The notes beneath the pieces were generated by a model. That model worked only from the letters and a program-made list of their open reading frames with translations. It ran no database searches and was not told the origin of the DNA. Shown piece by piece: positions 1 to 64,000 of a DNA stretch of 64,000 nucleotides. Source of the DNA: Mizuhopecten yessoensis. Taxonomy: Eukaryota. Each line of letters begins with the position of its first letter. Position 1 is the stretch's first letter. The position numbers and the translations under genes were made by a program. The DNA is taken from the NCBI RefSeq assembly GCF_002113885.1, contig NW_018408713.1, positions 2,386,908-2,450,907 of the forward strand. The letters are read 5' to 3'.

Positions 1-199
1 CATCTGACATCTTACACTTACCTACATACAGTCATCTGACATCTTACACTTACCTACATACAGCCATCTGACATCTTACACTTACCTACATACAGCCATC
101 TGACATCTTACACTTACCTACATACAGCCATCTGACATCGTACACTTACCTACATACAGCCATCTGACATCGTACACTTACCAACATACAGCCATCTGA
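1..199. repeat. 32-bp tandem repeat (at least 6 copies, truncated by the window edge) built from the ANAPC4 exon end plus donor
   Basis: Unit catctgacatcttacacttacctacatacagc; the last copy overlaps exon 182-237. Confidence 0.95.
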
Positions 200-237
200 A
201 GAAAGCCTTGAAGTTCTTTATACTGTTATCAATTACT
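182..237 (-). CDS. ANAPC4: ANAPC4 exon (VIDNSIKNFKAFFRWLYV)
   Basis: ttacag acceptor, TTG|gtaagt donor, 56 nt. Confidence 0.95.
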
Positions 238-3200
238 CTGTAATATAAGGAATAAAATTATTCTTAAATTATGATCAACTGTTGTTTGTTTTACAGGTAG
301 ACAATTCATCATTATAGGTCACCAAATCAAACAAGAAAACAACAGGGGCAGGATTATATAATATATTATGCCTATCCAATGCCATGTACAGATTTTGTTG
401 AACTTCTAATTTAGCCTTTCTCTTAGTATATGCTGATGTAACAGACTCACTGCTGTATTTCTGACGTTTTCAGGACAAAAGATCCCACAGCAGTGACAGC
501 CTCCTGGATCTTCTGTGTGTGCATACCGAGGACTCCAAACTTTTCGTACCATGCTGACATCCCCCGTAGGTCACTCAGGTGGTAAAGCATTGCCTGACTC
601 ACCCTGTAAGAGGTGGAATATAATCTAGTTTCTTTATAACTGATAATATTCCTTGTAGTTTAATTTTGCACTTTTCATGGTAGTTAAAATGTGCAAAAGC
701 AACATTTCCCAAAAAAATGTAAAAATCTCAGATTGATAAAGGGCTATATAGACTATAAAATGTCTTGACTCGTGCACTTTACAGAATTTATCAGCCAAAT
801 TAAGGATCCCTGTCCCACTGCACTGGGATTTTTCTTTATACAGTTACCTTCCCTTAACATCTGTTTGGACATCACTGTAGTACAGTTTCGCCAGTACACT
901 GACCAACTAGCTCAATCAGTTAGAGCGATAACATAACAATCTGAGGTCAAGGGTTAAATTCCCTGTCTAGCCCAGCGGTTTGGTTTTTACACTCAAAATA
1001 CTGTTGAATATATTTTGTTTATTTCATCTTTATTATTTCTCATAAAAGTCTCAAAAAGGTATGGTTTTCTTTTCGGAAATGATTTATCAAAGTTATAGCC
1101 ATGCAGGAAAAAACAGTTTCCAACACTTTGTTACAGTTTTTGGCAGTGGTACCAGGATCATTAAGTGTAAAAAATTAATGACAAAATTCTTTTTTTTTTA
1201 AATAATTAAATCCATTATGCCATACAAGTAGTTCTAATAGTAGTTCTGCTATTGTGTAAACATATACATTACAATAAACGGTTTTCATTGATTTACAATG
1301 CACATGTGTGTCATTGTTTTTATTATTTTGTACAGTTTTGAGGAAAATGGAGGAGAAAAAGGATAGTTCCCTATGTTAAAGCAGCCTTGGGTAAAACAGT
1401 CAAGGATATCCTCCAGGGGGGAGATTGATCTGTAGGAAAGATCATATTAGCTCTGAGGTATAACCCAGTTATCTGTTTCTAATCCCATGCTACATTTTTT
1501 TATTAGAAGGAAATTAAAGCATGTTGTAAAAGTGACAACCAGCAAACACAATCATAACAATGTCTCTACAACAAATTTTCATAAACATAAAACCTATTGT
1601 AGTGATACTGAAATTGTTTTTACTATTTTATGTATCAACCACAGTATCTTACTTTGAAAATTGACTGTACAATCAAACCTCAGTATTTATCATTGAGAAG
1701 CCAATAAAGTCAGTTCTTATTGCAGGTTCAGCTTACAGGAAAACAACAGCAATGGAGATTTTTAAAAGTGGTCTCTTAATACAAGTTCAGCTAACAGGAA
1801 ATTAAAGCTATGGAGATTTAAAAAGTGGTTTCTTTATACAAGTTCAGCTAACAGGAAAATAACAGCATTGGAGATTTTTAAAAGTGGTCTCTTAATACAA
1901 GTTCAGCTAACAGGAAAATAACAGCATTGGAGATTTTTAAAAGTGGTCTCTTAATACAGGTTCAGCTAACAGGAAAACAACAGCAATGGAGATTTTAAAA
2001 GTGGTCTCTTAATACAGGTTCAGCTAACAGGAAAACAACAGCAATGGAGATTTTAAAAGTGGTCTCTTAATACAAGTTCAGCTAACAGGAAAATAACAGC
2101 ATTGGAGATTTTTAAAAGTTGTCTCTTAATACAAGTTCAGCTAACAGGAAAATAACAGCAATGGAGATTTTTAAAAGTGGTCTCTTTATACAAGTTCAGT
2201 AAACAGGAAATTAAAGCTATGAAGATTTAAAAAGTGGTTTCTTTATACAAGTTCAGTAAACAGGAAATTAAAGCTATGGAGATTTAAAAAGTGGTTTCTT
2301 AATACAGGTTCAGCTAACAGGAAAAAAACAGCAATTGAGATTTTTAAAAGTGGTCTCTTTATATGGGTGTCTTTTGATAACAGTGGTCTCTGAAATATGA
2401 CAGTACCTACAAATGGTATCTAATTTTTGCTATATACAATAGAGACATTAACTAATTCGCCCCTGAAATTTCATAATGAACTATTCCAACCTCTGAATTG
2501 GAAGAGTTCAAATGAGTCTTCAGGGGTGAATGAGTTGATACGCCTGCCATACTTACACTTGTAGGTGCTGAACCACCAGTTTCTGTATGTTGGAGTAAGA
2601 CGTCTCTATGGAGTGGCCCAGGTTCTTCAGACCCTTAGTAAGTGAAACAATTACTCATTTACTTTTTTATGAAACACTTTGCCAGACTTCTGGGCTACCA
2701 ATCAAGAAAGAGTTCACACTTAAGTCCATTATTAAGTCCAAGTATTTCTTTATTTCTTCTTGGAAAAGCCTTGGTTCTGACCCAAATTCCAATCACTCAT
2801 GTAGAACATACATTTATCACATAACTGACCCATTTTACTATGTCATACGGTCATGTCATAAATATGGTAATACTCACGTGTAATAAAACCTAAAGGTGCT
2901 TCGATTGGTCAAAACCGTGGGAACATATTCCTACGCCACTACAGGTACTACTTTTATTTACTCTACCACATGATATTCCGTCTTTTCGTATTGCAGAGTT
3001 ATCTGCTCTTATCTGAGCAGGTATTGATTGTTTTGTCATTGGTTTGTGAGAGTAACGTCATCAATTTTTGAAAAAACAACGTAATTTTCACACACAAACC
3101 AATGACGTAGCAATCAATACCTGCTCACAAGAGAAGATAACTCTGCAAAATACAAAGACTGAATATTTACTGCTATTTTAAATGAATTTGAAATGTTTAT

Positions 3201-6200
3201 TTCGTCATTATTATAATTATTTTCATCGCATTTAAAACTGTTCATTACTAAACGAAAACCAGAACTACTTTGCACTGCGCAGAATGACAATACTATGATC
3301 GGAGTACTTTGGTTTTGACCTATATTGAGTCAGCTAATATCATATATTTTTTTTAGATTTGTTTCCAAAATATGAATTTAGTGTGAAAAAGACTCTTACA
3401 TTCGTGTCCATGTCATATTGAATTCATTAAATCTGTTCAATAATTTGCTATAAAACTTGCCTAAGGGCTCGTGTCATATCAAATTATTGAACTCGTTTAA
3501 TGAATTCAATATGACATGGACATTCATGTAAGATCCTCAATATCCTACACATGATGGACTTTATTTCAGTATTCTTTCCTACATGTGTGTGTAAATCCAA
3601 GCTATCTCATGTAAGAACACCAAGTTATGGCTTTATCATGACACCGTGCTACAAACATCATATGTCCTTTTAACCTCGCTGCCATCCCTGTGAGTATCAG
3701 ACTTTCTACTCAATATATAGACTATTACATTATCTATTGGAAATGAATGAGACTCTCTTTCATTCATGTATATTGAAGATTGGAAAATTATGAATGGCGA
3801 GTTCTTCCCTCAGAAAGCTTTGAGGTATTGCTCCAACATCTAAATAATTATATCCTTATCACAAACCTTTTCTGTGAGCTCATGGAGTAGGAAAGCTTGA
3901 AGTTCAGGACTGAAAAAAAAAAGGGAAATAAAGTTACTGGTATTTTATAGTTTTGAGAAAGAGTCAGTCTTAAATACTATTTTTTCTTGGAAGTTGTTTT
4001 TTGCCAGCTGGATTTTTTTTTTTTTAAACACAGTGTACCAGGCCCAAGGATCATGAAACAATCTTAAGCCTAAAGTTGACTTCAGTTTGGACTTAGCCAA
4101 TCACAAATAACGTCATGAAAAGTGACGTCATACGTGATAAGCTAAGCAAACATTTAAGTCTAAGATTGTTTCATGATCAAGGGGCCAGGTGTCTTTTAGA
4201 AATTTAGAAATTCAATAACTGAAGTTAGATAAAAAGAATTAACAACTGTCATACATTTCTACCAAAACTTATTCAAACTGTTAACAAAAGAGGCCTCTAT
4301 TTTGTTGTCGACAATTTGCATATGATGTCACCTTGTTTTTCCGTCTTTGCGTATTGCAGAGTTATCTTCTCTTGTTAACAGGTATTGATTGTTACGTCAT
4401 TGGTTTGTGAGAGTAACATCATCAATTGTTGAGAAAACGATGTAATTTTCTCACACAAACCAATGACGTAACAATCAATACCTGCTCACAAGAGAAGATA
4501 ACTCTGCAATACGCAAAGACGGAATAGATGCTCTAATGTGATGTCATATTTGAATGTCATGAGGTCAAAATGCCTGGTCACAACTTCTCCTGATATAGCC
4601 AATGAAATAGCTTCATACATGTGTTCAATGGTTATGCTTATTAACACATGGCCTGAACATGACATGACAAACGCAAATTATCATAGAAAGAATTTTACCG
4701 TACTAAAACACTGTCATCAAAAGTTAGATTACCAGCAGTAAAAAATCCTTGATATTACCGTACAAACACAACCTGTCAGTACCTGGGAGTGCCAAACATT
4801 AACAGCTCCAGGAAGTCATTGCTCACTGTACTGGTGCCAGTCTTCTGACAATACAAAGATGAAATAATGGCATTAAGGAAAATATTTACAGATTACACAC
4901 ACATCAATAAATTTTGAGATTTATTTAAGTTTTCATACATATAGTTACATGATAGTAAGTTCTGGGTCAGTATTGAAAATAGAGATACAAAATGTACAAG
5001 ATTGTAACATCATTACCAGAAATCAAAATCTTACGTTTTTATTATTTACTGAATTAAGTACAGCTTCTGTATTTAAGATATTCTGTATATCAGTTACAGT
5101 GATGATTATCTTCAAATATAAGTTTTTTTGGTGTTTTTTTCATATAATAAAGTCTTTTACAGTTACTGTGAAGCTTTTTTTTGTCATGTTAATGCGTGCA
5201 AGACCGATTGTTGTGATTACCAGGGCAGGTAAGATTTTGTAATAATGGTGCAAGAATTGAATATCTACAATATTCACAGCCGAACATGAAACAGGATTTG
5301 TTGACTTTTTGTCTACGATACACACAACAGAAAAATAGAGGAGGGAGAGCGTACAAGAATGTGGGCATTAGTTAAGTTGAATGAAGTGAAGTAGTTATAT
5401 TGTATTTACCCTTTTTTCTCCAGCAAATTTAAGGAGTTTTGAGTCCATTTCCATGAGGATATCTTCCCACGCCTCGGACATCTGTTGAATGGTCTGCTGT
5501 AGGTACTGTAGAAAATCAAGTTGTAAGTTAAGACCATGCTTAAAAGTGGGTTGTTTGCAGTTTCCCAACCAACTCACGGAAGATGGCACCAACTCAAACT
5601 GTTTTTTGGAACATTTGGTAAACATTTTATTTTGCTGAAAAATCAGTGAAACTTAAGGTTTTCATAAAGATAATTATGAGATTTCTGAAAAAAAATAAAC
5701 TAGATGTATACTTCATGAATACCCCCACTTTGATTGATCAGGAATTGGTGGAAGTGATGGGCATGTGGATTGGAAGAATCAAATGAAGAGTTTATAAGCT
5801 GCAAAAATTTGCACTGAAGGTGGTTTGATACATGATAACGTAGTAATGGTAGAGGTCACAGTGACCTACATATGGTATTCGACACACTGCCTTCCATGCA
5901 TGTACCCACAAACCAAGATTCATAACCATAGGTGAAATAGTACAGGAGATTAGCCCCAGAAACCTTTCTGACGACATTATGTAGGTCAGAGGTCACAGTA
6001 GAGGTCACAGTGACCTACATATGGTACGCAACACACCGCCTTCCATGAATGTACCCACAAACCAAGATTCATAACCGTAGGTGAAATAGTACAGGAGATA
6101 TGCTCCGGAAACCTTTTGGACGGACGGATAGACAAAGCAACCACTATATACCCCCGACTTCGTTGAAGCGGGGGTATAACAAATCTATCTATCCTAAAAT

Positions 6201-9200
6201 GTGATTAGGGAAACTGTAAACAAACAATTTTTTAAAGATGGCCTTAATTTCTATATGGTTTGTTGCAGATATTGTGTGATTTGTTTATGGGTGGCTGCAT
6301 GGCACAATGAAAAGCACCTTCGTCTTTCACCAAGACGGCTGTTTGTTCAATTCGTTGAGCTGGAAAGGGTATCGGGTCACCTGACCGACCAAGTGGGTTT
6401 TCTCTGGGTATTCTGGTTTCCTCCAACATAAAGACCCTCTGCGCTATCATCTGAGCTAACAAGAGTGATTAATATAAGTTGATGAATTTATTTCTTTATT
6501 CTTGTAATATAAATTAAAGGTTGTTTTTTTTGGGGGGGGGGTTGTGGCAGGGCTTAAAACATAGCGTGAGCTTATTTTACAATGAGAAGTACGGAAACAA
6601 AGAACCTACCCCAATTAAAGTGGCTATTTGTCCACACTTCAGAGCCAGGATGCGCAGTTCTTGGTATCGTGATGACAGCAGTCTTGTGTCAAACTGTGGA
6701 AACATGAATAGAGTCAACAAAAGTCTATGGGGTCAGCATTACTCACCATTTCTGCTATCTGAAAACTTAATCGGATGGTGGCCATCTTGGATTTATTATC
6801 GACTTAGCAATTAACAAAACTTTAGCACATGCAATGGGATGGACATTTTGTAGAACTTGTGAATTAACTCAAAATGTCTGAACCAGTCAAGGGTCATGGC
6901 ATGCACATTGAATTATTGAATTGTATACCTGACCTCATGGGCTATACTTTTCTTTTATACAGATTTATATTCACTTGGCTCGCAGTTGATTCATACAAAT
7001 TAAAGTTAAAAGATGTCAAATTAAATCAAAGGAGCAGACTTTCAAAGATTTCCCATTTCACCCCAGGTGCTACCTGACCTTTCCCTACTTACAGTCATGA
7101 TAACCTGACCTTCCCCTACTTAGTCATGATAACCTGACCTTCCCCTACTTACAGTCATGATAACCTGACCTTCCCCTACTTACAGTCATGATAACCTGAC
7201 CTTCCCCTTCTTACAGTCATGATAACCTGACCTTCCCCTACTTACAGTCATGATAACCTGACCTTCCCCTACTTACAGTCATGATAACCTGACCTTCCCC
7301 TACTTACAGTCATGATAACCTGACCTTCCCCTACTTACAGTCATGATAACCTGACCTTCCCCTACTTACAGTCATGATAACCTGACCTTCCCCTACTTAC
7401 AGTCATGATAACCTGACCTTCCCCTACTTACAGTCATGATAACCTGACCTTCCCCTACTTACAGTCATGATAACCTGACCTTCCCCTACTTACAGTCATG
7501 ATAACCTGACCTTCCCCTACTTACAGTCATGATAACCTGACCTTCCCCTACTTACAGTCATGATAACCTGACCTTCCCCTACTTACAGTCATGATAACCT
7601 GACCTTCCCCTACTTACAGTCATGATAACCTGACCTTCCCCTACTTACAGTCATGATAACCTGACCTTCCCCTACTTACAGTCATGATAACCTGACCTTC
7701 CCCTACTTACAGTCATGATAACCTGACCTTCCCCTACTTACAGTCATGATAACCTGACCTTCCCCTACTTACAGTCATGATAACCTGACCTTCCCCTACT
7801 TACAGTCATGATAACCTGACCTTCCCCTACTTACAGTCATGATAACCTGACCTTCCCCTACTTACAGTCATGATAACCTGACCTTCCCCTACTTACAGTC
7901 ATGATAACCTGACCTTCCCCTACTTACAGTCATGATAACCTGACCTTCCCCTACTTACAGTCATGATAACCTGACCTTCCCCTACTTACAGTCATGATAA
8001 CCTGACCTTCCCCTACTTACAGTCATGATAACCTGACCTTCCCCTACTTACAGTCATGATAACCTGACCTTCCCCTACTTACAGTCATGATAACCTGACC
8101 TTCCCCTACTTACAGTCATGATAACCTGACCTTCCCCTACTTACAGTCATGATAACCTGACCTTCCCCTACTTACAGTCATGATAACCTGACCTTCCCCT
8201 ACTTACAGTCATGATAACCTGACCTTCCCCTACTTACAGTCATGATAACCTGACCTTCCCCTACTTACAGTCATGATAACCTGACCTTCCCCTACTTACA
8301 GTCATGATAACCTGACCTTCCCCTACTTACAGTCATGATAACCTGACCTTCCCCTACTTACAGTCATGATAGAGAACTCCTGTTCCTGTGAGTCGTCTTT
8401 TGACAGCTCTATCACCGTGGAAACCAAGTGAAGGTCCTGAGATATCTCAGCACTATGTATTTGTTTCAGCTAGAAGAAATTTAAAAAAAAAAAGTTTTTT
8501 ACACATTTTGTTATTGCATGAAATAATATATTTTGTCAAGTGTATCAGGAAATGTAACAAATTATATTTGTTTAATCACTCAGCTATAATTTTCAGTACC
8601 AGGACTGATTTTCAAGTTGTCAATATATACTCCAGTGACATGAATATGTATTCATCTGGCGAGTGTTGCAGGGGAGACACCTCTTTGACTTTAGTAGACG
8701 TGATATTCTCTTACCCTGGACGGGTGTATCCACAATTTTACAAGGTTGAGACAGGGGGATTCCCCTATTCATAACAATGGTATGACGTCACGTCAACAAT
8801 ACAACGGAGAATTATTCTTATGTTGCCAAACACTTGGCCTAGTCTCGTGTTTGACAACTTAAGAATCTTCCCCTTCAGGTTGAGATTCCCCTATCTCGCA
8901 CCCAAGCGCCCACAATACATTGTGATGTCAAAATACACAACATCAGCCCAGAATGGGAAAATAGTGTCTGGGTAAGGTTTGAAATGAATAAAAGGAGGCA
9001 ACACACATGTATGAGGTATAATATACATTCTTAATATGTAGAATATTCTGGACATCTCAATAAACAAGTATCCTGGTTCCATTGAATAAAGTCAAACTAA
9101 TGAGATATTTTTCTTCGACACTTACCTGTGCATCATGTGCAGGTTTTCTTAGCCACTTACCTGTGCATCATGAGCAGGTGTGACTACTGTGTCACCAATG

Positions 9201-12200
9201 GGATACACACCATATGCAAACATGTGTAACTCCTTCGCACAGCCCGCAAGCAACAGATTCAGTCTAGAAAAAAAATATGGCTGTTTGAAAACAATGTCAG
9301 TTTCCAAAATTCATTCTTTAACTTAGAAACCTCATTAAAAAGACATGTTTTCTAAAACAAGATTTCACAGTATGATGATGAATGTTTTCATCATATTTAA
9401 TGTACTTGTACTTCAGAGAAATCTGTTGAAATACAAGTATATTGAGAAATGTTGATGTTTCAGAGGAAAAGAATATATTGTATTGGACAGCAAATAAGAT
9501 CCCACGCGCAAATAAGCCCCCTCTCCACTTTGGCAATTGTCTTGGACACAGGGTTGGTGCCTGCAATTAAGCCTCCTCCCTAATTTGTCTCTCTCTTAAA
9601 AAATATGTATGTTAATTTTTGTCTCTGAATATAAGCAAATTTACTACCTGGATGTTGGTTGTTATTTTTACAACATGAACTACTGTAAGTACATGATATG
9701 TAGTGTGGTCATAGATAAAAACAGTGGTATATCCAAGATGACAGACATTTGTGAACAGGGGGGAAACCCGCAGTTAAGCCCCCTCCTTACTTTTGGTCAA
9801 TCTGTTTTCACTAGGGGTGGAGGTTTATTTGTGGATAAAATACTGAATCATTCTCATGTGAACCAAAATGAAACCCTTAACACAAGGGTATGAGAAACTG
9901 ATCTGAACCTATCACATCTGTGTGAATCACTGATGAATACATAGAAAGCACACATCTATGTCAAGAGGAATGAAATATGACAAGGAAATCTTAAACAAGG
10001 GGTAGGAGAAAAAGATTCTCACACTCCTGTGTGATGGTCATGTACAAGATGCTGTCAAGGAAGAGAACCTTAATGAATGATGCAGAGAAACTTTAAATTG
10101 CAATTCTTAATTTTTTTGGGTGATGTAAAAAGGTATTTTATTAGTGAATCAAAAACAAAACGTTCAAGTCAAAAAGTGAACAGACATGACATTAAATTTA
10201 ACTAAATTTGGTAATTTTTAAAAATGTTGTATGTCAGAAAATGTTACAATGATAATAAGAATATCATAAGGGTAAGCATTGTATGTAGTTTGAGGTTTGC
10301 TGACATCTACAAATGTTATGTAGCTCTGCATCACCAGTAAAACTCAATTTGTAATTATTTCACAGAATACACCCACATATATCTATATGAATACATAGGG
10401 GAGGGTGGGGGTTATTTGGTGTAAATTGCTTACAATTAATATTCCTAACAAATATGAAATCTGATGACAATAAATTTTCCTGAAAATGGTGTGATCTTAA
10501 TTGTGAGGTATGTAAGGTCACCTGAAAAAAGCGACATTTTCGACATTTTTGGTAACCCATATTTATATATGAAAATTTGCAGGGTTTAAATTTCACAATG
10601 AACTGAAATTTTTTAGGTCAATGTTATAGCAAAACTAACGTATGTAGGAAATGTATGCAGTATACATAACCAATCCCAGTGAGCCTTTATAAACACCTAA
10701 TGGCACAGATATTAGACAGAAAAAAAAACTTTGTTTAGTTTCGCCAAATCTACTTAAAATACTTACTCCTTTTGGTCATTCAGCTTTTTACTATCTTCAA
10801 CATTTTCTTCTCTGAGACAGAAAATACATGTTACAAACAGAAGTGTCCCAAAGACAAACATGTTTATCATTAGACTACATAGGATTGAGCATTTAATTTG
10901 GACAAAATAAGACCAGTCATGAATTTGAGTCCTGGTGAAAACCACGTTAATACAAAAAAGCAAGTTTGCAAAATTAAGTTTCAGTAAAACATGAATCATG
11001 TACCACTAGATGGGCAAATTTACAATAAAACATGGAAATTATGTGTTAAGATATTAATGTCATAGTAAATAAACAGGTAGCTGTGTCATACTTACACAGA
11101 TGCTCCCTTTGATAAAGTTCCATAACTGAAACACAAAATTGTGGATTATGAGATTATCTCCCCTTATCAAAATATTGTCTATTCAATAAGACTTCTTTCA
11201 CTGGGAACAAGTTACCAGCTCATTGATAAGTTGAAAATCATCATCAATATTTTATGATTTAATGATTAATCAAATTTTATTAACGAATACAGTATTTACT
11301 TTAACATTCCATGCCCTAAACAAAAAGATTATGGCGGAAAAAATATTTTGACATTTCTGTTGCCGTAGCCTATCGATAAATCTACAAGCAAAAAAAGGTT
11401 CAATAAACTTATAACAGCAAGAAATATTACACATGAATGTTTTCCAGTCAGCAACAGTACTTCTGTCATTACTGTTAAAGCTATATTGGCACAGGTGTGG
11501 CATGACATCAAATTCAAAATTATGCAGAAATTCCAAAATGGTATTTGAGTGTTTACTATCACCAGATTGTGGTTAGTGCACACTTTCTAGTGTTCTTTCA
11601 AACATGTCAGCAATTCATTTACCAAGTCCAAATTGCTAGGGATGTCACAATAGGCCTGGAGTGTATCACAATATATTGCAATACAGAAAACGATACAAAA
11701 AGCTCTATTGTCAGAAGGGAAAGTCAGGGGGTTTTCTTACAAAGAGCTTAATTTAAACAGTACTAGTAACACCAGTAGCTTGCTTTGTGGCTGTCAGAAC
11801 ATGAGACTGTGTAGTACATATGTAAAAACAAAATTAAAACACCTAAAAGATACAAATAATAAGAATAAAAAAAAAGTAATACGATAATGTGCATATTCCA
11901 ATATACCAGTTTTTCTATATATGTTGGACAGTCCTACAAATCGCTATTCATAAAAGATATTTTACATGTTTATTTGAGCGGAACTCTTTCTGGAAGGAGG
12001 TGTCATAGTTAGACAGCCTTAAACCTTTATCTACCTTTTGTTTAACGGCTGTAATTTTGGAAGGTATAGTGAGGCATTATCATCTTCATACGGGTCTGGG
12101 GACCAGGTGGTTCCCTCCGGCAAAGACTGTGTGATCCAGCTCATACAGGTTACCTCGCCTGGAAGTTCCAACGTTGTGAGGACTTCAGAGTTTTCTATGT

Positions 12201-15200
12201 CATACAGGTTGATCTTGCCACATGTGTATCCAGCTGCTAGCACTGAAATAGAAAAATAGAAGTCATTTCCAACCTAGCTGCGGCCTATGGAGCAGCAAGC
12301 AGTTAACCTTTGTTTTCTATCACCAGTGGCAAGAGGTAACTGAAAGTCGATATCTCCCTCCTTGACTTTTTCAGAAATACTGTGCTGGTACCTATGTATA
12401 CAGCTGGGCAGACACAACAGCAGTAACTACCTCATGCCAGTTCAGTTCAAACTTATGGCTGGATATATGTCTATCCCTCACATCCTGACTGGGATATCAT
12501 GTACTACCGGGTGTTAGATTTGTCTATCCCTCCCTTCCTGACTGGGATATCATGTACTACTACTAGCCGGTGTTAGATTTGTCTATCCCTCCCATCCTGA
12601 CTGGGATATCATGTACTAGCCGGTGTTAGATTCGTCTATCCCTCGCATCCTGACTGGGATATCATGTACTACCCAGTGTTAGATTTGTCTATCCCTCCCA
12701 TCCTGACTGGGATATCATGTACTACCCGGTGTTAGATTTGTCTATCCCTCCCATCCTGACTGGGATATCATGTACTACCCGGTGTTAGATTTGTCTATCC
12801 CTCCCATCCTGACTGGGATATCATGTACTACCCGGTGTTAGATTTGTCTATCCCTCCCATCCTGACTGGGATATCATGTACTACCCGGTGTTAGATTTGT
12901 CTATCCCTCCCATCCTGACTGGGATATCATGTACTACCCGGTGTTAGATTTGTCTATCCCTCCCATCCTGACTGGGATATCATGTACTACCCGGTGTTAG
13001 ATTTGTCTATCCCTCCCATCCTGACTGGGATATCATGTACTACCCGGTGTTAGATTTGTCTATCCCTCCCATCCTGACTGGGATATCATGTACTACCCGG
13101 TGTTAGATTTGTCTATCCCTCCCATCCTGACTGGGATATCATGTACTACCCGGTGTTAGATTTGTCTATCCCTCCCATCCTGACTGGGATATCATGTACT
13201 ACCCGGTGTTAGATTTGTCTATCCCTCCCATCCTGACTGGGATATCATGTACTACCCGGTGTTAGATTTGTCTATCCCTCCCATCCTGACTGGGATATCA
13301 TGTACTACCCGGTGTTAGATTTGTCTATCCCTCCCATCCTGACTGGGATATCATGTACTACCCGGTGTTAGATTTGTCTATCCCTCCCATCCTGACTGGG
13401 ATATCATGTACTACCCGGTGTTAGATTTGTCTATCCCTCCCATCCTGACTGGGATATCATGTACTACCCGGTGTTAGATTTGTCTATCCCTCCCATCCTG
13501 ACTGGGATATCATGTACTACCCGGTGTTAGATTTGTCTATCCCTCCCATCCTGACTGGGATATCATGTACTACCCGGTGTTAGATTTGTCTATCCCTCCC
13601 ATCCTGACTGGGATATCATGTACTACCCGGTGTTAGATTTGTCTATCCCTCCCATCCTGACTGGGATATCATGTACTACCCGGTGTTAGATTTGTCTATC
13701 CCTCCCATCCTGACTGGGATATCATGTACTACCCGGTGTTAGATTTGTCTATCCCTCCCATCCTGACTGGGATATCATGTACTACCCGGTGTTAGATTTG
13801 TCTATCCCTCCCATCCTGACTGGGATATCATGTACTACCCGGTGTTAGATTTGTCTATCCCTCCCATCCTGACTGGGATATCATGTACTACCCGGTGTTA
13901 GATTTGTCTATCCCTCCCATCCTGACTGGGATATCATGTACTACCCGGTGTTAGATTTGTCTATCCCTCCCATCCTGACTGGGATATCATGTACTACCCG
14001 GTGTTAGATTTGTCTATCCCTCCCATCCTGACTGGGATATCATGTACTACCCGGTGTTAGATTTGTCTATCCCTCCCATCCTGACTGGGATATCATGTAC
14101 TACCCGGTGTTAGATTTGTCTATCCCTCCCATCCTGACTGGGATATCATGTACTACCCGGTGTTAGATTTGTCTATCCCTCCCATCCTGACTGGGATATC
14201 ATGTACTACCCGGTGTTAGATTTGTCTATCCCTCCCATCCTGACTGGGATATCATGTACTACCCGGTGTTAGATTTGTCTATCCCTCCCATCCTGACTGG
14301 GATATCATGTACTACCCGGTGTTAGATTTGTCTATCCCTCCCATCCTGACTGGGATATCATGTACTACCCGGTGTTAGATTTGTCTATCCCTCCCATCCT
14401 GACTGGGATATCATGTACTACCCGGTGTTAGATTTGTCTATCCCTCCCATCCTGACTGGGATATCATGTACTACCCGGTGTTAGATTTGTCTATCCCTCC
14501 CATCCTGACTGGGATATCATGTACTACCCGGTGTTAGATTTGTCTATCCCTCCCATCCTGACTGGGATATCATGTACTACCCGGTGTTAGATTTGTCTAT
14601 CCCTCCCATCCTGACTGGGATATCATGTACTACCCGGTGTTAGATTTGTCTATCCCTCCCATCCTGACTGGGATATCATGTACTACCCGGTGTTAGATTT
14701 GTCTATCCCTCCCATCCTGACTGGGATATCATGTAATACCCGGTGTTAGATTTGTCTATCCCTCCCATCCTGACTGGGATATCATGTAATACCCGGTGTT
14801 AGATTTCTCTATACCCATCCTGACTGGGATATCATGTAATACCCAGTGTTAGATTTGTCTATCACTCGCATCCTGACTGGGATATCATGTACTACCTGGT
14901 GTTAGATTTGTCTATCCCTTTCCATCTGTCTTGCACCTTACAAGTTCACACAATGATGTGTTTATCCAAGCACATAAAGTATAACACATATTCCACAATT
15001 CTCCCTATTTCTGAAGTAGACTCCTGATTTGGAAACCTTAAATTCAATATCCCAACCAATGAATTCGCTAAACTATTCCTTTATTCTAAGGTCAAATGAT
15101 TTCATCTGAAAGAGCAATAAGATGCCATTTTAAGTGTTAGGAATATACACACATTTTATTAATGTATAAATTTTGAGCATGTGGAATCTCTGCAAAGGAA

Positions 15201-18200
15201 ATGTTAAAAGGTTGGCAAATACGATAACAGCCATAATTTTAAATGTTCCATTTTGATCTTAAATGTATGGTGTTGATGTTATTAAATTTTCGATATTAAA
15301 TACAATATATACTACATACATGAAAATTTGTCTTGCAATGTACCCTTTCCCTTTAATGCACCGCGTAATGATGGTGAAATTATCAACATAGCAATCAAAT
15401 ATGAAGGGCGGAATTAACACTGGCCAAATATGGTGTTACTAGCCAAAGGTGAATGATACAGACATTTCACCTACCCAATGAAACCTGCTTTTGTTCTCTC
15501 GTAAGACTTATATTATTTATGTGAAAGCATTCGAACGTAGATATAGTAGTGCAGAGGCTGTGTTAAACTGGGGTCTAAGATGGATTACATGTTAATTTGG
15601 AAATGGCAGAATCAGAGAAACTGTATATAAAGACGGAATCATCCCAGTGATGTTGCTAGGTTTGGGATTGTTAACAGATGAAGCATTTGGTTCTGTTTGG
15701 AATTTTACCTTTCCCATCTGGTCGCCATGCCAACGCTGTAACCTTGACCTCTTCAGCAGGTGGCGCCACCAACCAGACTTTCTGCCATGACAGTCGATGT
15801 AGGACAACCTGTTAATGACAGACAAAAAACTGCTTATGTAAACTTGCTTATTATACATAAACAAAACTCTCAAGTAGGGTCAACAAGGTTTTAACAAACA
15901 TTTTTTCACAAAAATGCTCTCTTAATCACAAATTGGATACATATTGCAGATATTAAATGTGACAATTAACTATTTCACTAATTTACAAAAGCCACTACAA
16001 AAATGTATACCATGTATTTATTACTTTACCATCCTTTAAAAAAAAGATTATTGAGCACACATGTATTACCTCTTCATTCTTTGTCACAAAATACATATAT
16101 AGACCTGTGCGATGGCGCAGGTCGAGCAGACCTCGCTGGTAGGGGGACCCCCAACCCTTGGAAAGCTTGACTTACGGCATTGCACAATCATTTCAAAATG
16201 TATTTTTTCATGCCTTTCTATAAACAGTAATGCAAAGATCTGTCAGTATATTTATTTTGTTTTATTTTGATATCTTTGAAAATAACTATGTAACAATATT
16301 TTATAGTTTGCTACTTTAAGAAGCTGTCTGCCACTATATTTTTTTTTATTATATATGTTGTATTGTTTTCTATATAAATGGAAATACAATTTTACCAATC
16401 AATTATCTAATATGATACAAACATATCCTATTCTGTGCTATCTGAACCGTTACCGGATTGATTTTCTTATTTTTTCTTACTTTTCTTCCATTTTTAAAGG
16501 ACCCCATTGGAAATCAGCCACTTTGTGGCTTTTATGGGTAATCCTAGGTAAACGGCACTCACCACCACTCCTATTATGCAACCTATTTATATCTACCTTC
16601 ATATACTAAAAATAGTCTGTATTATTTTATAGTAATATCTGCCTTTTTTTATAGTGTATCAGATTTTTTTTAGATTTTTATACTCTGGGATATACGTCAA
16701 GGTGAATTAAGAAACCTTTTATTATGATAGACCTATTATTATTCTCAGTCTTAATTAATACAAAATACTCTTTTTTATTTACAAGCTGATTGTGATCTTA
16801 ATTACAAAATGTATATGTTTTATTCTAAATTGTGATATCTTGTAATAACATGCCTATTTTAACTGAATAAATATTATTATAATTCTGATATCTGTGTTGC
16901 CAGTCGCGGACCAAGGGGTGTTGCCAGTGGCGGACCCAGGGGTGTTGCCCTAGTTGTGTGGGCAACACCCTTTTTTCTATGTCCAAAAATAATCTGGACC
17001 AAGGTTTTTGAAGATTTCCCTCTATTTCATATGGGATTTCCTTCTAATATCAACCATCCTTTGAACTATGATTTGCTATGACTTCCCCAGCCAGTAGTTT
17101 GAATATTTTGGGGGTTAAGAAATACACACCTAATGTAATGATGTATCAAGAATTAGGGAGGCTACCTTTACAAATGATTAGGAAATTTAGAATTTTTAAA
17201 TATTGGCTTAAACTTAAAATTTCGGACAATTGCATTTTAAAGGCTTGTTACAATGAGATGATTGAAAAGGTCAGCGACTGGACAAATAGCATAACAAATA
17301 AATTATATAGGTTAGGTTTGGGATATTTATGGCTAACAGAGGATAATGAAGGTCAAATTCTGAATATTATTAAATGTAGAATGCATGACATTTTTCAACA
17401 GGAGTGTCTAGATTTAATTAATTCATCTGCTAAGTGTTCTCTTTATAAATGGATCTGTGGTATTTTTTGTCTTAAACAGTATTTAATTAAACCTATTGGA
17501 TTACAAAATATAAAACAAATTGCTAAAATTTGGTTGTCATCGCATACGTTGAATATTGAAACGGGTAGATTTCATGGTTTAGAGAGAAAAGATAGAATTT
17601 GTATATATTGTAACACTGGCGATATTGAAGACGAATATCATTATAGTATTAGATGTAGTCATTATACTGATTAAAGAAACCATTTCGTTAAAAAATATTA
17701 TCATAAAAAACCTAGTATGGCAAATTTTTTAGATTTGATGACAACCAGAAATAATAAAGAACTTTCTAATTTAGTCAAATATCTGAACCAATGTCAAAAA
17801 AGGAGATGCAATACTGTTTAGGATTGAAGGAATCACTCTCTATACTTTCTGTGATTTTATCGTGTATGCATGGTCGGAAGGTGGTATTCTCTGTATTCTC
17901 ATATATATATACTGTATAATTTGAACTGTATATATGCACTGTACTGATGAACCGCAAGGTTTAAGGTAATAAAGAATGAATGAATGAACATCTATATATG
18001 TCTAAGGGTGTTGCCGAAACAAGGAGTCCACTACTTATACTCTAAACAATCGGGGATTAATCCTCTATTGTCTATATATAAGTTGGGTCTCCAGTCAGGT
18101 CAGTGATCAAGGCTCACCGGACTGACTCTACCTAATCTTATTGTTCTAATGTCACAGTGTGGTGATCCCCCTGTCAGTTGGCGAGGAATATACCATCTGT

Positions 18201-19688
18201 TGGGATTAGGTATTATAGGTGGAAATGATATTTCAAAGGTTGAGTCCATTTCATGATAGATAAACCTGTATTTTCACATGTGGTTTCATGTTCACATGAT
18301 CACCAGGAGTGATTTATTAAAGCAATTAAAAAATATTCCAAAAATTTCAAAGACAATAAAGCACCCTCCTTAGCATCACTTTATCAGGTGAATAATAACC
18401 AATGTTAGCATAAAAGCCTAGCATGGTTATCCTTTTCATTAGGTGTTGCCCTTGTACATATGTATGCATACAAATTCTCAATAAAAGACAAACAATTAAA
18501 TCATAATTCATACTTATGACCAAAAAATAATAATATTTAATTGCCAAAATGCTCCCCTAAACTACATGCACATAAAGGGCATGACACAAACCAAACATCA
18601 ACATTTTAACCAAAAACCTACATTTTTACCATTTTTCATAGAATTTACCTTGCTGCATCCAATTCTTTCATCTATCCAGTTTTTAACATTTGACTTTTAT
18701 CCCTTTATCCTTTTTCAGCAGTGTTATTATGTTTCAAAATTCAAGTTTTATTTATTCACTCCAACACACTTACGTGTGTAACAAGAGGTCACATACATAT
18801 AGTAAATATGATACATGGCGTGTGATGTACACAATTACAACATTGTATATAGCATAGTTACATATAGAAGGAGCATAACCTTGTACAGAAATTCAGTTAA
18901 TATCTGTTCAAGCTTTTCTAGGAATCTACAAACTTTTGTGTAAATTTTTACATTAAATATATTAAACAATCCTTGCATTTTTATTTGACTTGGATAAGTG
19001 AAATAGTATTTTGGTATATATTTCTCTCTTAGACATTTAACTAAATCACTTTCACATATAAATAAGTAATGAAATTCATCCCCAATGTCGGAATTACGTT
19101 ATGTGTGCATGGAGGTTTCGAAAAGAACATGGGTCTTTCAGAAAAGAGGATCATTAAGCTAGGACAAGGAACACATATGGCATACCAACTTGGTACCATT
19201 TGCAACCCTCTGTTCACCACACTCTGGACAAAGCAATTAAAACATTGGACACTTGCGTCCCCCTAAACACTGAACACCACTCACACAATACCCCCGTATA
19301 CACCCACCCCACCCTGAAAACGAAAAACATACGACACCACTTACTTCCCTTGAACATTTGACACTACAATGCCCCTTTTGCAAATCCCGTTCATCTGTTT
19401 TTAAATGTAACATTTTCGGTTATAAATCATGGCGGCCCTGAAAGACCTTGCAAGGCTTTATCAAGGCTTGCCTGAAAGCAGCACAAGATTACTAGACCAG
19501 ACCTTATTTCATAAACCAACAACTCTGGTCCAACTGGTTCAACCTCCAGCCTCCAGCCAGACACTACTTACCTCCCCTTGAACATTAGACAGAGCCACCA
19601 GGTCAAACTTGGGTGACCATAACATCAACTCCACCTCCACAGACACATGCTTCTCGTCCACCTGTTTAAATGCTGTCTCCTCTGGCAT
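182..19688 (-). CDS. ANAPC4: Anaphase-promoting complex subunit 4 (5' part; 14 coding exons, continues beyond the left edge)
   Basis: Join of 19688-19572, 15808-15709, 12242-12035, 11125-11096, 10811-10767, 9263-9161, 8469-8362, 6693-6610, 5505-5410, 4844-4783, 3909-3867, 2633-2557, 603-451, 237-182. All introns are GT-AG with consistent phases. The translation has recognisable APC4 motifs: WSPKFDLVAL, LHRLSWQKVW, LAWRPDGK, EAWEDILMEMDSKL, GLKNLGHSIETSYSNIQKLV, NFKAFFRWLYV. Confidence 0.95.
451..603 (-). CDS. ANAPC4: ANAPC4 exon (VSQAMLYHLSDLRGMSAWYEKFGVLG...)
   Basis: ttacag acceptor, CA|gtgagt donor, 153 nt. Confidence 0.93.
800..1164. mobile_element. TTAA-flanked MITE (Kolobok/piggyBac-like) carrying a tRNA-like segment
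   Basis: ttaaggatccctgtcccactgc ... gcagtggtaccaggatcattaa; homologous to 60528-61132 in the opposite orientation. Confidence 0.6.
1725..2362. repeat. ~58-bp tandem repeat (about 11 copies), probably inside a Tc1/pogo-type MITE
   Basis: Unit caagttcagctaacaggaaaataacagcattggagatttttaaaagtggtctcttaata; preceded by tacaatcaaacctc at 1668. Confidence 0.85.
2449..2539. mobile_element. Short TTAA-type palindromic MITE
   Basis: ttaactaattcgcccctgaa ... ttcaggggtgaatgagttga imperfect TIRs. Confidence 0.5.
2557..2633 (-). CDS. ANAPC4: ANAPC4 exon (GLKNLGHSIETSYSNIQKLVVQHLQ)
   Basis: AAG-type acceptor (cttactaag), GT|gtaagt donor, 77 nt. Confidence 0.92.
2974..3165. mobile_element. ~190-bp long-TIR MITE family A, copy 1
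   Basis: tattccgtctt...aagac(t/g)gaata with ~70-bp TIRs; homologous copies at 4339 and 53670. Confidence 0.85.
3394..3533. mobile_element. Palindromic MITE
   Basis: tcttaca..tgtccatgtcatattgaattcattaaa / tttaatgaattcaatatgacatggaca..tgtaaga inverted arms. Confidence 0.75.
3867..3909 (-). CDS. ANAPC4: ANAPC4 exon (SPELQAFLLHELTEK)
   Basis: tttcag acceptor, AAG|gtttgt donor, 43 nt. Confidence 0.92.
4042..4185. mobile_element. PIF/Harbinger-like MITE
   Basis: TIRs gccc..gatcatgaaacaatctta / taagattgtttcatgatc..gggc, flanked by a 3-bp CAG duplication. Confidence 0.65.
4339..4526. mobile_element. MITE family A, copy 2
   Basis: Highly similar to 53670-53859. Confidence 0.85.
4783..4844 (-). CDS. 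ANAPC4: ANAPC4 exon (KTGTSTVSNDFLELLMFGTP)
   Basis: gtcag acceptor, AG|gtactg donor, 62 nt. Confidence 0.9.
5410..5505 (-). CDS. ANAPC4: ANAPC4 exon (YLQQTIQQMSEAWEDILMEMDSKLLKFAGEKR)
   Basis: Highly conserved APC4 helix; ctacag acceptor, AGG|gtaaat donor. Confidence 0.95.
5698..6180. mobile_element. Non-autonomous Helentron/DINE-like element
   Basis: aactag end, ~150-bp internal direct repeat, (ggac)n microsatellite and terminal hairpin tatacccccg..cgggggtata. Confidence 0.65.
6291..6485 (+). mobile_element. tRNA-derived SINE with a V-domain-like core
   Basis: Degenerate A/B boxes followed by gtgggttttctctgggtattctggtttcctcc. Confidence 0.55.
6610..6693 (-). CDS. ANAPC4: ANAPC4 exon (FDTRLLSSRYQEL...IATLIG)
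   Basis: ccacag acceptor, GGG|gtaggt donor, 84 nt. Confidence 0.9.
7072..8371. repeat. 31-bp minisatellite (about 42 near-identical copies) built from the ANAPC4 exon end plus donor
   Basis: Unit cctgaccttcccctacttacagtcatgataa; on the minus strand TTATCATGACT|gtaagtaggggaaggtcagg. Confidence 0.97.
8362..8469 (-). CDS. ANAPC4: ANAPC4 exon (LKQIHSAEISQDL...FSIMT)
   Basis: ttctag acceptor, ACT|gtaagt donor, 108 nt, phase 0-0. Confidence 0.88.
9161..9263 (-). CDS. ANAPC4: ANAPC4 exon (LNLLLAG...FAYGVYPIG...HDAQ)
   Basis: ttctag acceptor, CAG|gtaagt donor, 103 nt. Confidence 0.9.
10767..10811 (-). CDS. ANAPC4: ANAPC4 exon (EENVEDSKKLNDQK)
   Basis: ctcag acceptor, GA|gtaagt donor, 45 nt. Confidence 0.88.
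11096..11125 (-). CDS. ANAPC4: ANAPC4 30-nt exon (SYGTLSKGASV)
   Basis: tgtttcag acceptor, GT|gtaagt donor; phase 2-2 bridges its neighbours. Confidence 0.8.
12035..12242 (-). CDS. ANAPC4: ANAPC4 exon (VLAAGY...LPKLQPLNK)
   Basis: Matches ORF 12031..12243; tttcag acceptor, AG|gtagat donor. Confidence 0.92.
12468..14918. repeat. 53-bp intronic minisatellite (about 46 copies)
   Basis: Unit ccggtgttagatttgtctatccctcccatcctgactgggatatcatgtactac; homogeneous core with degenerate edges. Confidence 0.97.
15709..15808 (-). CDS. ANAPC4: ANAPC4 exon (VVLHRLSWQKVW...WRPDGK)
   Basis: cag acceptor, G|gtaaaa donor, 100 nt; WD40-region motif. Confidence 0.93.
17095..17988 (+). mobile_element. 5'-truncated non-LTR retrotransposon (CR1/L2-type 3' end)
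   Basis: ORF with ELGRLPL, LSSHTLNIETGR and RICIYC..DIEDEYH; AATAAA plus (GAAT)n tail. Confidence 0.85.
19572..19688 (-). CDS. ANAPC4: ANAPC4 first coding exon (MPEETAFKQ...NVQGE)
   Basis: ATG at 19688; acceptor upstream with exon starting at 19708; donor GAG|gtaagt; 39 codons. Confidence 0.92.
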
Positions 19689-19959
19689 TTTGACATCAAC
19701 TTATCACACTGTAATACAGAAACTATATTTCATGATCAGTTCTGTCCGAGCCATAATATTGGTCAAGAAAATAAGCTGCTATATACTTTGATCACAATTT
19801 TTCAAATTATTTCGAATCCTAAATGTGTATCAGAAATGCGATGTTTAGATATAAATTGTAGATAGATTAAGTAAATAAGATTTGGTGGGGAAAAATGTAA
19901 AAGGGGCATACCGGTTACTCCAATAAATAAAGTCAATTATTTTTAGAAACTTTGTTAAT

Positions 19960-21689
19960 GGAAATAAGAAAAAATCAATTTCTTACTCGTCATAAAAAAT
20001 AAAGCAAATTAACTTAAGAGAAAATGATCAAATAGATGAAATTCAGAAGCTTGAAAATCAGAATGATATAAATTTGGAAGAGTTGGATAGAAAAAAAAGG
20101 AATTAGAAAACATTAGAACATGCACATAGGGTGAAGGGAAGTATAATTCGAGCCAAACCTTTATGGATAGACGAAGGGGAAAAACCAACAAATAATTTTT
20201 TCGGTTTAGAAAATATAAACTTTACACCAATTTTTTTTCCAAAGCTGCCAAGGGAAAATGGGGAATTAATAACAAAACAAGATCATATTTTAAAAGAAGT
20301 AAAAACAATATATGTAATATTATACTCCACTGTTGATAACAAAGTTAAAGAAATGAATTTAGAAGACTTCCCAGATTTTGATGTGCCAAAATTGAGTATA
20401 GTAGAAGCTGACAGTTTAGAAGGATTAATAACACTAAAGGAGGCATCTAAAACCCTTAGAAACATGAACAATAACAAAAGCCTGGGTTCAGACGGATTTA
20501 CTTCAGAATTTTTTAAATGTTTTTGGAAGCAGCTTGGAAACTTTGTGGTTAGGTCATTAAATCATGGTTATTTAACTGGTCAGTTATCTGTTACTCAATG
20601 TCAGGGTATCATATATGATTCCTAAGGCAAATAAATCAAAATATTTCATGAAAATTTGGCGGCCTATCTCTCTTTTAAATATCTCGATCTATAGCTAGTA
20701 GACTTAAACATATTAAGAAATAAAAAAGGATCACAGGAGTTCTATAAAGTTCTTATTCAAAATAATGTCACAGTAACAGGACAAAATAAATGGGGAACTG
20801 TTTTTGATTATAATACAGGGAGGAAACATGGAAAAATATATATGCTGTTCCATTCAGGGTAACAAATAACACAAAGTTATAATGGTTACAATTTAGAAGA
20901 AATCATTACATTTTAACAACAAATTCATATTTATTCAAGATTGGACTAATAAATAACCCTCTGTGTGTTTTATGTTTTATGGAAAGGGAGACAATTATTC
21001 ATATCCTATGGGATTGCACTGAAGTAAAGCTTTTAAACAAATTTTGAAAATCTCTTAAATGCACTTGCTATTCCCTTTTCAATAAATAAAGAAAATATTA
21101 TTTTTGGATAAATTGAGCAAACAGGAATTTATAATAGAATTGACAATGAAATTATTCTTTTTATTATATATGTACAAAACTAGATGTTTGCATAGCTCAC
21201 TTAATGTTATGGCTCTAGTAAATTTGATTGAAGAATATTACAATGTTCAGAATATATTGCATATGGTTAAGGGGAACAATATCTCAATAAGTTTACTAAT
21301 GAATGGCGAAAAATGGATAAAAGTAGTTGAACTTGCCTAAACATTGATATTTTTATTTTATTTTTTTATTAAATACTAAACACAGTCATTAAATTGTTAT
21401 TTGCCTTTTCATCAACCACTTGCATTTTGCTATGAGTGATCTTTATATTATCATAGGTATAGCATATATCAATCGGACCTTTACTCAGAAAGTCTGACAT
21501 CTCTATCTTTGTGTCTGTCTTTGTGTCTGTCTCTCTATCTCTCTGCCCGTCTATGTCTGTGTGGATTTTGCATATGTGCAGAAAACAATGTGTTTTTTGT
21601 TTGTTTTGTATGTGTTTGAATATGTCATATTTATGTCAAAATTATTTATGTAAAATCTTTGAAAAATAAACAATTATACAAAAAAAAAT
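19960..21689 (+). mobile_element. Degenerate L1/Tx1-clade LINE with an internal deletion
   Basis: WIDEGEKPT..FF, NKSLGSDGFTSEFFKCFW and WRPISLLN; C-terminal CxxC..ETIIHILWDC; AATAAA plus A tail. Confidence 0.85.
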
Positions 21690-23335
21690 ATAGTCAGATA
21701 TAAGTTACGGTGATCATATTGAACCAAGTGGGTTAAAATACCAGTGTGACATGCATTCAGTATAGAACAAATATCTGATCATGAACTGCCAGTGATTACT
21801 GTTCATTATTTGAACACATGAATGTAATGATGTGAAAAAAACTGTAAAACCTTGATATAATGCTCCTTTAGTGGCTATTTTACCTACAAACACTCTCAAT
21901 GTCCACTTGCCTTTCTGTTATTCTCTTACAATTCATGGCCAACTTATAATGCCAAAATTTATATCAACTGACAGAAGCATAAAGGTGCGTGTGACTGGGA
22001 GAAAACGTCATAAAATATATTCTGGCCTAATCTGGGGTTCATCAAAGAGAGGGTAAAAAAAGTAGATAGAGCACTATTATATATAGGTACAATTCACTTT
22101 GCTGATTACTTGCACTCATTTCATTTGTGATCTTGTCAAATTTCGGTTTTTATTTAAATCAAATATTCAAATTTCTGCACGGCATAATCTGAGGACATGT
22201 TTCTGTGTTGTGACTACATATCACTGCAAGCATACCACAAATGTTGAAGTCATTGAATTATTGGTAGTGAAATTAGACACTCAAAGACTGTAGAAAAGAA
22301 ACTTTGTTACTTTTTATTCAGTTGAAAACAAATACACCTGGAAAAGGTATTTTTTTATATAATGTATGCCACAACTCGCCATCATCAGCTCAACAAATTA
22401 TTTGACTGTCAAGTGGTCTGGTTATTCCTGTTATTTTAAAACAGGCAATGCCAAAAAGTATGGTGTCTTTTTACGTTTTTCTGAGAACTTCCTCCTCTTT
22501 ATAAGTAAATGTAAGTAAGTTTATCCAATCAAAAAAAATTGATGTGACTGAAAAATTGTAGCAGATAAAAAATGTGGTAATAATTTTGTAAACTTTTTCT
22601 CCCTCTTTTTCGCCCGTAGTGGTATCATATTGTATGCAAGTTGTGCCATAATTAGATTACCAGGTAGCAGTGAAATTGGTGATGTAATGCTGTTGTACAA
22701 CAATCACCCGATGCTGCTGTTAGAATTATCAAAAATCTATAAAGATAAATTTCCTTTAAATTCGTGTTCTCCTCTTGCACAGGTCAGTTGCAAATTAAGA
22801 AATCTTTATTTTCGGATTATCTCTTAAACGTGTCATTGGCCTTATGGTGCTACTCTTTCAATATTAAAATGTCTTTTCCCCCTTTTCCGAACAAGCTTTG
22901 TCGTTGGGACTGCCCAATCACTGGCCTGCTCGGACCTCTCTCTCGGACTCTCCTCCTCGAACTAAATTTTCCTTCTCTTAACGTTAACTAAGTGATTAAT
23001 TATTATGTAATATTATATATAGTCTGTCATTTGTGCTGCATAAACCCAACTTCGTGACAAAATGTTCAATTAGTTGAAGGTGGTCACATATGGAAGAACT
23101 AAGAACTAGCAGAACTATGGTAAAATAAATCGTCAAAACTGGTGATGCACAAGATGTATCATGTATGCTAACATAGAGACGTAAACATAACGGAAAAAAA
23201 CATCACTAACAACTTGTTTAGGAAAAGTAAATATATCGTACTATAATTACACAAAAGTACTGTAATTAAATTCCGAAAAAGTATATTATATTCCATGCAT
23301 TTTAACACCTCTAGCCTGCTGAAAGAGTTGGATAC

Positions 23336-23380
23336 CTATCTCAGCACTCAGCTTCCATGGGCGCAGACATTTTGAATTGA
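23336..23380 (-). other. ANAPC4: Probable non-coding first exon of ANAPC4, containing a 9-codon uORF (MSAPMEAEC*, 23370-23341)
   Basis: Lies next to the CCAAT boxes; GATAG|gtatcc donor at 23336/23335; the first coding exon has an acceptor that needs an upstream exon. The 5' limit is approximate. Confidence 0.55.
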
Positions 23381-23490
23381 AAACGAGTTTACTATGTGTC
23401 GTCCAATCAATGCCATTTCTAAAAATAAATTGACCAATAATACACACCGTAACTGATTAAATGAAAGAAGGCGGCCATTTTAAGCTGTAA
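23365..23490. promoter_or_regulatory. Bidirectional promoter shared by ANAPC4 and the ARHGAP19-like gene
   Basis: CCAAT boxes at 23403 and 23434 (31 bp apart), TTTGAA (CHR-like) at 23371, YY1-like GCGGCCATTTT at 23471; locally CpG-retaining; divergent first exons on each side. Confidence 0.65.
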
Positions 23491-23521
23491 AAAGATTTTA
23501 TACGAAAATCTGCGATGTCGA

Positions 23522-23547
23522 ATGTCTAGGAGACGACAAATCAAAAG
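23522..23547 (+). CDS. ARHGAP19: Putative first coding exon of ARHGAP19-like (MSRRRQIK)
   Basis: ATG at 23522, AAAG|gtaaca donor; in frame with the core only through the 34810 microexon. Confidence 0.55.
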
Positions 23548-26500
23548 GTAACATTGTTTTTATATATCAATGCTTGATTTGTGTCAGTTGGTCTTCCATT
23601 TTCAGCCGATCCGTTTTCTCGTGTCAAGGGATTCGAGCCGGTCGCTAGCACTGTAGGCTACTCACTACTGTCAAGTTGGAACGGCTGTCGGCCATAGCAG
23701 GTGTTTTCAATTGGTTATTAGATACGCTTCGGGGAATTTTCTATACAGAGTTAATTATGAAATCTCTTTAAAACTTGACCGAGCCTGATGACCAATGATT
23801 ACACGTAATTGTCGGCACACTTATTTTCATATTTATGTACAAACAGCATAAATTGTCAAGGGTAGAAATAAGTAAACATGTTTGACATTCTTACGACTTC
23901 TACAAAAAGGATATCGCACGGTTTTGAATATTATCATAAAAACCGTATGCTTGATATTCAGCACTCGTTTTCATTCAAACTGAAACACCTCTTCACGAAA
24001 CACGATTTTAAAATGATAATTTGAAATGTGTGTGTAAGCCCTATAAAAGTGTAACATTGCATTAAAGTGTTGGACTTTGAGACCCATATCTTGGTCCTGT
24101 CTGTTTAATATAATTATATATAATATATCATAATATGCATTAGGCATTTATTCATTGATGGCCTTTGAAAGTGTATGTTCGTTTAACAGCAAGATGAGGT
24201 CTTAAAATCCTTCATTTAAACCGCTAATTGTACATTTATGTGAAATATTTAGATAATGAATGTAAGATGTCCAAGTGTTTAGCTTTGATCAAATGTTGAA
24301 CAGAGCAAGCGGATGGTTGACTGTAATCCATCAACTCAGCCAGGCATGAATTAGACTTGAGGGATACTGAGCTACAACTGAGCAGACTCTTTGGATATAA
24401 ACCAGATGTAACTTACATGTATACAACATTTTGGACTTGATATGAACATCAGACTAGTGACTTGAGCAAATAATCTCACATGATGTATACCCTCAGATTT
24501 CCTAAGCCTATTCAAGACTTTTCTAAGCCTAATAAAATAAAAAAAATGCCTGGAAAACTATATTTTGATATATTTACATTATAGTGTAATAAATTCATTA
24601 AATCACCAAACACATCTTATATTCTTTTTACATTTTGAAAGTGTTATTTATTTGACATCATTATGAGTATATGATTGATGATTTTTTTTTTTGTAGGCCA
24701 AATTTATTACCCTGTCTTTTCTTATGGAAAACAGTTGGGGTTTTTTGCAAAATTATTTTCAAAATTTTCAAAGTGATTTTTTTTTAAAAATGAGCTTGCA
24801 TTCTTGTTCAATATCTCTAATTCCAAATGCAACAATATATTATGTAAATGGGTAGTTTCGTCTTAAAGGTGATAATTTGTCTTTGCAGTGGTAAAGAAGG
24901 ATAGGGCCTCGGGCCATAAGGGCATTCAATAGAAAAAAGGCTGACAGAATTTTGCAATTTAAAGAAATTACTACATGTATATGCAATGGGTCAATGAAAC
25001 TTAATGTTGTTGAATAACCTGAAATTAAGCTTTGCTCCAATGTAACTTACTTTGTATAAAAAATAAAATAATAATTTTTGATATATATATTTTTTTAATT
25101 TCCAATCTTGAGGTTCTACAACACATTTCTCAGGCCTCTGCATTCTCAAAATGACGTAAAAAGCCCAGAGATGTTGATGTTATCTTTGGTGTGCATATGT
25201 CAGTCAGGTTTATGTATTTATTGTATAAAAAATCCTTTTTCAAAAAAAATTCAATTGTCATGAAACTTCACAATTTTATAGAAGACATGTCAAAGAGCCA
25301 TTTTAACAAGTAATTATAGTGTACAGTCAGTGATTATCATTTCTTAGTGAGGCACATTCTCACCCAGGGGAACAATAGCAAGATTGAAGCCACTACAATA
25401 ATGAATGTCAGAGTCATAAATGGAAAAACTTAACACTATCTCTTAGAGTGTAATATTATTTTTTACTTATTGTTAATTCCTTGATACAGTGATTGTCCTT
25501 GGATTAAGCGGTGCTTTTCATTGTGAAGTATATATTCTAAGTCGGAGATGGAGTTGTTTTTCCATAGTTGTCTTACATAATGTAACGAGACCTATAGATC
25601 AGCACTGAAGCCTTAAATGATGGCACATGCCTAACCATCTGGCTCTTGAATAAAATAACAAAAATACTGTTGAAACTATCGAAAAAAGTAAACATTATTA
25701 TAATTCATTTAATTGTGATAAATGCATTGAGGTGAATTTTTGAAATCTTTCAACTTTGTATTGCTTTCAGGAAATTCCTGTTTTGGTTGTAAATAACTTT
25801 ATAGGATTTGGAAATGTAAAGATAATAGTTTATGGCTTCTCCTGTTATTTAGTCCTACAATAAATACATGTACATTTGACAAGGAAAATACTCTTGTTTA
25901 CTTTCAATTCATCAAGGCCATAAAGGCATTTAAAATAAATAGCCTTCCATGTTTACAGCAGAACCAAGTGGCACAGCTATGGAGATTGATGTCCCTGGTC
26001 TCCTTGATAAAATAAACACTTGTTCTGATATAAATGAAATCCACAGACATTAGACTGTGTTTAATGGTTTCTGCTAGCTGCCTGTAGAAGTCTGAGGAAC
26101 ATTACAGCTAATTTCCCTCACATCAGTTCTGGTGTTGACACATTACCAATGGGTCCTTAGGGAAAGGTGTCAACTCGTAATTAATGGAACTGCTGGTGTT
26201 GATAACCCCTTACTGACCCAATTATGGTGATGACCTCGTGCCTTCAACTATGGACCTTAATTTAGGTGTCAAGAGTGTGTTCAGACCAGCACTGTCCTTT
26301 TGTTTTCAAAATTGAACCCCATCACCTTTTCTTTGTTTACTAATTATTACCTGTGGAAAGAATGACAGATTTCCTCAAGAGATCAAAATCCGGGTCTATG
26401 AGTCCAAGCCAAGCCAAGCATGTCCTTCTGTATACCATTTTTGTCCTCTCACCTTCCCATTGTCAGGTTATTGTTACCTGTAAATGAGGTGGCAGGTGTG

Positions 26501-29500
26501 CTCAAAGTGCTCTGGATAAAATCAAAACTCACCTCAGTATTATAGAGTTACTTAAAAATTTAGTGCCAATTTCAAGTTTGTTTGTTTCTGATATGTGTTC
26601 AATTAAATAGACAGATATGATATATATATACAATGTGCTAACATAGAGGGTCATTTAAAAATTTCAACTTGACCGAGCTTCGTCTAGATTAACTCCTTCT
26701 TCACTGAAACAATGGCTATAGATCATATGGAAACTACACTTAAGAGGTGTCCAACAGATTTGCAGACTTGGGCTAAGAGAGCCAAGAAATATAGCATCAG
26801 AGACTCCAGTAGCAAACAAGGTATTGATAAATAGAATTGTCTTGTCAGTGAATTTAATGACTAATTTCATTAATTTTAGAGAGAGAAAAAGTCATAATTA
26901 CCTAAATTATATATGGTATCATAGTGTTATACATCAGTATTGAGTTTAAGAAATATGTTTATTGTATGTAATTATATATTTAAAAACTATCTATGCATTA
27001 GAAACTTGTTTTAATGATTTTATTGAAACTTGCAATGAAAGAAGATGCATAATTGTCCTTTTAGAGGTTTTTGATTTGTATCCTGGTCTGTGAAACATTT
27101 CAGTATTTACTATGAAAATATAGGTTAGGTTATATATAGAATTCAAAGCAGACTGCAGGCTAGATCTTCAAAATTTGCAATTTAACAGTTAGAAATTCAT
27201 TAAAATAGAAAGTTTAAATGTCAAATTTTGATTTTAAAGCATTGTAATAATGTTTTGCAAACATATTTGAATACGAAACATCTTCATCCTATAATGCATT
27301 ATTTATCCTGACATTTTAACCAAAGGCATATAATTCTAAGACAAATTACATTAAAATGTGTTAATCCATTGAGCATCATAGAGTCATAGTCCCATGCAGC
27401 TATTTTCAATGATATCACGGACAACACAACAGACACACTGTCTGATTCTGATACACCCCTAATTATGTCCAGAACCACTTCTAATCCTCATCCATTGTGC
27501 TCATCAATTTCAAATGAGTTGGCTAAATCAAATTCACATCAATTTTACTGAATGGGGAAGTTGTCAGACAATGGTCAGGTCATACACAGGCTCAGCACAA
27601 ACTATTTGAAAGCACCCTTGTCCTTTAGGCAAGTTGGTTTGAAAAAAACTACCTGAAAATAATATATATTTGTTTCCAAATTATGCTTAAAATGTAATAT
27701 GTATATACCCTCAGAGGACATTTGCTGGCCCAGGGGACATGAGGCTGTGTGGACCAATTTTCTTTCTCTGTCTTGTTTAGGGATTCCTGATGTAAAATAT
27801 GCTAAAGTTACTCACAGTACATAATCCTGACACACTATTAATACAAGGGGTCTTTTAAAATGAATATTTGTAACATATAACTTCAAACAAAAAAGAAAGA
27901 TGATTTTGATTTGTTTGGTTCGTTTAGTAAATGTAAAAAAAAAAAAACTTTTAAAAATAGTTATTCTGACATTTTTTGGGGGAAAAAAACAATTATCAAA
28001 TTGTTCATTATTTAGTATGACCAAATAAAAGAAATATAATGCTACATTGAAAGTCATATGTTCAAAAAACTTGGCATTTGTTCTCTAGGACTTTTTTTGT
28101 GTGACTAATGTAATTGGGTATAAATTGACCAATATATAAATGGCTAATGGACAGTTATGGTACAGGTAGACATGATTTCACTTAACTTACAGAACTGTAA
28201 TAAACAAGTTTAGAATGACTGTATACAATATAGAAGTTGTTAAAGGTTTAACATGATAGAAAGGTTTGACAATGGAGACCTAGTCAAGCTTGCCTGCTAG
28301 GTGCTAACAGGTTTGCTTAAATGAGGTTTAGGCTGGGTCATCTTGACCAGTAAGTTGTCACCAAGGACATGTGAAATAACTGACCAGGCCATTGTTGTGA
28401 AGTGATAATGGACATCCTGGATGATCCAAAACACAAGTGGCCCCCCTATGAGTCTCACTCAGGAACTGACACCCTTGTGTTGGTAATAAACAGACCAGCA
28501 ATAACAAACCCCTTTAGCCCCCAGTAAACCAATCAGAAGCCATGCCCTGACAACCACCTTGAACCCTTAGTATTATCCTGGGCTTGTAAGGTTTCATTTA
28601 GTATCTGATATATATATATAGCTTGTGGCATCATTAAGAACAGTCCTGAGATTCTGTCGCAGTGTTTGGACTTTATTTATATGAACACAAGATGTTTCCT
28701 GTTGATGTCGAGGATTTCAACATGAGAAAAGAGAGGAATTATTTCTTTTTCACATCATTTGAGGGCATTTGTTTATGTGAGTATGCATATATACTACATA
28801 TCAATGGGGGTTTTTGAAGTTGTTTTAGGGAAAAATTGTTCAAGGGAGGTTGAAGGGGAAGGCAAATTGTTATTGTTGTTTCAATATAAAATTTATTGCA
28901 GTATCAGTATGACAATTCATAAATGATGTCAAGATTTTTTGACATATTTCTTTTAAAAACCTACAGCCATGTACATGCAGGTGTATACTTTTATATTGAG
29001 TTATACATAGATAAATATATATTGTATAAATCAGAGCAGCTATATAAGTGTCAATATTTATAGCTTTAGTAGTAATGGGAACCATTGTGGTCCTCCACAG
29101 TACAAATGTCACATTAGAACAGGTAGCAATTGTTGTGGAAGTGGCCCCGACTTTCTCAGCCCCAGGGGTCGGGACTGACCATAGTCATATGATGGATTAG
29201 GACATAATACAGAGGGATTAAGAGGCAATATTTTATACTTGTTAGCAGATTTATTTTGGAAAACAAATCCAACCTAATGAAAAGACCATATGTTTTGACA
29301 TGTGTCAACTTTTGGAAATAATTTGTATAGAACTGTTCATGTTCATTATTCCTTTCCCCCCCCCCCCCTTTTTTTTAATGAGTCTATAGGTCTTATTTAT
29401 GCATCAAATGAAACAGGTTCAGGAAATGTCAGATTCACCAATTTTAATATTAAACGAAAAGATTGGATACCATTGGTAGCCTTTATCCATGTTTTAGGAA

Positions 29501-32500
29501 CTGTTTGTGTTGATCTTTCATCGTTAGTATATCTGAAGATTTCAAGGTGATTACAAATGTTAAAACTAGCAGTTCAGTATATAGAATTATTAAAAAGTTT
29601 ACACTTTTCAACCCCAACCTGAGGGTTTAGCCCCAATTAGGACAACTCTAGGGTGGGATTTCCCTATCCTAAACCTCGAACCTAAGAAAGAGCTTTTTTT
29701 TCCTCATTCCTAATTCCCGAGTTACTTCAGGAAAAAACGTAAAAGACATTTTCTTGGCTACCATTTTGAAATATTCACCTTTTCCCAATACTTTTTGGAT
29801 AAAAAACAAAGTGGTTAGTGACATTCAACATATTTTGCAAAGTGTTGCACAGAAAATTTTATATTGTATTACAATGAAATATCTTTAAAAAAAAAAAAAA
29901 AAAAACCTGAATAATATACTGCAGGAAAAGTAATGCTTCTCTTTTACTTCTGTTCTTTGAATTAAATTCAGCAAATCATAATTATCAAAATATTAAATGG
30001 TTTATTTTACATGCAGTAGCAAGCATTGGAGAAGAGTGTTGTTATGGCTTGTTATGTTGAAAAGGTTTTTTATTTCCTTTTTTTTTTTTTTTACCTAAGT
30101 CAATCCTGTTTGTTTGGTTATGGAAGTGTTACCCCATTGTAACAAGGTGTTGTACCATAATACACAGATCTTATCAGGTCACCTGTCCCAGGCCCTAGTA
30201 TATACTGAATAGGACCAGGTACAGGTATACCAATCCTATTGTCTGAGGCTTACAGCCATTATCATTTGGCCTTCCTTGGAGCTATATGTTCTGGTGTCCA
30301 TGCTAACACTTGGTCCATTGTTTTAAACCCTAGATTTTTATCTCAACACCTGAGATATCAGAGTCTTCATGACTTCCAGGCTTAAACCCTACCTGAATTC
30401 TGGCTTTTTCTGTCACCAGTGTCAAATCTTTTACCTATGATGGGTATGGCAGGTCCAACTAGGATGTCCCAGTTCCCAACCTTATCTCAGGGTCTTTGAT
30501 TGATGGTGAGGTCTGGGGCAAGGCTCCTGGTCCTTGAATAATCCAGCACTTTCTGATTTCTTCCTCTTTTTGGCCTGTGACAGTTTTTTTTCTTTCAAAA
30601 TGTTTTATTTCAATAATTTGCAAATTTGTATTTCAATAATTTGCAAATTTGTATTTCAATAATTTGTAAATTTGTATATACTTAGCATCTACATCCTTCT
30701 TATAACCAGCCTACCTTGTTTTACATATAGCTACAGCATGCTTCATCTTATAACAAGCCTACCTTGTTTTACATATAGCTACAGCATTCTTCATCTTATA
30801 ACAAGCATACCTTGTTTTACATATAGCTACAGCATTCTTCATCTTATAACAAGCCTACCTTGTTTTACATATAGCTACAGCATTCTTCATCTTATAACAA
30901 GCATACCTTGTTTTACATATAGCTACAGCATTCTTCATCTTATAACAAGCCTACCTTGTTTTACATATAGCTACAGCATTCTTCATCTTATAACAAGCAT
31001 ACCTTGTTTTACATATAGCTACAGCATTCTTCATCTTATAACAAGCCTACCTTGTTTTACATATCACTACTTCATTTTTCATCTTATAACAAGCCTACCT
31101 TGTTTTACATATAGCTACAGCATTCTTCATCTTATAACAAGCATGCATTGTTTTACATATAGCTACAGCATTCTTCATCTTATAACAAGCCTACCTTGTT
31201 TTACATATCACCACCTCATTCATATAGCTACATCATTCTTCATCTTATAACAGACATACTCATTCTTCATCTTATAACCAGCATACACTGTTTTACATAT
31301 TACCACCTCATTCTTCATCCTATAACCAGCATACATTGTTTTATATATAGCTACATCATTCTTATTACCGGTATACATTGTTTTTTTATTATGTAAATTT
31401 TCATCAGATTGAATTAACAAAACCTCAGTACAATGAACTATTTCCTTTTCATTCCTATTATCACACAGGCACATTCATTCACTCATTATTTGTATTATTC
31501 AGAGAAGGTAAATTTAAAAAGACTCACAATTCTTTTTGTACTTATTCATTACAGTCGCAACGTAATTGTATTTGTATAAATTGTAGTTGTGATTTCAATG
31601 AATAAATTAAAGCAATGAATGTATGATTTTGTCTGTTTGCACTTATCATATTATCCGCTGTATTTTTCAATTCGTTTGTTATCCTATTAAATAATGATAG
31701 AGGAATTTGATCTTCATTTTCAGATTTCTGTAGATTTCTTGCCTTCCAAATTAGCCATTTAGACTGAAATATGATTAGATTACATAGTTTATTTATATTA
31801 TCATTACATTCTGAGACACCACAGATTCTTTCCTTTTCTGTTAAACTATTATGTACATTGCCTGTTGCTAGACATTCATTTAGTAATTGTTCTATCCTGA
31901 ACCAAATTGTTTCACTAAACCTGCACCCACTAAAGAGATGTTGTTGGGTTTCATGTACTTCTTTGCAGAAGTTACATAGACCATTTGATTTCTGCATTTG
32001 TTTTAGTTTATATTCAGTGGTTAAAATTCTGTGTAGGCTTCTCCGCTGAAAATCCTTGATTCCAGTCAATGATAGTGTTATTTATAGAGAGCCAGATGGC
32101 ATTCCAGTCCAATGCTAAAAGATCATTCCATTTCTGAAGGGATTTTATCTCTTTACTATTATGATACAATATATATTTAATTATTTTGTTCAAACACTTG
32201 TTAATGGCTAAAATGCTGTTTTTATAAGTGAAAACCAAGTCATTTGAAATTTAAAGGCACTGATATTGTTTTCATTATTATTTTGTAGTATGTTTTTCCC
32301 CCTCTGATTTTTGAGAATTCCGATATCTTATGTTTCTAATCTCTTCCTCTTTTTGGCCTGTGACAGTTTTGAAAGTCAGCATGACATTTGAATCCCCCAG
32401 ATTAAAATGTCAGAGCACAGTGGATACCTTATCAGAAATTTGAATTGTCTGCTAGTAATATCTTTACGGTGAAGTTAAGAAAGCCTTGGTCTGCTGATTG

Positions 32501-35500
32501 TGTCAAGAACTTGATGGATTAGAAATTGATAGGGAAAGTAGTGGGATAAGATTTACACCCAAGGAGTCTGATTTTCATTATCATGAAATTAACTTAAATA
32601 TTTAATCCTTATTGCTGATTTTGAATAAGGTTTGCACTGCTTCTTATTTTCCTTAAAATACAACCATACTAGAATTTTAACATAATGTTCTATTATCCTC
32701 ATTCGGATGTGCTTACATTTTCATTTCCCAAATGTGAATAGTGGAGTTGAAACTTTTTCAACAAAATGACTTCTGATTTCAAACTACAGGAAAACATGTC
32801 AGTTACGATTTTCATTTGTTACCGATACTTTTTACAGCAAATTAAACAAAATAAAATGCAAGCTTATGATTTTAAAGCTTAATTTAAACCTGTCGTCGGC
32901 GGCATTAGTTGAATGGATTTATCTGGGGAACTAACGGTCATACAAAATTAATTAATGAATGGTTGATAGGCACATATCTTCAGCCCAAGCTGTGAGATAA
33001 ATATCTGTCTAAATTTGTGTCAGTTGAAACAATTTGTTTTAATCAATTTAGCATTAAGCAGTAAATGAGTGCTTCAAATTAAAGACTAATCTTTATATTG
33101 CCTTGACAGTCTTCATCCCTCACTGTCACAGAGAAGTTGCTTATCAATGAAATAAGATGATAATTCTGAAGGATGTTTATTTTTTAAAACAATATTTCCA
33201 TATTGACATGTGTTGTTGTAGAGTGAATCTAGAAGACATTGACACTAACAAACTGCTAAATGATTAATTAATAAGATTCCTCTATTTTATTGCCCTTCCA
33301 TATCAGAACCCAAGTACTTCACCTAAATAGAGGGGCACTAGCCTACTAAATGGCCCTTAGGGACCTGGCAACAATTAATAACAGTCTCCCCTGTTGAGGG
33401 ACTGGGTGGTCAACCTTTATGGTTAGAGTTAGGTTGCTAACCAAAGACTTCCTCTAATGACATGGTAATGACCATTATTCTGGACTGACCACTGTCCAGT
33501 TTTCTGTCTCTTGAGCTACTGATAGACAATCAGCCAGTCTATACAGTTTCTAGCTTGATACCATTGTCCATGGCAAGTGAGAAAAAGTGTAATTAGATAA
33601 AAGACTGAGGAACATTGTCTTTTTTGGGGCCTGGTTGGTTTATGCTTGACCACACCTGTTTGTGTCCAGAACAATATTGTTGTTGAATTGGCCTTTGAGA
33701 AAAAATCTGACATCTTGTTATTACAAGGATTGAGTAATACAAAAGTCCACCAAACAGCTATCCTAGTAGTATTTAAGCTAACTGATAGGTGATTTCAAGC
33801 TTCTTGTACATGGCAGGCTTGGGGAATCAACATTTTCCAGGTAGAACAAATGTTTTAGAAGTACAAACAAAACCTTTGTAAGGGTTGTTTGCAGTTGTAG
33901 GCCAAAACATTACCTATGGTGGTACTAGTGTAAAAAACACATGGGAAGTCTTGTTTATTTTAAAATATCAGACTCACACCCATGTAGGGACTGAAAGGAA
34001 ATGTGCTTTTTCAGGGGAAATATAAGAAAAACAGTCTAATGCATTGGTAAACACCATGTGTTTTATTGTATGGAACATCAGCTCAATTCCATATATATAT
34101 TGTTGACAGTCTAAAAGAAGCAATACTACTATTTGTTCCCGAGGTCAGCGACTCAATCATCATGCTTATTCATATACATATGTTCTTATAAAGACAAATG
34201 TTCACCATATGTCTGGTGAACATTTTCTTAAAAAATATTTCGAAATATTTATTTCTCTTTAAATTTCATAGGTCTACATTTTATTTCCGTAAAAAGACAC
34301 ATCAGGGTGACTTCTTAACAGGATGGGGTGCATTAATCAAGTTATTGTTATACTATTGTTATATTTCTATTGTCTTATTGTGACACTTTTTCTTATAAAT
34401 GGTAATTGTATATTGTGTGATTTTTTTCTAGTAACTTTCAGATATCTAGTTCATTAGTCAAACTTTTTTATGAATTGGTAATTATCACTTCAAGGAAACA
34501 GCCAATCAGAAAGATGTAGGTTGGTGCTCGTAAGAGTGTTAGACTTTTATAGTAAGCCATAATTGTAGGTACAACTAATAAACGGGTTAATTTGAACATA
34601 AACTAATTTCTTTGTTAGTCATCAAGAATTCAGTTATTAACTAATTTTTGTCAATCTGTGTTAATTCATATGTAAACTTTAACTAATCAGGGATTATTCA
34701 TAGACGTGTGGTTACCAAATTAGTGCTATTGTTTAATGTGTGTAATTTCCCCGAGAACTCATTATCATTTTTTTTGTTTTTTTAATATGAATCTCACCTG
34801 TTTTACTAGGAATAACACTGGAAAACTTTCAGGTAAGCTCAGTGGTAGTAGATATTGTAGTTGTCTTCTATTTCTTTATTGACATTTCAAACAAGTTGTT
34901 TATACCTTTTATTATTTCATCTTCCTCACAAATTTAAAACAATATTTTGGAAGTCTACAGGTATATAAATCTATCATTGTTTTTAATTGAATTGTATTTA
35001 TTATATCTAATTTTCAAATTCTTTGTTGTCATCAGGGTTTAAAGATAACATATATATATATAGCTTAACTGTTGGCCTTTTTGTTTCCTCAAAAGATTGT
35101 CATTTATCAAAACATTAATAAACAAAGGCTAACAGCATCCTCTAGAGCATCCCTTTGTCCATTGATTGAAAATGCAAGGCAGTATTTGTTGTTGACTCAT
35201 CAAAGCAGTTTTTTTCAAAATGGTAGCCAAATTTTCAATGAAAATGCACAAGAATCAATTTGCCAGTTGTTGAAAAATCACCGTTGCTGTTTCAAAGGTT
35301 CAAATTGAAATATTAAATACATTTATACTTAAGATAAAGAAAGTCATTGTTATGATATCAATTCAGCCTCTGTTGGGGAGGAGAATTAAAAAAAAAAAAA
35401 CAGTTAGTAGGTTTACTATGTCATTCCTTCAAGTGATAGGGAGACATGTTCTCATTTGTAATAACATCTTAATGTAGGGGCTAACCTTTGAGCAGTTCAA

Positions 35501-38500
35501 GGTCAAACAAATGCAAAATTTTCGGATTTTTTTTGTCAAGGCTGTAAATTTCATATGAATCTTAATTGACTGTGCCTAAAGTTTCATCTAAATTTGCGAG
35601 AAATAACTCCAATGAAGTTGTGTGCTTGTATTTTTCGTTTCAAATATTTTCATTGGAATTATACCTCATTTGAAGTTTTTGAAAATGATAATACTTTTAA
35701 TCAAGTTATTTTTATTAAAAAAAAAATGTTCATGGGTGTTATACCCCTTTCCTGATATTATTATGATGGGGCAGGTGAGGTGTAGGGAGGGAGTTATTGT
35801 CAGCCTATGGCTTACACTAGTACTGGTTTCTATATATGTTGCCCTTAAAAAAAAACAGGAAAAAATTGTCAGTTTGTAGTGCGAAGAATATGACGAGAAA
35901 ATGATATACAGGAAGGGAAGGGGGATATTCTCACTGACAATGAAGCAATTCAGAGCTAGATGCAATAAATCCTATTTTCAAAGTCAACAAGCTTATCAGG
36001 TTAGTTGATTGATATCTTGGGCTAATGGTTGTCCTTCATGTAGAAAATCCTGTTTTTATTGACCAAAAACATTGTCATCTACAACAAAACATAGGTAGAA
36101 GATGAAAGTGGAGCCTCTAATTGTTATTTTTACCTCACAACAGGAGATACTGGATTTAAACTATAATCATCATGGCTTTATGACTTCTGAGTTGCTGGCT
36201 GACTTTGAAGTCATGGCCGCAGTCCTCAGGCATTGCACTGGTTAGATAGGCCTTTCTTGAGATTTGCTATGCTTCATCAGTTTCAAGGTAGAGATAATGT
36301 CCATTTTAGTGACCACATGCCTAAGGATATACAAAAACATTGCAGAGCAGGTATGGGGTTGTGAGCTGACCAGTAAATAAGCAATGGTCAGGATTTTAGC
36401 CACAGGTCATTGCTCCTTGGTTAGGTAATGTTTTGTTTGCCCAGTAGCTTTGGTTGGAGATCTTATATAAAAACCTGTCCAGTCTTGGAAGTCTCATCAG
36501 TATGCTAAAAGTTCCCAGTTGACACAGAAGTGAAGTTATTGGCAAGTGTTACTATCAGAACCTTGAACTTGACAGATGTTCCTCATTGGGTCAAACCTTA
36601 CCTTTACTTAGCACTGACCAAGCATTTCCTGAGCTTGTTTGGTCAGCTGAAGACTCACAAGTGACATTTTGTTGCAACAGTGCTTGTGGATTTTTCTCAT
36701 TCCTCCGTTACTCAAAGCCTGCAGTTGTGCCAAACTTTGGATTTATTCACCTGAATGGAAATTATCTGAACACTTTGGATTTAAAACTAAAACAATTTGG
36801 ATGTGCAATGGAAGTTAACAAGAAAAAAGTGTTGATGGTTTTACCACAGAGCAGAATGAAGCTAGATTTACATGATATGCCGTCATTTTCAGACATTTTA
36901 TCTCCATACTCTGCCGTAATGTCTCCGTGTGCGGGATTCCACACGCCAGTGTTTCCGAAAACACCAACAAGAAGCATCCTTTGTGAGTTTATTAGTTTTT
37001 AACCAGAAGATGATCTATATCATTATTGTTTTGAAATGATAACCTGTAAAAAAAATTATCTGGAATGATACTTGGGTTTTAGTGTAATTGAGAACCCTTG
37101 ATCAGAAGTAATTTTATTGAAACTTATTTTTGCATCAAAATGATCATACATTGGGTCAATGATTGCAAATCAATGGACATAAAAAGGTCTATAGTGTTTT
37201 TAGAAGAAGAAAATAGGATAGGCTGGATAATGCTATATTGTTCAACCAAACCTTCTTATGTTCACCTTGTTGGTTACTAGGAAAACCTTCAATGATACAG
37301 GGTCTGGATGTTTTATGTTATACAGTTTACTAGAACAATCTTCAAGAATACAGGGCCTGGATGTATGATATTATACAGTACTGGCTTGAAGTATTATATA
37401 TAGCAGTGATGGTATGTGAATGCATACTTCACATTGAATGCATTTGACACCAGAATTCAGTAATGAGCCGATTATATTGATTATTGAAGTCAATAATTGA
37501 AAAGGTCAAACCGATTGATTTTCAATGATAATTGATGATTTCATTGAAAATCAATCGGTTTGACCTTTTCAATTATTGACTTCAATAATCAATATAATTG
37601 GCTCATTACTGAATTCTGGTGTCAAATGCATTCAATGTGAAGTATGCATTGAAAATAATTTACTCTTATTAATTTTATTGTATGATTGATGATAATCTAG
37701 AACAACAAAATAATGCTTAGAAGTTGCCTCTTATCCATTTATTATAAAATAATGAAACCTAATGTATGGCAGGTTTTCAGTCCCGTAATATTGAAAACTG
37801 ATTATGCAGTCATTCATAAATGAATTTACTATTTCTGATTACAAACTGATTATCGATAACAGGTTTTAACCAGTCGTCCATCACATCTAATGTATAGTTA
37901 AGATCTCTTTCTATTGATTTAAAGATAAAAAGTGTTCTCCCTTTTTTGGGTATTCAGTCCATTAAAATTATAAACCAATAATGCAGTAAAAGTTTGGATT
38001 AATAAATCACTTTTTACATAATGAATTAAGAATCTAGAGATTGATTAAATATATGAAAATGTTTGGAACCAATTCTTTTCTAACCAAGTTTATAATATAA
38101 AGTTATTTTATATAAGCTTACATGGTACTTTCTTGTCAAGTTTTCTTCTTCAGCTATTTCCTATTAGTGTCATTCCAGTTAGTGCCAGACAGGATATTTG
38201 TTTAATAGGGAAAGCTTGGACACTTTCAATCTGTCAATCTCAAGACTTTCCAACAAATTAATCAAGATAAACAAAGATTACATAAGCTACTGAAAAAATT
38301 TGAATGTGACGTATTATCCTGCTTGTCAAGACATTGATTCTGTTGGCTCATATGTAGCCAAGAGCCAGACAAGTCTGGTCTTAAGGCTTACAGTGGTCGC
38401 AGGCTCTGGTCATTTATCACCTTGACAGGGACATGTAATGTGATTACTGACCATGACAGACGCTATTCATGGTCAATGAATCCCTCTGGCCTAATTAATT

Positions 38501-41500
38501 CGGCTGAGGCCAGGGTCACTGAGGAGGCTTACAAAATTGCTGTGAAATTCTGGAAAATCTGTATTTAATGGGTCCATCCAATCATTTACCACATGATTTA
38601 AAAATGAGTGATTTTTAAAGCATTAGGGTTTCGAGAAAGATTGCTTTTATAGAACTACAAGTGTAAAATAAAGTAATGGCTATGAACATTAATAGCCATT
38701 TGAAAGAAAATATAAATAAAACAAGACAAGATGAGGAAAATTGGCAATTTCTTCCTGAATAATTGATATATATTTTTAAGATAGGCCCCTCTAAATCACT
38801 GAAGCCTTGAAACTTGTTCTACTTCAGGTAAAAATTATTGAATGAAAAGTTTATTGGAAATTTTAGAAAATATTCACCAAAGTGACAAAAGATGTTCCAG
38901 ATTACGTTGGAACAGTCACAGTCTGTGTAAGGGAAGTTATTGATTATCCCAGAGAAAGATGTAATATTGATGATTATTTAATTAGTTGTGCTACACAAAT
39001 TCCTAGATATAAATGTACCATCTGCTTAATCAAAGGACTCTGTAGGTTCCAGCTGTCCAATGCAGACCTGGAGGGTTCACCCAAAGTTAAACATTTAGAT
39101 CAAACTATACAATTTCTGTAGTATTAGATACAGTTGAATGTACACTGTCTATATCCGGGTAGACAGGTGTCCATTATGTATCTTCATTCATACAAGAGTT
39201 TGGCTTTCATCATCAGCTGGACCAATTATATATGTGCTGATTTCATTACACTCAGTTTCCCTTCACAAAAGATTTTCTCATTGAAAATCAATAATTATAG
39301 ATTTTATAAGGCTGGCTTTGAACACAGGCAGTTTGGAGGACATTTCTTTGTAGTAGTTTTTGATAGTTCTCCAGTGAGGAAAGATGGATTTGGCCTTGCT
39401 TTACTCTGATTGTGTGTGTTTGTGTTCTCCAACAGGTATGTTTCTTTGTCAGAATGATAAACAGACAAGTTTGATAATCATTTGTACGTGTTTTAGTTTA
39501 TTAGATCTTTCAACAAAAAGGAAACATTTGTTTAGATACCCGGATAGATATTGGTCATGTTCATTTTGAATTTGTGTTTTCTTGAAACAAACTATATATA
39601 TATTAGTAAACATTTTATCATAATGAATGATCATGTGAAATTTGATTATTTTTGCAGCTAATTATTGACTATTGAAATAACAGTTAAAACACAGTTTTAA
39701 GTACAGATTCGCCTTTTAATGCAAACATTTAAATATAATAAGTTTTAAGAAATGTGTTTTCCGGTCTTTAACTTGAAATGGATTTAATCTGTCTGTTCCC
39801 CCATGACATGGTTAGTAATTAGAGGCAATTGCCTCCAACGAGATTAAATGTCAAAGACTGGACAATGATGTAATCCTTAACTTGACCAGGAATCACCATG
39901 AAATTAACATGTTCCTGGTAATCGTGTTGTCTGCCTGGTTTCTGATGTTTCCAGTAGATTCAAAGGCACTGGTCAACTTCTGACCACCCTAGAACATGTA
40001 TTTATCCTTGGGCGATCTGCAATGGTCATTCATTGTTTACTCTGCAATTTTCTACAGTGAGAGAGTTGGTCATCAAAGAGGCCCTAGCCTATCTGGTGCA
40101 TACATCTAGTGGTCAAACCTGTGTAATTATGTTAGTCCAGGCAGAACAGGGAGATATGGAGCAGGATCGAGTTCTTACCCTGTGGTCATTTCTCTTGTCC
40201 AGCTGGTCAGTTCTGAGCAGACCTGGTAATGAACTGGCTGTAAAACAGGTCTTTATTGACATCTGGGGTGATGAAAAGGTGGTTAAATCTAAGATTGTCT
40301 TGATTTGAATTGTTGTTTCCTAAATACCAGTTTTTGATGTCTACATAAATTTTTATCACAAACTGGCACCGATCATGGTTTATAGTTTGTGTTGTAAATC
40401 TACTTGCGTTTAAAAGAAAGTTAAGAAAATAAATTCTGATCTGAAAATTTTAATTTATTTGAACTCCTGAATGATTTTGAAATAAAATGATGACTTTTAT
40501 GGGAATTTTTTACTTAAAATATAAATTTGTTTTCTATCGATAACCCATGTTGCCACCTTCCTATATACATAGGTTGATAAATACACAGCTGTCAATCTCT
40601 CAAATCTACTATGAAAGAGACCTACTTTATTCTACAGGTACATCTCCAGTGAGAAAGCATGTGAAATGCATCTGAAATATATTTGCTTAATTCATTTCAC
40701 CCTATTTATGTATTAAATAATCTCTAAATAATTAGGACACCTTTTGTAGTAACTTAGAGATCTTTCTCGACACCAGGATGCAAAGTTTGAATTTGTGTCA
40801 GTTTTTATTTGAATGATGACGGTTTTCTAGAACGGATTTGTAAATTTCGGTCAAAATCTTGGACAGCTGACAGTTATGTAATCATTTGGTGGTACATTAC
40901 ATGTCTGTTCCACATAATCTCAGTAGATAGTATAAGGATGTTATCTGTAGAAGCATGTTGTGCTGTATCACAGCCCTTATTAACACTAGATGGCCAATGT
41001 CCAATTACATCACACATCTGACCTGCTCTTTACTGGTGGCTAGGGTCAAGGACCACCTTATCACAGCAGCCTGGCTCAATCTAACACTGCCAGATAGGGA
41101 GTGATGATGAGGAAACTTTTATCACCTTTTTCACACACTATCCTTACCGTACCATTTTAATGCCAGATAGGAAAGGGCGAAGTGGAATCTTATGACCCTT
41201 TCAAAAGCAATCTTGACATTTATGTGACATCAGTTTGTTCTGACAATGGCAGTGAATTTCAATGAAAGCTTTTAGATCTGTTGGAATCTGCCCAGTAGAT
41301 AATACTAGTTGTCCATTCCGGCTGAATATTTTCCCCGAATAACAAAACAGGATGATTTAGGAAAATAAATAGTTTATGTAAAATTGTTCATGAATGGGTT
41401 TTTTTTTTATGTTTACAGCTTATGACATGTCAACTCCAATCGTGCGCCGTCGTCAGTCCGAGGCTGAGAAGAATGTCAACCGTCTCCGTAACTGTATGCC

Positions 41501-44500
41501 AGAAAAGTTTTCTACCCTAGTCAAGATGCATCTCTCCTTCCTGCTAGATCTGGATGGCACAAAGCTTGAAGAAATGTTCCTTGAAACTAACGAAAAACAT
41601 GAGATCACCAAACGAAAGCCTTCCACACCATTCTCAAAGAAAAAAGGTACAGCTGAATCTGAGTTGATACATATCTCTATGTGAACAGATTTTTAAAATT
41701 AAAGAAATGTCCAAATTTAATATGGCTCAAATTTTAGTTCAGAAAAGGACTGTAAAAAACATCCTGCTTTATAGAATACAAATAATAATCTTTGAAAAAT
41801 GAGACAATTGAGAAAAACTTTCAAACTGTATAACAAGAGAAAAAAAATCATATTCATCTATAAGTTCTTGCTCATTTTTTTATTTCATTTTACTAATCTT
41901 TTTTATTTTTGTTACAGAAAAGCACCAACCCCAACCAAATCTGTTTGGTGCTTCGTTAACCCAGGAAAACGTATCACAGATATACCAGCTCATCGACTTT
42001 TTGGGCAGACCAGACAGTACGTAGTGTTTTTGAACAAAAATCTATACAGAAAAAAAATTAACTTCAAAGCTAGTTATTCATATACACGTAGTGTACATTT
42101 TCATTGGGAAAACAAGTGACTCAATCTAGAGACTGAAAAGGGCAAAAGTTAAACTGCAGCGAACATTTCCTGAAACACAGTATTCAGATTCAAGACAGAA
42201 ATGTATTACTTGTTCTTTGTTAATAGTTATTTCTGAATCATCAAGTTGAAAATTGTTTCTGAATAGTTCAAAAAATTGAATTTTTGTTGTACTTTTTAGA
42301 TATCCGAACAGAAGGTCTGTTCAGAAAGACAGGAAATTTTGCACGCCAAAGGCTTTTAAAGGAGTGGCTTATCAGTGGGACCGATCTTGGTTTGGACCAC
42401 GGCACATTCTCGCCGCACGACTGCGCTACAGTTCTGAAGAACTTCCTCGGGGAGCTTCCCGAACCTCTACTGACAGAGAAACACTACCAGGCACATCTCC
42501 AAGTAACCAGTAAGTACTAACATACGACATAGCAGAGATAAAATGATATGCAGGAATTGTATTATAAAAAAAAAAAAAAAAATCGTGATACAATATTTGT
42601 TACATCACATGATCTAACTGCAGAATGGGTCACAAAGAAGAAGCCATAAGATGTTTAACCCTGCTTATATTTATTTATACAATTACTCAAATTTCAACAA
42701 AATGCAATTGACTTAGCTGATTGAGTATGTAATCAAGTTGACAATACTTTCAGTTGATCTTCAAGATAATTAAAGACTTGAAACCAACAATTGTAGAATT
42801 TATGCGGTAAACTTCATACTTTAAGAAATAAGCTACAGAGCTGTTCAGTATTGTACAAGTCGATTTTAAACAAATACTTCATTACTGTATTTTACAGCCA
42901 ACTCACCATTTGAAGAATTATTATCATGAATATTTTTTCAATACTGTTTATTGCTGACTTTTACACGTCTGTAATTTTCCTCCTTCTTCTGCAGACATGG
43001 GCAAGTCTCCCGTACTAGAGAAAGAGAAGTTGCGTGCTCGCAGTAAACAGATCAAGACACTGCAGTTACTCTTCCTCCTTCTTCCACGTAACAATGTGCT
43101 CCTCCTGGAGTGTCTCATCGACCTCTTACATCGCGTGACCAAGGTGTCCGAGAACATGATGACCGCATCATCTCTAGGCACTGTGTTCGCTCCCCACCTC
43201 CTCTGTCCAAGAAAGGTAGGTTGGATTCCAGCTCCAATCAGAATTGTAAAATCTTCACTTGTTTGCATTTATTTTATAGAGATGAAAAAATTATAATGCA
43301 TTTGTAAGGGAAATAATGCTGTTAGATAATCGCTATTACTTATGTTAACCCATAATTATTCATTGATGCAAACACCTAACAGTGGACTTTTCCAGTATGT
43401 TTTTTGTTAGGTTTACCACAGATATTTGATACTGTGATGTAACTTCATAAATAAATGTTAATCAATTTTCTGTATTCCATGAACAGATGTCCCCGGAGGA
43501 ACTGCAGAATATCTCCCCTGTCATCACACAGGCTGCTTCCTTTATGATCGAGAGTGGCACACAGATATTCAAGGTCCCCCGAGAGCTTGCGGCTGACATT
43601 GCCAACTTCTGGCGGGAGATGGAGGATCCCAACAAGCATATCTTTGACCCAGTTGAAGAACAGGAGAACACAAACACCAACCTCTCAAGTGCTAAGAAAA
43701 AGTATGGCAGTACTCAGGCTATCAACACTGTCATCGCATTCGCTGAAAGGAAGTCATCAAGTGATTCAGACACCAACCAGGACACACAGGTGGCGCTAGC
43801 ACAGCTTTACGCACATGTTCAGAGCATGCCTGATTCTTCTAAAAAGAAAAAGCTTTTAAAGCAGGTAAGCCCACTTAAAACAATCTCACATAACATTCTT
43901 TAACTTTAATGAAAGTGCAACTGGTAAAAAAAAAATGGCAATTATCATTAAGATCAGCAATAAATAGTTTCTTAATATTTTTAAATGCGATTAATCTGAA
44001 TCATGTAAAAATTGAAAATAGCAATATTGAAGATTTTTTTTAATCATTTATGGTAATATCTTAACTGTAACAAGTTTTAGTATAATAAAAATGTTGGGTA
44101 AGATATCTCAAGGGAAAAAATAAATGCCTTCAGTAGAAATCCATTGAACTTATTAGGTAAGTTTTCCCATGATTTTCATGCAGGCGTTTAATAGTTTTTA
44201 ATGTCTTTTGTAGTTTAATAGAGCTTCACAGACGCCAAACACTACCAACACACAATCTGCCACCAAGTCGAAACACACGAGGAGTCGTACATTTGGGTCA
44301 CAGATAAAGAAACACTTCCCCAGTTTCCACAAAAATAAGCGACATGGTACAAGTGAGACCACGACCTTAACCTCCGACCTTCCTTGGTCCATGACCTCTA
44401 CCATCAACATTGACCAAATGGATGACAGTGTATTTGGAACGCCCATTCAGAAAACAAGAAAATCGGTAATTATATTTAACATTAAGTAATGTATTCCAAC

Positions 44501-45499
44501 CTAAATGGTGTTTGGGAGACATTTTCTTGACATGCATGTGAATGTTGTTTGCTAATACATATTGAACAGAAGTTAAGAAATCACTATCATTAAATGTTTA
44601 TGTGAGTCATAAGTATGTTGATACAGGAAACTAAAATACAGTTGAAAGGATTTTTTTCCTACAAAATATGTCAAATGAGTTTTCTATATTTTGTATCTAT
44701 CGATCATTTGATCAAACTTGTTTTGTTAAGTACGTAAAATAACATTTTACCTTTTTTATTAGTTTAATAATGGAAGCCCTGCCGTCCATATAGTTGACAT
44801 GAAGAAATCTCCTGAAACCCATCGCCGACCCAGAAAGAGGTTAAGTAGTGAGGGCAGCGATGGAAGCCTCCCAGACAAACGTCCGACCCCAGACATGTTA
44901 CCGTCCACAGAGAACGAGATTGATTACATCATTAAAAAACACCCAGAGAGACGGATGTGTCCCTGCACCACACCCGATCGTGTCGGCAAACCTATCGCCA
45001 TGGTTTCTCCAATCACACACTCACCAATTTCGCAGTCTGTCAAAAAAGTTCCCCCTATGATGCAGGTAACTTATAGCTCTTATTTCAAAACAAGTGTTCT
45101 TTCCTTTAAAAAGAAAGAATTTCAAAATATATTTCGCACCTTTCATTCATGAGCAAGGTAATTTATTAAAAGAAACTTTACATCACGCTGTCCCAGGTAC
45201 CCACTGGCCAAATATCAAGGTTTAAAATATATTTCGCAAACTTTCTATTCATGAGCAGAAAATGGAGGATTAGAAATTTGTATAAGGAGAACAGACAAAA
45301 GAATCAAAAATAAGATTTCTGAACAGGGATTGAAGCCCATTTATATTTTATTTACATAAAAAAACATGTCTTTATAGTCATCTGGCAATAATATTTACAT
45401 GTTTTGTTGTTTCAGAAAAATGCCATGACACCCAGATCGCGAGCACCTTTGTTACTGTTACAGTCGCCAAATCTCACCTCCAGGGAAAGTTTGCTGTAA
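23522..45499 (+). CDS. ARHGAP19: Rho GTPase-activating protein 19-like (about 607 aa)
   Basis: Join of 23522-23547, 34810-34832, 41419-41646, 41918-42016, 42300-42509, 42995-43215, 43487-43864, 44214-44465, 44763-45065, 45416-45499. RhoGAP motifs EGLFRKTG (arginine finger), ATVLKNFLGELPEPLL and NMMTASSLGTVFAPHLLCP, plus the ARHGAP19-like TQVALAQLYAHV...KKKKLLKQF and KHTRSRTF segments. Confidence 0.88.
30588..32341 (-). mobile_element. 5'-truncated L1/Tx1-type insertion with a 29-bp target-site duplication
   Basis: ORF 31542..32069 has CNFCKEVHETQQHLFSGC and KWLIWKARN; identical direct repeats at 30559-30587 and 32342-32370; poly(A) end at about 30590. Confidence 0.8.
30684..31380. repeat. 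48-bp tandem repeat with alternating variants
   Basis: Unit ctaccttgttttacatatagctacagcattcttcatcttataacaagc; it produces the spurious 16-aa-repeat ORF. Confidence 0.92.
34810..34832 (+). CDS. ARHGAP19: 23-nt microexon (R-NNTGKLS)
   Basis: ttttactag acceptor, CAG|gtaagc donor; phase 2 to 1 exactly joins 23547 to 41419. Confidence 0.55.
36462..36502 (+). promoter_or_regulatory. TATA box and Inr-like element of the internal promoter
   Basis: TATATAAAAA at 36464-36473 with TCAGT about 30-33 bp downstream (36497). Confidence 0.4.
36808..36982 (+). CDS. ARHGAP19: Alternative first coding exon (MEVNKKK...KTPTRSIL)
   Basis: Open frame ending in a phase-1 donor T|gtgagt, in frame with the exon at 41419; upstream TATAAAA at 36466. 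Confidence 0.6.
37419..37650. repeat. Near-perfect palindrome (110-bp arms, 12-nt loop)
   Basis: 37419-37528 is the reverse complement of 37541-37650, with one mismatch seen. Confidence 0.95.
41419..41646 (+). CDS. ARHGAP19: ARHGAP19-like exon (AYDMSTP...FSKKK)
   Basis: tttacag acceptor, G|gtacag donor. Confidence 0.88.
41918..42016 (+). CDS. ARHGAP19: ARHGAP19-like exon (EKHQPQPNLFGASLTQENVSQIYQLIDFLGRPD)
   Basis: ttacag acceptor, A|gtacgt donor; start of the RhoGAP domain. Confidence 0.9.
42300..42509 (+). CDS. ARHGAP19: ARHGAP19-like exon with the arginine finger (EGLFRKTG)
   Basis: ttttag acceptor, A|gtaagt donor. Confidence 0.95.
42995..43215 (+). CDS. ARHGAP19: ARHGAP19-like exon (C-terminal half of the RhoGAP domain)
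   Basis: ctgcag acceptor, AAG|gtaggt donor. Confidence 0.95.
43487..43864 (+). CDS. ARHGAP19: ARHGAP19-like exon
   Basis: 126 codons, CAG|gtaagc donor. Confidence 0.92.
44214..44465 (+). CDS. ARHGAP19: ARHGAP19-like exon (FNRASQTP...KHTRSRTFG...TRKS)
   Basis: ttgtag acceptor, TCG|gtaatt donor, 84 open codons. Confidence 0.88.
44763..45065 (+). CDS. ARHGAP19: ARHGAP19-like exon (SP/TP-rich tail)
   Basis: 101 codons, CAG|gtaact donor. Confidence 0.88.
45416..45499 (+). CDS. ARHGAP19: ARHGAP19-like last coding exon (KNAMTPRSRAP...RESLL*)
   Basis: tttcag acceptor; TAA at 45497-45499. Confidence 0.88.
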   Translation, partial: KNAMTPRSRAPLLLLQSPNLTSRESLL

Positions 45500-47290
45500 A
45501 AAACAACTTATTTCCCTAGGATTCATCTCTGGACTGACATTTCTTTTGATCAGGACTGGTCTACTGCTTCCTACAGGGATGACAAAAATACTGCATCAGT
45601 GCTATCGGGGTAGAAGCAGGTCAATCTGGTCAAGGGAGATCACTCTTGAGACAATGCAATAGTGCTGCTACGGTTTGAGCCCTGTTTGAGATAAAGTGCT
45701 GTTAAGACTTTGTAATCACGATATTATGTAATTGTGTACCTATAAGTGATATATTGTTTGTAAATTAAGTTGTACAGAAGAGTTTGTTTGTTCAGCCTGT
45801 AAATACACAGCTGTATAGATTATGACGCCTAGCGTTTAAGCCTTTCAAAAGTAAGAAATATAGAATTATATATAAATTTGTATATGTTACTGGATAATTT
45901 CCACAGCAATTATTTCCAATTCAGCAAATCACATATCAAAAAGAAAGAAAAATTCATTGATAAATATAAGAACAAAATTCAACAATGATAGCAGGAAAAT
46001 TTGATTTTTGGAGAGGAAATTAAATAAGAAATTAAAAATTAAATTAATATATGTAACTCTGGTCATAGAGAAAAAAACCTGTCATATGTGATATAATTAC
46101 TGTGGAAATTCATCTTTTTGTTGTGATTTGCTTCATGTGATATAATTAGATTTTTATTTTGCTTAAGCTAAGTAAATAGAGCCTTGCCATGGTTATATAA
46201 GTTATTTTGTTTCTAAAAACAAGTCTCGTACAAATGTATTTCCTGATGTATTAATCAAAGACACCAAACAAATTTAAAAAAAAAAAACTGCATTTGGAAA
46301 ACTGCATTTAGTTATTGTCAGACTTGGTATTCATAAATTAAGATTTATAGTTAGAAATGTAATTTTATTTCAGGTATCATAATTATTGATCAATGCAATG
46401 GACATCAACCGTCAGTACTTCTGGTATTTGATCACATTGATAAGTGCTGTTTAACAGAGTCGATGACTGTTTGATAGAAATATGTGTGTGCATGTGTCTT
46501 GCTACTATTTAATCTATATTAACAGTATAACCTACATATATTCAAACCTGGCTGCGATTTCTCAGAGAGAAAAATAAGAAGGATTTAAGCTATTTTAAAA
46601 ATTATTCGACATTGGAAAACTTGAACATTTTATGTATCATGTTCTTAAAACATATTTAGGTTAAAGGAAAAATGCTAAATATTGATAAGTAGTCATTATT
46701 GAGAGAAACGAAAACTTGGTGCTTGGGTTACAATAATTCTAGGATATAATTATACAAACAAAAGTATAACCTCAAAATATTTATGAAAGTTTACTTAATG
46801 CAAAGAAATTAAGGACAGTATCATTTTATTTCATGTTTGTTCCTAAAACGATTTTTATATTTGATGGGTGTTGAAATTCTGCATAATTTTCAAAATTTCC
46901 CTTTTCAATTTATTGTTTATATGAGACCAGCTTATTGCTTGATTTTTTTTCTTCAAATTGGTGCCATACTGAAAAAGCAGTAGAGTAGATTTTTAGAAAC
47001 CAGAAATGTTCACATGTATAAATATCTCCCATAAATTAAAGATAATTGTACAGATATACCCTTCAACCATAGGCTAGATATTTAAACACATATACTTCAC
47101 ATCAAATACTCATGGTCTAGTCAAAAACTCAAAAGAGACACATTTTCTATATTTTACTTCCGCTTTCTTTCTCTTTCCTTTTTCTATCTCTGTTATCCTT
47201 CCTTCCCTCTTACTTTTACCTTCTTTCAAATACAGTTGGCATTGCATTTACTGTTATCGAACAGCATTTTGTACTTATTAATACAAGTGT

Positions 47291-47330
47291 ATTAAAAAAT
47301 CTTAAAATTTATTTTGTGTTTGTTTTATTC
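47291..47330 (+). terminator. Probable poly(A) signal of the ARHGAP19-like gene
   Basis: ATTAAA at 47291 followed by a GT/T-rich tract; the CpG-poor domain ends shortly after. Confidence 0.35.
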
Positions 47331-48906
47331 CTGCAGAATAGTGATATAATTAAAACTATTCTTATCCACTACAAAATATATACAAGAACCTTTATTTAGT
47401 GTTGAATATGGTCAACAAGAACATACCGTAACAGATATAACCGTTTCGTGAAGAGTATTGTAAAGAACTGGGATCGGATTTTAATATTAAGGATTGGTAT
47501 CGGACAATTTCCGCTTTAAGTTCGACTTTAAAGGTGGTTGGCAAACCCTAAATGTGGTTTCAGTGCTGATGTGACTGTAGCACAATCAACTTGATTTATG
47601 CTTGAGTGCGATGTCTGTCAGGCATCAGCAATTTAAACAGCTTCCTTTGAATTACCAAGAGGCCTACAGTTATTACAGTGACCAGTAGCATGCTGGGTGA
47701 AGAATTATCAAGTTTGTCAAATAAATGGCATTGACCCACTTTCAATGTCGCAAACACTTCAAATAACTTCTTCTAAATAGCAAAGAGTCCTAGCATGGTG
47801 ATATTTGGCAAATAGTATGCTTGGATAAAGAATTGACCCACTTTCAAGGTGACAATGGTCAAACCTGTTAAAACGTTGAAACAACCTCTGATGATCAACC
47901 CCTAGGCCTGGGGTAATGATACTGGGTCAGCAGTATGTTGGGATGAATGGCAATCAAGTTTATTCAATTGAATGACCTTTTGGTGCACCTTCAAGTTCAC
48001 AGGGGTCAAATTAATAAAATTTAAACTAAATTTAAACAATTTCTTACGAATTATAAATACTCCCTAAGGTTTAAGCCAGCACTATGGTTTGTTGAAGGAC
48101 TATCAAATTTATTCAAATGATTGACCTTGACCCATTTTCAAGATCACACAGTTGTCATTTTTTTTTAATCTTAAAACATCTTCACAAAATAATCAAGAGG
48201 CAAAGGGTGATGGTATGTTGCTAGTAGCACGCTGGGGGTAAAGTTTTTAAAGGCTTGTTCAGATTGTAACGGAGGTAATTATTTTTTCAATGTCTCCGCT
48301 AGGGGTCAAACCCAGGACTTCTGATTTACTGTTCTGACGCTCTACCGGAGAATAAGCTAAAGAGGAAATTCTCCCTAACCAAATTAAAAATAGTATTTTA
48401 CCAGGGTGACAGGATGATTACCTCGACCGACTTTCAAGTTCACATTGGTTAGAATTGTAAAATTGTTTAAACACTTTTTGGAATGATGAAAAGAGCCATG
48501 TGTTGATATGCCTTGTAACATTCTAGTATCAATAGCTATCAAGTTTGTTTAAAATAATGTCATTTGCCTGTTTTTAAGATTACTTGCGTCAAATTTGTTT
48601 AAACCTTAAAGCAACTTCTGAATTACGAAGAAGTCAAGTGTCATGATAAATAGCCAATATCATGGAACAGAAGTAGAAAGCTATCAAGTTTGTCGTTAAG
48701 AATAGCTGCCGGAGCCGTAGATCATTGTCCTATCGATTAACATTTTTGACATTGTATCCAGCCTATTGAAAGTTTGTGATACAGAAACCTGGGATGAGGT
48801 CGCGAAACACATCGTTATATCTCAAAGAAGAAGAAGAAAACTGAATAATAAGATAAAAAACGGCCCCATGTTTCCGATAAGAGGAGGCCGGTGTCAGCAC
48901 TCCTTT

Positions 48907-49364
48907 AGGGTGGCACGATTTACCCAAAAACATCCAAAAACACCCCCAAAACATCCAGATAAGACCACAAAAAAACACAGACGACACTTAAATAATATTC
49001 AGTTAATATTATAATGTAGTAACATAATTTTCTGCAAACGCAAAATAGATTGAAATAATCAGAACCTTAAAAAACAAGTACGAAGTTAACACATCCTCTT
49101 TATAACAAAAGCACTTATCAAATACAAAATAAACATAGGCTATCTATGTCAAATAATGTGGAAAGAGTGAGAAAAATACCATGTTATATAAAAAAAAAAA
49201 TCGATCTTTGCAGGGGAAGTAACTCAAATACGTTATAGTTAATATTACTCGCGTCACTATAACTATCCAATTAACGGGAAACATCATTATGTTACATAAT
49301 GTCAGGTAGCAGAAATATAAATATCTATGTTTATTTTTGGGTCTTTTTTGGTAAATCGTGCTGC
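48907..49364. mobile_element. Degenerate TIR element
   Basis: ggtggcacgatttacccaaaaa ... ttttttggtaaatcgtgctgcc. Confidence 0.45.
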
Positions 49365-49983
49365 CGCTCCCTTATATCCCTTTTATCACCGATGCGTCCT
49401 AATTAATATACGTGCAATCACCATATAGCTGTCAAACCTCGCTCATTAGCAGGGAGGATGTCTCAATTTTACCAAATTTTAAAATCTCCCTCATTCAAGT
49501 CCATACTCACAAAAACTCAAATGTACTTTCTCCCTCATTGAAGTTTTCAGAGGTTGACACCTATGAATTACCACACGTTCATCTCTCAAGGTACAATGTG
49601 ATGGTAGACTGCAGGAGAATAACTTGATGGCCAGAGCTATCTCTTTGAGAAGTGGCATGGTTAATGATATACACACTTAATACATTATTAATTTGAAAAT
49701 AACCAGTACTCCTCTCATATTGAAATTCATATATTAAGGGGTTTCATTCACACCCATTCCTTCAGTGTCTTCTGTAGTTAAGACCATTTGGGAGTTCCAC
49801 CTTTCGGCCCCTAGCATCACCAATGAGTCCTGGAAGGACTGAACGGCTTATGGTGCAGTGTAGTTCAGGTTTTTGGCACAGTATATCAATCAATTATTAT
49901 TGGTGTATCTCCCAAGTCTACCGACCATTCGCCTCTGCATGATGACTGGGCAGCATAACTTGATGAAGTTTTAACCCATAACG

Positions 49984-50656
49984 CATTCTCGTTACCCTAG
50001 GGGTTACGCTCACTTTCGCTCTCTACACCCCTGGAATCATCCTCGATACCCCAGGGGTTACGCTCACTTTCGATCTCTGCACCCCTGGCATATGTCATAA
50101 CAAAATTGAATTCTCACTGTGTACCACTTTGTGGATGAGGCGAGAAGACTAGTTCGATCCTTTGATGTACATCAAAAGAATCTCGCTGTCGCGTAACGGT
50201 AAAAAAAATTGGCGTTGAAGTTGGGTATCGCTCCTTTGTAATCTTCAAAGGACAAGTATCAGCCTAGTGATTGGTCAGGTTATTGTATCCGACACCAATT
50301 AAATTGATAGCCATGTGCCTTCAATTTTGCTATGACATCTTCCAGGGGTGCAGAGAGAGAAAGTGAGCGTAACCCCTGGAGATCGAGGATGATTCCAGGG
50401 GTACCGAGAGAGAAAGCGAGCGTAACCCCTGGATATCGCGGATGATTCCAGGGGTAAAGAGAGAGAAAGTGAGCGTACCCCCTGGATATCGAGGATGATT
50501 CAAGGGGCACAGAGAGAGAAAGTGAGCGAAACCCCTGGATATCGAGGATGACTCCAGGGGTACAGAGAGAGAAAGTTAGCGTAACCCCTGGATATCGCGG
50601 ATGATTCCAGGGGTACAGAGAGAGAAAGTGAGCGTAACCCCTGGATACCGAGGATG
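49984..50656. mobile_element. MITE family B, copy 1, with a tandemly amplified 53-bp TIR unit
   Basis: Two units on the left and six inverted units on the right (50341-50656); core homologous to 56620-56972. Confidence 0.85.
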
Positions 50657-51346
50657 CCCATAACGACCCCCTATAAAAAGCTACATCCGCCGTAACATTG
50701 ATTCATGTGATAGTAGATCCATTTTTTGGCCAAACCTGACTGAAGTTGCAAGCAAAATGTGTTACGTCATTATCAAATATGTGGATGACGTAGAATGTTA
50801 CCGAAAAGGCAAAAGGGATAAAATAATTCACTATGGATACCATATATGTCAGCATGCTAGTTGTGGTTTCAGGTATATTTTCACCAGCCTGCTAATGTAC
50901 AATGCAGACAAAAAAATATCAAGTATGTTCAACAAGTTTAATGAATTCCTCAACATATACATTTTTTCTGAATAGTGTTCAGATTTTAAAAGTCAGGTAT
51001 ATTTGTGTAAAATATGTTTTACAAAAGCGTGCCGTGCTGTATTTTGGGAGGGAAAAACGGTAAAAATCACATAAAATTGTGTTATAAAGTAGTTAAATAA
51101 ATTTTCTTCCCTCAATAGTACATACGTAAAATCTTCCAAAAGCATATAAGAAATAACAATTTTGTATAGTTATAGCACAATCCCCTTGTTAACTCCTCTC
51201 CCTTCTCGTATTGTTAACGTTCACAAAGATTATCATGTGTTCACACGCCCGACCCTTGGTCACGCTTACAGTATTCCTCCCTTCGTTCACCCTGTACTCC
51301 CCTCCTTGTTCGCGTTCACGTATTTCTTGTCAGTTAGAATCTCCCC

Positions 51347-54300
51347 CTAGTGCCGTACACGGTCGGATTTGACCAGAGTCCTCTTAAACTGATGGCTGTG
51401 AGTCTGCGGTTCCTGCAACGAAGAAAGCATTGCAGTCCTCGAATCGACGACGACATTGATTTCATCAGTCATATCCTCGAACTCGTCGTTCTTCGGGTGT
51501 CTTAGCCAAAGTTGTGGACGCGAGCGTTTACCGCTGAAATGAGCTTCTCCACCATGTTCACGCTGGCGTTTAAAGCCATCTTTATTTTCATGAGTGATTT
51601 CATTGCCTTTGCATTCAATATTTCGAATAGTTTTAGTCGGAGTAACGATTTTTGAGGAATTGGTAAGTCTTCTTTTGTAATTTTGCACACAGTAAGTAGA
51701 ACTCTCTTTGCTATCGGGGTGTTTTAAACCAGGTTTCTTCACTTCAATGACCTCACCGTGGCGTTTGCCTAAAGTGGTGCTAGAGTGACGTGGTGCTGGT
51801 GCATTTCCTGTAGTTGATGCCCTGCAATGACATTAGACACGTTTAATGTAAAGACAAAAATCCGCCAATTACTAGGATACACTACTGGAATACTTTATGT
51901 CGAGGCTATGGTTGAGTAAACAATTTCCAAACGTTAATGAAAAGTTCATTTTTCACAGCCAATAAAATTTCCATATGACGTTTCGATCACTTGACTAGTT
52001 AATGCACACAAAGGTGTAAAATGTGAACGAGATGTCCACAAAATCGATGTCGATTTCGGCTACGCTGTAAACGTATGCACACTAGTTAGAATATATGTAC
52101 CGGAATGACCCGATTCAGCAACGCCTTGTTTGATTCTTGGTCATAGATGTGAGAGAGTCTTTGAGCATCCTTGTCTCGATTCAGAACTGGCCCACTGCGG
52201 CGGCTTCCTTTATCTGACGCTTGAACAGATTGCTCTCTCTGTCCAAAATTTTAGAGTTATCCCAGTCAATCACATGGTTTTTCTGTGTGGCATGGTCTGT
52301 GATTGCCGATTTATTTATCTGGGACTCTGACTGCTTCCTTTCTGATCTGGTGAATTCCTACCTTCTTGGGTTTCTGTATCTTTCCGGTGTTCACCAAGGC
52401 GGACCCCAAATCGCTTTCCACTTTCTCCAATATACGACCAGTTTTTGCATCCGATTTTGTATACGCATTCTGCGACAGATATACTAACTTTTTCTACATA
52501 CGTTTACAGCGTAGCCGAAATCGACATCGAGTTTGTGGACAACTCGTAAACTGTGTACACCTTAGCGTGCATACGCTTCACTGGTCATTTGTCTGATGAA
52601 GGTGACAGTGTGCATATCGTATATAATAAGTCATGGAAACGTCACATAGAAAATATATTGGTTGTGTAAAAAGAACTTTTCATAATCCATACTTACCAAC
52701 CTGAAGAAAATGTTTAGAAATTTCCAAACGTGCTGTTGGACATTAGATCACAGGGAAGAATTTCCGAATCGTTGATTGCACAATACTCGTAGCCTACCAT
52801 TTAAATAATATATGGCTTTGGGCTTTTTAAAGGTGCTGAGATCATATTTCACTCGTTTCTCACCATGTGGACAGTAGTACGAATCAAGACTTACCATGCA
52901 TGGTTGTTCTGTGGACAGCTTTGCTTAGGTGGCAAGAAGTGATCACAGCATACGCCGACCTGTAAGGTTAAAATATTCAGAGTTTAGTGTAAGAAGTCCT
53001 CAAAAGTTAAATTAAAATTGACATGTGAAGTTCTGAATTTTCATTAAAAAATGTGCACGAAGAAAATGTTTTTGTTTAAAGCACACGAGGAGAGGCACAA
53101 CAATGATAGCCCACGTGGAAATAGGCGGAAAGGATATAGCGCACGAGGGAAAAGGCGCTACAGTATCTTTATCAAACTTTAATCAAGATTTTTTGAGTTC
53201 ACCTAGACGACTCTGCGATTAGAAACATTGTGAAAATCGATGGAATAATACATCATTCCAAATCTCAATAAAAAAATAAAAATTACAAATACCGTTGATG
53301 GATTGTAATATAAATAACACATTAACCTTATTTTAGATAATGCGCTAATGGCATAGATAGGATGCATGTTGTTTACATTCATACAATGGTTGTATAATAA
53401 ACAACCAATGAAATTATCACATATTCCTGGCAGGGACGACGAAAAGGCACCAAGTTTTACTTACACAAGTCAAAATGGCGCCTGTCGGAAAAGCTATACC
53501 AATTTCATTTTTTTTTTTTAATTAAGAAAAAAGGTTTAACTGTATTTATAAGTCGTTGATTTAAGCGTTAATATATATTTGATAGGATATATTCCAAAGT
53601 CGATAATATATTTCGAAATTAAGGGGTTCACGTTCTCTTAGTGAACGAAGCCCCTAGAACTCGGGGGTGTATTCCGTCTTTGCGTATTGCAGAGTTATCT
53701 TCTCTTGTGAGCAGGCATTGATTGTAACGTCATCGGTTTGTGAGAGTAACGTCATCAATATTTGAGAAAACGATGTAATTTTATCACACAAACCACTGAC
53801 GTAACAATCAATACCTGCTCACAAGAGAAGATAACTCTGCAAAACGCAAAGACGGAATAGACAATATCTATTAACATAGGTACCTGTCACTGGTGCATTT
53901 TTTTATTTTATTTTCCTTTCTCATTTGCGATAGGTAGCTATGCTATGACCTACCTCTGGACACGTGGATGAAGCTGAGGTAGGTTGTACACATGTACCGA
54001 CAGAATCGTTGAATGATGCACCATCTACAAGTGAACAAAAACACTAGCTTATCCTTTCCAAAAAAATCTATTTGAAGAAACATGTAAAAAAATAAAAAAG
54101 CAAGATCCAGAAAAACGATGTTCATTGTAAACAAGACATAATTGTGTTCTGAATAAAAATGCCAAATTGTAAATAAAATGTCTTGTTGTCGGACTAGTGA
54201 GTTTCCTCTGAATAGTTTGTTGATAACGTATAATAGCGTTTGAACTACATGTAATTAGGTTCCAGTATAAATGGACCATTATCATGTCTGAACTTGTGTG

Positions 54301-57244
54301 TTCCAAATGTTTAAAAAAAAAAATTGCGTCCGGACGAAAAAGGTTCCAATGTAGATATGGTATAATTATTTCCGGACTTTTGATATGTTCCAATGTAAAA
54401 AAAAAAAAAACTTGTTTCTCAGAGGTGACAATGGAGCTAAGACATAATTGTGTATGGATTAAAGAGGTTACGCTGTACACAATTCGATTCACAATTATAT
54501 TTGGACTTCATAGGTTCCAATGTAGACAATATAGCATTGTGTCTGGACTATTGAGGTTCCACTGTAGAAAGACATTATTGGGTCCGAACTAACGAGGTTC
54601 TGCATTTGAAAGACATAATTATGTCCAGACTAACAAGGTTCCGCTGAAGAACGGCGTATTTATGGCCGGAGTAAAGAGGTTCCATTTTAGTAAGACATAA
54701 TGTCCAGACTAACGATCGAGGTTCTACTGTATAAAAGACATAATTGCGTCCGGACTAATGCGGTTCCATTGTAGAAAGACGTAAATTGTGTCCAGACTTA
54801 CAAGGTACCAATGTAGATGACAAGTACTTGCGTCCGGATTAATGAGGTTTCAAAGTAGAAAACAACATTTTGTGTCCGGAGTATTAAAGCAATAATATAG
54901 AGAAGACAAATACAGGCAAGGCATCATTGTACCAGAGTAATAAGGTTCCACTGTAGGGATATTATTCGCGGAGCTTCCACTATAAACCTTTTCACCTACC
55001 AAGGAAGTGTTGATGTTTAAACTCCTTTGCCGTGTAAGCTTCGTGTTCGAGTCTGATCGGTGACGTCACTGATGTACCCAGAATGCCTCTCTCCTCGTTG
55101 TTCGTGACATGCTCATATTTGCAACATTCGTGTTTATTTTCTGGTAAAGGTTTCCTCTGTTTGATTCTATTCCTGACTTCTGAAGATGGTCTTCTCTAGA
55201 TTATATAATATAAAAAAAAGGCTAATCAAAATATCATTGAACTATTTAAATGATTTTTATATCTTCAATGATTCGCCTGTGGCCAAATGTAGCGTATTTT
55301 TAAAATTAAATAAAAACGTTGGAAACCATTACCTTTTCACTTGTATGCTCTTCTAATTAAAAAATGAATATTGTGCTGTTTAATCTCCATTTTACCTACT
55401 TTTTTGTTTGATAACATGAACATACTTAATGTGACTTGGTTAATTAGTTGTTGAAGCATTATTTACACAACAAGTTGATAGGGGTAAAGAGGGGGTAAGG
55501 GAGATAACTCTAACACAAATAACGATTATACGTTATGATGAGGGTATCATATGACCTTAAGCCACCACGCCCACCTGTACGTGACGAAGAGAATGCTGGT
55601 CCCGGCGTGACAGTCGACTCTCTGCAAATCTGTAGTCGGCAGCCCAAGGTTCATCCATGATCGTTAATCTGCATCCAAAAGTAAGATCAACATTTTTTTA
55701 ATTGCTACACATGTTTGCATGAGATTATGCTTTTTTCATCGCTTGCGAAATATCTGATCTGTTTGGATGATATTTTATCGTTCAACACATATGGTAACAT
55801 AATTTGTTTAGCGCTACTGGCACGATCGCATGGGTTGGCGTCCGTCCGTCAACTTTTCAGTTGAAAAGCTTCTTCTTAAGAACTAGAAAACCTAGGATAA
55901 TGATATCTGGCCAGCAGCTACCTGAGATGGAATGCTTTAAGGTTCCCTTATATATGGCATTGGCTTATTTTCAAAGTCTTAGAGGCCAAATATGTTAAAA
56001 TCTTCATACACCATTATCTCAGGAACCACGAGGTCTAAAGTCATGATACTTGGTGGATAATGGAGGGATTGGTGATTGGTTGTTGGATGACCATCATTGC
56101 GAATCTTCCAGGGGCTTAACGATGCGTTGGTCATAACAAAGGAAAGGTTGAGATCATATCCTACTGCCAGGATTGGCTCCAGGTTCCGGGTCCGGCTCTA
56201 TACACGTCGGGGGCTTAGTGCCTGGTTTAGAATATGGTAATGACTGAAATCCTCAACCAGTAACCATATGATCCAGGGAATAAGTCCACAAGGCCGGGGT
56301 CCTGGTTAGGTTTGAAATCCCCACCCAGTGACCATTTGACCGAAAAGTGCGTTCAGTTTCTATGCAGTTCGTCAGAGCTATTTATTTTCCCTCTTGTATT
56401 AAACAGAATAAATGAAAATGCTTGAATTTCGGATTTCTAAGGAAATAATCCGTTTATTGGCGTTTTATTAATAAACTTTTGTAAATAAGGGGAGAAAAAA
56501 GGAGCCCAAGCATTTCTCGGTATTCAAAGTCCGTGGCTGAGATTTCACAAAAAATCAACTTTCATCAAAACGACAAACGTTGTCAAGACAACGAGTAGAT
56601 TATTAATCATCAGTATATACATCCTCGATACCCCAGGGTTACGCTCACTTTCGATTTCTGCACCCCTGGAATATGTCATAGCAAAATTGAAGGCTCAGTG
56701 TGCACCGCCTTGTGGGTGAGACAAGAAGACTAGTTTGATCCTTTGATGTACATCATAAGAATCTCGCTGTCGCGTAACGGTAAAATGTATTGGCTTTGAA
56801 GTTGGGTATCGCTCCTTTGTAATCTTCAAAGGACACGTATCAGACTAGTGATTGGTCAGGTTATTTTACCTGACACCAATCAAATTGATAGCCATGTGCC
56901 TTCAATTTTGCTATGACATTTTCCAGGGGTGCAGAGAGCGAAAGTGAGCGTAATCCCTGGATATCAAGGATGTAGTATCTACGTATAAGACCAAATCTGT
57001 CCCAGTTAATCAGGCAAATTAAATAACAAACATGAAAGAAAAATTTAAGGAGATGTATACTTAGATACCAAATTTAAAAGACATCCACATTTTAAAATGA
57101 TGCGTTCAGTGGAAAATACCCAGCTTAGTCGACATATGTGGCATTTTTTTTTTTATCTTTTTCTGATATCTTAAAAATTGGTTTTAGGTCTTACCTCTGT
57201 TCGAAAGCTTCATCTAAACTTTCTTGAACGGTTGATTTCACCAT
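51347..57244 (-). CDS. Unrecognised 7-exon gene (347 residues counting one in-frame TGA; 316 aa if exon 6 is skipped); may be a young pseudogene
   Basis: Join of 57244-57195, 55668-55575, 55195-55000, 54024-53954, 52959-52895, 52793-52701, 51821-51347. All introns are GT-AG and the phases join into one frame: MVKSTVQESLDEAFEQRLTIMDEPWAADYRF...KSDRVRH*. Confidence 0.6.
52140..52476 (-). mobile_element. Degenerate Penelope-like GIY-YIG endonuclease fragment
   Basis: With frameshifts it translates to VYKIGC..YIGESGKRFGVRLGEH...SAITDHATQKNHVIDWDNSKILDRE...KEA..LNRD. Confidence 0.8.
53670..53859. mobile_element. MITE family A, copy 3
   Basis: tattccgtctttgcg...cgcaaagacggaata. Confidence 0.85.
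54185..54956. repeat. Degenerate ~45-bp tandem array of a pogo/Tigger-like terminus
   Basis: Repeated gtccggacta..gaggttcca(c/a)tgta units. Confidence 0.65.
55805..56055 (+). mobile_element. Helentron/DINE-like fragment
   Basis: ttagc... start, ggcgtccgtccgtcaac microsatellite and cttcttc..aacta core. Confidence 0.5.
56620..56972. mobile_element. MITE family B, copy 2 (unamplified)
   Basis: CATCC...GGATG with ~75-bp TIRs, flanked by TA. Confidence 0.85.
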
Positions 57245-57309
57245 CGCAACGTCCACGACATAGATCCCCTCCGCTGTGCGTAGTCTTCGTTGTCAGGAAA
57301 ATGTGCGAC

Positions 57310-57375
57310 AAATGACGTCATTGTTACTATGACGCTTATTCATCTAAGCGGTAACTGTGACGTCAGTTCCTGTTT
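57310..57375 (-). promoter_or_regulatory. CRE-rich promoter of the unrecognised gene
   Basis: TGACGTCA at 57313 and 57358, half-CRE TGACG at 57330 and ETS-like TTCCTG at 57367, just upstream of exon 1. Confidence 0.5.
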
Positions 57376-58615
57376 TCCAAGTAAAGATATTTGTCACAAT
57401 GCCGTAAACGGTAGGACATCTCCCCTACCCGTGTGAGAAAAATGAAGCCGGGGTAGTGGTACATTAATTCGACTAGCTCCATATACCCCCTTAAGTTCGA
57501 CGTAATTTTTGTCCATCACTGCCAATTAATAGTATTTGTTTAATTTGCGTCCATAATTTCACATACCTCAATGTTTATTCAACTTGTAACAAGGTACTAA
57601 ACGTGTTGCCATGGTTCCGCTTTCTATCAATTTAACGATTTAAAAAAAAACATTTCCCAAGTACATAGAAATTAGCGTAAATCACGCCAGGACCTTTAAG
57701 CAAATATCAACTTAAATATTCCCGCTAAAAAAAAAGACAGAAAAAAATAAGCCGAACACAAAAACAACTTTAAACAGACGTGGCGGTAAACTATTTGAAT
57801 AAAAAATCATGTATGAAGACATTTATAATGAGTTCAGTTAAGAACTTCTGTAAAATCTGAGAATGTTGTTGAGAGTATCACGGTTAATGACAGTGTTCTG
57901 GTACATGATCAATCCTCTACACCAGACTCGACATAAGTACACGGTAACGACACTACAGTTCATACTTTACTGCTTTAAAATTATATAAAAAAAACACTAA
58001 AATTTCTAGTGGTTAACCTATTTTTGAAACAGCTTATGAATTAGTGGCACACGCTGCATTTTCTGGTAAGTTATTCATATAATAAGTTTGTAGTAAATAT
58101 ATTTTTCTCTTCACGCTTTTGCAACTATTTGCTTTAGAGAATGACCCCTGTCGCCGGTGTAACGTTGAAATCTAACCCCGTTGAAAAGTAAACCGGGGTC
58201 AGTTTTCAACGTTGAGGATGGAACCGGGGAACCGTGGAAACCTGACTCTCCTGTTGAAAATGAACCCCGTAAGAGGTCAATTTTCCACGCGTAGTCCGTT
58301 GAAAATTGACCGAGGTAAATGGACCTTATAGGATTCCTAGTTTATGTAACATTAACTCACCTTGTCCGTGTCGTACATAGGCGTCCATCGTCCGACAAAA
58401 TCAGGTCACTGTGACATACTTCTAAATTGATATTATCATGGGGTTTAAAAATATGCACATAATTCGGTTTTACTTAATTAAGTTCATTGCTACCTACATT
58501 TGAAAAATTGGCCTACATTATTGATAATTGTCATTGGGTTCAGAAATGAATTTAGAACTGTTTTGCCTAATTATGTCACTGTGACCTAGTTTTGTCAAAC
58601 AACTGTTTAATGTTA

Positions 58616-60412
58616 CTTTGACTTTGACTTTAAACATATTTTATTAACCAAAATTGGAAAATAGGATTTGGCACAAGTTAATACAACTTATGAAGCCATC
58701 TCCTTACAACAATAATTCAAAACAACAGATGATGATATAGACTGTCAATTACAATTCATAGTAGTATGAAGCGATTTTTAAAGTAACACATACACATACA
58801 AAAAAACATATTTTAAAGTCAAGTTCATAATCGAAACATGTTAAAATCTTCCACTGGATCTAATAAAAGTTTGCACTTGTTTGAATACATCACAATTTGT
58901 ATCCAAAGCCAGATTTTCATTTCCAAACAGTAATAATCTCAACGTTAAATGTACATTTAAATGATTTATATGATCAAAAAGTACAGTACGAGCATTTGTG
59001 TAAGGTTGACATTCAAAGAAGAAGTGATAGGCATTTTCGCAATGGTAGCCACAATTTATACAATTGGAGTCTTGGACCAAGTTTGCACGGTAAAGATCAT
59101 GTTTGAGAGGACTGCGTTCGTGTCTTAGTCTGGTATGACGAATGTTTAGTTTTCTGTCACCACGTAAGTAATGAGGGGTACTGTATATGGTATGTTGGGG
59201 ACAAGAAAGATAAATTAGTAGTAGAGAGTCTGAAATTGGGAATTTTGTAGTTATCATTATTTCTAAGAGCATGTCGGTTTTTTCCTACCTTAGTGGGAAA
59301 AAGATTCGTTAGGTAGTTCGGGGTTTGATGCCTATCCATTTTGTAGATTAACTGAAGTTTTCGTCTTCTTCTTCTTTCCGAAAGTAATTCAAGACCAGTT
59401 TCTGTGTATAATGATTCATTTCTAGCATATGACGGTAAACCTGTAATTATTCTAGCTACTTCACGTTGAGCCCTCTCTAACTTTTCAGAATCGACCAGAG
59501 TACATCCATCCCAAACCTCATGCATATTCTAAAACTGGTAATATATAAGTTTTGTAAATTCTTAAGAGAGCATCCCGCTTTATATTTGAGTTTTCGCAAA
59601 AACAAAAATCATTACCTATTTATAGATTTCACTTACATGATCTGACCATTTTGCATCTGAATTAAATGTAACTCCAAGGTGCCTATGCATGCTGTTAAAA
59701 TTCAAAATATTTCCATCAAAAATCAGTTCAAGATCTTCATCTATATCATTTGAATTTGATATGAAAATAACTTCCATCTTATTTGGATTGAAAGTAACAA
59801 GCCAAGTGTTAGCCCACCTATTTAAAGCTTCCATGACCCTTTTCAAAACTGTTTGTATATCTAGACAAGAAGATGAAGAAGTTTTTAAAGACGTATCATC
59901 AGCAAAGAGACGTGTTGTATGTAGATTCTAGTACTTCGGCGATATCATTTATATAAATTAAGAAAAACAATGGTCCAAGAATTGAACCCTGACGAACTCC
60001 AGCACAGATCAAACCAGCATCAGAAGAAGAATTATTTATAAACACTTTCTGCTGTCTGTTGCTTAAGTAGTTCTCGATCCAAGAAGGAAATTTCCTGAGA
60101 TACCATATGATTTTAACTTGACTAATAAACCATTATGCCAGACTCAAAAGCTTTTGAGATGTCACAGAAAACTAAACAAGTATACTTCTTTACTTCTAGA
60201 TCAAGACAAATATTATGATATAATTCGATTAATTGATACACAGCTGAGTGGCTAGGCATAAATCCTGATTGGTACTGATAAAATAGAGAGTTTTAAAAAA
60301 ATGCAAGCACTTAAAGATAACCCTTTCAAATGTTTTATCAACCGTAGACAAAAGAAAAATCGGTCTATAGTTAGAAGGAGAATGCCTATCACCTTCTTGA
60401 AAAGCCAATGTA
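58616..60412 (-). mobile_element. 5'-truncated CR1/L2-type LINE inserted into a DINE-like element
   Basis: RT-region motifs (YQSGFMP, QGSILGPLFF, LFADDT, WLVTFNPNK, CGYHCENAYHFFFEC); AATAAA plus (GTCAAA)n tail; possible AATGTTA TSD at 58609 and 60413. Confidence 0.88.
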
Positions 60413-60527
60413 AATGTTAATTTCTTATCCTTATGACCATGTTTTGATAATGTAGGTCAAATTTTGAAAACTAGGTCACAATGACCCAACTCCGTTGTCT
60501 TCTGTATAGAGTCGGTAAATTTAGGCG

Positions 60528-61132
60528 TTAAAGGATCCCCGTACCACTGCCAAAAAAACGTAACTAATTATTGCCGGAATCTGGGTTTTTTCAGCCGTGA
60601 TAAATTATGAAAAGATAACCATACATTGTGGGACTTTTATGAAAAATAGTAAAGATGAAATAAACATAATACAATCAATAAGTGTGTTCCGAGTGTAAAA
60701 AAAAATAGTGGGGCTTAAACCGGGGCCCGTATTCATGAAACCCTTCTCATGCTCAAGCATGGATTTTGTGCTCAAGTCTAATTTCTTGTTCCAGTTATAA
60801 ATTATTTAAAAAAAAAAATGTTTAAGTTTGGGACAAAAATTGAAGAGACTTATAGCCGAATTCTGTTTTTAATATTGAAATTTAACTTTTTGATCATTGA
60901 CATGATTCTGGTGAGTTACAAGAAAGCTTTGCTTGAGCACAGAATCCATGCTTGAGCATGGGAACGGTTTCATGAATACGGGCCCGGAATTCGAACCCTG
61001 GACTTCGGATTGTTATACGCTATCATTGGAAATCGATTGAGCACCAGCTGGTCAACGGAAAAGTATCCTAACGGAAGTTAAAGGGAGGTAACTGTTGGAA
61101 AAACGGCAGTGCAGTGAGACAATGATCCTTAA
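60528..61132. mobile_element. TTAA-flanked MITE (same family as 800-1164)
   Basis: ttaaaggatccccgtaccactgc ... gcagtgagacaatgatccttaa. Confidence 0.65.
60724..60984. mobile_element. PIF/Harbinger-like MITE nested in the preceding element
   Basis: GGCCCGTATTCATGAAAC ~50-bp TIRs with a CGG duplication on both sides. Confidence 0.8.
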
Positions 61133-61376
61133 GTTAGTTGTCCTCCTTTGTAACCCCTTGATGTCAGCTGCACATGTTTCCGGTCCGAATAGTTACCAGT
61201 AATTATTTCCTTTTTAAATACATGTACAACAAATATATTCCTCGTTTGCTTGATTAAAAGATTTGCTATCTTAGTCCGTGGTAGCAAACCTTTAATTGTC
61301 AATCGGCTAAACGTGGCTGATTCCAGGACTCTTCGGTACATTTCACGATGTAGGTACGGAATCTGCCGAGTTGTGA

Positions 61377-62430
61377 CAAGATTCAAGATTCAAGATTTTT
61401 TCTTTACCGTCGCATATTACAAACAAAATAACATTTGCACTGTAGTGCTATTCTTGCGACAAACAAAGGTAAACACATATAAAGTAATTTAACAACAAAT
61501 ATAACAGAATACTAAAATGGAAGAGAGACACAAATTTATACAATACATAGCATATCACATATAAAGTAGAAATAATATCACAAAAGAAAAATTCCTGAGG
61601 TGAACATCACTATGTGTTTGTGCAAATTGCACAAGAGCATTGTTGGCCATCCCAGGTACGGAGCAGTCTACGAAAAGTTCGGTAGTCCTCTATCTTTCTG
61701 TACTCCGTAGGAAGACTGTTCCACACCCGGGCCTCCTCATATCTAAACGATCTCTTGCCATACATTGTGGTATTCACCCTTGGAATCTTCAGAGTGTTCT
61801 CTCTTCTAAAATTATATAAAACATTTCTTTGTTCAATAAGATCATGTATAAATGATGGTGAAGTGCCATTTATAATCTTGAAAGTTTCTATGGCCATATT
61901 TTTTAAACGAGCAACATGTAAAAAATCAAGATTGTTACTTTTCAATATTACTAAAACTGATGACGTGTAGTCATTTTCAATAAAACGTAGAACCCTCTCT
62001 TGGATCTTCTCCATCTTTCTCGTGTTTGTCAGGTTACAAAAGTGCCAAGCCAAAGGACAGTAGTTCAAATTAGATAGGATAAAAGACTTAAAACTAGCAA
62101 TCTTTCCTTTCTTTGTAAGATGACTACCTAATCTCTTTAAAACTGCTAATTGCTTGGATGCATTCCTTTATAAACGAGAGATATGCACATCAAATTTAAG
62201 AAGGAAATCAATATCTACACCTAAAAGCTTGACACAGTCTTGACATAAAATCTCTACCCCGTTAATGGTAAAAGATGATATTGCTTCATGGGTTTTGTTT
62301 CCAATACAAATAGCCTGGAATTTACCTGGATTGACCTTCATACCATTGGAGGAAAACCAATCTATTAGCGTCTTGCTCTCCTCCTCCAGAGTTTTCTTTC
62401 AAGTGTCAAGGCAGTTACTTATATTTGATA
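61377..62430 (-). mobile_element. 5'-truncated CR1/L2-type LINE
   Basis: WFSSNGMKVNPGKFQ, LLGVDID, NYCPLAWHF..EKIQER and VWNSLP motifs; (TCTTGAA)n tail. Confidence 0.88.
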
Positions 62431-63429
62431 AGTGACGAGTGCTATAATTGTCAGATTCTCTCTGGGTATGAGCGGCAGTAAATCAGTTTCGTGTAACGTC
62501 TCGGCACATTCTACACAGTAAGCTGATATTGGCGATCCCCGAATTTAAGGGACGTACAGGTAAAAAATATTAGTGAATTATGATATATGCCGCATCTGTT
62601 GTTTTTTGCCGAATAGTTGAATGTTAAATGTTGGTCTAGCTTTAGGCTTGCCCCAGAATCCATTTTCCCTTTTCAATACATGTTATTTTGGCGAGTAAAT
62701 TGAATTACAGATGATGTATATTTGATATGTGCATTTATGAGTGTTAACTACTTCAGCAAAGTTACGAATGATATCTAAATCTAAGTGCGGACCATCCCCA
62801 TAACTCCCTTTTCTACAGTTAACCTCTTCCTACAGTTTAACTCTTCGTAGAAACTTAACTACATAAACTTTTTTAAGATGCCTTTAAGGTATATTCCGAA
62901 ATTTAAAAATATACATAGAAAAATCCAACTGTCTTAAGTCTGGTTAGCTTAAATGAGTCTTTTTCAAATCGATTTTGTTAAAAAATAAAAATTACAGGTA
63001 TAGGAATACTTGTGTTGCATCTGAATTGGTTAATTTTAAATCAATACGAGCATGTAGGTGTAGATCCAGATAAATTATTTTCCATCCTATGCCATTAAGC
63101 ATAAATAATTAAGATTCTATTCTTTTAACATTTTCAAAAATGAAATTATATGATAATAACGATTTTTGTCAGTTTGTCGTTAAGCTAATCATGCTTTGAA
63201 AAAGTGGTTCTGGTCGTTATAAATGAGTTGGCTAGCCTCTACATGCAAACATGACGTCAACTTATTATTTTTTTTGTCAAGCAAGATAAATCCGAAAACA
63301 CCTTGATTTTCGCCCTTTCAAGATCTTGTGAACACTTCGTGGTGTAACTGCTTGTTATTCAAGAGTTTTGAGGTAGTGATATTTACGCATGCGCAAATGT
63401 GTGTTCAATTTAGTGGGGGGAAAACAAAA

Positions 63430-63444
63430 ATGGCGGAAGAGCAG
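63430..63444 (+). CDS. Probable first coding exon (MAEEQ) of a downstream gene extending past the right edge
   Basis: aaaATGGCG start context followed by CAG|gtgagg; NRF1-like ACGCATGCGCA at 63385 and a CRE at 63252. Confidence 0.5.
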
Positions 63445-64000
63445 GTGAGGATCGTTCTCAAAACACTCGTTGTAATCTAAATTGTAGAATAAGACAAATG
63501 CGTTGACTGCATGTGCAACACGAAGAAAAACCACAGATATCTTTCCACAAGCCACTTGAGCGCTTAAACATATAGCTTACACTCAAAATCAAGCTATGAT
63601 TTGTGTGGTAACGGTCGAAGCATGACACGAGTTTTGAGTCTTGTGTTTACAGAATTTACGATTCAGTGGTTATGTTGTTGTTGAACACTTGTAAGTTTGT
63701 AGTAACAGTTATGTCGTGATTCATATTGTTTGTGATCAGTCAGTCTAGCTTATCTCATATTCATCCTCGAACAAAGTTCGATTTGTCATCTATGTTGTCA
63801 GTGATAACTTCTCATTTAACAAAAAAAATATATATCGTCCTACAATGTCACATCACACAATTGGTTTACAAAGCCAATGTTATTAAATGCATTTTCAATG
63901 TGTAAGTTTGGATAAATATGTATCTATATGTGCACAAAGAAGCTAGAGTATATGCTGTCAATTTCATGTGCAGCGACGGGGATGTTTATTATAATAGGGG

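What the first reader, a model, noticed from the sequence alone, without database searches (positions are those of the whole stretch)
1..19591. Recurrent copying of 'exon end + 5' splice site' into ANAPC4 introns (4 of 14 donors)
Seen in the sequence: four unrelated ANAPC4 donors are copied downstream into their own intron together with the last ~10-20 nt of the exon. They are exon 182-237 (32-bp array, at least 6 copies), exon 8362-8469 (31-bp array, ~42 copies), exon 9161-9263 (one copy 35 nt away) and exon 19572-19688 (one degenerate copy ~230 nt away). The units share no sequence other than GTAAGT. I noticed no equivalent copying of acceptors. Inference: a process biased to 5' splice sites seeds these duplications, or selection keeps them as U1-binding arrays (decoy donors, telescripting, or NMD-coupled dosage control). 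The four cases look like different stages of one process.
Basis: partly seen in the sequence, partly recalled or inferred. Interest (0 to 1): 0.8.

Follow-up and report, generated by a model that had tools for sequence, protein, structure and literature searches.

The report
Splice-donor minisatellites in scallop-like ANAPC4
Four 5' splice sites of one ANAPC4 gene are really re-copied into their own introns, three of them as tandem arrays, but this is a known kind of exon/intron-boundary minisatellite in a genome that is about one fifth tandem repeats, and I found no good evidence that the copies have a function.

Summary
ANAPC4 lies on the minus strand, and four of nine verified donors are copied downstream with 10-18 nt of exon tail. 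They are a 32-bp array (1-199, cut by an assembly gap), a 31-bp x42 array (7072-8371), a 35-bp pair (9109-9179) and a degenerate copy about 230 nt from exon 1. None of nine acceptors is copied.

The same structure occurs elsewhere in this genome. There is a probable fifth array further down the same gene. There are also a PP2C-type exon on another scaffold and a monocarboxylate-transporter exon in an unbiased 200-kb sample.

The kind is known: 'mirage' minisatellites in amphioxus, and the human F7, CBS, IFI6, LMNB2 and PDGF intron arrays. About 19% of the sampled DNA is minisatellite.

The cluster within this gene exceeds uniform expectation (0.08 expected, 3 seen). My genome-wide tests for donor enrichment were only suggestive. 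First readers of this scan noted the same thing on other pieces of this genome, including arrays built from acceptors (unchecked).

Best reading: tolerated by-products of rampant minisatellite formation. The first donor stays in use, and later copies would give premature stops. A donor-directed process or selected U1-binding arrays are not excluded. The sequence is not human.

The parts
1..199 (-). 32-bp minisatellite, at least 6.2 copies. Unit = 17 nt of exon tail (CAGATGGCTGTATGT[T/A]G) + GTAAGTGTA[C/A]GATGT. It is cut at window base 1 by an assembly gap.
   Evidence: TRF; sequence; unit list; N run in L001 7462-10000
182..237 (-). ANAPC4 exon (56 nt) ending ...FFRWLYV with donor TTG|GTAAGT. 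It is the first unit of the 32-bp array.
   Evidence: PF12896 positions 176-194, E 0.0034; acceptor and donor scores
7072..8371 (-). 31-bp minisatellite, 42 copies. Unit = 10 nt of exon tail (TATCATGACT) + GTAAGTAGGGGAAGGTCAGGT. 37 identical units lie next to the exon; variants occur only in the last five units.
   Evidence: TRF; sequence; unit tally; 40 ungapped junction hits
8362..8469 (-). ANAPC4 exon (108 nt, phase 0 at both ends) with donor ACT|GTAAGT. Exon status rests on the open frame, the splice signals and phase continuity with neighbouring exons. No Pfam or PDB hit of its own.
   Evidence: no hit
9109..9179 (-). 35-bp direct duplication (2 copies, 91%). It holds 18 nt of exon tail + GTAAGTG.C.AAGAAAA. 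The second donor is 35 nt downstream of the first.
   Evidence: TRF; sequence
9161..9263 (-). ANAPC4 exon (103 nt) with donor CAG|GTAAGT. Its phase fits the neighbouring exons.
19572..19688 (-). ANAPC4 exon 1 from the ATG (19688), with donor GAG|GTAAGT.
19333..19361 (-). Degenerate copy of the exon 1 tail plus donor (TCAAATGTTCAAGGG-AA|GTAAGTGGTGTC), 228 nt downstream of the original.
   Evidence: local score 21 against shuffle maximum 14; D2
19265..19284 (-). Third, weaker copy of the intron head only (GTGAGTGGTGTTCAGTGTTT), 60 nt past the second copy.
   Evidence: D3 (75% over 20 nt); weak

Best explanation
These are boundary-spanning ('mirage'-type) minisatellites. Each began as an ordinary tandem duplication, by slippage or unequal exchange, whose unit happened to straddle an ANAPC4 exon/intron junction. 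The exon tail and its GTAAGT donor are therefore repeated into the intron.

The events are independent and of different ages. They arise because this scallop-like genome makes minisatellites at a very high rate: about 19% of sampled bases lie in arrays.

They persist because they cost little. The exon-proximal donor remains the one used, as was shown experimentally for identical tandem donors in human F7. All later copies lie within the intron and are spliced out. Any use of a later copy would give a frameshift or an early stop.

Shown here: the structures, their independence, the density of arrays, and the stops. Inferred: which donor is used, near-neutrality, and the mode of origin.
For: Structures.

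ANAPC4 identity and the coding nature of the copied tails.

The same architecture in unrelated genes:
- L004: a 32-bp array built from the last 26 nt of a PP2C-domain exon plus GTAAGT.
- L019: a 47-bp x2.6 array built from the last 32 nt of a monocarboxylate-transporter exon (PDB MCT1, E 6e-4).
- Probable cases at L021, L012 and L001.

Array load: 42 arrays covering 19.2% of 195.7 kb, matching the published 21.7% tandem repeats in a scallop genome (PMC10225492).

Boundary position: the junction falls anywhere within the unit, with exon tails of 5-32 nt. That is what random duplications would give.

Stops:
- In the 32-mer, an in-frame TAG ends the first extra unit.
- In the 35-mer, a TAA falls at the fourth extra codon.
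- In the 31-mer, one extra unit gives a +1 frameshift and a TAG falls in the second unit (translations).

No consistent extra conservation of the donor motif in copies.

Precedent:
- In F7 IVS7 only the most upstream of identical donors is used. That paper also lists CBS, IFI6, LMNB2 and PDGF (PMC1557585).
- Amphioxus mirages do not disturb splicing (PMC3087553, PMC3902484).
Against: - Three tandem arrays on 14 donors far exceed the 0.08 expected from uniform placement. A purely uniform birth-and-tolerance model does not explain that.
- Several other first-stage notes report two or three such arrays per window (unchecked).
- All four copied donors are GTAAGT (4 of 5 such donors, against 0 of 4 others; p=0.048).
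- AGGTAAGT was the commonest of the four 8-mers tested in periodic triplets.
- No RNA data show which donor is used.
Confidence: 0.6

Rival explanations
1. Mutational hotspot. Strong 5' splice sites, or the DNA under them, are preferred seeds for tandem duplication, for example through polymerase pausing, R-loops or replication conflicts coupled to splicing. Arrays are therefore born there more often than elsewhere.
For: - Local excess in ANAPC4: 3 tandem arrays against 0.08 expected.
- 4/9 donors against 0/9 acceptors copied.
- Only GTAAGT donors are affected.
- Periodic AGGTAAGT gave 4937 matches against 769-2905 for control words. The acceptor-like word gave only 1805 against 1163.
- About 9% of all AGGTAAGT in the genome lies in periodic triplets, against 2% for its reversed word.
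Against: - Breakpoints are not stereotyped relative to the GT; the exon tail is 13-81% of the unit.
- Control words vary four-fold. By rough array count over the same contig range, the donor word is only about 2x one control.
- The unbiased sample gives one verified case, which is compatible with chance.
- Acceptor arrays are reported in this genome (unchecked) and in amphioxus (PMC3087553).
- The mechanism is speculative.
Confidence: 0.2
2. Selected function. The arrays are kept because many U1-binding sites behind an exon help it, or because they regulate dosage. The help could be exon definition of small exons, or protection of long AT-rich introns from premature cleavage and polyadenylation. 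Dosage control would work through unproductive splicing to PTC-containing isoforms.
For: - All copies are in the sense orientation and keep a strong GTAAGT.
- Two affected exons are small: 56 nt, and a probable 36-nt exon in L001.
- Every downstream donor would give a premature stop, as an NMD switch needs.
- Donor positions are somewhat better kept than the rest of the unit in the 20-mer array, 0.918 against 0.836.
Against: - No such excess in the PP2C array (0.920 against 0.912), where +3A is the least conserved hexamer position.
- Copy numbers range from 2 to 42 with no common design.
- Most arrays in this genome have no donor motif.
- Premature stops are also what any non-coding insertion gives.
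- In the one tested human case the downstream copies are simply silent (PMC1557585).
- No expression data.
Confidence: 0.15
3. Assembly artefact. Some or all of the array length comes from short-read assembly looping through a short duplication.
For: - 37 consecutive identical 31-bp units.
- The 32-bp array ends in a gap.
- Unplaced contigs C65860 (622 bp) and C55901 carry the same unit, C65860 with more variation.
Against: - Units with private variants sit in ordered positions in both arrays.
- The 35-bp pair and the dispersed copy cannot be loops.
- The same architecture recurs in many places, and is documented by cloning in other animals (PMC3087553).
- At most the copy numbers are wrong, not the existence of the arrays.
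Confidence: 0.05

Closest known systems
'Mirage' minisatellites of amphioxus. Adh3: Canestro et al. 2002, cited in PMC3087553. Globins BflGb6 and BflGb9: PMC3087553. Troponin C and PGBD5: PMC3902484.
   Same: Tandem repeats whose unit spans an exon/intron boundary, so that a splice site is reiterated inside the intron. Units are of tens of bases (10-72 bp in Adh3). They recur in several genes of one invertebrate genome, and there are reported not to disturb splicing.
   Different: The amphioxus cases include both 5' and 3' boundaries, and some have long units (150-160 bp). Here there are four or five donor cases and no acceptor case in one gene, in a mollusc-like genome. Instability and normal splicing were shown there and are untested here.
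Human intron minisatellites whose first monomer spans the donor: F7 IVS7 (37 bp, 5-9 copies), IFI6/6-16, CBS IVS13, LMNB2 and PDGF (as named in PMC1557585).
   Same: The authentic donor is followed by identical pseudo-donors in tandem. In F7 only the most upstream site is used, and the next copy is activated only if the first is mutated.
   Different: Those are single loci in different genes of a repeat-poor genome. Here there are several per gene, against a background of about 19% minisatellite DNA. Two human cases (IFI6, CBS) do use the first two pseudo-sites; usage here is unknown.
Intron gain by tandem duplication of an AGGT-containing segment (for example the potato RdRp case, PMC4974935).
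   Same: A tandem duplication creates an extra splice site next to an existing coding sequence.
   Different: In that model the duplication lies within an exon and creates a new intron. Here the intron already exists and is only lengthened. I have no evidence of a new or shifted intron.

Membership tests
Boundary-spanning ('mirage' / F7-IVS7-type) minisatellite | Head-to-tail tandem array of a unit of about 10-200 bp | tested here: met
   TRF: periods 32, 31 and 35; 6.2, 42 and 2 copies; 98, 99 and 91% matches
Boundary-spanning ('mirage' / F7-IVS7-type) minisatellite | The first unit contains the end of a real exon and the start of its intron, so the splice site is reiterated in the intron | tested here: met
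   Exon tails read in frame. The ANAPC4 profile continues into the 182-237 exon. Junction probes recur only downstream of their own donor.
Boundary-spanning ('mirage' / F7-IVS7-type) minisatellite | The authentic (outermost) site is the one used; copies are silent or minor | not testable with these tools
   No transcript data. Only shown: any downstream donor would introduce a stop or a frameshift.
Boundary-spanning ('mirage' / F7-IVS7-type) minisatellite | Copy-number instability or polymorphism | tested here: inconclusive
   Unplaced contigs C65860 and C55901 carry the same 31-bp unit, C65860 at 93-95% identity. They could be the other allele or assembly debris.
Introner-like or transposon-borne intron sequence | The same unit dispersed at many loci | tested here: not met
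   A search of the whole genome with the 31-bp array found only itself, two small unplaced contigs and two arrays at 70-78% identity. Their unit-level similarity (scores 12.5-16) is what a genome-wide screen of about 1e5 arrays gives by chance. One of them derives from a different gene's own exon. Only the 31-bp unit was searched.
Recursive splice site array (polypyrimidine-YAG|GTAAGT) | A 3' splice site with a pyrimidine tract juxtaposed to the 5' splice site in each unit | tested here: not met
   Units read ...GGCTGTATGTAG|GT...TATCATGACT|GT and ...CATGATGCACAG|GT. None has a pyrimidine tract.

The most novel reading that the evidence does not exclude
In scallop genomes, exon/intron junctions, and consensus GTAAGT donors above all, are preferential birthplaces of minisatellites. 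The rate would be ten-fold or more above that of other intronic sequence. That would point either to a splicing- or transcription-coupled mutational process acting on DNA, or to arrays retained as U1-recruiting elements. ANAPC4, with four or five hits, would be a showcase.
Probability: 0.2. Interest if true: 0.7.

Novelty: new member of a known kind. Interest (0 to 1): 0.35.

Why it matters
As it stands, this is a clear and unusually dense example of a known oddity, in a phylum where I found no description of it. Searches found only amphioxus and human cases.

It matters practically. Arrays of perfect pseudo-donors behind real exons will mislead gene predictors and break short-read assemblies of bivalve genomes.

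It would matter more if a proper annotation-wide count showed that splice junctions seed tandem repeats far above chance. That would link splicing or transcription to a specific form of genome instability. It would also give a natural series, from 2 to more than 40 identical donors, for testing how the spliceosome picks one 5' splice site.

Tried and rejected
1. PWM scan of the units of all arrays in the sample for donor motifs, against shuffles and a reversed matrix. There was no overall excess: 6 against 4 at score >=8, and 3 arrays at p<=0.05 against 2.1 expected. Most arrays have nothing to do with donors.

2. Stop-free runs abutting arrays as a proxy for exons. This was useless: 50 donor-side against 53 acceptor-side runs of >=35 codons.

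3. A symmetric 'complete exon' screen (acceptor + open frame + donor) on both sides of every array. It gave 2 donor-type and 1 acceptor-type hit at score >=18, against 0.6 and 0.4 expected. This is not significant, and it misses cases with weak acceptors.

4. Pfam on 20 flank frames. Only the PP2C exon scored. Pfam or PDB on the L021, L012 and L001 frames and on exon 8362-8469 gave no hits. Those exons rest on splice signals only.

5. Periodic-word counts genome-wide. The donor word was highest, but controls ranged from 769 to 2905 and large arrays dominate the counts. One control word is itself partly donor-like (GTGAG).

6. The idea that the 31-mer belongs to a dispersed satellite family with the 29-bp satellite on C2059 and the PP2C array. 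I rejected it as chance-level similarity.

7. Per-position conservation of donors within copies. The first two versions were confounded by alignment edge effects. Only the wrap-around version is used.

8. A larger genome sample. I did not try to read more sequence by other routes.

All protein searches were exon by exon, by reference.

10. The big protein searches were not used, because the protein's identity was not in doubt.
Full report
**What the window is.** The window is G000:C5386:2386908-2450907 of a 988-Mb assembly in 82,659 pieces. It is AT-rich (32-43% G+C) and carries an intron-rich ANAPC4 gene on the minus strand. It is not human. From memory, the size and piece count fit the published Yesso scallop assembly. 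A paper gives 724-988 Mb as the range of four pectinid genomes (PMC12121003). I did not test the species.

**Identity of the gene.**
- Pfam ANAPC4_WD40 matches 15710-15820(-) and Pfam ANAPC4 matches 441-602(-) in a six-frame search of the genome.
- Taken one exon at a time, the frames at 15674-15811, 12034-12273, 5398-5652, 2556-2654, 450-659 and 183-257 hit successive stretches of the two profiles.
All searches were exon by exon, by reference.
- From open frames, splice-signal scores and phase continuity I accept nine exons in the window. Their donors are:
  - 19572 GAG|GTAAGT
  - 15709 AAG|GTAAAA
  - 12035 AAG|GTAGAT
  - 9161 CAG|GTAAGT
  - 8362 ACT|GTAAGT
  - 5410 AGG|GTAAAT
  - 2557 AGT|GTAAGT
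  - 451 GCA|GTGAGT
  - 182 TTG|GTAAGT
- Exons 8362-8469 and 9161-9263 have no Pfam or PDB hit of their own.

- TRF finds a 32-bp array at 1-199, a 31-bp array of 42 copies at 7072-8371 and a 35-bp pair at 9109-9179.
- On the sense strand each array starts inside an exon. The exon tail is 17, 10 and 18 nt, followed by GTAAGT and 9-15 further intron bases.
- The tail copied by the 32-mer encodes the conserved ...RWLYV end of the ANAPC4 domain. The direction of copying is therefore exon to intron.
- The exon 1 junction recurs once, with an indel, 228 nt downstream. A faint third copy of the intron head follows 60 nt later.
- A symmetric screen with 36-nt probes centred on every verified junction found downstream copies for four of nine donors (scores 21-32, shuffle maxima 14-15). 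It found none for nine acceptors. An ungapped version gave 1, 40 and 5 hits for three donors and none elsewhere.

**It goes beyond the window.**
- Downstream in the same gene, at L001 4901-5519(-), a 20-bp array of about 30 copies (CCA|GTAAGTTGTAAAGTTTG) begins at what looks like a 36-nt exon. A pyrimidine tract and AG precede it, one frame is open, and it ends ...AAAATTTGCCA|GTAAGT. I could not confirm that exon by homology.
- A search of the genome with the 31-bp array turned up a 32-bp array on another scaffold. Its unit is the last 26 nt of a PP2C-domain exon plus GTAAGT (..PFQLAVVPQSQEGQVLSD; PF00481, E 2e-4).
- The resemblance of that unit, and of a 10.5-kb 29-bp satellite on C2059, to the ANAPC4 31-mer is at the level expected when about 1e5 arrays are screened. 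I treat these arrays as unrelated in origin.

**An unbiased sample.** I drew 20 stretches of 10 kb at fixed steps along C5386.
- The sample holds 42 arrays (period 12-200, 2.5 copies or more) covering 19.2% of its bases. This agrees with the 21.7% tandem repeats published for a scallop genome (PMC10225492).
- One array is a verified donor array. L019 6146-6267(-), 47 bp x2.6, is built from the last 32 nt of the first coding exon of a monocarboxylate transporter plus GTAGGA (PDB MCT1, E 6e-4, residues 14-68).
- Two more are probable on splice signals and open frame alone: L021 1616-1760 (CTCAG|GTAAAT, 39 bp) and L012 about 5200-4500(-) (CTTCAG|GTAACC).
- I saw no acceptor-type array in the sample.

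**How far this exceeds chance.**
- At the measured density (2.9e-4 array ends per nt), 14 donors with a 20-nt capture zone should carry 0.08 arrays. Three were seen, P about 8e-5. That figure must be discounted for the hundreds of genes this scan has looked at.
- In the unbiased sample 0.4-1.2 donor arrays are expected, depending on exon density. One verified case is compatible with chance. Three would not be.
- Genome-wide, three copies of AGGTAAGT spaced 10-40 nt apart occur 4937 times. The reversed word gives 769, and a second composition-matched word and its reverse give 2123 and 2905.
- Single-copy counts are 53,822 for AGGTAAGT against 37,095 for the reversed word.
- An acceptor-like word gave 1805 against 1163.
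- The donor word is the highest of the four. But the controls scatter four-fold, big arrays dominate the counts, and one control is itself donor-like. This test is therefore suggestive only.
- A matrix scan of all array units showed no general excess of donor motifs. Donor arrays are a small minority of arrays.

**What other readers of this scan noted.** Searching the scan's notes for this genome returned at least seven other first-stage notes of arrays built from an exon end plus its donor. Several report two or three arrays per window. It also returned at least seven notes of arrays built from an acceptor plus an exon start. I could not check any of them. If they hold, the phenomenon is common in this genome and is not confined to donors.

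**Anatomy and what it says about mechanism.**
- The junction sits at no fixed place in the unit. The exon tail is 17/32, 10/31, 18/35, 11/20, 26/32, 32/47 and about 5/39 nt of the unit. That is what duplications with random end points would give, and not what a break at the splice site would give.
- The two-copy 35-mer shows no flanking microhomology.
- Neighbouring units share variants, and the far end of the 31-mer array is the most diverged. Both are typical of arrays that grow and homogenise locally.
- Using a later donor would be unproductive:
  - In the 32-mer, an in-frame TAG ends the first extra unit.
  - In the 35-mer, a TAA falls four codons into the extra sequence.
  - In the 31-mer, one extra unit gives a +1 frameshift and a TAG falls in the second unit.
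- In a wrap-around alignment, donor positions in the copies are no better conserved than the rest in the PP2C array (0.920 against 0.912). They are only modestly better conserved in the 20-mer (0.918 against 0.836). Earlier versions of this test were confounded by edge effects.
- All four copied donors are GTAAGT: four of five such donors, none of four others (p=0.048). This is a small sample.

**What is known.** Minisatellites whose first monomer spans a donor are documented in the human F7, IFI6, CBS, LMNB2 and PDGF genes. In F7, a 50-construct study showed that only the most upstream of identical donors is used, and that the next copy takes over only when the first is destroyed (PMC1557585). 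In amphioxus the same structures, named 'mirages', occur in Adh3, globin, troponin C and PGBD5 genes, at both 5' and 3' boundaries, without disturbing splicing. They were proposed as a route to new introns (PMC3087553; PMC3902484). I found no description for molluscs. The original amphioxus paper is not held in the library.

**Verdict.**
Copy numbers are uncertain: one array abuts a gap, one is suspiciously uniform, and unplaced contigs carry the same unit.
- They are new members of a known kind.
- The most likely account (0.6) is that they are tolerated by-products of a genome that makes minisatellites everywhere.
- A donor-biased mutational process (0.2) or selected U1-binding or decoy arrays (0.15) remain possible. 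The local excess and the GTAAGT association favour them somewhat. An annotation-wide count and transcript data would decide.

Noticed in passing
L001 4901-5519 (G000:C5386:2381808-2382426), minus strand: A 20-bp array of about 30 copies (CCA|GTAAGTTGTAAAGTTTG, about 80% identity). It starts at a putative 36-nt exon further down the ANAPC4 gene. It is a probable fifth donor array in the same gene, but the exon is not confirmed by homology.
   Followed up: partly
L004 2593-4062 (G000:C1192:848593-850062), plus strand: A PP2C-domain exon ends ...GTCAGGTTCTCAGTGACAG|GTAAGT. It is followed by about 30 copies of a 32-bp unit made of its own last 26 nt plus the donor. Higher-order 78-110-bp units copy still more of the exon. 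A second, diverged block lies at 3879-4062.
   Followed up: yes
L019 6146-6267; L021 1616-1760; L012 about 4500-5200 (systematic sample of C5386): One verified donor-junction array (monocarboxylate-transporter exon 1) and two probable ones, in 200 kb taken without regard to content. The L021 unit is 39 bp and open in frame, so a later donor there would add 13 residues rather than a stop.
   Followed up: partly
L007-L026 (20 x 10 kb of C5386): 19.2% of the non-N bases lie in 42 minisatellite arrays (period 12-200). Several are 3-6 kb long: L020 (24 bp x255), L017 (38 bp x118), L024 (40 bp x106) and L018 (32 bp x98).
   Followed up: partly
window 12468-14919 and 1715-2363: Two further large arrays inside ANAPC4 introns: 53 bp x46 at 98% identity, and 59 bp x11. 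Neither touches an exon boundary.
   Followed up: partly
window 49984-50088 and 50340-50656: The same 53/54-bp unit appears as two arrays in opposite orientation, about 250 nt apart. This inverted arrangement suggests a mobile element.
   Followed up: no
L002 1336-10000 and L003 1-926 (G000:C2059:1133335-1142925): A satellite of at least 9.6 kb with a 29-bp unit (AGGTAGGGGACATGTATTGTATCATGACT). It shares TATCATGACT and GTAGGGGA with the ANAPC4 31-mer. I judged the similarity to be chance-level. No exon is seen at its upstream end.
   Followed up: partly
L006 4682-4953, L008 3332-3632, L010 9525-9988, L015 3673-4993, L025 6241-7490: Arrays with units of about 143-160 bp. At least two of them (L006 and L010) read through the same short peptide motif (..PLLKNTCPD..). 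They look like one dispersed family, perhaps carried by a mobile element.
   Followed up: no
L012 1798-3983, minus strand: Reverse-transcriptase-like open frames (LINE-type by eye) in the intron just behind the L012 donor array.
   Followed up: no
L001 7462-10000, directly upstream of window base 1: A run of about 2.5 kb of N abuts the 32-bp array. Exons of ANAPC4 between ...RWLYV and the next recognisable frame fall inside it. It was left as it is.
   Followed up: no
window 8348 and every 31 nt downstream: Each 31-bp unit holds a second donor-like site, AAG|GTCAGG, and a G run. By a generic matrix this site scores higher (8.5) than the authentic ACT|GTAAGT (6.0).
   Followed up: no
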